A DNA stretch of 62,663 bases, filler included, from Rhabdomonas costata (taxonomy: Eukaryota), in the NCBI GenBank assembly GCA_019059605.1. It is 33 parts of 33 records of this genome, joined end to end, with 100 filler letters (N's around TTAATTAATTAA, not from the genome) between each part and the next. Parts side by side here need not be neighbours in the genome. Positions count along the whole stretch, not along the records: positions 36,144 to 37,945 come from JAHMHO010008833.1; positions 38,046 to 39,847 come from JAHMHO010008834.1; 31 more parts are not named here. The stretch is one strand, 5' to 3'. Every line of letters begins with the position of its first letter. Position 1 is the first letter of the stretch. A model generated the notes under the pieces. It made no database searches. It worked only from the letters and a program-made list of their open reading frames with translations, and was not told the origin of the DNA. A program made the translations under genes and the position numbers. Below, one piece after another: positions 1 to 62,663 of this stretch.

Positions 1-109
1 CACTGGGTTGGATATAGCTGACGTCGAGAACCCTCCCGTTTCACTTCAGCGTCAACTTCCGTTTCTTTCAGGTTTGGGCCATTTCTGTTTTCCTCCTCGT
101 GTTTCCCAG

Positions 110-1803
110 CTCATTGGGGACTGTATCATGGCGATGTGGAATGCGCCGCGACGGCTGGAGGGTCATCAGGCCGCCGCATGCCGAGCGGCGCTGAGAATGC
201 AGGGTGCCCTGGTCAAGCTGAACGAGCGGTGGTCCGCGGAGGCCATGATGGAATTGAAGTGCGGCCAAAGTTTTTTTTTAATTCGTCTCCTTTTTTTTTC
301 CTCTCTCTCAAAAATGGCGGTTTAGGAGCTCGTTGGCAAATTGGTGGGCATCCACGCCATCGTTGGCCGGCCTTTTTGTTTACAGCTACTAGACCGAAGT
401 CGATAAAAGCTATCTATATCGCGCGGTGGTTCGTTTTGCTGCCTGAGCTGGGGATTTGCCCTGTTGTCAGGGTGCGGACTGGCATCAACACGGCCCGCGT
501 GTTCGTTGGGAATTGCGGGTGCGACTACCGCCTCCACTACACTGCCATTGGTAGCAACGTCGCTTTTTCTTTCTTGCCATAGTACTCAAGGCATTGGCTG
601 TTTCTCACAAACCCCAGCTCCATCGCTCCATACCCAAAGGAACGTTCTGAAATGAAACACTTGGGCAGCACAGCTCAGCCCTCGAAAGAATACCAGGAAT
701 AAAGCGCGGTAAGAGCGGGTAACCGCTAACAGTGGGGAGCGTTCGGGGCCGGGCGGAAGTGATCCGTTTTCTGCATGACATGTGCGCGCGTGAGCGTGTG
801 GGTGTTGATGATTCAGGTGACGGAGTGAACCTCGCCAGCCGACTGGAGTCGTCAAACAAGGCTGCGATGTTTGCTTCTGCCTTTGATCTGCATTTTTGTT
901 GCATCTCTCCTGCATCACGCTATTTTATACGTGTGAAAAAAGCGTACTCCTCGTTCGGAGTGTGTAGTTGGTACCACAACGTTGCAGAACCCTCGAGGTT
1001 GTTGAAGGAGTGGAACCTTTTTTACTTGGCTCGTATCGTTGCCCCTGTCGGTACTAATGGGTTTCCTTCCTCGTTATATGTATCAAGGAGCTTTTTATAA
1101 CAGCATCTGGCGATCCTATCGCCACCTTTGCCACCACCGGCACTGGGCCTGGGGCCACTGAATTGAATTGAACCAAGGCGCAATGTGTGTGTGCGCGTGT
1201 GTTTCTGTGGCTCGGTGTTGTTGTGTGTCGGTCGACAGGGTTGAGTGCAGGGGTTGGAACGGGGTGTCCGGGGTTTAACTGACAGTGTGTCCAAAGCTTG
1301 CTCCTCGATGTCTGCCTGGCTGTTTCCCGTGGCTCTCATGCTCTCACTCTGTCACTTATATGTTCCAGTCAGGATGGACAGAAACCGCGCCCGCATTCCT
1401 TGCAGGTTGTCCCTTTTTGCCGTGATTTTCCGTGTTTTTTTTCCCCGCGAAAGGTCTAGAACAGAGTGTGTGCTGTAGGCCCCACCCCGAACAAATGGAC
1501 AGTGCAAACCATCGAGATTACATAGCTTTTCGTATTGTTGCCCTTTTTGGTACTGAATATTTTCGTTCTTCGTAAAAATAGGCCTTTGGGACGGTGGTGA
1601 TGGTCTCAAGCAACACCGCGGAGGGCGCGGCGAAGGAGTTCCACTTCCGGCAGCTGGGCCGTGTGGTGGTCCCGGGCAAGGCCCAGACTGTGGTGGTGTA
1701 CGAGCTGCTGTTCGAGCAAGACGAGCCTGGCACCCCCACGCAAGGCTCCGAGCCCGGTGTGCCGATTGCGCGCGATTACGCTCGGACGTGCCAACGTGCC
1801 AAC
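110..1803 (+). CDS. Class III adenylate/guanylate cyclase catalytic domain (class IIIb-like), partial; exons 110-258, 471-550, 817-860, 1582-1803
   Basis: Spliced exons join in phase: LIGDCIMAMWNAP..HQAAACRAALRMQ..K|VRTGINTARVFVGNCG..RLHYTAIG|DGVNLASRLESSNK|AFGTVVMVS..RQLGRVVVPGK..VVVYELL. Metal-binding GD and the NxASR motif are present. Introns are GT-AG (259-470), GT-AG (551-816) and GC-AG (861-1581). Confidence 0.93.
1270..1472 (+). repeat. Dispersed repeat, copy 1 (inside the GC-AG intron of the cyclase gene)
   Basis: Nearly collinear with 40840-41075 on another contig (AGTGTGTCCAAAGCTT..CTCCTCGATGT..TTCCCGTGGCTCTCATGCTCTC..GGACAGAAACCGCGCC..CATTCCTTGCAGGTTGT). Boundaries approximate. 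Confidence 0.88.
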
Positions 1804-1903
1804 NNNNNNNNNNNNNNNNNNNNNNNNNNNNNNNNNNNNNNNNNNNNTTAATTAATTAANNNNNNNNNNNNNNNNNNNNNNNNNNNNNNNNNNNNNNNNN
1901 NNN
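1804..1903. other. Artificial contig linker (first of 32)
   Basis: 44 N + TTAATTAATTAA + 44 N. The others start at 3705, 5598, 7502, 9404, 11307, 13210, 15113, 17014, 18918, 20821, 22724, 24627, 26532, 28435, 30337, 32240, 34142, 36044, 37946, 39848, 41751, 43653, 45555, 47457, 49359, 51257, 53159, 55061, 56962, 58863, 60764. Confidence 0.99.
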
Positions 1904-2349
1904 CAACTTGAAACCCATCAGCTCGAACCTTTATGAAGGTCCTCGTGAACGGTAACGGTTTGTGGGAAGCCAGCAATCGCATCGGACAGTTTTTCTTTCA
2001 CCCTTTTTGACATTCCCCTTTACCCACCCCTCTCTCCCTGTTGTGATTTAATGCTGCTTTTTGCGGTGTTTACCATTCATTTGCTCTCTCTGTTTTGTTC
2101 TTCTGCCTTGCCTGTTTTACCACTGCCTGGTACTTCTGTAGTTCAATGTTTCCTTCTTGTGTCGTTTTCGTGGCCACTTGTTTCTGTGCAATGCTGCATT
2201 GTTGAAGAACAGCAACACATGAAAAATCGGCCCCGATACGCGGTATTCTCAATTTTTAAAGTGGCTGTGTTGCAACTTTACGGTTCTGAAAGTACTGATG
2301 GGACTATGGGCCCCTATTTCAAAGCACCAGCCATTCCAATGAAGAGAGG

Positions 2350-3390
2350 CACGGGTGGGATGGCAGACCCATTGGCGGGAACAACACGGTACGCGCAGTC
2401 CGTGGGGGTGAGCATCAGGGTGGTTGGCTGTCCTCCGGGCAGTGCGAGGCGGAAGGTCAGCCGCGTGTAGCCCCTCACGGACTGCACAAAGCTAAAATCT
2501 GAGGAGGGTTAGGGAAGGAAACACAAAAAAAAACAGCCCAGGACAACGTCAGCTGCTGACAGATCCATGCTGTGTTCATCTTCTGTTGGTTCTTTTGGGG
2601 GTCACGTCGGCGTGCCAACAGTGGTGGTCGACCCAGCGGGCAATTGGAACCCGACCCCTGGGCCCAAAACACAAATTTGATGACCCACATCGACACGAGA
2701 ACTTGCTTCTGTGGCAAAAAGCTACCTTCTGCGGATGTAAGCACAAGGAGCTACCTCAGCGAATGGAGCAGTACGGAAGAAAGCTGCGATGCAAGGTTGA
2801 CTATTTTCTGAAGAGGACTCGAATTCCCCTCCGACGGCCCCGTCGGGCTTCAGCCGCTTGACGGTCCACTCCATGCCTCGTCGTATGCCTTGTCGTTCTC
2901 TCTCTATCTTGTCATGCAGAGTTGACCGTCTCCCCATATCGTTCACATGTGCATCGCCCGAGTGCGCGCGCACGAAGACAAGTGCACATCGCACCTCCGA
3001 TTTGCACAGAGGGGTTGCCTGACAAGAAGCCTCCGGGGATGTACGAGAGCCGCACTAGCACTGCGCCAGGACTGCGGATGTTCAGGGTGAGCCCGGTCAG
3101 GGTGACGTTGACCGTGGGGCGGAGCTCCACCGTGAACTCCGAGCCGTACGTCACTGCCGTGGAGCTCAGCACGGCCACCCGCTCTGCGGCGAAAGGGCGA
3201 ACACGAGGTGGGCGTGCAACGCTCTCGTTGGAAAGGTTTGATGCATGCAGGTTTGGAGAACAACTTGTCAGCCGAAGCACACCGAATCCAGAATCGAGTG
3301 AGTCACCGGTTCGGACCGGGAATCGCAGGTACCTGACCCCCGCCGACAGCTCTGGATTTCGAATTCCATGTGGTACCTTCTCTCTGGGCT
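2350..3390 (-). CDS. Probable internal exons of an unidentified, possibly extracellular beta-rich protein
   Basis: GC-rich coding-like blocks ending in GT donors, e.g. VAVLSSTAVTYGSEFTVELRPTVNVTLTGLTLNIRSPGAVLVRLSYIPGG and GYTRLTFRLALPGGQPTTLMLTP. No family recognised and the junctions are uncertain. Confidence 0.3.
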
Positions 3391-4200
3391 GTGCATCGCG
3401 CTCTCCCGTTTAGCATATATGTCTGTGATTGTGCACTGGAAATAAAGAAGACCTTGCACCACCATCGCCCTGTGATATTTGACATAAAGGACACAAAGGA
3501 TTCAGAAACTTGGGAATTGGTGGTGACCTCGTGAGGGACACATTCTCATTGATGGAACTACCTTTTCCACTCGCAAAAGAAAAAGGTAAGCGAGCATTCT
3601 CCAACCTCACCATCTCTTTCATTCTGCCCGACCTATATTCCTGTTTTCTCAAATGCATTCACGCTCAGCACCAAAAACAACAACAACCCAAACACACCCC
3701 CACANNNNNNNNNNNNNNNNNNNNNNNNNNNNNNNNNNNNNNNNNNNNTTAATTAATTAANNNNNNNNNNNNNNNNNNNNNNNNNNNNNNNNNNNNNNNN
3801 NNNNTGTCGGGGGGGGGGGTGCTTTCAGCAGCAAGGGCCTCTTCGAGATGGACCAATCTGTTCAATCAAATTACTAGGACAGTAGGAGTAGGAAACAAAG
3901 CAAGCAACGAAGGAGAGGAGTGAAGAGTGGGAGCTGAACGGATGTGAATAAGTCGTCGTTCTAGCTATGCTCTGAACGTGTTCTATTCCTACAATGCTAA
4001 ACTGTCTCCGGAAAATAATTTTTCTTCCATTTTGAGCAGGCCTTCCACTTACCCAATGGAAATTGGGGGGGGGGGGGGTTTAACAAAAATCTGGCGTAAA
4101 ATTCATGCCAAAATAACTAAAAACGGTCACGTGAAACATGCCAGCACTCTCGATAGACTTTTTTGTGAGGGTGCCCCCTAGAAGATTGTTTTTGCTTAAT

Positions 4201-4270
4201 GTTACCAGTTACCGTTACCAGCGGTAAGGGGGGAGTGTTTACCAGTGGGAGTGGTTACCGTTACCACTCT
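4201..4270. repeat. Cluster of GTTACC/GGTAA motifs
   Basis: GTTACCAGTTACCGTTACCAGCGGTAAG...GTTTACCAG...GGTTACCGTTACCAC read directly from the sequence. Confidence 0.6.
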
Positions 4271-5697
4271 CCTCCCCCCCACCTTCCATTGCACCCTTCC
4301 ACTCAAGCACTTGCGGTGAGTTGTCCCTGCGACTGCAGCATGGCTTATGACTTGGGAGCCACCTTGGCGCTTTGCCACTGAGCATGGCTTTGGCGTTGGA
4401 CAGCAGATGTTGCACCCACAGCACCGCTAGCATTGACGGCCCGAGGATGGGAAAGCGGTACAATGGGGTTGAACGTCATGTATCAGGATATTGGGAAACA
4501 GAGCACAAACCTCACTGAGATGCACGAAAACCCCTGTGGTGCAGCCCACTGAGACGTTGCCCACCTTGGACATGGCAGAGACAAAGACCAGGTGGCACTG
4601 GCAATGCTTGGGCGTCAGCCTAAGCGAAGACAGCAGCGGAAAGTGACAAGGAGAAGTGCATTCGGGGTGCAAGCAAGCTGAGCAGATCTACTTCGAGCAC
4701 GAAAAGGAGCTGCAAGCATACCCCGGGCGGGGTAACAACAAAGGTTTGGGTTTCCGGTTTTCTTTTTCTTTACGTTTTAGGTGTTATGTCAAAAGTTTTA
4801 CATTCTACTAGAACTGCACCGTTTCGAACTTTTACCCGCTGCTTTTGTTAAGTTATGCAATCTCTTGATGATGTTGAAGGAGTGTTTCGATTTACGGTAT
4901 GGACTGCTAAAGACTTTCTGTTGACGGAACGCTTCTTGCCAAAGAGGGATGACAGACTTGCCCTCACCTGCTTGTTTTCTTGCCCTGTCCCCGAAATCCA
5001 AATCGCGGTTTCCATCGACCCAAAAGAATAAAAAGGCGAGGAAAGAATAAAAAGGTGAGAGAAGAAAACATAGGACGCACTGCAGGTCCCGAATTTCTGA
5101 GAAGCCCCGAGAGTGCAGCTCCCGAGTCAGAAGCTGCGTGGCTCTGCTGCGGCAGACAAGGAAGGGGTACGCCCGTCGCTCCTGAGAGAGGTGTATCCGA
5201 AAAAAGGGAGAATAGTGAAGGGCAAGGAGTCAAGGAGTCAAGCTCGAGCGCTTTCATAACGCCACTCCATCTCACGCGCGCACACGCACGCACGCTGGGT
5301 GCGAAAGGTAAACGTACATGGCTGGGGTCTCGAACAGTCGCGAGACTTATGAAGATCATTGAAAAAGGTCTTTCACCACCCACAAACGCGCACACACATA
5401 CACACTAGACGAACAAGCCTTTGCTTTGATGGAGGTCTTTTCAGCTTCCAGCAAGGCTTTCGAATGTTTTCCGGCTACCGCAGGTTTTCATTCACTCACT
5501 CACGCATGAACATGAACCGGTGGAAGGTCGAGCTCAGTTGAGCAGCAGAAGAGGTGGTCCTTCATCCTCGCACAAGGTGGGCAGAACCACACCCCACNNN
5601 NNNNNNNNNNNNNNNNNNNNNNNNNNNNNNNNNNNNNNNNNTTAATTAATTAANNNNNNNNNNNNNNNNNNNNNNNNNNNNNNNNNNNNNNNNNNNN

Positions 5698-5714
5698 GTG
5701 GTGGGTGTGTTTGG
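5698..5714 (+). other. Whole-genome-amplification primer remnant
   Basis: GTGGTGGGTGTGTTTGG at a contig start. Its exact reverse complement ends another contig (34125-34141), with near copies at 3688-3704 and 18901-18917. Confidence 0.8.
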
Positions 5715-5733
5715 TTGGGGGGGGGGCAAGTAC

Positions 5734-6904
5734 CTTCTCTCGGATGGGAGACACCAGACTGATGTACATCTCGCCAGGAACAGTGACCAACAGTGGACCC
5801 CAGGCCATCTCCCCAGATGACAGCGTAGTGGCCAAAACAAACTCCGACCTCTGGCGAAAGTCAGGCCACCAAAAATCACACATGTACCTCCCCAAGAAGC
5901 ATCGACTCTCCGGATAAACCACCTTCGAGGTTTGAGGGTCCAATTCGTAAATTGTGTTGGTGGAGGTGCTGCCATTGTAGATCTGTGCAAAGGAAATACT
6001 GCCCATCTCCGCACCCTGCAAAAGCCGCAAGGCCATTCCAGAAAGAGCGTCTACCAGCGTGGCACCATAAGTAATCTCAAGGCTCAGCGAGGAAAAAACC
6101 TGTGAAAAAAACAATGTAATCATACCACGGTTGGGAAAAGAAAACGACCCAAATAATTCCTGCATTGGAGCCGGGACTGGGTGGTATCTTGCCCGCGAAC
6201 CTGAAATCTCTCCCTCCTGAAACGTTGTCCCAATTGGTACTACACGTTTGACATTCGTGTGAACGAGAGAGGACAAGGTGAGCGGCACAGTAAGGAGAAA
6301 GGAGAAAAGGAGGAAAAAGAGACAAAAATGCACCAAGCCTCTCTTCCAACAAAAGGACAGTTACCTCTCTCCCAATCTCCAGCATATCAGGAAACACAGA
6401 AATGTTCAGCCCGAAATCAGATATGTGCTTCAGCGTCATTCTGGACGCAGTCACCACCGTGCCCAGCTGCGCCTCCAGCTGCTCCTCCATAAGGTCAAGG
6501 TCTCGGCTCATCAGCGCAGAGGCCATCTCACTGATCTGAAGTGTTGTAAAGTCAGATAGCTCGCTCTCCTCGGCCAGGGAGCTGTTGGTGAGGTTGTCCA
6601 CCATCTGCAGGGTGTCCGAGGAAAGCTTTGAAAGAATAGTCTCCGAGTCCGTCTGTATCTCCAGCATGGATTCTTTCAGGATAGCTTGCAGTTCTAAGAC
6701 AACTCCGTGAGTGGAAGTGATTAGCACGGCAGCCACCGATGCGGCGGTCACTACCACAACCATCGCGAAGCATAAGATGATGCAAAGCCGGATGGAGAGT
6801 AGACATTGGGGTCGCTCCTGGGTTGGGGTGTTGCTGACGTTGGGCAAGCGGGCTGCGACGGCCGAATGGGGACTGCGAAGACTGGGATCGAGGACGGGTT
6901 GCAT
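5734..6904 (-). CDS. N-terminal part of a membrane receptor (TM helix, long helical stalk, Cache-like sensor); probably a nucleotide cyclase. Exons about 6904-6334 and 6099-5734
   Basis: ATG at 6904 follows a pyrimidine tract and AG. LSIRLCIILCFAMVVVVTAASVAAVLI is a TM helix followed by an amphipathic helical region. The later exon has DFRQRSEF..AWGPLLV..MYISLVSPI, resembling the dCache pocket pattern. No catalytic domain on this contig and the middle exon is unresolved. Confidence 0.55.
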
Positions 6905-9900
6905 GTTCTTTTGGTGGTGCGCAGAAAAGACAAAAAATGAAGAATAATAATTTGTTCCAGTCTGAAAAAGAGTATACAACATTTCAACATTGAGTTTTTG
7001 GGGAAGGTTTTCTTGTCTTAAAGCGTTCACGATTTTTGGAAATCGTTGTCTTTGGACCAAAAATTGCAAATGGACGTTATATCGAAAAAAAAAATAGGAA
7101 GCTTGTGGCTCCAGCTGTGGTCAATTTTGACAGCACCGTTGCTTTAAATAGCTTACAAGACCGTCAAAAGGTTGTTCATTTGCATGGTGTTCATAATAAG
7201 CTCTCCCAAGCGCCGAGCAGGTCAATTCACAACAGAATAGTCATCAAATGAAACAGTCATACAAAAGAGGCGGTTTTAAGCGTGCTTTTGACCAGTTGCA
7301 TGAAGAATGAGAAAATAATGAATTGGCTGCCTGACAAAGAGTATGCAGCATCAAACGGTGGTTGGGAACTGGTGTGCGCGCATGCCTTTCACTTCAACCC
7401 CCCGAGGAGCAGTCTTGCCTCACGTTGTTAGTTGTTAGAAACCGATGGCAGCGCAAAGGAAAACCATGCAGTGGTGGGAGACGACCAACAACACCCACCA
7501 CNNNNNNNNNNNNNNNNNNNNNNNNNNNNNNNNNNNNNNNNNNNNTTAATTAATTAANNNNNNNNNNNNNNNNNNNNNNNNNNNNNNNNNNNNNNNNNNN
7601 NGGTTGGGGGTGCGCGTTGCATCTCTTTTTTATGGAGGATCAACCTCTTTGCGTTTTGACTGTGGTGTCATGGTGGCAGGTTGGTCAGCGGACACGGCTT
7701 TGGCTTTTTGCATTACCTTCTCAAAAAATGGCAACTGTTAAGTGTGAGGTTAGTAAAAGGTTGGTGTCCGCTTGTGTTGACATCAGTTTACATAGTTCGA
7801 GTTCTGACTCAGACTGTCCGCTCACTCGTATTGTTCTGTGTACTGTGATTTGCAGGAGTGCACGGCGGCATTCAAGCTCCCTGAGCACACAGCGGCGCAA
7901 GTCTGGAGGATTCCGGGTCTCGGACTCCGCGTCCCTTCGTGCGCTGTAACACCGATTTTTATGCAGAAGCATCTTGCCCAAGGTGCACGATGGTGACCAT
8001 GGCCTGCTGTCCAATGTCTGTGGTTTGGGGTTTGGGTGCGCGTTGCCTCTCTTTTTCAAGGAAATCTCCCTTTCTTTGCGCGGTCTTCAGTTCTTCTGCA
8101 CAAGCCTCCAGACGCATCACCTGCGTATATTTGTGGCGTTGAGGCACCCTGCATTCTTCTCAGGATTCAGGATTCACCTCTGCAGAAACCATTGCTGTCT
8201 TTGTTCTGCCCTGTTGTATGTCTGTCTGTTCGTGTTTATTGAATGTCTCGTTCTCGTTACCGTCTGTTTCTTACGGAGAAAACGTTTTGCTGGGTCCCCG
8301 ATACCCTGTGCTCTCCCAGCCGCTCCCTGCGGAGAGTCCTTCATCTAACCCATTCTTTGCCTGAAAAGTGTATTCTGAAGGACATGTGAAAGATCATACC
8401 CCAGGGCTAGTCGTGTTTTCCTGGTTTTTGTTTGCAATTGGGGGGGATCCGAGAACGGGGAAATGCGGATCGAGCCTTACCCACTCGCATTTTTTCATTT
8501 GATCTGTCACCTTGCACCTGATCCCCACATCTTATGAATTTTGTGTCCTTTTTTTGAAAACCAAACTTTGAGGTGTTTATCCGATACCGGGGTGGGCGAG
8601 ACTGATTTGTACGAACCTACTTATTGTGCCGCTACTGAAATCAAGAGACGGGGCAAACCGAATACTGGGCTAGGCGTGTTGAGGCATTGGCAATACCGTG
8701 TTGCACCATAGGCCGCTGGTCGAGGATGAAGGGCTGGATCTGACATCTGGCTGCACATCTGGCTGCATTTTTGGTGCGAACGAGAACGTGTCAACTCGAA
8801 GGAAACTCCGCCAACGAGCCGGCCCCAGAAGCGAGGGCCAGCGTCCCAAGAAACCCACATCTGCGCCAGTCACTGGTCCCCCGTCCATAAAAGACCGGTT
8901 TCCACGACCAGTGCAGGAACGAAAAAACTTCGCTATGTTCACCGCCGTGGGCCGCGGATGTCTCGGAAGGTGGTGGTGGTAAGCTTCCCACCGGGTCAGG
9001 AAGGCCTTCCCGCGGTATATGGCTGGGTGGTGAAGGCGGGGTCCGCGGATCCTCCGGGTGACGGCTCCGAACCCCAAGGCGCGCGACGTCGACCTGCGCC
9101 CGGGAGCAGCTTTTGAACTCTCAGGAAAAGACCAAACCGTCCCCTACAGGAAATGTCATTCCGAAGTTTGCGCTTGCTTTCGATTCTACGGAAGGACTTC
9201 GTGGGCGATGAAAAACCTGCAAACGACAGAAGGCGACGAAATAATTCCTTCCCCCGGTCTTCGCGCAAGAACTTTACAGGTGTTCACCCCCACCCAAAAG
9301 GCTTCAACACCCGGACGGATCGCACAAGGTAAGGCCGCAAGCCCGGTCCCATACGAAGTGCCGCGGCCAAGCCTGTTCCCAACCAATTTCCAGAATGCAA
9401 GGCNNNNNNNNNNNNNNNNNNNNNNNNNNNNNNNNNNNNNNNNNNNNTTAATTAATTAANNNNNNNNNNNNNNNNNNNNNNNNNNNNNNNNNNNNNNNNN
9501 NNNATCGGACTGATACCCGCTGGCCGAAACCCGCGTTTCCTGCGGAAACTGTGGAAACCACCGAGTGAAAACGAAAGCACGATGCTATATTTGTGGTAGA
9601 AGACTTGCAGGGGTCAGGTTGCGACGCACGTGTTTCCAGCGATGAACAGCTGTTTTTCATCTTGTCCAGGATATCTTGGGCCGTGGAGCGCAGCGTAGCA
9701 CCAAGCCCAAGATCATAGGTGCTTTCTTAAGACGCGTATATTTGTAGGTTTCCGTTGGAATAGCCGGTTTCAGTCGCGGTAGCGGGTTTGGACCAGCGGG
9801 TATTAGACCGATCCCCCCCTACGGGACCCCCCCCCCGCAACTCCACGTGTCTCGCCTGTTTGCGTTCATCGCGATCTAACCCCTGCGAGACCAAATAACC

Positions 9901-10229
9901 TCATCTTGGGGCACTCATCCTCCAGCACCCAAGATCTTGGGCTCCCTGGGCTGCGGTCCGCGGCCCAACACATCCCGATCATCGGAAAACACATGTGTAT
10001 ATATGATGACCCCACCCCTGGACGAACGTCGTTTTTGGCCGATAACTGCCCGTAAGCCGCGTGTCCCCGAAGTAAAATGGAGCTTTGGTGCCTGACCGTT
10101 CAAGAATGATGCCAAACACCAGGCTTGTGAGTCAGCCGTTGAAGGTCGCTCATAAAAACCATAAATTAGGGCACAGGAGCTCGGCTTTTTGAAATCGGCA
10201 AGTTCTTAAAAAGGGTTGCCGCCCTGCAG

Positions 10230-10579
10230 TGACCAAGGTGTGGCCTCCTGAAGTGCACGGAGCCGCTTGCAGTGTGCCTCCGCGGTGCATCCGCCGTTGT
10301 GTTCGTGATTACTGTCCAGGGACTGCGTTGCTGGTGCGATTCCTTCCGGCGTGGGTGGACAAGCTGTTCCTGTACGAGCTGTTTGCCTGCTTTGGCGGGA
10401 TCACCGGCATTGACGTCAGGACCACGGCAAGCTCCCGCCGCGGTGGGCCCCCCTGCCACACCGCTGTGGTGCAGTTTGTCACTTCCGAGGCCGCCCGTGA
10501 CGCGCTCGCCGCGACCTACAACCGGGTTATCTGGGGCATCCGCCTGCACGTCTCCCTGTACCGCTCCGCTGCGGGTTGA
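10230..10579 (+). CDS. RRM-domain protein, terminal exon
   Basis: CTGCAG acceptor at 10229. ALLVRFLPAWVDKLFLYELFACFGGITGIDV..TAVVQFVTSEAARDALAATYNRVIWGIRLHVSLY matches the RRM pattern. TGA stop. Confidence 0.85.
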
Positions 10580-11702
10580 GATTTTGTAAGGGGAGGGGCG
10601 CCCTTAAGCGTTAAGCGGAGGGGTTCGCTGCCGTAGCAGTTTAGGTAGTAATTGGGAAGTGTCTGCATCCATTGTCTTTGGGATTGAAAGGGAGGTTCTG
10701 TGGTCCTTCTTTGGTGGTGGTGAGCTGAGGACACAGGGAGCTGGGTAAAGTGAAGTGGTTGTCTTTGCGTGCCTGCGGGCGGGACTGTGTGGATTGTTTT
10801 TTTCATGTGTTGGGATTTCGAGGGGTCCGCGGTTTTTCCATATGGTGTCGTTTTTTTCCCATGAAAACGGGGATGCCAAGGGTGCGTCGACTCCAAACTG
10901 CAAATGGTGCAGAGAGCCATTTCTTCCATGATCTGCGGGACTTTTTTGTGTGGCATTGGTTTCTGATAGAACTCGGGGGGCGGATCCCAGTTCAAAGTTT
11001 ACACTCTTTTTCATATTGCTCTCGTGACGGTTCTTCATTTACGCCTTTCTTTCCTTTTGAAGCGAGCCTCTCGAGGGCAGGGTTCCTCTGGCTTTTTGTC
11101 CCATCTTGAGGAAACTTTCCCAGGAGCAGCGGATGAAAGAACTCTGTTCTGTTGCTTCTTCCATTGATTGCCGGGGGGAATGCGTTCTCTTCCTACTCGT
11201 TCTCGACTTTGCTCTTCCAGCTGAAGTTTTCCCTTGTACCACAGGGTGACGGCTGCTGGAAGAGCAAAGTCGAGAACGAGTAGGAAGAGAACGCATACCC
11301 CCCACCNNNNNNNNNNNNNNNNNNNNNNNNNNNNNNNNNNNNNNNNNNNNTTAATTAATTAANNNNNNNNNNNNNNNNNNNNNNNNNNNNNNNNNNNNNN
11401 NNNNNNGGTGGGGTGGGTCTTCTGAAGGTGTTTGTCTGTGTGTTGGTGGGCGAAGGAGTGCTGCCATTGGGGTGGAAGTGCTGTGGCAAATGAATTTTTC
11501 ATTGTATCGACTGTACAACTGCTGCACCTCTGGCATCCGAGTGGTTAGGAATGTCTGTCTGTTGCTTGGGCCATTTTGGGGGCACAGCACGCACAGCTCG
11601 GCCGGTGCCTGCTCCTCTCTCTCTCTCTCTTTCTCTCCTTTCATGTGGTGCTATCGCTGCCCCCTAGTTTCCACTATGAGTTTTTTCACGTGTATGTGGA
11701 AG

Positions 11703-11843
11703 GGTCGGACCATCGAGGTTGGGGGGCTGGGGCTGATCCCCCACGAGACGGGAGTATACGTGCCCCCGGAGCAGTTCTACAGCGTGGACGCGCTTCCCCA
11801 GGAGTGGATGCAGCTTGTTCTGGGCACCAGGCCGTGCACCACC
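11703..11843 (+). CDS. Isolated internal exon, unknown protein
   Basis: AG|GGT...ACC|GTGCGT, 141 nt, phase 0, GC3-rich: GRTIEVGGLGLIPHETGVYVPPEQFYSVDALPQEWMQLVLGTRPCTT. Confidence 0.5.
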
Positions 11844-14800
11844 GTGCGTGTCGCTGTCTCGATTTCTCTCTCCGCTTTTTACTGAAAGGGTCAGCACAAA
11901 ATTGGGGAGGGACTATTTATAATTGAGGCTCATTGTCGTGGCCTCGGTACGCTCTGCCACTCACGTTCATAGAGTCTCTCACCAAAATGGAGGGAGATAA
12001 GGGGTGCCTGCCTATCAGGGGGCTGCACACGCGGTCCAAATGCTGCACCTTCTGAAGCCTAAAAGTAACGGTGCTGATCACCTTCCGCATGGACGGAGGA
12101 AATGCCCTATTTCCTTTGCAAGAAAATGCGGAAATGGACAGAGCGCCTGGGCTTTTCTACTTTTGTGCTTGGCTCTAATTTGCTCATGTGAAGGCACGTT
12201 ATCTGTCCGCAGCAAGGCGGTCTGAATTCCTTGAGAATTCCTGGTACCGCGTGCTTTTTTCACACCTCACGTCGCATCGGGTGAGTTTGAGGGCACCTAA
12301 GGTCACCAACACGGGTCAGCTTAATTCAGAGCTCAGCAGAAAATCGAAAAGGTGGTTATGGAATGAGACTACGTTGTTGGTTTTGACCAGCGCAGAATGA
12401 AGAGAACGGCCCAATAAGAAAGCCTCAGGAGTATGGCTGGTTCGCTTAGGGATAGGCGGCAGTAAAAGCGCGAAGATTCCAAGCACTGACTTTCATGACT
12501 TTCGTTGTCGTTCTCCCCTTTGGTCAATGCAACAGTTGCGCTCCGATGGGATGCTATTCCTTCCGTTGCCCTGTCTTCCTCTCACACAGCCCTCCGAGGG
12601 GGACTCCAGCTCTCGCAGCGCGTGGTCCAAAAACCCGGTGCCCAGGTCCTCCAGCGCAACCAGCAGCCGCCGTGGGAAAAAGGTGCTCTGGCTCCCCCAT
12701 GCGTGGTTTCTCGGGCAGGTTGCTACACCATACCTTACGCCATACCTTACGCCCGCACTACACCCTACACCATAGGTAGAAAGGCAGTAGGGAAAGGAAA
12801 AGATTTCTTTCCCTCCCTCTTCCGCAGTCGGCCTGCACCCATCACAGCTATGGGTGATGGGTGGTAATGTGGAGCTTGAGGAGGAGAAAGGGTGCCACGC
12901 ACCCGCATGTGCCCCGTATTTGGCGTGGAATCTCTGCCAACCTTTCATGCAATTCTTTGTGAATCGGTATATTTTGGGGGAAAACGCGGATCATATCAAT
13001 CTATTATGTTGATATCTGATCCGTGTGGTTTCAGTGAGGTACAGGGACCCACCCCATAGAACGTGCACTTTCTTGGCCGAGAGCTCGTGTGTGGTGGTGG
13101 TGGGGGGGCTAGCACCCTAACAATTTAGAAGAGAATCAGAACGCAGATCTCGGCCGAAGGGCTGAGAAGACTATTCATTCGTCAACGTGAGCTGCAGCGC
13201 TGAACTTGTNNNNNNNNNNNNNNNNNNNNNNNNNNNNNNNNNNNNNNNNNNNNTTAATTAATTAANNNNNNNNNNNNNNNNNNNNNNNNNNNNNNNNNNN
13301 NNNNNNNNNGGGGGGTTCCCACCTGCTTTTGAATACACAATTTGCACAGTTTGTTCGCGCTTATTGGGCAAAGTGGTGCGGCGCCCTTTACCGTGTGGCA
13401 GCCTCTGCAGAATCAATAAATACGCAGTGGCTGCCCGCACCGCCTGACGAGGTTGGTTTTTCGTCCGTGATCATTGTGGACACCCTTCTCCCGTTTCCTT
13501 TTTGGCTCTGGTTCTGGCTCTTCGGCCTTTAGTCCGCTATTGACTGGCGGGAACGCCACCCTCGCCATCGGTTCTGGCTTCGCCGTGTGCCTTGCAGACT
13601 CAGTCTGCCCAATTACGGAGTTGGGAAGTGGGCGGAAAACCTCCCCGTCGAAGTCCCCTTCATCTTTGGTAGAATCGCTAGGGGCGGCTGCAGACGGGTA
13701 CTGGGAATGTCACCTGGTGCGGCACGAGCCAGGAGTCAGGGGTTGCACAGGAGGGAACCTTGCCCGCGAAAAAGCAAAAATAAAAAAAGTAATGTCGAGA
13801 AGGTGTTTGTAAATTAGGTGGATGGTAAGTGGAGGGTAGGGTTCAGCGAAGTTATGTTGAGCAAAAAAAGCGCAATGGAAAGAGCGCAGTGGGGCACTCT
13901 GCGGTTGCCCCACAAAAGGCTTCATCAATACAGGGGGAACAGGGTGATCCGTGGGTTCCATCAGCAGTGCGCCAAATGATGCGTCTGGGAAATAAACGTG
14001 GTATAATATTGCAAAATTAACTATTTTTTGAAATATTTTTACATTTTACATCTTGCATCTTCGAAGCGAGAAAGGACTCCGTCCTTGAACGGAGTCCTTG
14101 AAATGGCAATTCAATTCAGGCAACAACACTGCGGTGGCAGAAAAGAAGACAACCATTCCTACACCCGTGCAATATTGGTTCTGGCAGCATCTAGCAGTAT
14201 CCGAAACACAGGTTTACCAAAAGAAGTTCTCATTCTGTGAAACTCAAGTGAGCGCATGTCATTGCTGCTGACAGCCCTCATCAGAATTTTGGTGCACCTC
14301 ACTTCCCACCCACCCATCTCATTGCTGCGTGATTATATAACGGACTGCTGTGCAGACCCCACAGCGATGAGTTTGCATATCGAAGCCTTCTGGTGCATTA
14401 CCTGCACTAACTGAAGTTTCATTTCAAAGTGCAATTCTACCAAACGCACCCAATGCTGTTTCATTTTCAACTCAAATTTGCATACGAAGTCGCGACCCTC
14501 CCAAGGAACCGAAGGCTGCTGTTGTTCTCAGGGGTGTTATCATGGAACAACGAACGTATCAACCATGAGAGACTTCGCGTTGAAAAATTGGGGGAGGGTG
14601 AGGATGCCTTTTGCCTTCGATTCCCCGAGCGACTGCCCAGCACTTCACGATCTGCGCCAGTGGTGAAAGGCTCAGGCTGGGACATTCTTCAGCACATTAG
14701 ACGCAATCCAACAACCAGTGATGACCCTGTGGCGAAAGGAAAAGAAAGGAAAAGGAAAGGACATCGCGGGGCCGGGAGGGGGGCGAGTGAGAGGAGTTTT

Positions 14801-15522
14801 TCAGGCGAAAGGTGCGTAATTTTTGGCACTGCATATGGCAATAATAAGCTTAACTTTACATTTTGTCATCCTGCGTGTCGCCGAAAATGCTCCTGTCACC
14901 AAAGTTCAAGTTACCGCTGCTTTTTGGCCAGAAGCAGTACGCGAGCTAGCCGGTTCTTTAATACTTATATCCCTGGTGCACTGGTGTGATGACCAGGGAG
15001 GTTAAGTTAATCGTATCCACCTCCCTCCCTGCCTCTCCGGCATTGCGTAGGATGCAGATGCAGCCGACTCAGCTGGAGGGGGTTGTCGCCGTGCCCCCGG
15101 TACACACCCCACNNNNNNNNNNNNNNNNNNNNNNNNNNNNNNNNNNNNNNNNNNNNTTAATTAATTAANNNNNNNNNNNNNNNNNNNNNNNNNNNNNNNN
15201 NNNNNNNNNNNNCCCACCAAACAGAAGGTAAAAGGTCAATATCTGTTTATCCATATTACGATTATTCTTTTTTTTTTTTTTGCGTTTATAGCTCTCTGGC
15301 TTTTATTATTCTTTAAGGATCGTAAAAATGTCCCTGCACTTGCTGAGAAAAGGAGAAGCTGATCCGAGAAGCGGGGGCACTTGTTGCAAAAAGGGCAATC
15401 AATCCAACAAATATTTCCGCCCTCTTTGGTTAATTTGTTCCTCATGAAGTGGAATTGAACCTTTCCAGATGAATACAAATGAATACAAACAGTTTCCAGA
15501 AATCAAAGCAAAGAATCCATGC

Positions 15523-16346
15523 CTGCGAAATCACCAGTCCACTCGTGTCATTGCCAAGGTCTTGAGAAAGACTTCCAAGCCCATTCACCGAAATCACACC
15601 CACCACAAACCGAAGTGAAGCTTGCGGCCGCTGCCGCCGCCGAAGCTCCAACACTGCTGCAGAAAGCGAGGACGAGGAGGAAACAACAACACTGCCTGGG
15701 GCACCAATGGAGAGCTCGCCCCAAGAAGCGCTGACACACTCCCGGACATCGACCCACCCATCGCAACGGCAGCTCGAAGGGCAAGCCCGGTCTGAGCGCA
15801 GGCTGCGGAGATCGCGTCCAGCGTCGCCTGCTCCGTCACCGAGGGCTCGTACAACACAGAGATCAGCTCACGCGAGAGGCTGCGCCGAAGGTACTGAACC
15901 ATCGCAATGCTCTCATCAATCACTGAGGACCGAAGGTGAACCACGCTGACTGAGCTCCCAGCACTCCCACTGCGAAGGGCATGCGAGCCGTTCAAAGGGG
16001 CAATGCTGGGGACGCCAGCGGCAAGCGCTATCTCCACGCTGAGGTTGACGGACAGGCTACCTGTGGCCCCCACAAACCCCAGCACGCCTTGGCTGAGCAG
16101 GGCTTGTGCACGTTGCTGTGGGCTGGAGGAGGTGTCCTGGGCCAGGGCAAGGCTTCGACTGCAGGCAGCCAGCGAGGCGTTGGCCTCCTGGAAGGCCAGT
16201 TGGATGCCCCTCTGGACGTCTGCCGCCTCCGCAAGGCCGTCATCGCTCAGAAACCCAAAGACAAGCAACCCGTCCGCAGCGGCTGGGGAAATCTCCTTCA
16301 GTAAAATGAGAGCAAGGGGAAGAACGGTCGTTCTCGGCAATCCCAT
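15523..16346 (-). CDS. Signal peptide plus Venus-flytrap (branched-chain amino acid periplasmic-binding-type) domain, typical of receptor adenylate cyclase ectodomains; one frameshift near 15680
   Basis: MGLPRTTVLPLALILL.. then VQRGIQLAFQEANA..GVLGFVGATGS..AAGVPSIAPLNGSHALR..VVHLRSSVIDESIAMVQYL..ISVLYE..PQAVLL. The expected continuation (..LSQDLGNDTSGLVISQ) is in another frame and ends at CAG|GCATGG. Confidence 0.82.
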
Positions 16347-17113
16347 GGCAAACCGGGAGCCATTGAAAATCATGATAAGGCGCTGCTGCGGACTTGACGT
16401 CACGCGACACGGGAAAAAGCACAAGATAAATGATAAAAAAAGAAAAAGCAAGGCGTTTGTCTGGAACCGGCAGAGATCGCAGTGTGCGCAAAATTGAGTC
16501 GACTGTTCGACTGTTTCTCCTTCCATTACAGAACGAAAGGCACCCCGGAGCCCTGGAGGAGAGGAGGTAAAATTCCCCCACAGGAAAAGCCTACCGGTGG
16601 GAAAGTATGCAGCCAGCTGTGGAGCTTAGGGATCTGCTGTGCGCGGTGTAGTTTGAGAACCTCACTTCCAAGCTTCGGTGATGCATTGGGACCCACAACA
16701 TGTACCAAAACCTCTGCGATCATCTGCATCATATGAAAATGCTCTGCCCAACTAGTTCCCTTTTCGCATCTGCCGTCCACTTGCCTTCGACGCTATCCCT
16801 CGATGGGGGGTTGGAAAAAACTGTTAAAGCCGCCTGTGCCCCCCTCCCTCCGGCAAAAAGTGAATGTTGGGGTCACTTAACCTGCCCCTTTCAGCACCGA
16901 CATTGTATACCGGGGAATGGTGCGAGGCCATCCATTATTGCATCCGGGCCATAGACTTGATGGAAAAGACACCACTTGAGCAAAGGCAACCTAAAACGGC
17001 TATAAAAAAAACANNNNNNNNNNNNNNNNNNNNNNNNNNNNNNNNNNNNNNNNNNNNTTAATTAATTAANNNNNNNNNNNNNNNNNNNNNNNNNNNNNNN
17101 NNNNNNNNNNNNN

Positions 17114-17874
17114 TTTGTGTTGTTCCTTGAGGTTATCGAAAGGCGAGATGCAGGCCACGGCACTGCTCGTTGTGCTGGCTTTGGCGCTGAACATTGTGGT
17201 GGAGGGGATGGGCTTTGTTGCCACCCTTGTGGAGATCCCTGTGGTCTCCGACAACGTTCGCAGGGCCGTGACGGCCGATCCACACGCAGGCATGCCGCGT
17301 GTAGTCTTGTGTTGGCTTCAACTAACCTGGAGATCTCAAGATGACGGGGTGAGACTTGAATATTTGCACGGCTATGTCTTCAGTTTTTCACACCATCCTT
17401 CTTGATGTTACTTTAGAAGTATCCAAAAAAATCACACTTACCCCTTTGCAAACCTCCACTGTAACCACCAGGTAATTAATTCCTGAGTTTCAGAAAGTGT
17501 GGAGCAAGGAGAAATTTGAGTTGAACCAGTTATCCTCGTTGTGGCGTTGGTTGGCGGCTGGCTTTGTTCCATCTCTGTGTATTTAAGGCTATGTGTGGGC
17601 AGCGGCGGTGATGGCGTTAACTGTTGCGGCGCTATGGTCGCTGATCTCGGTGCTCTTCCTGCACGGCGCGCCCTCCCAAGCCCTGGGCATTCTCTTTGGG
17701 TTGCTGAGCTACCACCTCGTTTTGGTGCGGCAGTTTATCCGAGCGCATGACCCCTCGGCCAGCGAAGGGATTCCCACAGAGGTGGTGCGGGGGGCCGTTG
17801 GCGCCCACGGGGTTTTACTAGTGGCCTCCTTGGTTGGCGTGTGCGCAGCCATTGCTGGGATGAGCACGGCTAAG
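17114..17874 (+). CDS. Multi-pass membrane protein of unknown family, partial; exons end at 17289 and span 17588-17874
   Basis: Hydrophobic segments in both exons. A GC-AG intron 17290-17587 joins them in phase (PHA-G-YVWAAAV). GT donor at 17875. Confidence 0.65.
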
Positions 17875-20800
17875 GTTAGGGTGGACTGACTCGACGTAAC
17901 GGTCCTCCGCACTTGCACACACACATCCACAACCTTGTCGTTCTACTGTGCGATTTGGAATGCTCAACAGTTTTTTTGTCGATGACACATTCCCACCTTT
18001 GCTACAATACCTCCTCTATTCCGTGGCATTGCTAAGGTTGCCAGCGCAAGCGTCTTCTGCGATGATCGATTGTCACGTCGGAACGTGAAATTGTGAGATT
18101 AACGGTGAACATTTCACCGTACTGTGGCTTACTTAATGCAGGGACAGTAGAAGCTATTTTTAGGGTCATTTCGGGTTGATGTTTTTGTTTTCAAATTGCC
18201 TTTTATACGTGTGGATGCTAAGCCTAAACTTTCGAGGAGGCAGGCGCAGCGCAACTGAGCAATACCCCTTGAGTACTTCATATCGGAACTTCGGAATAGT
18301 TGTAGAGAGGTAGAGAAGTCGTCGAAAATACCTGCTTGCCTCCAAAAAATATACTGGCAAGATGAACTCGCGCAGCGTAAATGGGAAGAGGTTTGGGCAT
18401 TGGCAACTACTTCTCTTTGCGGTGTTTGGAGGGGGGACGCGTCTCCCAGGCTCACCCACTAGCCTTGACGTCCGTGCCTGCGAAGCGTGCCGGGCGTCCG
18501 GGCTCCCTTGTTTTTTTTTGGGGGGGGGGTTACCTCGTTGGAGTCGATGCTAGTCGATGCTCACGCGTCAAGGCTGGGTGATCTCATCCCAGTGCCTTCT
18601 TAGACCGGACCGGATCCGACCAGGCCAGACCTTGACCTTGAGCTAGAATGGGGCTCATATTTGGCGGTATTGTCATACTTCTGGGATGGGTTGGCCGTTT
18701 CTGGCCTCGGAAAGGTTCTATACGCCGAGTATGGCCCCTTCCAGGTCCCATTTTGGCCCTTATAAGGTCCCTATCTTTTAAACTCATTATCTAGAGCGTG
18801 GGTTGCACTTTTTGGCCTTTTTTAAAGGGCGGAATGCCAACATTAGGTCGCATCCCTCGCACACACACACACACACACACACACGAAGTAGACCAACACA
18901 CCAAACACTCCCAACACNNNNNNNNNNNNNNNNNNNNNNNNNNNNNNNNNNNNNNNNNNNNTTAATTAATTAANNNNNNNNNNNNNNNNNNNNNNNNNNN
19001 NNNNNNNNNNNNNNNNNGGTTGTGGGGGTCGCCGCACAGCGTTCTGACTGTGGGCTGTGTGGCTCGTAAAGACGCGCCTTTGAGCTCCGGATGTGAGAAC
19101 GGGTGGAATCGGTATTCGCGGGCGTTGCCACACCACTCTGTGATTGCAATGCCACCTCTTCCTGCACTCCCTTGGGGCTGCCTCTGTGATTCTTCGCCAC
19201 TTACGGTCTATTCCTGTTGGTGACTACAGAACGGCTATCATTATAGGAGGTGCTCGACGGTCTGCTTCTTCCTCTGCGCTCTGTCTTCGTCTCTTCCACA
19301 GGGTTGGGGTTGTTCCGGGAGTTCCACACGCGGATACTCGTGATACTTACAGGCAATCCCATCACCGCATTCCTGGAGCACACCCATCTTTGACTTAGAG
19401 CTTCGGTCCTCGAGAACCTCCCAGGGGATGCTGAGGTCTTGATCTCCGCACCAATCTTTGCCTGTCCCTTTATTCATCCCTGATCCCTCGCGCTCGGTAA
19501 TGTTGCCTGCCGCGTATATACTGCCCCGAGACCCGAGTATCGAGTGCACCAGCGGGTGCTTTCTATGCCTCTTTTTAAGGCGGGCCGCGGTGTCGCGTTT
19601 TTTTGTTTATGTGCGCGCCAGTTGTGTGTGGCTGATGGGACGGCTCCTCTAAATGAAGGGTCAATGCTATAAACAGGTAGGGAAAGCAGGCCACTCCGTA
19701 ACGTTTCACATCAAACAACACATCGACGGAATCGAAACAATGATGGAAGCCTTACTATCGGGGCCTTCCCTTGCTCAAAAGCCTCCCACACAGTCCCGGA
19801 TGCCCCCCTAAAAAAGAAACGCGCGCGAAGCAGCACTAGAGATGCCTCAGTGTATAAGCCCCCCGAAATCACTGCGGAAAACCATTCCCATGAGCATACC
19901 GCTACGTGGCTCATGCCTTCTTCATAGAGGTGCTGGCACTTCACCAAAAGGATTCTCCGGAAGTATTTCCGCATCTGTGAGGGAGCCCGAGGAAGAAGAC
20001 GGCACTGTCTCGAGCAGAAGGGCTTCTTGCATTTTTCTGATGTCGGGGGGTTGGGCACGCATCAAACGTGTAGCACTACCCAAAGAAACACTCCCAGGGG
20101 GGCACAACAAATCACCGATCCCACCTTCCCCCAAAAAATATAAACTCCAACAGGATCCTTTCCAGAGTAAAACGGAAAATATTTCCGAGACATTCTGGCA
20201 CTCCTTGCCCGAGGGCTCTTTTCGATTGAAGGACACAGTCCTCCCCGTGAATTCTTTCTTGCACCATGACCTTTCCTTGCTCGCTTTTGAAGTCTCCAGA
20301 AGCCCCCCCCCCAATGATACATACAATACAGCGACCATGCAATGCTCAAGATTAGCCAAAAGTAGGTATAACAATTGCCAAATACTTTTCCTTTTGGAAA
20401 AATCAGGCAAAAAAAACATACGCGCAAAAAAACAACGGTTTCCCCGTGGTACCCCGCGAAAAGTCAATGTTTGCATTTTGACACCGATGGTGAGGGTGCG
20501 GTGAGGTCCGAAAAATGCACAGCAACTGCACCTAGCCCCACAACAGATCTTCTATCTTGTCCTAGGGGACACGTGCGACACCTCCCACTTCCCTGCGAAG
20601 TCTCCTTTCTCGTTCTAGGAGGTGAACGAGGCACCAATACTGTGGGGTGTGTAAACCTCCCCAGAAAATTCCATATGACTCGGGGTGACCCAGTGGCAAA
20701 TGTAACGGAACCGTAGACGTCTGTGCGAATGCACCTCAAACAGGGAAGCCATTTGGTGAAAAAGAAAAAAGAAAAGAGCTTTCTGCACGAAAACCTCCAA

Positions 20801-21106
20801 GCAAGCTTCCCCCCAACCCCNNNNNNNNNNNNNNNNNNNNNNNNNNNNNNNNNNNNNNNNNNNNTTAATTAATTAANNNNNNNNNNNNNNNNNNNNNNNN
20901 NNNNNNNNNNNNNNNNNNNNGGCCGCGCGTTTTGCTTCTGCACTTTCTATTTTTATTTTTTTGTTCCCTGCTGCTTAACAACTAACATCATTGCTGTCAA
21001 ATATCATAGCTGTTCAGATGCAGAGTGGATGATGATTAGGTATTTAGGCCCCGTTCCAACCTACCGCAGTGCTCAGAGAAGCAGTAAAACTCGCCCATCC
21101 ACACAC

Positions 21107-22723
21107 CGCTTTGTTTCGCCAGCATCTCCTTCACAAAGGAGTCCATGGGCTCCACCATTCCGGCCGCGAGCATTGCGCGGGCGACCGGGGAAACAACCTC
21201 AGGGTCCACCTCCACCTCCAGCCTAGGGAGCATCTTCAGAGCCGCGGAGGCGCTGCTCAAGTCCTGGCTGCTGATGTGGCCACTCAGCAGTTCATTGAAG
21301 CACCGCCTTGGGTTTTTTGAAATACAAAAAGTTGCGACCTCTTTAAGTTTGTTTTTGGGGTCAACATTGGGCAGACAAGTGGGTAGCAGTACACCGTACT
21401 TAAGTGAGGTGGGAATAGGAGAATTGGCAGCGGAGGGGTCAAGGAGTGAAGGCCAGGAAGCAGGAATATAACGAAATGGTAAATTATGAAACCACCCAAC
21501 CAACTGAGTTGGGTGTAAGGGGTAACACTGGTACGGCTGAGCACCGAAATCGGCTCGAATCCTTATCATGGTCTAGCAGCTGGTCTAGATTGGGCGTTTG
21601 GTTCAAGGCGACTCTGGCTCCACCCCAGCCAGGTCTTCTCCTGTGGAACATGGGGGCCTGGTGCCTGGTTGGGGTCATATGTTGCCTCGGCGCGCTTAAA
21701 TGGCCGGAGTCTCGTTCCATGGCGAGATTTTGGCTACGGGGTGCACGTAAACACACTCGCTCACGCTCACTCAATCAGTCACTCACTCACTCATGCTGGG
21801 GAGACTCACCGAGCCGCCTCGGGATTCCCAGAGGCCCGCAGAAGGGTAGGTACGACGGCAAGAGAGGGCTCGCTGCCGCACGACAGGGCTAGCTCCAGGC
21901 ATCGCGATGGCTCCAAGGGCTGACCCAGCGCCGCAAGTACCCAGCACGTGCGCTCCACCTGGGCCACGTCTCCTGCCCTGACGTAGAGATCTGACAGACA
22001 AACAGGCAGCATGACGGGTTGGTGTGGCAGCTGACATGAATATTTGCTTTCGGTGTGAATTGGGGTTAGGTTTCAGATTGTGTGACGTTTTTTTCAGATT
22101 GTGTGACGGTTAGTGGGCAGGCGATTCAAGTTAAATGTGAGCGGGCAGAGCGGGGAGACGGCGAATGAGTCCATGATGGATTGATCTGTGCTGGGACCTT
22201 GCTTCCGTTGCGGCAGGCAACCAGGTGAACTTTCCCCACTTTAACTCCAGGACGAGCTGCATTGGCACATATGCCAACCATTCGTCAGCCCTTGAGAGGC
22301 ACTGACATTGGAGACTGCTTTGGGAAAGTCGAAGAAAATCTTGAAGCCGAGGGGTGAAGGTGTGTGTCATTACCCAGCAGCAGATCAAGGGCCTCAGGGT
22401 CGTCCCAGGGATGGCCCGCCTGCCGAAGCCGCTCCAGCTCTTCCTCCACTCCGCTCACATCGCCGTGCTCCACGCATTGCCGCAGGGCAGCCAAGGCCCC
22501 GCGGCCGCCCTGTCCACCCCGAGTCGAAGATCTCTGCACTGCATTCGTGGAAGGGCTCTGAGTCTGTGGCTGAGGGACCAGCCCCCAGGCTTTCAGGAGG
22601 GCAGGCAGGGAAGAGGCTCCCGGGGGGAGGGCAGCAGCGTTGATCTCTGCGCAAGCCTTCTGCAGCGCGGTCAGAGTGGAGGACTCCAAAGGCGTTTGGG
22701 CGGCCTGCAAGGCCTGAAGCACC
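21107..22723 (-). CDS. Alpha-helical repeat protein, degenerate PPR-like, partial; exons 22723-22374, 21990-21810, 21306-21107
   Basis: GT-AG introns join in phase. Units of about 35 aa such as ALDLLLDLYVRAGDVAQVERTCWVLAALG and CFNELLSGHISSQDLSSASAALKML..VDPEVVSPVARAMLAAGMVEPMDSFVKEM resemble PPR motifs. Confidence 0.6.
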
Positions 22724-23222
22724 NNNNNNNNNNNNNNNNNNNNNNNNNNNNNNNNNNNNNNNNNNNNTTAATTAATTAANNNNNNNNNNNNNNNNNNNNN
22801 NNNNNNNNNNNNNNNNNNNNNNNTGTGGGCAAGGTGTGCGCATCTGAACGGGGTGGGAGCAGTGAGCGACTGTGGGATGAGGGAATGAGAGGAGGTCAAC
22901 CGCCTCGTGCCAATGCAACCCGTACCTTCACTCATTGCCTCACCAGCACATGGATTCCGATGGGTTCCCATGAAGGAGAAGGCAAGCGGGAAAAAAGGCG
23001 GAGAATACGGCAAGCGGGTTTGGAGCGTTGCAATCGTCAGCCAAATAGTATTCATTCCGGTGTGGTCACTTCCCTTCCGTTCGTCTACTTTGTCCACAAT
23101 GAACCATGGAGCGGTGAAAGTAGGTCTGCCCAGATTCTAATATACAATAAACGGGCATGAAACAAACTGACTTCAGCGAAATGCTTCCGAGCGGATTGGC
23201 AAAGACTCTCCACATAAAGGGC

Positions 23223-23262
<40 letters not shown>
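23223..23262. repeat. (ATG)13 microsatellite
   Basis: Read directly from the sequence. Confidence 0.95.
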
Positions 23263-25140
23263 GCACCCCAGGTGGTTAAAAAAAGAGGACTGAGGTTGCT
23301 GTTCTCTAGCCGCCAGCCTTGAAACAAAAAAGCCACGGTGCTGCCTGAATGACATGAGAAGACATGCACTGAACAAGAAGCAAAGCAGAGAAAAAACTGA
23401 ACAAGCATGCTGCAACACGAGTCCAAAAAAAATACTTTCATCTAGGACCAATCTGACATGGGGCAGGGATCAAAAGTGAGACTGACGACGGAGAAAAAAG
23501 GAAGGAAGAGAGACAAGCAAAGCAACTCCCAACTTGCCCATACAATTGCTCAAGACTCACGCACTATGCTGTGCATAAGTGCGCTCCTTTGGCTTGTTTG
23601 TTGAAAGCTCGACAACTAGACCCCTGTGGACTGGGAGAGGATCACTACTGAAGTGTGGTTTGGAGGCGAGCGCACTGTGAACGGAACGCCAGCACAAGAA
23701 AACGCATGGTGGAAAGAACATGGCAACCCTAGGAGAGACGTCACCCTTCTCCTTCACTCACAAGTATTTCTGCAGAAGAACCTGCGCACTCTGCTTTCAC
23801 AGTCAGATGAGCAAAATCAGCGGCTCGGCTATGAGGAGACAGCATATTTACAATGCAGCCAACCGCCTTGAAGACAGGAAGTCTTGCCCATAATTCCAGC
23901 GGACACTTGCGAGCTTCGCGGTGCTGGTTTTGGTAACCTCGTGCACCACGCGAGTGCAATGGTCAGCTCTGAGACTGGCAAGACCTCAGGAAAGAGGGAG
24001 ACAACTGAGCAATCACTACAGAAAGAAGAGGCGAGCTACTGTACAGCGTTGTGCAGGAGGGTGGGCGTGCTCTTTCTCAACGTATATCCTCTGCCTCACT
24101 CAGCACTCGCTGGGCAAACCGGAATTCTTCCGAGGACAGCATTGCCTACCCATGCATTTACGCCCGAAGATAGAGGGAAAAAAGATGAAGGCCGCTACCC
24201 AGAGAATTGCAGACTTGCATGTGGGAATGCCAGAAAGGCTAAATTTCACCCAGGGCGTGAGTCTGGATAGAGTAAGGCCTCTTTTCATGGCAACCTTGGA
24301 TCGGAGGTTGGGGAACCACTGAAGAAGAGATGGCAGGAGATGGGTTTGGAATCCCCACGCAAAGCTGTACATCAAAAGCAACAAAGAGGTTCAGGGGTGA
24401 AGTGCAGGATTCAGGTGAGTTTGAGGTTTCTGGTGCGCAGTACCCGTATGTCAAGGGTTCATCCCCGGTGCGTGTTCGCGTGTTTTTCTTTGTGAAGAGA
24501 TCCCCAGCACATCTTAGTGCTTTGGGAGGTGGAGAAAAAAAGGGAGGCTGAGGGCTTGCCATTCGAACACAGCCAACCAACACCGCTACTTGCCGTATGT
24601 GTCAGTGCAGACTGCTACCCAACCACNNNNNNNNNNNNNNNNNNNNNNNNNNNNNNNNNNNNNNNNNNNNTTAATTAATTAANNNNNNNNNNNNNNNNNN
24701 NNNNNNNNNNNNNNNNNNNNNNNNNNCCTCCTCCTCCTCCTCGGCTCCCTGGGAGAGGTTGGCATACCCCAGAGGCGCCGGGATGGGTGGTGGAGCAGGC
24801 ACCTCGCTGTCGGGAATCGCACAGGCCAGCGCCCACAGCTGGTTGTACTTCGAGGTGCCCCAGATCAGGGGCCTGCTTGGGGTACCGATGGAGGGGGAGA
24901 CCCGCTTCCCAGGCGAGGGGGTGTTCCCCCCACTTCCAGGGCTGCCCTGGTTACACCCGCCAGGGCTACGACCGGTAGTGACCTCCCAGTGGTGAGAGTC
25001 TGCGGGGTACCGAGATAGCTCTGTGAGGAAGGGCCTTTGTGGGTCCCAGGGAAGTCCAGGGCCTTCCTGCTGCGGCTGAGAACCATAAAGAGATTGACCT
25101 ACCAGATGGGTACGACTGGTTGATGACAACTCGGGTCGCG

Positions 25141-25808
25141 TGTAACGCACTGCCTTGCGTGCAATTACCTTCTTTCTTATGTTATGTGGTGTGGTTTGGT
25201 GTGATTTGAACATATTGGGACAAGTTGTGGACGTTTGGGGTGGGATTCGTTGGTTGTGCCGCCGCTTCCTTTGAAAGCCAAAGAGAAAGGAGGTAAGAAG
25301 ACATGTTCGTGGTGCAGTAGCATTGAAATTGCTACCGGACCGCAGGCGGCCCATTTCACCCCAAGTTCGAGTTTGGCTAAGCGAGGCGGTGAGGCAAAAG
25401 ACCCCGCCAAAGGCAAATTAGTCGCAGCCAGCGGCGGAGTCCGCAGAAGAAGTGTGAAGCTCCAGGCGCGCGAGCAAGCGAGGTTGTAAAGGGAAAGGTG
25501 CTTTAGTCCCCTTCCGAGTGTTTCGGGTCGAAGCAAAGGCGTTCAAGCCCACTTCGAGGTGAAGCAAGGCGCAATATCGGGGGGTTTGAACCGCTGGAGG
25601 TTCATAGATTTTCATGACGTGAAGCTTTGGTTGTGCTACTACCCACACGTGGTAGAAGAGGTTTGTTTCCTTCACCTGTGTGGGGAACGCACCGAAGTAC
25701 CGTCTTTACTTTGTGACTGGTTGTCGCAGAAAATTGCCCAATTAGAGCGCAGCGTGCAAGGAAAGGTGTACCCCGTTGGCACGTAGTAACAGAGGTAGTT
25801 TCAGAGCC
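25141..25808 (+). mobile_element. Possible 5' LTR (TGTAAC...GTAACA, 25141-25791) followed by a degenerate primer-binding site
   Basis: TG...CA termini. GAGGTAGTTTCAGAGCC follows immediately and resembles the tRNA-iMet PBS TGGTATCAGAGCC. A gag-like ORF starts about 130 bp later. No second LTR is available to confirm. Confidence 0.35.
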
Positions 25809-25940
25809 ACTGTGCGGCAGAGACTTTGCGGCCTGAAGCACTTTGTGTAACGGAGGTTTTAATTTGGAATTGGGGAAAGTTTGGTTTGTTGTGAAACGCG
25901 GTTGAATGGGAAAGTTTGATTTTGTTTGTTTTAGAAAAGA

Positions 25941-26310
25941 ATGAACGATACGGGACCGAGCCAAGAGATGGCAGCGGTATTGCCGGCTCCATCGCCAAGA
26001 GAGCGCATTGGGGCTGGAGACATGGTGGTGCAGTTGACAGAGGCCTTGGGATTGATGAATCAGAATCAGGTGGCGACAACCAAAGTGATTACAAGAGCTG
26101 TTAACAAATTGACAGAGAGGACGATACCAGTGACACAGGAACGGTACCCAGAGTTCCCGCCATACGGTGGTAACCAAGAGAATTTCCTGCCGTGGATAAT
26201 TGCGGTGGTGGAGAAAAAGATAAACAGGCGTCTTCCCCACCAGGTTGCAATTATCTTGCGTTCAGAGCGATTGGACCGCACGCCAGAGGTACAGTGGGGG
26301 ACGCTCCGAC
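25941..26310 (+). mobile_element. Retrotransposon gag-like ORF, decayed (frameshift near 26250)
   Basis: ERYPEFPPYGGNQENFLPWIIAVVEKKINRRLPHQVAI/LAFRAIGPHARG shows the capsid N-terminal P-x-F/Y-x-G..F..W pattern. Intronless and homologous to 55430-55800. Confidence 0.65.
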
Positions 26311-26631
26311 GTCAGTGGCGGGGGCCATTTTGGTGACCAGGCACAGTAAATGCTCCAGGGAATTCTTGCGCATGAGGCAGCGGGGGCAAAAAAAACAGGC
26401 ATGCTCTTAAGCAGCAACGCGACAGCCGCGCTCGGGTGCTGGTCATCTTGGTGCAACCTGCGCACAATGGCCAAGGCATCTTGCACATTGACGGGGTCCC
26501 AAACATTGCAAAGGAGTTCAAGGCAAGATGGNNNNNNNNNNNNNNNNNNNNNNNNNNNNNNNNNNNNNNNNNNNNTTAATTAATTAANNNNNNNNNNNNN
26601 NNNNNNNNNNNNNNNNNNNNNNNNNNNNNNN

Positions 26632-27197
26632 GGGTGGGGGTGGACAGCACCCGGCTCTCTGAAGGACACTACTACCACCGCATCCTCGGTGTAGCTCAAC
26701 CGCAGGGGATTCTCTTCACCACCCCACACCGTGGCCCCGTTAACGGTGAAGGCCACAGTGCCCCCCGTGGGGTCCTCGGGGTCGCTGCGGTCCAGTATGA
26801 CCTGCACTCGGTCTCCGGTCTTCAGCGGAGGCACGCTTCGCTCCTCGGCGTTGCCATTGTAGAAGCAGGGCCGGCTCCAACCGTACCGCAGGCCCAGCCC
26901 AAGGGACCACGGGGAGCGCCCGGGAATCTGATCTTCCCGGGTCTGGAGATCACCGCAGGAGCTCAAAGGAGCCACCCCAAAGGTTAGGCCCTGCTCGTAT
27001 TCCATAACTTCGAAGGTGACGACGGTGGGGCCCGGCTGCCCCATCGCCAGTACAGCGGTGAGGCGCGCGCTGTGCCAGTTGCCGTTGGAAGTGGTGAGGT
27101 GCAGCTGATCCTTCTGCGGGGCACAGGACTGCAGCCGCGGAGCGCACGCCGCTGGGCCTTCCGCGAACTGAGGAAGCCGTCCCCACGTGCGAGGCAC
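26632..27197 (-). CDS. SPRY/B30.2-domain protein exon, partial
   Basis: Pyrimidine tract plus TAG acceptor at 27198. VVTFEVMEYEQGLTFGVAP..IPGRSPWSLGL..FYNGN..PPLKTGDRVQVILD..GTVAFTVNG..VVVVSF matches the SPRY pattern. Confidence 0.8.
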
Positions 27198-29101
27198 CTA
27201 AGTGATGGGGAGGGGGAGGACTGCAGGGATAAAAGAGCGTCAGAAAGACGACTTCATGGCATTCCACAAACAACCCACCATCGCCCCCATTGCTCCCTAA
27301 ACTTGATTTGCTTTTTGTCCTTGAGTGGTGGTGCGCATCGCTACGCACAAAGTGAGTAACGCCGCTATGCAAAAGTGAATAACGGTGGGGAGGAGGGCGT
27401 CTAATGTACTACAGCCCTTTTTCCTCATAGCAAAAGACTCAATGCTGCACTCGCAGGCTGTTCGTGCTCTGGCTCTGGGCTCTGGGCTTGGCGGGCTCTG
27501 CCATCTAAACAGACAGAGGATGCCGTGGGGCTGCCTACCGCCGAGCGATACCCCAACCTCAGCTGACTTCAGAGACACTTGACCACAATGGATGAGGGAA
27601 GGGCCCAAGGATGGTCTCCGCAGAGTGTCAAATCCACGGTCAAAAGATAAGCGCATGAGAGAAACGTGTTGTTCATGAATCGGCAGTGCTAAATGTGTAC
27701 GGCGTGCAGCGACCGAGCGAGGGTTCCTATGCGACCAAGGAGACAGTACCCACTTTGTCCTGATGGTTCAGATGCTCAAAAGGAGGAAGGGCACCAAGCC
27801 AAGGTGAGCCTTTGCAAAGTTTTCATGTTGGGCTGCGCGAGTAGAGACCTTGTTTTAGGCGTGGAACGTTAGTCGGGGTGTGATTTCGCCATAGACGCGT
27901 TTATTTCAACCACGCAGAAGATGGTCATCAGATCGTCGCTCGCCAAGAGCCGTGCCTTCCAACAGCCGTGGCTTCACCGGGAAGGAACTCCAAGGCATAA
28001 AATCCAGTTGAACTGCCTCATTTTACACTTTTGCTGCGCTTCATCCCTGGTTTTTCGAGCATTCATACTGTCTGCACATGACCCTTGGGGTCAACAAAGA
28101 ATTTCCAAAAGTTTCTTGTGAACCCTACTTTGTATATATGTTGAAGGGAAGGGAAGCGAAATGTGATAAATAGGGCATTTTTGCAGGCATTTGGAGAGAA
28201 AACCAGGCGGCAATTGGACGGGGGGAATTGGGTGGAGCAACTTGTGGGCGGGCATTACCTTCCGGGCAAAGATGGGACTTGCCCGGTAGGTAATTGCACA
28301 AAAGGAATTTTCACCGCCTAAAAAGCACTGCTGACGACAACCAATTTTTATTTGCCAGTGATTGTTCCTTAACCAAAACCAAAGTTCCGAAACTCTTTTT
28401 TTAGCTTTACTCGCCCGTGTACAGTACCCAACACNNNNNNNNNNNNNNNNNNNNNNNNNNNNNNNNNNNNNNNNNNNNTTAATTAATTAANNNNNNNNNN
28501 NNNNNNNNNNNNNNNNNNNNNNNNNNNNNNNNNNGTTTGTGTTTGCATCCAAGTGGTTTCTGTGCTGAACGGTTCATGCTGAACGGTTCAAAATGGTGCC
28601 TTTTGTGTGTGTGTGTGTGGTGGGGTATTGTTGCGCAAAACGCAAAACGTAGTCAAAACCCACAGATTAGCATTTTCTTCAGAGTTCCAGTTCTCTAACG
28701 AAGCAAATGAAAACGTTTGATCAATGCGCGACGATTTTGCAAAGCAAGTGGGGGATGCCACACAAAAGTAGTGTCTTACTTCTGCCATGCTTTGCTCTGC
28801 ACGGCTTTTTGGTGCGGTGTGTTGTCAAACGTGACACCGCACCGCACCAAAAAGCTGTGCAGAGCAAAGCAGGGCAAACTCCATACCAACTTTGCTGCGT
28901 TGCGACTCGCGACTTTTCCCTTGCACTTCATGGCTCGTTGTATGACAAATTTCCTGTCCAGCCGTCGGGTAAAATACTGACACCCGCGCTGCCGAACCTT
29001 GAAAATCGGCCCGTATGCTTAACGCCTAAATTGAAAGCCGCTATGCAAACTCTGCACCCTTGGAGGTCTGCCCTGCATTTGTGCATGTTTCCCTCCCACA
29101 G

Positions 29102-30249
29102 TCACGTGGATGTACTACATCTGGGTCAACATGGTGGCCCTGAACAAGCTCCGGGAGGGCCTGGGCAAGTCCACGTTTGCCTTCACCCCACAGTGCGGGC
29201 TCATCGGGCCGACCTCGTGCGCTTCCCCTCCCCCAACCATCATCCCCTTCTCGCTCCCTTTATACGAACAGGCCGTTCCTATGATGCTTTTCTCGACGGA
29301 TATTTGTTTGTATGTGAAGGTTGGGCCCTTGTTGGCACACTGCAGCGCAGGGGTTGGCTGAAGTGTAATCGCAGGGCAGTCTGGTGCCCAATGTCCAGTA
29401 AACGGAGAACAGGGTGGGTGTTTCGGGGGGCAAAGGTATTGGCTGAGGGGAATTGTGAATGTCGTACGGTGAAGGAGGTTGCGTCATGGAATGGCGGGAG
29501 GATTGAGTAAAGAGATTTTTCAGATGAGAAAATGAGTTGGGTGGTTTGGAAGCAGGCTGAAGCGTACGTGATTGTTGACGGGTGCATGCTGCTGCTGCTG
29601 GTTCTCTATGGTGTTAGTTCTGCGTCCTTGTCATCAGCATCTTTCTTGTCTGCAAAAGCTATGCTTTTCAAGATCCTATTGAGCTAGCCGAGGCAGACTC
29701 CCCAAGGGTGGTTCGACAGGCATGCATTGCTTGTATCAATGTTGTAGGGTCCAAGGTGTGAGATGTGTGGTCTTTTCCACAGGCACATAATTATGGGGTT
29801 TCTCGTCGCGGACCGAATCTGCCACGGCCTGAACATTCGCAAGAATCCCGCCATCGAATACCTTTACTACCTCGGTTGCTCCACACTTCCTCCACCCCCG
29901 CCTTCAGTTTGGTTTCTTATTGAATTTCTTGGCGGATGCATTCACCTGCGACGAAATCCTGTCTTCTTATTTGTTCACCTTGTCAATCCGAGTCAATTGG
30001 AGCTTTTGGACTCGCCTCTTCGGCGTTGTTTGTCAAATGTGTCAAAATGGAGAAACGAAACCGCCATCCATCTCCTCCTCTCTCCTTTTGCTTTTATCGC
30101 TCACAGGCCGAATCCCCATCTCAATGGCGCCCACTTCCAACAACGCCTGGCATCTGCCGTATCTGCTCAACCCCTTTCCCGACTTCTTCCGCCGAGGCCT
30201 GGACGTCTCGCTGTCCACGGACGAGCCCCTTGTCCCCCACCATACGCAG
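29102..30249 (+). CDS. AMP deaminase family protein, C-terminal region, partial; exons 29102-29216, 29783-29874, 30107-30249
   Basis: In-phase splice gives WMYYIWVNMVALNKLREGLGKSTFAFTPQCGLIGPTSHIIMGFLVADRICHGLNIRKNPAIEYLYYLGRIPISMAPTSNNAWHLPYLLNPFPDFFRRGLDVSLSTDEPLVPHHTQ, collinear with the AMPD consensus (LNxLR..FRPHCGEAG..HG..L.K.P.L.YLYYL..SNN..NPF..FF.RGL.VSLSTDDPL). Confidence 0.93.
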
Positions 30250-30540
30250 GCCCTCTTTGCGCACACTGCTCTCGCACTTTGTCGACTTTTAGTGCATCTC
30301 ACTGCACCTACCACACACCCCAACCACACCCAACACNNNNNNNNNNNNNNNNNNNNNNNNNNNNNNNNNNNNNNNNNNNNTTAATTAATTAANNNNNNNN
30401 NNNNNNNNNNNNNNNNNNNNNNNNNNNNNNNNNNNNGTGGTTCCCCAATACCTTCTTCGGCGTTTTCCTGGTGGTTCTTGTGGAGGTAATGCAATCGCCG
30501 CCCCACCTCACCATTCGTTACACCGACTCGCGGCTCTCCC

Positions 30541-30608
30541 TGTGTCTGTGTCTGTGTCTGTGTCTGTGTCTGTGTCTGTGTCTGTGTCTGTGTCTGTGTC
30601 TGTGTCTG
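30541..30608. repeat. (TGTGTC)n hexamer microsatellite, about 11 units, intronic
   Basis: Read directly from the sequence. Confidence 0.95.
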
Positions 30609-30677
30609 CATTTGAGCTGCATGATCTGCGGGCTGTTATGCTATTGATGTTTGTGCCTGAAGCAATCACATCACAAG

Positions 30678-31769
30678 GTACTGCTGTGCCGGGTGATTAC
30701 GGGGATATTCGCCCTTTCCGGGCTCGGCCGCCGGCGGAAGTACGTGGGGTGGGAGTATGTGGAGGCAGCGCTGGTTCTGCTGGGGTTCGTGAACCTGCTG
30801 CTGTGGTCCCTGCTGCTGGGGTACGTCCTTGTGGTGGCCCTGTGGCTGGTGCTGGCCTCCCTGCTGAACCCCAACGGGATGCTCCCCTACGCCAGTGCCG
30901 TGCTGTGCTTCGCGGGCGCCGTGCGCCGGCAGTACATTGCGCTGCGTGATCTTCGCGACTCCTTCCGAGGCACAGTGGAGGGGATCCTGGAGGCCCGCCT
31001 CACCGCCGCGGCCAGGAACGCCCTCCAGAGTGGCCCCATTGCTGCCGCCGAAGCCGCTGCCGGTGCGGCGGCGCCTCTCTTGGGAGGGGGTCCGGCTCTG
31101 CAGGAGAAGCTATTGGCCCTGCAGCAGCAAGGGATCCGAGTTGGGCGGCACCTTCCTCACGGCACCAGCCCCTCCTCGGTCTCCTCCGCCCGCCACAGGA
31201 GGGGACCTCTTGAGCAAGTTTTACCAGGTCGCCGAACTGAAGGGTGTGTTGTGTAAGCGTGCCTGCGTCTGTGTATGAGTCTGGGATGGGGGGTGCGTGG
31301 CATTCTGAAGTACTTCAGTGGTCGCTTTGTCCTAAAAAAAAAGCATCCCATACCCCAGAAAGGACGGAAGGGGATGCGGTCCGGTGGATTTGCCTGTTTT
31401 GCTTTCGAGCGTACTTTTCTCGTTTCCTCCTGCTCTTGCTTTAGTGATGCAGGGTCATTAGCTGAACCGTCACCTTCTCTCACTCACCCCTTTCTCTGCC
31501 CACCCGCAGACTTCGCGGCGCAGCACAACATCACCGTATCCACGTACACCATCGGGCAGGCCCTGAGCAGTGGGTCGTTGAGGGGCCTACGGCAGCTGAA
31601 GGATGCGATGAAAGAGCGGATGGTGGCACGGGTGGTGCAGGTGCTCTCCTCGGTGAGCGACGGGGCCTTCCCGGTTCAGGAGATGTGGCAGGGCATGGCA
31701 CAGTTCGCCTTTCTGCTGGTGCTGGTTCTCATCTTCATCATCCTGGGCTTCGAGACGATGCACAACAAG
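30678..31769 (+). CDS. Multi-pass membrane protein of unknown family, partial; exons start at 30678 and span 31510-31769
   Basis: GC3-rich exons with TM helices (..LWLVLASLLNPNGMLPYASAVLCF..; ..AQFAFLLVLVLIFIILGFE). The end of the first exon is unresolved. The second ends AAG|GCATGT. Confidence 0.65.
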
Positions 31770-32339
31770 GCATGTCCACCACATCCGCGCACCGTAGTCA
31801 TGGTCGCCCTTGGGCTTGAGATGTTGCATAAATGCCCTGCGTAATGTAGATGAGGCCTTGCACCCGTCTTTCAAGACCCCGCCCAGCGTCTGCCTCAGTG
31901 AGGAGGCGGGGAGGTACACCGTTGGTTCTTCCAGAGTCCCCAGGGGGACTTGTTTTTGCTCGCGATGTAAGCTGATTCAAACGGTTTCTTCGAGGAATTG
32001 GGTTGCTGTTTTTCGTATAAAAATTCCCGAAGTCCAGGACCAGTAATAGTTAACGTCCAAACTTTCCAAAAAAAAAAATGAAGGCATTTCATTATCGCGG
32101 GTAACAACCCTGGCGGTAAGCTTCTGGGTCGGTTTGCCAAGCTGCGACCCTACTTTTTGTGTGAGCATGTGGAGCCAGAGTATCCTTCCCGACAGGCTTG
32201 CTGTGTGCGGTGATATCTTCATCCACCACCCATCTCCTTNNNNNNNNNNNNNNNNNNNNNNNNNNNNNNNNNNNNNNNNNNNNTTAATTAATTAANNNNN
32301 NNNNNNNNNNNNNNNNNNNNNNNNNNNNNNNNNNNNNNN

Positions 32340-33705
32340 GGGGGGTGGTAACTTTCGTTGGGGCATGGGGCATTCGGCGGACCCTCCTGGAAGCACAGGC
32401 ACTGCGCGCACTGCGTCCACTGCGCCAGGGCAGGGTCGTCAGTGAACTGCATCCGCCCCATGAAGGGGGCGTCGTGCGGGGTGCGGTCGATCGTGTACGA
32501 GTAGTACCTATCGGCGAAGGGAGGAGACGACAGCACCGAGAGCACCCGAACCAGACAAAAGTCTCCCGAAAGAAAAATCGAATGAGTAAATTCCCGAAGC
32601 GGATTGTTCGCCTTGTCTTGCAAAACGCCAGTGGTTTTGCGCCAGCATTTCAGGAGTTACCTTCATCCTAAACTCGATTTCTCTGGACCACCTTGGTTGC
32701 GAACGGCTTGGGCCACCGATTCGGCTCCGAACCCCGCAGGGGGTACAAAAGGCTGCTAACACAGGGGGCAAATTTATATCAGGTGCGAAGGCCAGCACCG
32801 CTACCTGCAAATGTCATTGAAAAATGGGGTTAGTTATACTGTTTTTCTCCCCCTAGAAGGATTTACTTATACGGGGTTGGGAAATTCGGCGCTGGTGCAA
32901 CCTGGATGTGGATGGATGACAGAAGTAAGTTAGAACAATGCCAAGAGAAGCACCTGAACGGGGTTAGAAGGCGATGCACCCAGAGATTCCAATAGAAGCT
33001 CTTGAACGGAGTTAGTAGTCGATGCACGCCTCCCAGATATTCCAATAGTAGCTTTTGAACGGTTAGTAGGCACTTGCCGATGCTGTTTTCCCGGATGTGT
33101 TGTACCGCGGGGCGGGGCGGCACACGATTCTAGGTGCTTCCGCCAGCGCCTCGGAATGGGGGGATGCAAGGTGCACCTGAGGGGGAATACAGGATACACC
33201 TGTTCAAGGGGGGAGGGATCGTACCTTCGCCGGAAATTCAATTAAAGTCCCGCCCACAAGATGCCCCAAGCGAAGTTTCACATCACACATCCCTCACATC
33301 ACTGATTCTTCACAGGCACGCACAGCACAGGAATCACACCAGCTCATTATTCCACGAGAAGTACTCCGGGCGAGTGAAGTCCCTCACCGTGGTCTCCAAA
33401 GGAATGCTCTGCTGCATGATCTCGAACAACACCTGCCCCGTAGTCTGGTTGACGAAGTTGTAGGTCCGCACGCTTGCGTTGAGGAAAGAGTTGGGCGAGA
33501 GAGAGGCCACGTACATCGTGGGGACGAACGCATTCGTCATCAGGTTCACGTTCATTCTGGCGTAGGCTGTCCACCGGGTCACCCCAGTGAAGAGCATTTG
33601 GGGGTAACTGTAGGGGTGGGCGAGATAGGGAGAGAGAAGTGTTGCATTTTTAGGGTCCGTCGTGGCCCAGAACCATGCGGAACGATGGCTCCCTATTCGA
33701 AGCAA
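32340..33705 (-). CDS. Exons of a probable extracellular sensor region (Cache-like), unknown receptor
   Basis: GC3-rich blocks 33705-33340 and about 32507-32340 with several N-glycosylation sequons (NAT, NAS, NQT, NES) and DFTRPEY. Family assignment is weak. Confidence 0.4.
32947..33072. repeat. Degenerate tandem repeat, unit about 48-53 bp, about 2.5 copies
   Basis: Unit G(A/T)AGC..TGAACGG.GTTAG(A/T)AG.CGATGCAC..CCAGA.ATTCCAATA. Confidence 0.8.
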
Positions 33706-34785
33706 GCGTTCCGTGATACAGCATGCAAGTTAAACAGAGAAAAGCTAATACATGTTCATCTTCAATACTGCTCATCCGCGACGTGGAAACCGCTCCGTGG
33801 GGTCGATGTTGCAACGCGGTAAGTCACATCACGACATCCGACATCCAAGACAGAAGCTATAGATCATTTGGGTCATTTTACAGGAACCGCTTCGGCAACT
33901 TGAGCATTGAGCATTATCCGAAAATGCCACGCGTAAACAAGTGCAACCGATAATCATAATCGACATTCACTGAGGTGGAAAAAGTATGATAGAGAGAGAA
34001 AATGGCACTTGCTTCCCACGCACTTACTTCCTTCTCCCCCCTCTTCCTCCCTCCAAGTGCTGCCTCTTCTTCCCATCCAAGTGCAATAGTGTCTCACCTC
34101 GCGGCAGGGGATGGCACCACCACACCAAACACACCCACCACNNNNNNNNNNNNNNNNNNNNNNNNNNNNNNNNNNNNNNNNNNNNTTAATTAATTAANNN
34201 NNNNNNNNNNNNNNNNNNNNNNNNNNNNNNNNNNNNNNNNNGGTGTGTTGTCCAAGAAAGTAGTGGAAAGCCAATTGTTTCGGTGTGCATTTGTGTGTTG
34301 TTGTTGTTTTATTGTTTGTGAGTGCGTGTGTGGTTTTGTGTGTGGATGGGACGTCATACCAAGTCTTAGATGTAATGGGTAATGTAAGACATTATGTGGT
34401 GGTGATGCGAGGCTTGTATGTCTGCTGCAGGCAAATAGCGCTCGTTAGACCCCTTTTAACTTTATTTTTAAATTGTAAGGAGGAAAACTTTTCACAAAAG
34501 CCACTGACCGAAGTTAATAGGCAGCAGGTGTTTGCTTGAAGGAAAAATCACAGGACGTTGCATTCCAAAAAAAAAATCTAAATCTAAAAATAAATTTCCC
34601 AATTTCCGTTTTCTGTTAAAAGCTCTGCTTTTTCAGAGAAACTCGCTGTAAATCTTGCTTTTTTGAGCTTGCCTTGAGTCGAACTACCTACTTACCTACC
34701 TACACGGACGCAAGTTTGCACAGGGTCTTTGATTGCTTGCATTTGTTCTTGCTTCGATGCATGTCCAGTGATTTGTTCTGTCAAG

Positions 34786-35340
34786 GACGGTGAAGGTTGA
34801 AGGCGTCCCAGACACCTTCACGGACGACCATCTGGCCAACCTGTTCTCTGACCTTACCCCAATTGGAGGGTACACGGTGTGGTTTGTGAACTTTGAGTTG
34901 CGCGTTCCTTCAGTTTTGCGAGACTGGTGAGTTCACTGTTTTGCACCGAATAGAACTCGATTCTTCATTCTGTCATGCAACGCTTGCAGTGTGTGATCCG
35001 AATTCGTATGCGCGCTGGCGACGACGCAGGATTACATATCATGCAGCTCCCGTGCCCAGCGGAGTGGAGCGTCAGCGTGGAAGTACGCGTCCACCTCATT
35101 GCGTCGTGTTTCATCCGTAGATTTTGTGTTTTCCGACCCCAAATCTCCTGCGTCTTGGTTCGTGTGGTGTTGGTGGTTGGGTTATTGTTGTGGTTATGGG
35201 GCGATGTTGCGGTCTTACAGGCGTGCCCCTTCTGGAACGAAGTACGGGCTCATCACTTTCCTGAGCGACCAGAGCGCAGCTCGGGCGCTGCAGAGGGATG
35301 GCTGCACTTACTTGGGCGAGCACAAGCTTACCATCACCCG
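34786..35340 (+). CDS. RRM-domain protein fragments in two or more exons
   Basis: TVKVEGVPDTFTDDHLANLFS (RNP2 plus helix 1) and RAPSGTKYGLITFLSDQSAARALQRDGCTYLGEHKLTITR (RNP1 onward), each after an AG acceptor. The internal junctions are unresolved. Confidence 0.7.
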
Positions 35341-36143
35341 CTTCTCCGCGGTCTTGCCCCCCCCCCCCCTGAAGTGTTGGGTTTGTTGAAATCAGTTCTG
35401 TATTTTTCGGCGGAGGCGGTACGGACAGCGAGCAGGGTATGCATTCATGCTGGGTGCTTGCCGTCGGAAGGTAAGAAACGGTCCGCCTTGTTTCCTTTGG
35501 GGCTCATTTGTTCGTTTGTGCACCGGCTTCAATTCGAACTGATTGGGTGAGCCCGTCCCCGTTTTTACATTCCCTTTTAGCTCTCTTTCTCGACTACACA
35601 CAGTCTGGATGAGCGGACACTGGACCCTTGGTGCCCTGGTTTCGGGAGTGGAACCTATGAGAACGGTCTTCTCCTGAGACTTGTATTTTTCGAGCCTGTT
35701 GCATGACTATCAGCGTGGCAATGCGGTGGACGGTCAAAATACTTTTGTGTAGAATGATGGCTTTCGTCTTCACACTGGTGCTGGAATGGGATGTAAATAT
35801 TTCACCGTACCACGCGGGGCCCGTGATCATATCTGCTCGCAGCGTTTCGAAAGTCAAGTAGGAAAGCGGTTAGATTGATTCTGGATTCCGACTGTTTTTT
35901 TTGTTTTACAAACGTCAGGATAGGCAAGAGAAGTAATGATACTCACAGCCTTTGAACGAGGTTCGCAATTCATGAATTATTTGTTATATGCCCCGTTTTA
36001 TTCGGCAGATCGTTTGCCACGCTGATAGTCATGCAACACCCACNNNNNNNNNNNNNNNNNNNNNNNNNNNNNNNNNNNNNNNNNNNNTTAATTAATTAAN
36101 NNNNNNNNNNNNNNNNNNNNNNNNNNNNNNNNNNNNNNNNNNN

Positions 36144-37796
36144 GTGTTGGTTTAAATTTACATATGGCAACTGATATATGATTATATCAGTTGCCATATG
36201 TAAATTTAAACCAGAACCATAATGTAATGCGTTAAGCATGAGTACTTGAAGTTTATTTTTTGTAAATTTGTCGATGATGTTATTAACAGCAGTATTTGAA
36301 CCTTGAACTTTACTATAGGATATATGTTCTTGATCAAATCGTTTTAAAATATTATCAAATGTTGCATCATAATTACTAAATACTAAAAATCTACCTTCTT
36401 TCTTTTTTTTTATAATTGTTATTAATGCTTCAATTTTTGTTAATTGTTTAGTTTGATTATTTTTATCTGTTTTTATAATATGTATTTCTTTTATATTAAA
36501 TCTAGATCTACATAAGGGACACATGTTTTTAACTTTTATTAAGCATGAAAAACAGAATATTTGATTACAACATGGTAAAACACAAGGATTTACAAATTCT
36601 TCAAGACATATCGGACAATTTTCTGTATGAAATGATTTGATTCGTTTTTCAATTGATTTATATCTTGTCTCATATGTTTTTATTTTTTCTTCTAATTTAT
36701 TTAATGTTTCATCATGTAATTTTTTATTTGATGGTATTCTTTTTTGCGCATATTCTAATTCCATTTTTGCATTATGTATATCTACACGTAATTGATTTGT
36801 TACTACTTGTAATATATTATCATCAGTATCTGTATTATAATTTAATCTACTAATTGCTTCTTGTATATTACCTGCATTTAACATTTCTAAAATATCACCA
36901 CTTAAATAATCTCGTACAATATTAAATTCTCTTGGTGTGTAACAATTGATTAAATTTTGTCTTATCATTGGTACATTCATAGACTCGATAATATAACGAT
37001 CATCATTTCGAACTATAATATTTTCAATAACAAATTTTGCTGATGCATTTATTAAATCTTTAATATAATATCTTTTAATATGCATAATACCTGAAGGTGT
37101 AGCTGTAATAAACCAGAAAAAATTACATTTCCAATTTATAGTAGATGGTAATTTTATGGAAGTTATTTCATCTATTATGATTCGTGCCCATTTTATATCT
37201 GAAAAATTATAATGAAATATATCATACATTGTTGCTGATATTATAACTACATCATATTCTTCAATATTTACCAAAACCATTTTATCTATATCAATTCGTT
37301 TTGATACTACATATATATTTAAATTAGATTGATCAAATATTGTTTTCCATTGTGAAACTAATGCATGAGGTACTATAATTAAATTCGTTTGTATACATGG
37401 TTCATCATCTACTAATTTAATAGTACTATAGAGACCATTTGATAATATTTTATCTCTATTTGGTACTCGATTATGTAATATAAGACCCAACATTTCATAT
37501 GTTTTACCAGATCCAACCATATCAGCCAATATACCAAAATTTGTTTCAATTTTAAATGTATTTTCTTTACATTCGATAGTTAAACAATTTTCTACATAAA
37601 TTTTAAATCGATGTATAGTTGATTTTATTTTAATTGTTATATTTCCATCTTCTTCTAATTGATTCATGGCATAGATAGATGTTAATTGATGATCCTTGAA
37701 TTTAATATTTAAATTATTTTGATTTAATTCAAGTAGCTTAGGTGAATCACTATTTAAATTGTTAATACTCATTTTTTGTTTTGTTATACTATACAT
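36144..37796 (-). CDS. SNF2-family helicase with an inserted RING finger (Rad5/Rad16-like architecture), giant-virus-like, 3' truncated; start at 37796 or 37772
   Basis: Intronless AT-rich ORF of about 550 aa: DHQ, GILADMVGSGKT (I), LIIVPHALVSQW (Ia), WARIIIDEI (II), WFITATP (III), CPICLEEFVNPCVLPCCNQIFCFSCL..CPLCR (RING), RFLVFSNY (IV), LMLNALHYGSGLNL (V). Confidence 0.92.
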
Positions 37797-38390
37797 ATAT
37801 TGTTATATTTTAAATCATTTAATTTTTAAATTTATATAAATTTTTAAATTTATATAATTTTTATGAAATATAAATAATGAAATAAATTAATAATGTCCCA
37901 AATATAAATAATTTTACTTCATTATTAACATTTTGCCAAACCACANNNNNNNNNNNNNNNNNNNNNNNNNNNNNNNNNNNNNNNNNNNNTTAATTAATTA
38001 ANNNNNNNNNNNNNNNNNNNNNNNNNNNNNNNNNNNNNNNNNNNNTGTTGGGGTTGGTGGCAGCTTTGAACAAAGCCTTCTGTAAGCCTACTGAGGGGTG
38101 TTGCCATTGTTGCGATGGTGCTACCTCTTTAATGGTGTGTGCTGGGATGGACTTCTAATGGAATGGACTTTCGGTTTCTTTCCTCTTTGCTCAATGCAAC
38201 TGATTTTCTGAGGTGAGCGTCTTCGGGCCCCAGGACCCACAGTAAAAAATGTGTATGAGGCACGCACAATTTAATCTATAACCTGGAAGAGTAGTAACCA
38301 CAGTAAAGAGAACTTTATTAAAAGTATATTTACCGTTTTTAATGGGAAAAAGAGCTGAAAAGGAGCTATCTCTTTCCGCCGTGTACCTAC

Positions 38391-38559
38391 CTTCATAGAC
38401 CCCCGGGGTGGGGGCCAAGCCCAGCAGGCGATACTTCCTCTTGGAGTGCATCCGGTGCTTCACCTTCGGGAGGGCCCTCTTCGTGATTGGCTGCTTGGGG
38501 TTGGGGTCCAGCGCGCGTTTTGCCTTGGCCTTCTCCCTCTTCACAGTTTTTGAGACCAT
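38391..38559 (-). CDS. First exon of a highly basic protein, unknown
   Basis: Upstream pyrimidine tract and AG. MVSKTVKREKAKAKRALDPNPKQPITKRALPKVKHRMHSKRKYRLLGLAPTPGVYE ends at G|GTAGGT. Confidence 0.55.
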
Positions 38560-39960
38560 CCTCGGCACTCGCTCACACTCCCCGGATGTGTCTGGAAACG
38601 CTAACCGCAGGAACCCTTCCGCAGACGGCAAAAATGCAGTGCAAAAAAGGAGGAAGCCTTCGGGCTGGACAAAATGCAGAACAAAAGCGCTATGGCTTGT
38701 CAGACAGATAAGATAGCTGATAGCTGTTTCAGAGAATACGGCAGGTGCTGCTGTTTGTCTGTTTGAGAGTTTGAATTATTACCCATGTCTGATAGAGAGA
38801 CCGATTTTCCAGCAATTAGTACCAAATTCATTTGTAGCCAAAAAACGGTTTGCAATTCCTTGAGATAGACCCTTCCCCAAAGCATACAGCCGATATCTGA
38901 TTTTGAGATACCAGTGGAATAGAACTCTTGGAGCTTAGTTGGAGGGCGATATATCGTCTACTGTGGTGTTCGCCGTTTCGGGGCCGCAGAGCGCAGCAGG
39001 GCAGCCAAAGGATTTTAAGTGCTTTCGTGTATCCTTTACGCACATGCGGGTTTAGCCATTTATAAAGGATCCTGGGGCTTCCTGGTCGACAACAGGTGAG
39101 CTAATCGCCAACGGACTCTGAGTAACAGTGGGGGTTCTCGAGGAAGGAGGCATGTCTTCACTACGAGAATCACGAATCACCGACTGGTCAGGAAAATGAT
39201 GCATCATCCTTATTGTTAATTGATTCTAATCAGCTCAATTTTCGACAATGGGTTTTGAGAAAAGGAGGCATCGCACAAGACACGGCAGGAGCATGGCTGT
39301 ACAACCGGTCGCCTGGAAAAGGGAGGCCGGATAGTGGAGGGGAAATGCCAGTCGGGCGATCCCCTCCGCAGCTCATAGCACGCGGAGACACACACAGCTG
39401 TGCAACAAGATGAAGAAAAGGAAGTAGGCAGGATTGCTGCAATAGGAAAAACAGGCAACAACGACAGCACGCCGCGATGGAAAAGGGCTGTGGGCTGTAC
39501 GGAAGGCGGCGAATATATATAAAGCGGATTCAAACAAGGGCAGGAGTTTTCCTCGCTTGTCATGAACGCAAAGCATTAGGTGTTTCTGTTGAAACGCCAC
39601 CACTTCCTTTTCACAACAGCAGCCGTGGGACTGCTGCAAGAAGGCGCGCAAATCCTTTCCGAGCTGCTCACAGATCACTCCCAGGCCGGCAAGTGGTTCG
39701 CCTATGATAAAAGAAGGACGTCTTTCGGAAACACCGAATCCTTGCACACCTAAGAGCAGATACGGATCGCTGAATCGGTCGAACCCACGCACGGAATTAT
39801 TGAGTGACCATTCGCAGACGTTTTTGATGGCCTTCCAAAACAAAAACNNNNNNNNNNNNNNNNNNNNNNNNNNNNNNNNNNNNNNNNNNNNTTAATTAAT
39901 TAANNNNNNNNNNNNNNNNNNNNNNNNNNNNNNNNNNNNNNNNNNNNGTGGGGTTTGCAC

Positions 39961-39999
<39 letters not shown>
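39961..39999 (+). repeat. CAA(CAG)12 tract, probably poly-Gln in an exon ending at 40085
   Basis: The frame continues PTVISEEEDSAVESSRRGSARSSSGASS to AG|GTGCGC. Confidence 0.8.
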
Positions 40000-40001
<2 letters not shown>

Positions 40002-40839
40002 CACTGTGATCTCCGAGGAGGAGGACTCCGCGGTGGAGTCCTCGCGCAGAGGCAGTGCTCGCTCCAGCTCTGGGGCATCCTCGAGGTGCGCTGTGCCTTC
40101 CCAGGGCAAAAGAAAGCACGTCTGGGGAGTGCCTATCAGCTCCCTCCTCGTAGTATACAATGCATTGATGTGGGGTGGCCAGATTGAAGCTTTTTCAGAA
40201 TGTCAACCTGAGCTTCAAAAGCGAGAGACATATTGTCATGCCAACGGAACCTTCACTGAGATCACTCGATCTTCTTCACGAAAACGTTCCCCGTATTCTT
40301 CTCCATGTGCTAATATGTTAATTGTTTGCCATTTGACCCGTGGTTTTGCAGTTTTTCGTGTGCCAGCGCGGGCGCCAGGACAGAATCCCCAAAGAGACTT
40401 GTTGGGATGCTTGTGTGCGAATCCATACAGGACACGAAGGCACTCATTATCTTCGGTTGTGCAGAGGTGTGAAGCGGAGGGATCTTTTTCGCTCAGGTCA
40501 TCCGTCTCGGTCGCTGGGGCTAGTGGCTCCCGCTCTTCGCTGCAAGCCCATGCCCAGCGGAAGCGAAGGAACGTCCGTGAGAAGCCCCGCCGAGTCTCTG
40601 GGAACAGCTTGTCTGCCTCATCTGGATCGACGACCGTGGTGCGCGAGACAGACGCTGCCCACGCCCGGAGGTTTGCTCGCCCGCTGTATGTGTGTTATGT
40701 GTGTGTGTGTCTGTCTGTCTGTCTTTCTGTCTTTCTGTCTGTGTGTGTATGTCTGTGTGTGTGGCACTTTGTTGTTGCTTGTGGCACTTTGGAGGGAGTG
40801 CACCCAGGCACGACCAGCTGGGCTAGCTGACGGGTATAT

Positions 40840-41075
40840 GGGGTTTATCCACCTGATAGTGTGTCCAAAGCTTTGCTTGCTCCTCGATGTCCGCCTGGCT
40901 GGTTCCCGTGGCTCTCATGCTCTCTCACTCTGTCACTTATATATGTTCTAGTCAGGACGGACAGAAACCGCGCCTGCATTCCTTGCAGGTTGTGCACCTG
41001 AAGACGTTTGTCCTTTTTTGTTGTGATTTTCCGTGGTCTTTTCCCCTAGAAAAATGTGTGTGTGTGTGTGTGCGC
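40840..41075 (+). repeat. Dispersed repeat, copy 2
   Basis: Matches 1270-1472 with small slippage-type indels. (TG)n-rich tracts lie on both sides. Confidence 0.88.
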
Positions 41076-42507
41076 GCGCGCGCGCTGAGGATGTGTGTAT
41101 GCCTGTGAGGGCCACCTTCTTCTCGTGCACTGTTATGTATGTCCCATGGGCTTTTCTGCCGGCCAGATTCAAATTGGCTTCGGTAGTCTGCTCTGTTTTT
41201 GGGATCTGTCATTGGAATGGGTCAGTATTGGGTGCGAGGGTTTTTCCTGACGCATGCTGCCCACGCGATTCTAAGGCAACATTTGGTTGTCAAGTATTGA
41301 CAGGGATGTCTTGAAGGTGTGTATCAAGCAATGGGCAGGATCCGTAGGGGGCCAGCGGTCGTGGAAGGGGGAAAGCAGCAAAGGCATGGTTATTTCTCGT
41401 GCACACACCACGCAAAGGGGACCCGGTGTTCTACCCCCCCCCCCCTGCTGTTTTCCCTGAGCTCCTTTAGTTTGGGGTTGGATCGAGGAGGAGGCCGTAT
41501 CCAATGGCCATGCCAAATAGCCTTCGAAACGTCTTCCTACCAAGTCCAAAAAAGTCCAAGCCAGCCCAAAAAAGTTGCAGCCGTGCAGTCGTTGCGGCTC
41601 ATGGCGTTTTTTTTCGGGGTGGGCATCATCACCACAACCCCTCACCGCACTGCCTCACTCGGTGCACCGTCAGGAGATCGACTCGCAGGAGCTCTGGCAA
41701 GCCTCGACTTTCCGCTCGGAACTCTTCAGGGACCAAGCCCCAAAACCCCCNNNNNNNNNNNNNNNNNNNNNNNNNNNNNNNNNNNNNNNNNNNNTTAATT
41801 AATTAANNNNNNNNNNNNNNNNNNNNNNNNNNNNNNNNNNNNNNNNNNNNAGCTCCAAGAAAGACTGATCAGCTCATCAGCTGACCAGGCTCGAGCCCGG
41901 GACCATCAGAAGGCGGAGACGCCTCTCCAAATCCCAAGGACGTCACCGAGGAAGTACGCCGACATCCTTGTGGCACAGGGCTCGGGCGGGTGGGGGACAC
42001 CCAACGAGCGCGTGCGCCTCAGCTGGAAGACTCGGGGCGCAAGCGAACGCTCTTGGGGCAGAATGACTGAGACCGCCAGCTGGCATCAGCCAGCTCTCCA
42101 CTCAACAAACACGGCACTTTAAAATATTTCACAATACAAGTACTCACCGACCAGTTGGCTAGGCGCACCAGGGGGACAGCATTGCATCAGTTTGAACAGC
42201 CAGGTCGAAATGTGTCACTGATCACACCAATCACACCCACCTAACACACACATACACACACAAAAGAAAGAATCTTCTCCGTAAAGGCCCATAGGGTGAA
42301 GGGAGGTTACCGTATGTAGAAGCACGGCGGCGAGCCAGTACCCCACGGTACGGTGCAGTCCTAAGGTCCCGAGCACCCGTGTGGTCAACAGGTCGTCTGC
42401 CCGTCGGGCAACAGGTCAGTGCGCTATGTTCCCAGCACACACACACACACACACACACATTGCTCTAGCTTCCCACACAGACGACATGCACATGCACACA
42501 CGCACAG

Positions 42508-42687
42508 GTGGTGGATAAGACCACCCTGGCGAGGCCCAAGACGGCGGCGAAGCTGCGGAGCGAGATCCAGATCCACCGCAGCCTGAACCACCCCCGGATC
42601 GTGCGCTTCGAGAGGTTCTTCGAGGACCGCGACTTCGCGTACATTTTGCTCGAGCTGTGCGGGCGGCAGACCCTAATGGAGCTGCAG
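42508..42687 (+). CDS. PLK: Polo-like kinase, internal exon (subdomains II-V)
   Basis: CAG|..|GT, 180 nt: VVDKTTLARPKTAAKLRSEIQIHRSLNHPRIVRFERFFEDRDFAYILLELCGRQTLMELQ, with the PLK signatures EIxIHRSL and YILLELC. Confidence 0.9.
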
Positions 42688-44893
42688 GTGTTGGTGTCGC
42701 TGATGTGCATTTTCTGGTGGAGGGTTCGGTTGATTCCTCTGCGACAAATGTGGTGGGCAGAGGACTGGCTTCCACCAAAACGCCACGGCAGTTTTACTCT
42801 CTCACTGGAAAGTCCACCTCTCCGATAAGATTATATTGTGTGTGTGTGTGCCTTCTGTTGTAGTATTGGTGCCGGCGATTAGGGGAGTCCAAGGCTGCTC
42901 TGTGTCGCAACATTTGGTGTCACCGTAACCCGAACGAGAAACTACCGCGCCGTGGGTGGTGCGCATCCCCATGCGCTGCTGTGACCCACCTGTGTTTCCT
43001 AGTATGTGTGCCTACTGCTGTGCTGTGCGTTCTGGCGGCCTTGGGTCATTTCTGCACTTGGGGTGGACCCATCCAATCTGATGGCGTTTGTGTCTGACTC
43101 GGCTGCTAACTCCGAATGTTCAGCCACCACTAACGAACTTTTCAGGCTCTTTCTCCGCCAAATATGGTCCGTTTCATCTTAAAATTGAGAGAGTTTCCCA
43201 CACAAACATCAAACGTTCTGAACTCCGAGGACGCACATCAAAAGGTTTCCTTCGTTGCCTTAACGCAACCACTGGCAGCAGAATGTTCGGAAGCAAGGAT
43301 ATCAGGCATAAGAACGGCTCCCACCCAATTTCATCAGAAAGCACCCACAGGCACATTGCGTTCAGACAATATGGGTGAAAATCAAAAAATTCCCCTCCCC
43401 CCTGCAAACCTCTGTAACTCCGAAATGTCTCGTTTTTTGGAGACGTTTTTCCACCTGTCAGTTGTGAGGTGAAATAGTAGTATGCCTCGAGACATACTCC
43501 CGAATCCAAAATTGACTAAAAAATACGAATGTTCGGAGATCCCCACGCCAAGGTCACACTTGAGGAGTCGGGCGATGTTGTGCATACTTCCGCACGCATT
43601 TGTGACCAACCGTGGTGTGCTCTTGCGCCAGAGGGGGTGTGGGTTGGTGCGGNNNNNNNNNNNNNNNNNNNNNNNNNNNNNNNNNNNNNNNNNNNNTTAA
43701 TTAATTAANNNNNNNNNNNNNNNNNNNNNNNNNNNNNNNNNNNNNNNNNNNNGGGGGTTTGGGGTGTGGTGCTTTCTCTCAGCTTTCTCCAGACTATTGC
43801 CCCTTCATCTATCAGAGCTCTGTCTAAAATTCAGGGATGCAGCGTGTTATCTCCTCCTCCTGTTGCGGCCTCTTAATGAGCGAAAGCACCACACCGCAGC
43901 CAAGGCATCAGATTCACGCCCACCAGTCATAAGGTGGTCAGATGGTCTTGCCATGAGACTGCCAGATGAATGGAACGCTGCATCACCACATCAGCCAGCG
44001 CAGGAGCTGATACCGTCGATTGCTTCGACGCCCACTCAGGTACTCGAGCATCCGGCGGCTGTCTTCTCTAGATTTTCTACTTTCCCTTCTTTTAAGGTCC
44101 GAAGTTGGAAAATAATTCCGCATCACCAATAATTCGTCATCTTCCTCTCAAGGTTCACTGCCCAAAATTTGCCTATTTTCGCGCATTTTCCGGGCTTCTT
44201 TTTGCTTGCCAAAATTTACCACCCACCCTTCCACTTTTCCTGGAAACTACGCAAGCGAGCAAAAGGTGAGGATATAATTTCTCAGGGAGGGTACTGGGCA
44301 ATCAGTCCAGAAAATATTCGGAATGCCTTTTTTTTTGCGAAGAAGAGGATCCCCTTGTATGCAATTTTCGTGATTTTTTCAGCAAGAAAGCGGTGGGCGG
44401 AGCCGCCTCAGCGAAATCAACGTCATTGACCTCGGTATGTTTTTATTTTCTTTACCGCTTTTGGCTCGGCATTGCAAGTGTCAGTGGAATTATCTGTTAG
44501 TGTGTGCATGTCTGTCTGTTGGCATATCTTAAAAAGAAAGGCAGATGCGACATGTGGACAACAGACTTCATCGCGTGTTGCCGCGAGATCGCTTCTTCTA
44601 TGCGCCATCCCGTCCCGCAGCTGGGAGCAAGCAGGTGAAGCTCAGCGGGGTCTGAAGTAAGTGTCGCCATCGTGAGTAAGAACTCACTGCCTTCAGAGGA
44701 CGTTATTGGAGTGCTGATTAGAAGATGGGTACTGTTCATTCCTCCCCTCGCGCCCATACACCACGGAACCTAAATGGTCGGGTCTGTGGTGACGCATCCT
44801 CTAATATAACATGCACTTTTGCGTGTGGATAGCTCATGGTTTGTACATGCACCGAAACATACATAGTTCTTCTATTTTCGTCCCGTCGCGCAG

Positions 44894-45554
44894 CGGGGAG
44901 CGAGCAGGTGAAGCTCAGCGGGGTGTCTGGGGAGTCTCTGCGCGAGACGTGCCACATCAACGCCTCCCTGAGCACACTGGCGCGCGTCATCGACGCTATC
45001 AACGCCAAGGCCACCGCGACCACCACCACAACCACAACCGCAGCCACTGCGACAGTCTCGTCGGGTACCTCGGAAACCCCCTCCAGCACATCGGAGAGGT
45101 ATCAGTAACGCTCATTGTTTGCTGCTCGAGTTTCTTTGGTTGCGGGGAGTTGTTCAGAGGCTGTGTCCTTTTCTTCTTTCAAATGCCGGCCCAAGACTGC
45201 AGGTTTTGGGGCTTTGATCTCTAAATGTCTACGAAAACCCTGACCAGCTTTCCCGTTTGCCAGCTGTGAGACGTTCCGCCGCTACACGGTATGGGTCCCT
45301 GCGATCGCTCATTCTCACTCTCATTCTTGGCATGGAATGCGAACAGCTCCACTCCTTCGGTGCCGGCCGTTGTTCCTGCGGTGTGCTCGGGCAGTACTCC
45401 GCACGTGCCGTACCGGGACTCCAAGCTGACCACCCTGCTGAGCGGCTCCCTGGGGGGCTCCAGCCGCACCTTCATGGTGGCCACGGTTGCGCCGGGCGCG
45501 CGGTGTGTCCACGAGACGCTGCGCACGCTGAGGTTCGCTGAGGGGGTCAGCCGG
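44894..45554 (+). CDS. Kinesin motor domain, C-terminal part; exons 44894-45098 and 45347-45554
   Basis: (A)[65 protein letters not shown]. The GT-AG intron is in phase. Confidence 0.93.
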
Positions 45555-47020
45555 NNNNNNNNNNNNNNNNNNNNNNNNNNNNNNNNNNNNNNNNNNNNTT
45601 AATTAATTAANNNNNNNNNNNNNNNNNNNNNNNNNNNNNNNNNNNNNNNNNNNNGGTTTTGGGGTCCATGCAGCAGGGTTCCGACCGGTAGACTCCCCGT
45701 CCCTCACCACATACACACTCGTGGGCATTGCTTCAGATTGGGTCATTGCGAAGGGAACTCCGCGCGTCTTCGCCCCGAGTTCTGACGACCGATCTCTGCG
45801 CAAGAACTTTGCAGGCTCGTTTGTCACCCATTCTTTGCCAATGCAAAAAGCAAAGCTCCCACCACACTCATACCCACATTTACAAAAACATACAGATACA
45901 GATACAAAAAGTGTCTGCTGGTCAGCCCAGTGCTTTTGGGCCTCTGCCTTATTCACGACCTTCTGAGATTCCCGAGCGCCTTTCCGGCCGCGTCCGACTC
46001 CGCTTGAAGTCTTCTTCACAAATACCTAACACCCCACATTGTGCGTTGGAGCTTACCCTGACCCGGCCATTCTTGCCACGCCTGCATACCGCCCACTTTC
46101 TGGCGGAAACCTTTCGTATGCACCCGCCATCACCAGCGCTTTGTTCGTTTTGCTTTGTTTTGGTGGTCCTTTACTGTCTTGGTCGCCAAGACAATACCTT
46201 GGACCTATACTCTCGCTCACATGCACCCTGCTGCTACCAGACCCATCCACTCCGAGGGACTAATGTTGTGTCCCTCGGTCTTCCGAACCGTAGGGGCTCT
46301 GCCCCAGCTGTCCACGGCTGCCGGCTGCCCCTGCCAGCTTCTGCAAAAAACACCTGTCATTTTGTTGTGGTTTTCTGGCCTCCGGTTTTTGTTGCAGGAA
46401 GTTGAAGGAGCGGAAGGACCCGTTTGAAAGGGCAGGAGACCGAGTGTGTAAGTGGGTCCGCTACAATGCAGAATACGGTTTTCATTGGGAAAGTTTCCCT
46501 CTCTCCAGCACTTCCATTTTCGACTGTTCTCACGTGTCAGCATTTTGGTTGAACTGTCGCCAGTATTGAATTGTTGAAGTCCGCAAACCATCGGCCAAGT
46601 GTGGACGACCTGTTGCTCTTTTCCCCAAAAACCCTGGCCGACACGGGATGAAATACCTCTGCGTGCTTCCCTTTTATGCTTGTCTACCTATTCTCGGACA
46701 AGCCACCGATGAGACCGTTGCGTGGATTCGCGTTTGGCATAAAAAAAAGTTAAGTAACCTATGACCCAGACCAATTGGGTGATTACCGGGAACAGTTCGC
46801 TGCGCGTGTCCTTACCTTATTCTCAGATACTGCATTCCATTGCAGTGGAGCGGGGGCGGTAGTGCTGTAATGGGGAGACTTTCCGCTCGCTGGTGGAAAC
46901 TTCAATCGACTTGATTTGATTGGCGGTGTTCTGGGCTCTTTTGCTGTCCGTGTCAGTGTTTTCGGCTTTCACTTCTTTTCTTCTTTGCCTTTTTTGCCTT
47001 CAAATTTCGGAACGAAAAGA

Positions 47021-47119
47021 ATGGCACTTGTTGAGGCAGTTTCCGGGGTCCTGCAGCGCGAGCTCACCGCGGATGAGGTGGAGATGCTGCAGCTGCTGTC
47101 GCCGCAAGGCGTGGCGAAG
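47021..47119 (+). CDS. First exon of an unknown protein
   Basis: Long pyrimidine tract then AAAG-A-ATG. MALVEAVSGVLQRELTADEVEMLQLLSPQGVAK ends at AAG|GTGAAT. Confidence 0.55.
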
Positions 47120-47673
47120 GTGAATACTGACCTTTCCCAAGGTGTCCCACCCCGACAGTTTCCCGGAAACAAAAACTCAAAAAGTCAGAGGAAAGTACTG
47201 AAGTTGACCTCGCTTCACATTTTGTGGTGCCTGACGACTCTTTTTTGTAGAATTGCATATGACAGAAGAGTTCGAGAAACAAGCGCAACCGATATGCATT
47301 GGGAACTCGGGTGAAGAACAACCCCCCCCCCCGGTACTAAGCATGCGCTGCGTTGCAATTAAACCTTTCTCTTGTTTGTTTGCTTATTCGTAGAAGTGTG
47401 AACTCTTCTGGTCTTGGAATTACTTAGTTGGTGGATTTACGTGGTCTGTGTCGCAANNNNNNNNNNNNNNNNNNNNNNNNNNNNNNNNNNNNNNNNNNNN
47501 TTAATTAATTAANNNNNNNNNNNNNNNNNNNNNNNNNNNNNNNNNNNNNNNNNNNNTTTGTTGGTTACAGCAGCACCCACCCTCCCCATGTCACTTGCCA
47601 CACATCCAGATAGAATTGTTTCGACAAAGTGAAAACCTTCCTCGTTTATGGTTCACAAGACACGAGGGAACAC

Positions 47674-48266
47674 CTGCGCTAACCACGGGGTCCTGCGTCT
47701 TGCCCACAAGAAAGGCCACCCGCAACTTGGGCTTGGACTCGCGGTCGCGAGCCGCGCAGCTCTGGGAGTGAAACCTGGAATTACGGTCACGCAACCTCAT
47801 ATCGCCAGGGCTGGGGAATGAGAGAGGGCAACGTGAAAACTGGAAAGCGCTTCTTTCCACAAGGCAAAGGATCTGCGATCTACGAGAACAACCGTGAAAG
47901 CGGTGTGCCAATTTGGGGGAACATGGATGGGGGTCTCCAAAACGGGAAAAATGATTTCGGGTCTGGTAGCTTGGCCAACTCTGAGCTTGTTCCTCGCTCA
48001 CTCTCGCAGCAGCAATGATCTGACTGATGCCGAATAAAATATCGGTGAATAGAGCCATTACCGAGCAATGACGAACACGTATGCATCACTCCCTGAGACG
48101 GTGTTCACACCAAAAAGAGACACAGGACGTTTGCTACTTTCGTTCGTAAACCATACACAAACTTGCATATCCACGCGCACCTGGTGAAGCTGGAGACCAA
48201 GCCCTCGGACGCCGGTGCCTCCTCCGAGCTGGGGCTTCGCCTGCGCCTCTTCGAGGAGGGAAGCAT
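47674..48266 (-). CDS. First two exons (48266-48181, 47810-47674) of an unknown protein
   Basis: A GT-AG intron joins in phase: MLPSSKRRRRSPSSEE..SFTSPGDMRLR..KPKLRVAFLVGKTQDPVVSA. Confidence 0.45.
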
Positions 48267-48842
48267 CGCTTGACACTCCACGCACCCCCCACTCCCCAAC
48301 GCCACTTGTCTCTGGCGCACGGTCCTTTCTACCACCGCAAGCCGAAACGGGTATGATCCTCCAGACAAACAGAAAACGCTTGTGTGTACGAAAGCGGTCA
48401 ACACCGACCATAAGGCCAAGGGAAGACCACATGGACCTAATTCACGTCTGCACAGGTTGAAAGTCAAACGAATTCAAAACGAAACGAAGCCAAACAAACT
48501 GGCAGCCCAGTGCTCGTAGAGGAAACGGGAGGGGACAGCAAAATATAAAGAGCAAACCCCAGGAAGACAGCGTTTTTCTTGGTGGCGAGAACGCTCGTTT
48601 CTAGACCGGGGGACAAAGACACTGTTGACGGCCGATGCCCCATATGCTCAGCTGAAGGTACAGCCAGAGCCGCGGCACTGCGGCGTCGTGCCAACTCCAA
48701 TCGCCTCCCCCTCCCCCACGTTGACCGCTTGCACCACTCACGAGCACAAGTATGAACACAAAACACGTTCGCAGGTGCACAGGACAATAGTCGCCCTGGT
48801 GCCGGGGACTAATCGCCCACGGGGGCCAGCGCCCTCATCCTC

Positions 48843-49170
48843 TCATAGAGCCAGGCTGCTGACGCGCACGGGGTCCTCTTGCAGCCGCAGCACCACCTCG
48901 GTGACGTCGAAATCATCGGGGCTGCGGTGGGCCTCGAAGCCCAGGCTACGGCAGAGCCCCAGCATCGGCTTGTTGTCGCTCATCACCATCCCTAGGATCT
49001 CCCGCGCCCCCTTGGCACGGCAGCACTCGATGAGCTTCTTCATTAGCGCTTTGCCCAGGCCCTGGTTCTTCCACGCAGGGTCCACCACCAGTCCGAACTC
49101 CAAAGTCTCGTTTTCGGGGTCGCCGACGCCGCCCACCCAACCCACGGTGTCGAACTCCTGGCCATTCCCA
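48843..49170 (-). CDS. GNAT acetyltransferase domain of the PatZ/Pka type (C-terminal domain of acyl-CoA synthetase-GNAT fusions), terminal exon
   Basis: CAG acceptor at 49171. DPENETLEFGLVVDPAWKNQGLGKALMKKLIECCRAKGAREILGMVMSDNKPMLGLCRSLGF parallels the DPDN..AEFA.LV....KG.GLG..LM.KLI...N..M..LA.KLGF pattern. TGA stop. Confidence 0.8.
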
Positions 49171-52100
49171 CTGTTTGGAAAATGCCAAAACAGATGAGAT
49201 GGTACGAGGGTGGTACTGGATCGGCGAATGCCTGCTCATATATTACCCAGTTTCCAAGGTGCATTCCACCGCCAGGGCGGCAGGGCGCTTGCCCCGGAAC
49301 TCCTTCCCACTCCATGCAACTCTCACGGTAACCCTAGCTGAAGGGTTCCAACACCAACNNNNNNNNNNNNNNNNNNNNNNNNNNNNNNNNNNNNNNNNNN
49401 NNTTAATTAATTAANNNNNNNNNNNNNNNNNNNNNNNNNNNNNNNNNNNNNNNNNNNNTGTTGGGGGGTCTTGCAAAAATGCAGAATTTTGGTATTTAAC
49501 GGCGTTGAACGTTTACCACCGTTAAACACCAAACTTTTCAATAGGCATTTTCGGAGCACGGGGGGTTAGGTGGGGTAAGTGTGCCTGTCCCCACCAGATG
49601 GTGCTATTTTTCTGAAATAGGTTTAGGTAACTTCTCTTGTCGGTGTTAACGGTGTGGCATTCTCAGCCTCCCTTCCATAACACGCACAGTCAGATATTCA
49701 ATGGAACTAAGGTACTCTCAGCACAAACCATACCAGAGGCATGCGGATGCGGCCGAATGGGGGGGGGGTCATTTCGAGCCTACATGTCAGCCTTATGTCA
49801 GTCAAACCACCAGCACAGCCACCATTTTTTTGGGAGCTAACAACAATGAAACGGATTCTCAAGCTTCCAAGTCCCACGTTTACGACTTAACGACAATGCT
49901 CAGGAACACCGACGCCCGGAGCCCGTTTGAAGAGTTGCACAGGCACCCTGGCTGAAGAACTGATAAGGATACACCCACACAGGAGTCACAGAAGAGAATA
50001 CTGTTTTGCAGATGCCGTCTCGCCTGACACAGACACTGCTCGAGCTCGCTGAGGCCAAGCTCATCCCCCTGCTCGCAACTACGCGAACAAGGAGACAAAA
50101 ATAACTGGAGAAAAAAAAGGCGACGACGCTCCGCGATCATTCCACACACTCAATCCCACCCGCGAACAAAAAAAGACCTGCGATCAAGCAGAGACGCAGA
50201 GACGCAGAGAACCCAAAGGTAACAACGACACCCACAACTTCCTACCACCACGAAGAGCTGAACTGCACCTGCAACACAGGCAAGGCGCCAAACGCCCAAA
50301 CACACGGACCCGCAACTTGTTAGCAGAAGAATTCGGCAAGGCGCAGCCACCTGTGAAGTTTTGTGGGGAAGCACAAACAACACACCGGCCGAAGGGAAAG
50401 AACACAAAATACCGTACAGAACAGAAGCCCGACTGAGAATGAAGGGAAAGAGACGAAGAGGGTGAATTCGCCAACGCGTGTTGCGACGCGGGCGATAAAG
50501 AAGCAAAAAGAGAAAATGACTGGGAGAGCGGCAACCAAACTAGCAGAAGGCACGACAGCTGTCGTCCCGGAGCAAAGCTTCATACACGCCTGTCCCATTT
50601 GTTTTCGGCTGCCCCAAAGGGAAGCGGACAAAAAGGAGAAAAGGTGAACAAACGGTGCCGGGCACCAGCTGTGAAAGACATCAGCTGGGTGCACAAATCA
50701 TTCAGGATAATGAAGAAATACAATAAACCAAAGCGGAATAGAATAAAACACAACGCACGGGGCATCCACCCAGAGACAGAGTTGGGCGTGTTCAGAGCCA
50801 AGGTTAGAGAAAGAGAAGAAATACGGCTGACACTGCGTGCGTCGTCAAGGCCTCGTTTTTTTCCTTGCCGCACGCTTATCCACATTCTGCTTTTGCCCAA
50901 AGGGAAGAAGAGAGATGGAGGAGGCAGAAGAGAGAGAATGACTGCATTGATGAGAGCGGGTGTGGCGCCTGAGGGGAGTGGGGTTACGCCGCCAGAGAGG
51001 CCTCCTGCTCGGGGGCAAGGAAGTCCAGCGGGTTGCCCTGGGCCTTGAGAGCTCGGAACTGCCTCTTGGCCTGCAGAAGGGTCACCCAATCACACCAATA
51101 CTGGTTATATACCGTTCTCAAATGTGCACCCCAATTTCGGACAACTGCGAGTCTCATGCCAGGAGTGCGAAACGAATCAAACCGGATAACTGCAAGAACT
51201 GTTGGAGCCATGACAACGACTACCATGCCTGCCAATCCTCGCAAGCGAAATTGATANNNNNNNNNNNNNNNNNNNNNNNNNNNNNNNNNNNNNNNNNNNN
51301 TTAATTAATTAANNNNNNNNNNNNNNNNNNNNNNNNNNNNNNNNNNNNNNNNNNNNTCGCAGAGACAGCAAAAACAGACAAGGAGAGTGGCGAATCCTCC
51401 CGCCCACCTCATGTACAGGACCGGGAAGAAAAAAGAGCGGAGGGGAAACAAATGCCAGAAATCCCTGCCAAGGGAGATAGCGGAGAAAGTCTGGGCGGTG
51501 ACAAGCTAATATAGAAGTGCAGAACGAGCGTGGAGTCTAAAACACCTCGTCATCTGCTTTCCTGCGACTCCTGGGGATGGGATGGGAATCGGGTTTACGC
51601 AGAGGTAAGGTGGGGCACGGGTAATTGCACGGCCGGTTCGGGTGGTAGGTGATCTGACGACAAAATCACCCCTCTCACTCACTTCTTTGCTATTCTGTGA
51701 AATATGCGGGGGTGGTGCGAGGAACCATCTGGGTGGACGAACACCGCAAAGAAGAAAAAGGAGCAGCCTCCGCATGCAGGTGTGGGTACACTGCGCGGGA
51801 AGAGGTAGCGTTGGGTAGGAAAACAATTCAGGCTACAGATTTGGTGTGCAGCACAAGGACACACATGATTCCGAACCACACGCCGCGCTTTGAGGGGAGC
51901 AAGAGGTAGCAACTGGCATTGACACGCAACCGCGGTCCAGAATTTGTACCGCTCACAGCCAACCATTACATTCCCCCCAAAAGCAGAACCAGAAAAGAAG
52001 AGACAGGGCAAGCACTCTAGGTGTATACGTGTGTATGTGTGCCAGTGGGTGGGGGATACGGGGATGACTGTCGTAAAAAAATGCACATTGCGGCGAGAGG

Positions 52101-55100
52101 GGGCATGATCATGCTCGATTTCCCGGCGGGTCCACACACCCCAAAGGTGGGGATTCACAACGGAACGAAAAGGAGATCCAAAGCTGGTTTTCCCGACACC
52201 CTCTCACCCTCGCAGCATTTGTGCATACCCATTGCCCCAAACCAGCAGGTGCCACCGGAGCAAATGTGCAAAGCAAGGCGCAAATGACGGGAAGAGGGCA
52301 ACATCAACAGGAAAAAGGGAAGTGGTGACAGACAATCGCGTGGGCACACATAAAATGCACACCTGAATTCTTGTTTGACGTGAGACATTTTTGTTTGTTC
52401 GCGTCGGTCTCGCAAGCTCCCCGCACATCCTTTTTGAGCACAACGAGGACCCCTCTCGGCCGTGTACGTGAAGCACTGACGCACGCAGACACGGTGACTT
52501 TTGGGGTGGCATACGAAAATGTGGTGAACCAATCATTGCATTCATCCCAATAGCATTCAAAAAGTATACCCCGAGATATTCAGTTACCATATCTTGGGGC
52601 AGCAAGAAAAGCAAGACACGCACTTTTTTGGTCTGCGTGGGGGTTGTATAACTCCATGTGAGAAAAGTATGGTGAAGAAAAGAACTTGCTGTGGGGGGGA
52701 GGCTGTGCTGCTCTACTTTCATTGGTCAAGAGAATTGCGCCAACACGAAAGCAGTCGCACGTCACAAGCAACTGCGCATGGGAAACGAGCTGGAAAGCCA
52801 AAAAGCAATCCGCCCATAAACCATGCTTTTGGGCGTGCCGCTCTGTGTGGGGAGCAGAACGACGTATATATATGCCTGCTTGTCCCTACTGTTTCCACGA
52901 AAGGTAAGGTAAACACGCAAGGGAGGCCACCCAACCAGACAACGCGCACTCCACGACACAGGAATAAAATAAGACCGGCTATTACTTAATTTTGCCGATC
53001 CGGCGTTGAGTGGTCGCTCTCGAACCGAATGCATTTTAAATTGGAGCCGCGTGCGCCTCCTCGATGGAGCTGCCCACGCTCTGCACTTCTGCATCCGACT
53101 TGAACTGCTCCAGGACAGAGCTCATCCCGCACACGCCGTGATCTGCTTCCCCACACACNNNNNNNNNNNNNNNNNNNNNNNNNNNNNNNNNNNNNNNNNN
53201 NNTTAATTAATTAANNNNNNNNNNNNNNNNNNNNNNNNNNNNNNNNNNNNNNNNNNNNGGTTGTGTGGCCATCCGATAATCAAATTGTAGATATGGCCAC
53301 ACAGCAAATAGAACAACCGAGTGGACAGGAAATCTTCGAACAGTGGGACCGGATAAACTGAATTTTGAAGTGAAAAATTGAACCTTTCTGTGTTTTTGGT
53401 TTCATTCTAACGCTTTTGTTTTAAGATTGGAATGGAAAGTAATTTTCAACTAAATAAACCGAAATCAATAAAAAATGAAGGGTTAAACACGACAGTCTAC
53501 TTTGGAACACGCACCAAGTAAGAAAAAGAAATACATTGGACAAGCCGAAATGTGTCAGGCGCAGGAGTGCAAAAACAGAAAAAGTGAAGAATATGCTGAA
53601 GGAAACGGTGGATAATAACGCAAGTACCAGTAGTTGTTGCTATCCATCATCTGCGAGGAAGATGGATGTATCGAACATGTGTGTCCGCTTATTGTGCAAT
53701 TTGCGAATTTTTGGGTGCTTTTTATACAATGGTTTCTTTTATAATTGCAGAATATGCCGAGCGGTGGCGGGCGTGTGACGGAAAAACCTGCCGGCCGGCA
53801 GGGTGAAATGGTGAAAGCGGCATGTGTGGTTGGATGATGGTGTGTTGTGGACGCTTAGAACACAGAACTCAGTCTCAAGCACTGTTAAGTCTGCATCTCA
53901 TATATAAATGATGCCTCAGTCCTTTGTGCATTCCCATGAAGCATCCTTCTTACCCATTGGCTTCTGCTCACACAAAAACCCCTTTTGGATCAGATCGTGC
54001 CTTCCACCAGTTCCTCCAGAAATTCTATCGATTTCGCTTGCATCTTTCCCATTTACCCCTTTTCCCCACAAAATCCTCTTTCCTGTTGTGCCACATGACA
54101 AGTCCCATTCTCCTCCACTCCCGTCGAATTTTATGGCCGATTCTCCCGCTCATTCTTCCCTCATCCATCTTGTGGGACAAATCATTGGCTTGACAACCCA
54201 CTACCTTTGGCACAACACATTTCTTTTGACAGGCTGTTTCTTTTCCTCACACTCGTGCTGAGCAGTGACCTCAACCCGCACATTGGTTCGAGTCCACTTG
54301 CGTTGCATTGCAATTTGTTATCGCCTCATCCCATGGTAGCCCCTGTTTTGTACTGTATTGCGTGTTTTCCCCTGACTGGTTTTTGGTTTATTTAAAATGT
54401 AAGTCTACCGCCGAAATTTGTCGGAAATTTTCTACCATGTTTTCCAAATTAATCATCAGGCTCTGGAATCAGTCTCCATCAAATATTTTACGTTTCTTAG
54501 AGTTTTACAATGCTTTACTGGTAAATTCTCTGTTGGCTTTATTTTACTTCCAAATCCCAACCGCCAACCGACGTCTCGGAATCATGCGGCATGCTTTTCT
54601 TTTCTTATTAGTCCTTTATCCTTCTTTCTATCTTCCTAAGTTAAACTTACCGTGTGAAATGTGATTCCCTACCTGTGAAAGCTTCCACCGATGATTCTTC
54701 ACTTCAGTGGAATGGAGAAATGAAACTGGGATCATACCCAGAAGAAGTTCTCGACGTGGGTTTGTTTACTAAAAATCAAAATGGTAAAAACCCAGAGTAG
54801 ATCCGGGATACAGGACTCTAACACCTGGTAGCAGAGGTTTTGTTTCTACCTGCGCACCCCCACCAAGGAACACCACTCACTGAAGTTTTCGCAAGAAACA
54901 CCAATCTATCCACCGCCCTATTTTGCGCTATTTTTACAGGGGAAAACTTCGGAAACGTACCGCTAAAATCCAAAAAAGAGAACCTCACAGCAAACCATGT
55001 TGTCGGGAATAGAAACAAACAAAAATGAGCGGTAAACAACCTGAAGGAGGAACACCCAACNNNNNNNNNNNNNNNNNNNNNNNNNNNNNNNNNNNNNNNN

Positions 55101-55429
55101 NNNNTTAATTAATTAANNNNNNNNNNNNNNNNNNNNNNNNNNNNNNNNNNNNNNNNNNNNGACCATGGACGCTGGAAGAGGTGGAAAACTTCACGGCGTT
55201 TAATTACGTTGGGGTTGGCTCAGTAGCTGGGATTGCAGTCATTAGAGTTGTTGGTTTCACTGATGTGAACGTGCACTAAAGGGTGGCTGCGAGTAAACTG
55301 ACACACGTAAGTGACTCTGTAGTCTGGTCTTATATCCATGAAAATTTACCATCCAATCGCTTAAGCGCCTTCAATTGTGACGGCTCTTCTTGGCAAGGTT
55401 GTGAACAATCAGTAACTCCATGCCTTTCA

Positions 55430-55800
55430 TGAAATCAAAAATAAAGTTGTTTGTACGCAGGCGTATGTTTTGAACTTAGCAGTATACGCAGGGTAATCTC
55501 CGTTGTTTTTCTTAATATTATGCGTTGACTCAAAAATGAGTTGGTAATAGTAGTTCTTCGTTAGGTACTGCGCCTTTAGCATGTCTGTGAACTGGTCACA
55601 TGAGGTGAAGGTTGTCCATTAGCGAAGATGCCTCGTCCGGCGTCTACAAAGGCCATTTGGGATTAGCGGATGGAAATTGGTCTGGTAATTCTCGCTGGCA
55701 TTTTTTCGTTCACTCTAACCAGAAAGTCCATGAAGTGTTCTAGGTTGCCGTCAAACGTTTCGAACTCGGGATATTTTTCCAGTAGTTTTGTATTTCCTGC
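55430..55800 (-). mobile_element. Retrotransposon gag pseudogene with frameshifts and a stop; absent from the ORF track
   Basis: Hand translation: LLEKYPEFETFDGNLEHFMDFLVRVNEK/KCQRELPDQ/ISIR*SQMAFVDAGRGIFANG/FTSCDQFTDMLKAQYLTKNYYYQLIFESTHNIKKNNGDYPAYTAKFK. This fits the Retrotrans_gag pattern and aligns to 25941-26310. Confidence 0.7.
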
Positions 55801-58004
55801 GGCTTCAGATTAACTTGAGCCTAGAATGTTTTGAAAGAGACACCTGTAGCTTGTACAAAGTTTTGCATCACTTCCATTAGATGGGTTTGCTTGAGTAGGA
55901 GTTTTGGTACAGCAAAATCGGGTTAGATTACTTTAGTTTTGTCTAATGCGGTAGCAAATTTTAAAACAAGACTGTTGTGTCAAATGAACAAAAAGTCCGC
56001 GGGTGAAAAGCGGCACCAAAGGAAAGCAAAAGCATGAAGAAAAGCACTAAATTACAGTGGGTGTTGTGAAGTACAAATACAGTAGCAACGGTCAAGTTGA
56101 ATTGCCAGAAGATCATTTGGCCAAAGGAACGTTTTTTAGGATGTGACGGATTAGGATTTGGAATGTGAACGGCACATTGCCTCAGAGAATTTGGGGGAGT
56201 GGTGATCCAGAAGAAAGATTAAGAATCAAAAAATATAATTTGGTTTCATGAAGAAATCAACTCTTACGCACCTATTTAGAAAACACAAAAGTAAAATAAT
56301 AAGACACAATTTTCTTGGGCTTTGCCACGTGTTTCCACTTCTCTCTAGCTCATTTGGTTCTGGATGGGCCTTTGAAAAGACGAAGTCAAAGGCTACAAAA
56401 TCTGGTTACCACCAAACGTTTGAACAGCATACTACAAAGCACGAAGGCAATAAACAGCAAGGATCCAAAATGACCAGGTCCCACCATATCCCGGTGGGCC
56501 GTAATACTTTGCCCCAAGACACTCAATACCTGGGGCACATTTTGCACCACTGGTTGGTTGCTGTCCTTTTTTCTGCTTGAATTTTTCTGTGTGTCTTCCG
56601 CAGAAAATAAAGAGCATCTTCATCTCATTGGAAAAACTGCGTGGAATTAACCATTTTCATTCCCAAGGATGGTTCGAATAGCGGTCCAAACATCTCGGTC
56701 TTAAATTCAGGATTCCTGGCGGAGCAGACATTCCGGTAACCGGTTACCAAGCCGGTTTGTGACACTCTCTCACACTTGCAGTTTACTTCTGAAAGCCGAA
56801 CCGGATTGGCAAGGAGTGTTTTTCAAACTCTGAACTGTTAGACAAACTCCTTTAACAGTTTAAATTTGCTGCTTGGGGGTGTTTGATGAACTTCTGGTGG
56901 ATGGGTGCCTCAACCAAAGCACAAACGAATGCAAGAAAAAGAGTTTAAACACACCACACTTNNNNNNNNNNNNNNNNNNNNNNNNNNNNNNNNNNNNNNN
57001 NNNNNTTAATTAATTAANNNNNNNNNNNNNNNNNNNNNNNNNNNNNNNNNNNNNNNNNNNNGTGGGTTGTTGCGTGTATCTGATCACCGTATCTGATATC
57101 TGCGGCAGAGCGTACATTTGCGCCCGTGAAGTCCTCCCGGCTACTTGCAAAGAAGTTATCATAACTGACCTGAGGGGCATTGCGGTATCCCGTTCCCAGC
57201 CCGCAACAGCTGTGAATGAAGCTGGGGAGCTGGGGAGGGACCCCGAGTTTGACGCTTGAATGTCTGCTTTCCGCCCCGCTGTATGTGAGATGCGTTGCAC
57301 GATCCTGTCATCAACCTGCGACACGAGGCACACACACATCATGCAAGTAGGACAAGGGTATTTTTTTGTTCGTTTCTTCGTTCGGTCTATATCTTAAAGA
57401 TAAATGACCTTCCTTCCCAGTACTAGCGTGGAATCTGTTGTTTGTGCTTCTTGGTGGTCCCGCTGAATTTTTGCTCCAAACTCTTCTGCTGGTTGGAAGG
57501 AGCTCATCACTGCAGACAGGGGTGAATGCTGACGACACTTATTTTTTCACGTCACCTTGCAGTTCGCTTGAATCTGTGTGAATCGTGTAGATTTGGGTAC
57601 TACGAACCATGCAAGTCTCCAGGCATGCCCAAGCAGATCGGGTGCCAGTGTTAACGGGGATTTGGGTACTTACCACGTGCTTTAGGTGCAATATTTTCCC
57701 TGCTCTATTTTTGTGTATTTCGTCTGCTTAACGTATCATCAATACGCCGTCAACCACCGACGCGTACATAATCTTCTGTCAGGCGCAATGAAGGGCGAAG
57801 GTCAAAGTGGTGCGTAGTGAGTTTGGGTGGAAGGAGATATAGATTTTCTTTTGCCGTCTTTTATATTGCCGGTGGTGGTGGTGCAGTGTGCCGTATTTGA
57901 ATGATTTTGGTGGGCTGTGTTCCCGAGCTTTGGTAAGTTTTCGTTTGTGTGCTGTAGTGTGCTGCGGTGTGCTGCGGTGGGAATCCAAGTGAGGGGAGAG
58001 AAAA

Positions 58005-58349
58005 ATGTCCAGCCTCACCTTTGAAGAGCGTCTCCGGGAGGCGGTGGTGGACCTGCGCGAACAGCTGAAACAGGTCCGCGGCGGAAACATAAAGTGTGTC
58101 ACGAGGCTAAACGGAAATTTGAACGGGAAACTTTTGCGTATCATGGCGGTCCTAACCGCCTCCATTGGTATGGGTTTGGGACTTGCGGCAACAAGCGTAA
58201 TTGTGTGCTTCTCACCGTTGGTCTAAGGTCTGCCTCCCCTCACGTTTCGCTTCGCCTATTGAGGGAGGGGTGGTTTTCGACAGGATGAGCGGATCATGGA
58301 CGACAAGGCGCCCAAGGAGCGAGTGGCACAGATGCAGTACTACCTTCTG
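58005..58349 (+). CDS. First two exons (58005-58073, 58284-58349) of an unknown helical protein
   Basis: A phase-0 GT-AG intron gives MSSLTFEERLREAVVDLREQLKQDERIMDDKAPKERVAQMQYYLL. Confidence 0.6.
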
Positions 58350-58962
58350 GTGTCGTCGCAGCACTGTGCTGCGCGTTTTGTCCCCCCTTCCCCTCCCCCT
58401 TTGCGCTCAGCTGTGGAAGCTTAGCTGCACGGTATTTCAGTGTTGGCGCTGCTGTACCCCAGGGAGGCTGACCCCCACCCTGGTGTTGAGCTGAGTACTA
58501 AAAAAGCACGAGCAAGCCTTATCGATGGCAGCACCAGTGCCGACGCTGGCATTTAGACACTGACACACTGTCTGAGGTCCCCTTTTCAAGCGCCGCACAT
58601 CTCGATGCAACCCTGTACCCACATAGCGCTCTATGTTCGTCTTAAGAGTGAGCAGTCAGTCGCTGCCCACTGACTGCGCAAGAAGTTCGCCCCCCACCCC
58701 CATAGTGCCAATCATAGTTCATAGTTTTTCAGACCGTCCGCTTTCAACCATTCAAATGAGCATTCCCTCTGAGGCCTTGCAAGCATACAGGCCTCCAAAC
58801 CTTGGTTTGCAGAGTTGGGCGGGTTTGAATGGTTGAAAGCGGACGGTCTGAAAAACAACAAANNNNNNNNNNNNNNNNNNNNNNNNNNNNNNNNNNNNNN
58901 NNNNNNTTAATTAATTAANNNNNNNNNNNNNNNNNNNNNNNNNNNNNNNNNNNNNNNNNNNN

Positions 58963-59853
58963 GACAGCCCCTTGGCCAACCCATCGGTAGTGGTCTCTGC
59001 AAGCAGCAGTGCGGAAGCTGTGCTGATCAGCGGTGGAAGCTCCGGAGACATTGCTGGGATTATCACTGCAGTGAAGGCCTCTCGTCCGGCACAGCCCATC
59101 TTTGTGTTCTTTTCCAGCATAGAGCCGATGCACGTGGTTGCAGGGTTGCCCGCTGGCCTTGAAGGAGTGTACTTCACATCGTTTGTGCCCTCCCCCAGCT
59201 CAGATGCCGACCTGATTAGCGTGTACAGCCGAGCCGCTGTGCAGCAGCAGAATGCTTCTTTGGGCGTGAGCTTTTCTGCGCTGGAGGGGTTTCTGGCTGC
59301 GAAGCTGGTGGCCCAGTTGGTGAGCAGTGTTCAAGGCTCGGTCAGCTCATCGGGGCTGAAGCAAGCGCTGTACAGCTCCTCGGTGTTTAGCGTTGATGGC
59401 GTGCGGCTTGGCCCATTTGTAGGCTCGTCGTGCCTTTCTTATAGCAAAGATTCGAGCTGCCAATGCGACCTGGGTGCCAGCAGCGTTGCCGTTCTTGAAC
59501 TGAGCACATCAAGGAAGGTTGAGCAAGCCCCAAATGGAGTGCTCAACTTTGCCACCTGCGAAGTCCAGCTGGTGCTTGGTTCGGATGGGAGCTCTTCGTC
59601 CGTGGGATTTCTGGTGGGGATCATTGTTGCTGCTCTGGTGTTGTTCGGCCTTATCGTTGGCGTATTCCTCCATCTACTGTTGGCGAAAAAGCGAGCGCGG
59701 GATGCCGCCATTAAGGCCGCTCCGAAAGGGGAGGTGACAATTGCCTTCACCGACGTGCAGGACAGCACTCGGCTTTGGGACGTGTGCCCCGGGATGCGCG
59801 ACGCGCTGGACACCCACAACGATGTAATGAGAGTTCTTATCCAGCGCTATCAG
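58963..59853 (+). CDS. Receptor-type adenylate cyclase (Venus-flytrap C-lobe, TM helix, start of catalytic domain), partial
   Basis: GVYFTSFVPSP..SALEGFLAAKLV..ALY..VDGVRLGPF..CQCDLG ectodomain, TM GFLVGIIVAALVLFGLIVGVFL, then APKGEVTIAFTDVQDSTRLW..MRDALDTHNDVMRVLI as in trypanosomatid ESAG4/GRESAG4-type cyclases. Donor CAG|GTAGTT. Confidence 0.92.
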
Positions 59854-60659
59854 GTAGTTTTTAGCATAAACCCAGTGGAAGACATGGGGTCACATAACCT
59901 CGGTCCCATAGACAATTTACAGGTGTCCACGAGAATAGCTCTGTGTAAAGGGCACAGGCCGAAGTGAATCGGGTCTTTTGAATGTATAATCGGAGCAAAA
60001 GGCGGGTAAGAAGCGGGATAAGAGGGCAGCACCAGAGAACAGAGAATAAAAGAGCCACCAAAGGCCCATGACCTGACGGCCTACCCAAAAAAGCAAAAGA
60101 ATCCCGCTCTGACGTTCCCGCGCCCACTCGAGTTGACAAATGCGAATAAAAGCTAGAGCAACACACAGCAGCTGCCCTGTTCGCGGGCAATGTGTTTGAC
60201 GTGCCACTGTTTATGCCCCTTATCGTGGGCAGTCGATTCGTCAAATTGCCCCTTATTCTTATTTAAAAAATACACTGGGGGGGGGGGAACGCCAGGCAAC
60301 TGCACGGTTTAGGGTTGCAGCAAAGGCAAGACGATTCAAAAAGGAGAAAAGGACACAACCTTCGCAGCTCGACACCTCGCAGTGCGCAAATGCGGTTCCA
60401 TTTCTGTTGTGCAAGCAACCGTAAGCAGAATTGTCAGCAGTTTTGGTTCCCTCATTCATAAAGATACAGAAAGACAAGGTAGGTCAACAGTGCGCCCAAA
60501 AACTCTCTCAACGCATACATGACACAAAGAAACAAAAGAAGCACTTCAAGTTTAATCGGCAGAGGGAGGGGGGCGACAAACAACAGTGATTGTGTCGATT
60601 GAATTTCAGCCCCCCCCCCCCCAAGAAAATACGCCTCAACACCACCACGGGAAAAAAAC

Positions 60660-60763
60660 CTCGGTCCAGGACGACCGTCCTGAGGTTCGCCGTCAGCTGC
60701 CCCTGTTGCAGCGCGCAGGCCAGGGCGCAGCCGTTGCTGCCCCCGCCCACAATCACCACACAA
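60660..60763 (-). CDS. FAD-dependent monooxygenase N-terminal exon, COQ6/UbiH-like
   Basis: VVIVGGGSNGCALACALQQGQLTANLRTVVLDR is a GxGxxG Rossmann beta-alpha-beta unit with a COQ6-like loop. GT donor at 60659. Confidence 0.65.
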
Positions 60764-60995
60764 NNNNNNNNNNNNNNNNNNNNNNNNNNNNNNNNNNNNN
60801 NNNNNNNTTAATTAATTAANNNNNNNNNNNNNNNNNNNNNNNNNNNNNNNNNNNNNNNNNNNNTTTTGGGGGTTTCAGTTCTTTATTCGACTTCGAAGCT
60901 GCTCCGTGGACCACTGCATTGGGTTTTTGTCAATGGAAAAACTTGCTTTTCGTCCGCTTTCTGGGAAGTGGACGGTTCTTCGATTTTCGCCGCAG

Positions 60996-61989
60996 TCTGG
61001 AGCACTGTTTGACGTGGAGGATAGCGCAGAGGACTTAATCACCGACTTCACGGACAGTGACACGGGCAGTCTCTCTGCCGCAGTTCCATCCCACCGAAAC
61101 GGCTCGTGGAGTCTGGACGCCGCGATGCAGAACCCAGGCAATATTTTTTGCTTTGCGCTTTGTTCTTCTTGCATGGGCTCATGCATATAAGGTTTTTCCG
61201 AGGGCTTCTTTTCTATCATCCGCATCCACATCCATATGCAAGGGACCTCCTTGCAATGACGCTCACGCAGTTTTGCATTGTTGGTTGAGCTTTTGCATGC
61301 CTTTGGTGGCCGGTACTATTTCCTCCTTTCCTTTGGTTTCTATGTTCATGCAAATGTGGCGTTCTGAGAATATGGAGTCATGGGCATGGATGAGGTTCGG
61401 GGGGTTCTTGCTGCAGAGGCCCTTCATGCCGCAGCGGTGTCCATCGCTGCGAAGTACGCCCCTCAGCGGCAAAACGATCAGCCTTCCCATGGTTCCTGCG
61501 TGTGCTGCTGCCATTTCGTGTGTCGGGTACAATTTCTCTCGCCGTGTCGCCGACGTTGGAGAAAGAGTAGCGCCGCGCATATGGCAACCATGCTGAAAAC
61601 TTTAGAGGAGGGGATATAGCTTTTTTTGGCTGGAGTTTTCCGGTTTGGCATGATTTTCGTTGACGTGAGCAGCCTCTTTGGATATGAGTTTGAGCACTCC
61701 CCATAGCCCCAACTTGACAACACTTGAAAAGGCAGTCTCGTGGTCTCGAATGCTCCTGGTTCAAGAAAGGAGTTGGCTGAGTAAAATGGCATTGCCAAGT
61801 ATAAGTTCAACTTCTCTCTTTCATTTCGCGAAGTGATTTGGTTTGATGGTTCGTACCGTTTTGGCAGGCGCTGAGAAATGCGGCAGCTCGGGGCACTGTG
61901 CAGATCCTGTTACTGCGGAAGAGTGCGACTCGGAGGACTCCGACATGAGAGCAGCGATTGCAGCCAGCTTGAGAGACGTTTCCATGAAG
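60996..61989 (+). CDS. Exons (60996-61137, 61868-61989) of a low-complexity protein with a ubiquitin-interacting motif
   Basis: DSEDSDMRAAIAASLRD matches the UIM consensus (acidic-x-x-hydrophobic-x-x-A-x-x-x-S-L). A GC-AG intron joins the exons in phase. Confidence 0.55.
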
Positions 61990-62663
61990 GCTGTGGTGTG
62001 TGGGTGGTGGGTGTGGAGCCTAGTGCAGGCAATTCGTGGCGTGGGAGAATGTGTACGTTTGTTGCTACATCGGTACTGTTGCAGCTGCACATTTGCGGAA
62101 ATGTAAACAGGGAACGGCCTGTTGGGACGAGGGGACGTGCACCTTTTCACACCAATACCGTACGACGCGTTTATCGGGGATCCCCACATATTTCCACTGC
62201 GATGAACCTGGGGGACTGGAGGGAGTAGGGTGCTTTTGTTTCTCTTCGCCGCGGCACCTTCCACGGAAAACGAAGTCATCCCATCTTGGGATTCACATGT
62301 TATGCTTGTATACACACTTGGGTGCCGGTTCACCAAAAACAGGATCCTTACGAGGTCTTGGGGGTCGAAATTTTCTCCTGAAATATCACTGTTGCACGAT
62401 TTGTTGCGTTTCGTGCTTGTTTTTTTTTCGACAGAACGCCGATCGATGGCAATTTTTTCTCCAACTCATGCCCTCCTTTAGGTAAGATAAGATAAAATAG
62501 GATAGGAGTACACCGTACAGACCGTCTACTTTGCGCAGGTCGAGCGCGGAAAGGCGAGCGAGACAACCGTGGCTCCACCAGTGCAGCCTGCACCGCACAT
62601 TCAAAGCCCAGCAGCCTTGCCTCAGCGAACCCTTCCTAGTCTGCTTTCGGGGTACCACCCCCC

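Follow-up and report, generated by a model that had tools for sequence, protein, structure and literature searches.

The window, that is, the whole stretch of DNA that was analysed (62,663 nucleotides), is made up of 33 contigs of 1793-1805 nt each and of 32 spacers consisting of N runs and TTAATTAATTAA. One contig, at positions 36144-37945 (1802 nt), has a GC content of 22.5%, against 42.2%-58.0% across the remaining 32, and the low GC that the initial annotation had claimed for it relative to the rest is borne out by both the contig table and the 1-kb profile. Primer-type runs of at least 6 nt are found at the 5' end of 22 of the 33 contigs, at the 3' end of 22 and at both ends of 16; the AT-rich contig, with its 10-nt G/T start and 10-nt A/C end, has the common primer-type ends that had been ascribed to it. 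It spans primer to primer, so that a host flank is impossible on this contig. As regards the other contigs, Pfam matches were obtained in only 2 of the 10 long ORFs scanned, and convincing ORFs were not found on the two contigs of 42% GC (53259-56961). The features of the AT-rich contig are collected in Table 1.

Table 1. Features of the AT-rich contig, in coordinates of the window.
Feature	Position	Strand	Basis
AT-rich contig, 1802 nt, 22.5% GC, primer-type sequence on both sides	36144..37945	.	Composition and end runs
G/T-only run, 10 nt, 5' end, amplification-primer type	36144..36153	+	End-run count
Snap-back / template-switch chimera; of its two arms, the right one alone (36183-36213) belongs to the gene's continuation	36148..36213	.	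Perfect 31-nt inverted repeat
SNF2-RING ORF, real part, counted from the second ATG (37772), 3'-truncated	36183..37772	-	Homologue alignment
Helicase_C, first part of the C-terminal lobe, motifs IV-V (...GSGLNLHMATD...), motif VI missing	36183..36437	-	Pfam, alignment
RING finger between the helicase lobes, residues 392-432	36501..36623	-	Pfam, PDB profile, alignment
SNF2 N-terminal ATPase lobe, residues 79-216; GSGKT (motif I), DEIT (motif II), then TATPS (motif III)	37149..37562	-	Pfam, alignment
Upstream region, ~10% GC, with AAAATTAA and ATGATTTAA	37773..37935	-	Motif comparison with relatives
A/C-only run, 10 nt, 3' end, primer-type complement	37936..37945	+	End-run count

The contig holds a single minus-strand ORF, which starts at 37796 or, more likely, at 37772, reads without a stop as far as the left end of the contig and covers 92% of the contig continuously. 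An in-frame ATG lies at 37796, 8 codons upstream of a second ATG at 37772, and the latter is the more likely start, since the N-termini of the homologues align there. As the ORF is uninterrupted and colinear with its homologues, it contains no intron, which agrees with the initial annotation, and its product is, as was also proposed, a compact SNF2+RING protein, in which a RING finger is placed between the two helicase lobes of an SNF2 ATPase.

The two lobes are recognised by Pfam above the cut-off (SNF2-rel_dom, 8.9e-10; Helicase_C, 6.4e-9), and the RING models fall slightly under it on the single sequence (zf-C3HC4_3, 25.2 bits vs 27), the RING matches in the PDB being TRIM21 and RNF4 domains (1.6e-7 to 1e-6). 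In the N-terminal lobe, the query keeps the invariant columns of the family, those of the Q motif included (H36, Q37, G95, G97, K98, T99, D209, E210 and A232-S235). The RING of the family follows the pattern CPIC...PCCN(Q/N)..C..C...CP.C, with Q or N at the usual His position and an extra Cys immediately before; seven cysteines are invariant in the family (C394, C397, C410, C415, C418, C426 and C429), and C409 is nearly so. A HIRAN domain was not found among the 11 Pfam families listed at E<=0.1, and some 94 residues precede motif I. Moreover, a check for gene erosion revealed no stop and no frameshift, and of the 79 columns that do not vary among 31 relatives the query retains 75.

No stop closes the ORF at its 3' end, and in comparison with homologues of 600-720 aa it lacks about 100-170 residues, including motif VI. 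In the C-terminal lobe, Helicase_C and motif V are seen, the contig being chimeric from approximately residue 540, before motif VI (QxxGRxxRxGR); in the family alignment, the query follows the consensus up to about this residue and departs from it thereafter. A perfect inverted repeat of 31 nt with a 4-nt loop (arms 36148-36178 and 36183-36213) occupies the left end of the contig. It is a snap-back artefact of the amplification, and the terminal ~10 residues encoded by the ORF are therefore spurious. Neither the 3' truncation nor the snap-back chimera had appeared in the first reading of the contig.

The region in front of the gene had been described as nearly pure A/T, and its GC content is indeed only 10% over the 142 nt that precede the first ATG. 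In the relatives, the upstream regions (within 150 nt) contain AAAATTGA, described as a mimivirus early-promoter motif in the available part of PMC5294985, in 12 of 31 cases (shuffle mean 1.0, maximum 5), located at -51 to -70, and in none of the 31 control windows taken inside the relatives' genes. The exact AAAATTGA was not found upstream of the query gene, where only AAAATTAA, one mismatch away from it, occurs 54 nt ahead of the second ATG, at 37826-37819 (-). The same region also contains ATGATTTAA, which is common to several relatives.

The database searches placed the protein in a well-populated family: of the 7998 candidates that were scored, 283 are homologues at E<=0.001 (best 8.7e-173, 50% identity). 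The best matches are 50-54% identical to the query, and none is closer than 54% among ~15 billion catalogued proteins; the nearest relatives (P0002-P0006, P0103, P0114 and P0118) are unlabelled metagenome proteins. When IMG/VR was searched with the family alignment as query, 32 loci were matched, 30 with an identity of 33-47%, and almost all lie on giant-virus metagenome bins (GVMAG); the scan with the single query protein alone gave no matches. These related viral loci are mostly of 18-29% GC. Furthermore, all 10 of the nearest clusters listed in a protein atlas are composed of viruses to 92-100%, Nucleocytoviricota being the commonest, a result to be taken as a lead only. Longer proteins yielded only three matches, at most 41% identical over 9-65% of the query and with 26% identity in the best of them, the sole EukProt match has 24% identity (E 1.9e-4), and no eukaryotic proteins closer than 24-26% identity were found, the word-based search being of a kind that may miss distant proteins, not close ones. 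Bacterial or archaeal relatives were not found among the genomes of 185,579 species, and a bacterial or archaeal origin was rejected on this count.

The query falls inside the family in both trees, one built with FastTree (155 rows) and the other with the quick mode of IQ-TREE (46 rows). In the latter, the 44 family rows are all split off from two cellular-type rows, the sole outgroups, with an SH-aLRT of 99. The query stands on its own branch, three unlabelled metagenome proteins being possible sisters, although its sister grouping in the FastTree tree may reflect long-branch attraction.

The viral labels of the relatives come from metagenome bins, not from isolates. Three related records were searched, and two of them are near-complete bins with 4-5 capsid genes, A32, VLTF3, PolB and PCNA; capsid, PolB, A32 and VLTF3 are located there on contigs other than that of the SNF2-RING gene. 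Among the genes listed, the only ones found to share a contig with it are a D5-type primase-helicase gene (PriCT_2 + Herpes_ori_bp), placed just upstream in 15 of the 31 loci, and E2 genes, which occur in all three related records and in some cases lie on the same contig. The view that compact Rad5-like SNF2-RING genes exist in AT-rich mimivirus-like viruses holds as well. When the 413 ORFs (at least 100 aa) of the related viral loci were compared with the window, 31 HSPs were obtained, all on the AT-rich contig, and the other 32 contigs gave no match. Hallmark genes are absent from the AT-rich contig itself, and a single 1.8-kb gene is too little to place the virus taxonomically.

A giant-virus origin of the contig, probably Imitervirales-like, is well supported, because the family is found on hallmark-bearing bins, has D5 neighbours, carries AAAATTGA upstream and has no bacterial or close eukaryotic relative. 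The giant-virus-like nature put forward in the initial annotation is therefore sustained: the protein nests in the GVMAG family and not among AT-rich eukaryote or bacterial sequences. Its low GC (22.5%) and dense intronless coding (ORF 92%) are also those of Nucleocytoviricota / Imitervirales genomes. The contig would be one amplification product of an unsampled AT-rich giant virus of the Nucleocytoviricota, most likely mimivirus-like (Imitervirales), whose DNA would have shared a whole-genome amplification reaction with that of a protist cell of ~50% GC, probably a euglenozoan. In our judgement it is very probable that an amplicon of such an unsampled virus, encoding a compact Rad5-type enzyme, was amplified alongside the protist DNA.

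The virus-host link put forward in the initial annotation stands as a candidate one. The host is only hinted to be a euglenozoan, by the trypanosome-type receptor adenylate cyclase encoded on one other contig of the window; no RNA families were found in an Rfam scan of the window at the gathering threshold, so that neither rRNA nor spliced-leader RNA helps to identify the host. Phagotrophs eat particles of giant-virus size, and passive acquisition, by way of an eaten, attached or co-sorted particle, is on priors at least as likely as productive infection. A productive or latent infection of the cell, in which case the contig would mark a true virus-host pair, is possible but on the unlikely side. 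Viral and cellular DNA shared an amplification reaction, as the primer-type ends indicate, the SNF2-RING gene is intact as far as it can be read, the host contig with the receptor adenylate cyclase is compatible with it, and a precedent exists, according to the available part of PMC5871332, in Bodo saltans virus (BsV), of 25.3% GC in a kinetoplastid host of ~50% GC. Against it, apart from the feeding habits of phagotrophs, the viral signal amounts to one 1.8-kb contig in a selected window; the window was picked for containing this AT-rich contig, so that one contig out of 33 is uninformative on viral abundance. The more specific proposal, that the cell was an uncultured euglenozoan (diplonemid, euglenid or free-living kinetoplastid) undergoing infection by a mimivirus-like virus at the time of picking, is somewhat less likely again; if true, it would provide a handle for recovering the virus genome from the remaining assembly.

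Another explanation is carry-over between amplification reactions or sequencing libraries, by which the contig would come from a different sample processed with the same chemistry. Reactions run with the same kit would give identical primer-type ends, and a single small contig is all that is visible, but giant-virus DNA is not known among reagent contaminants, and we regard this origin as improbable. Endogenised giant-virus DNA (GEVE) in a protist chromosome is more doubtful still: eight GEVEs, of GC apparently near 25-33%, have been reported in Euglena gracilis (available part of PMC12455990), but these are described as eroded, while the present gene has no stops and keeps 75 of its 79 invariant columns, and the contig stays AT-rich along all its 1802 nt, between the two primer ends, and shows no host-like flank. 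A junction could not exist on so short an amplicon, and the missing flank is therefore weak evidence either way. Finally, a non-viral gene, from a bacterium or from an AT-rich eukaryote taken as prey (e.g. a ciliate or an amoeba), is very improbable. AT-rich eukaryotes with Rad5/Rad16-type SNF2-RING proteins do exist, and the nearest database proteins have no labels, but the gene is compact and without introns, its labelled relatives are nearly all on giant-virus bins, in 15 of 31 loci with an adjacent D5-type primase-helicase, the genomes of 185,579 bacterial and archaeal species yielded no relative, and the matches amount to three among longer proteins (at most 41% identity) and one in EukProt (24%, E 1.9e-4).

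With regard to function, the gene product would be a compact Rad5-type enzyme, combining an SNF2 double-stranded-DNA translocase with an inter-lobe RING E3 ubiquitin-ligase finger and lacking HIRAN. It may be expressed early and serve replication or repair in the virus factory, where ATP would drive its remodelling of stalled forks or DNA-protein complexes; the RING would bring in an E2 for the ubiquitination of a target associated with replication, for example the PCNA of the virus itself. We infer these roles (translocase, ubiquitin ligase and PCNA as target) from the domain architecture and the neighbours; PCNA and E2 genes occur in the related virus bins. As the HIRAN-less Rad5-type gene often adjoins D5 in viruses encoding PCNA and E2, a virus-encoded, ubiquitin-dependent replication-stress pathway, previously unstudied, is suggested. 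The family is of secondary interest in this respect, as a minimal Rad5-type enzyme with altered RING ligands that is often found beside the D5 primase-helicase.

Taken alone, a 1.8-kb amplicon with one truncated gene is nothing unusual, the gene being a new and divergent member of a family common in giant-virus bins, and the value of the contig is that it prompts a search through the whole assembly and the sister cells. According to the available passages of PMC8061765 and PMC12455990, BsV is the only giant virus isolated from Discoba, and the only further traces of Discoba giant viruses found in the available parts of the literature are the eroded insertions of Euglena gracilis. Giant viruses of Discoba being so scarce, a single-cell genome in which intact giant-virus DNA is found offers a useful lead towards a new virus-host pair, in a group of protists that is abundant but poorly known; if infection were true, Discoba would thereby gain its second known giant virus.

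Among known systems, the closest resemblance is to the SNF2-RING helicases of the GVMAG bins (e.g. L001-L030), which share with the query the domain order, a nearly colinear sequence (33-54% identity, unlabelled relatives included), the unusual RING pattern PCCN(Q/N)..C..C and an AT-rich context and upstream region. The query differs from them in the ~100-170 C-terminal residues lost by truncation and in having no exact AAAATTGA upstream.

The Rad5/Rad16/HLTF group likewise has a RING embedded between two SNF2 lobes, and among solved structures the best match by profile is Rad5 (6l8n, 7.8e-21), followed by Rad8/DNMT5. The AlphaFold model (pLDDT 74.5) has K. lactis Rad5 as its top Foldseek match (2.1e-16), with low TM-scores (0.30) because the lobes are oriented differently; in structural alignment with yeast Rad5 (6l8n/6l8o) identity is ~16-17%. 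Unlike Rad5, the query shows no recognisable HIRAN domain and has the His ligand of the RING replaced, and when complete it would have ~650-700 aa, against the 952-residue Rad5 chain.

The Euglena gracilis GEVEs, by their description in the available part of PMC12455990, are also giant-virus DNA in a euglenozoan and contain SFII (DEAD/SNF2-like) helicase markers, but they are integrated and eroded, in contrast to the present contig, which has neither junction nor erosion; GVOGm0013 (SFII) and GVOGm0020 (DEAD-SNF2-like helicase) are named GVOG marker families in the available part of PMC8575486. Finally, as regards BsV, the one giant virus isolated from a euglenozoan, the words SNF2 and RING have no occurrences in the main text of PMC5871332, and this virus, as described there, parallels the contig in being AT-rich beside a host of ~50% GC, and is reported in the same source to encode several E2 enzymes.

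The AT-rich contig 36144-37945 is very probably of giant-virus origin, a reading which is well supported, and its gene is a divergent addition to a giant-virus gene family already known. The window is not one molecule: it contains 33 contigs of 1793-1805 nt each, whose joins are N runs around the spacer TTAATTAATTAA (32 spacers). The GC content of contig 36144-37945 (1802 nt) is 22.5%, versus 42.2-58.0% in the other 32. Two of the latter (53259-55060 and 55161-56961), with 42-43% GC, lie below the remaining contigs (48-58%), and no convincing ORF of at least 90 aa was found in them. G/T-only runs of at least 6 nt at the 5' end are present in 22/33 contigs, as are A/C-only runs of at least 6 nt at the 3' end, while 16/33 bear both, the run size often being 10-12 nt. 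These runs, presumably the residue of amplification kits with degenerate G/T primers, are a primer remnant left untrimmed before assembly, and because of them the contigs can largely be regarded as individual amplification products of a whole-genome-amplified sample. Long G or C homopolymers stand beside the primer-type runs in some contigs, for instance at 3805-3830 and 5698-5727. Contig 36144-37945 ends in exactly 10 nt of G/T (5') and 10 nt of A/C (3'), and therefore shared its amplification chemistry with the other contigs.

The ORF of this contig has two possible starts (see table), of which the second ATG, judged by the alignment of the homologues, is the more likely one, and the 142 nt upstream of the ORF have 10% GC. 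The low GC, the primer-type ends, the lack of introns, the nearly pure A/T upstream region and the SNF2+RING ORF had all been recorded in the initial annotation and were confirmed; overlooked there were a 31-nt inverted repeat at the left end and the gene truncation resulting from it. The protein tracks the family consensus (…GSGLNLxMATDIIIY) to about residue 540 and diverges exactly where the repeat turns back, for which reason the left end of the contig is chimeric, through snap-back or template switching, as is known to happen when DNA is amplified by strand displacement. The query gene is therefore truncated; its homologues, mostly 600-720 aa in length, extend further through motif VI (QVIGRAQRxGR) into a tail that is also conserved. 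Of the 79 columns that do not vary among 31 relatives, the query retains 75 (the changes being N145A, K263R, C320Y and Q533H), and the gene is undecayed.

As regards the domains, the Pfam models SNF2-rel_dom (residues 79-216, 8.9e-10) and Helicase_C (residues 454-545, 6.4e-9) scored over the cut-off and the RING models (residues 392-432) slightly under it, and a PDB search with the single sequence matched the RING domains of TRIM21 and RNF4 at 1.6e-7 to 1e-6. Profile searches and the structure model were based on a family alignment of 32 sequences (A1). Among solved structures, the A1 profile found Rad5 (6l8n, 7.8e-21) at the top, then Rad8/DNMT5 and then other SNF2 remodellers. The AlphaFold model (mean pLDDT 74.5, pTM 0.52) predicts a long helical hairpin, residues 328-389, running into a RING positioned between two RecA-like lobes; Foldseek placed K. 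lactis Rad5 first (2.1e-16), followed by DNMT5, with low TM-scores of about 0.30, as expected because the protein is multi-lobed. The query protein has the architecture of a minimal Rad5/Rad16-type enzyme. In contrast to Rad5 and HLTF, it is without HIRAN, one defining feature of that group: this domain is absent from the Pfam matches of the query, in which about 94 residues stand ahead of motif I, and DNA ends would therefore be recognised otherwise than by Rad5 or HLTF. Moreover, the RING of most family members has Q or N at the His ligand position and an extra Cys ahead of the third ligand (PCCN(Q/N)..C..C in the A1 columns, query residues 409-412), one database homologue, P0120, having a classical C-x-H RING; zinc coordination in the family may differ from the standard C3HC4.

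Of 7998 candidates scored in a 5.8-billion-cluster search, 283 are homologues at E<=0.001; the top one (8.7e-173) shows 50% identity by BLASTP and 54% over aligned columns. Their annotations go no further than "hypothetical protein" or "helicase", and many of their contigs measure 30-415 kb. The IMG/VR scan gave no match with the single query protein and 32 loci with the alignment, 30 of them at 33-47% identity and 2 distant. Nearly all of these loci come from contigs whose names mark them as parts of giant-virus metagenome bins, and most have 18-29% GC. Hallmark genes were surveyed in three locus records. Two of them are near-complete bins (692 kb and 624 kb), with 4 and 5 matches to NCLDV capsid genes respectively, and both also carry A32, VLTF3, PolB and PCNA; in the third record, a fragment 7% complete, capsid, A32, VLTF3, PolB and PCNA were not found. 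The SNF2-RING gene is present in one copy in each of the three records, and within the bins it and the hallmark genes occupy different contigs.

Phylogenies were built with FastTree (155 rows: query residues 1-540, 123 database proteins and 31 locus proteins) and with IQ-TREE in quick mode (46 rows: 44 of the family and 2 of a cellular-type outgroup, one from EukProt and one long SNF2-RING protein). The query falls inside the SNF2-RING family in both, and in the IQ-TREE tree the 44 family rows split from the 2 outgroup rows with an SH-aLRT of 99. The earlier description of the contig as giant-virus-like is thereby supported, since the trees nest the query among a family whose labelled members lie on giant-virus bins. 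The query stands on its own branch (0.44 and 0.66 in the two trees) and groups with the unlabelled metagenome proteins P0103, P0114 and P0118 (support 99 and 98; possibly a long-branch artefact in FastTree), so that its virus is not closely sampled. In a protein atlas, to be read as a lead only, each of the ten nearest cluster sets is 92-100% viruses, most commonly Nucleocytoviricota. A non-viral origin of the contig is extremely improbable. A scan with one genome per species found no bacterial or archaeal relative, and among proteins of 966-2755 aa (the range expected of Rad5-type eukaryotic proteins) only three matches were obtained, the best with 26% identity across 65% of the query and the sole EukProt one with E 1.9e-4 and 24% identity.

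The gene neighbourhood of the relatives includes, upstream of SNF2-RING, a large ORF with PriCT_2 and Herpes_ori_bp, that is, a D5-type primase-helicase, an NCLDV core gene. In 15/31 loci a relative of this ORF precedes the SNF2-RING gene in the same orientation, several of the other 16 having less than 6 kb of upstream DNA available. Genes for E2 ubiquitin-conjugating enzymes occur in 3/3 related records, some sharing the SNF2-RING contig, and a large E2-containing protein is encoded near the SNF2-RING gene in 3/31 loci, where it precedes the D5 and SNF2-RING genes by a few kb and is possibly the E2 partner of the RING. In one further locus, on a viral contig of 183 kb, a translation-factor GTPase gene adjoins the SNF2-RING gene, such translation genes being typical of large mimivirus-like genomes.

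Coordinates of the features in the window and in related IMG/VR loci (L numbers)
Feature	Contig or locus	Position	Strand	Remarks
SNF2-RING ORF	36144-37945	ATG at 37796 to left contig end	-	551 codons, stop-free
Second in-frame ATG	36144-37945	37772	-	where homologue N-termini align
Inverted repeat	36144-37945	36148-36178 vs 36183-36213		perfect, 31 nt, 4-nt loop
Receptor adenylate cyclase ORF	58963-60763	58966-59964	+	PF25493 (9.4e-11) and cyclase catalytic start
ORF	15213-17013	15597-16625	-	weak Peripla_BP_6 (1.7e-5), below cut-off
E2 protein	L021	364-2685		about 770 aa, C-terminal UQ_con
E2 protein	L007	173-1585		about 770 aa, C-terminal UQ_con
E2 protein	L026	3-1271		about 770 aa, C-terminal UQ_con
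GTPase gene	L023	5667-7532		translation-initiation-factor-2/eIF5B-like

In 12/31 related loci the octamer AAAATTGA was found in the 150 nt that precede the gene, mostly at -51 to -70 (mean 1.0 and maximum 5 over 1000 shuffles), and in 0/31 control windows inside genes; it has been described as the mimivirus early-gene promoter motif (PMC5294985). The exact octamer was not found upstream of the query gene, where AAAATTAA lies 54 nt ahead of the second ATG, and ATGATTTAA is common to the upstream regions of the query and several relatives. What is shown is the domain architecture of the protein, the catalytic motifs present, its likeness to Rad5 and the genes that surround its relatives. Beyond this, the protein would act as a DNA translocase in the virus factory, expressed early, and would remodel stalled replication forks or strip DNA-bound proteins. 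Its RING would recruit an E2, several of which are encoded by these viruses, and a target linked to replication, plausibly PCNA of the virus, would thereby be ubiquitinated. A role in replication agrees with how often the gene adjoins that of the D5 primase-helicase.

Elsewhere in the window, contigs resemble eukaryotic nuclear DNA of about 50% GC, and 2 of the 10 long ORFs scanned from them had Pfam matches. The first, in which the start of a cyclase catalytic domain is joined to a periplasmic-binding-protein-like domain typical of receptor adenylate cyclases, encodes a trypanosome-type receptor adenylate cyclase, its top PDB match being Trypanosoma GRESAG 4.3 (1.1e-6) and its nearest atlas cluster eukaryotic, most commonly Euglenozoa (score 0.84, a lead only); it hints at a euglenozoan host, in line with the initial annotation. 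The second may encode the extracellular domain of a further receptor-type cyclase. No Rfam family, and thus no rRNA, was found in the window.

The virus-host link itself is a lead only. The other 32 contigs gave no match to any of 413 ORFs from related viral loci. The viral contig, running from primer to primer, could never show a host junction. The window was picked for holding the viral contig, and one contig in 33 therefore says nothing about viral load. Passive acquisition, through an eaten, attached or co-sorted particle, takes most of the probability which the other explanations leave. True infection of the cell by the virus is doubtful, and cross-contamination as the source of the contig is unlikely. 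Integration into the host genome is quite improbable.

Finally, as regards known viruses, the orthologous groups with a broad distribution in giant viruses include helicases of the SNF2 type (PMC8575486). A literature search brought up no paper that appears to be about this SNF2-RING family in Mimiviridae. A 2025 study of Euglena gracilis reported eight giant endogenous viral elements, all in an eroded state, and still terms Bodo saltans virus (BsV) the single Discoba-infecting giant virus (PMC12455990). Among DNA viruses, BsV alone is documented for Euglenozoa, while for diplonemids and euglenids infection "has not been verified experimentally" (PMC8061765). The GC content of BsV is 25.3%, versus about 50% in Bodo (PMC5871332).
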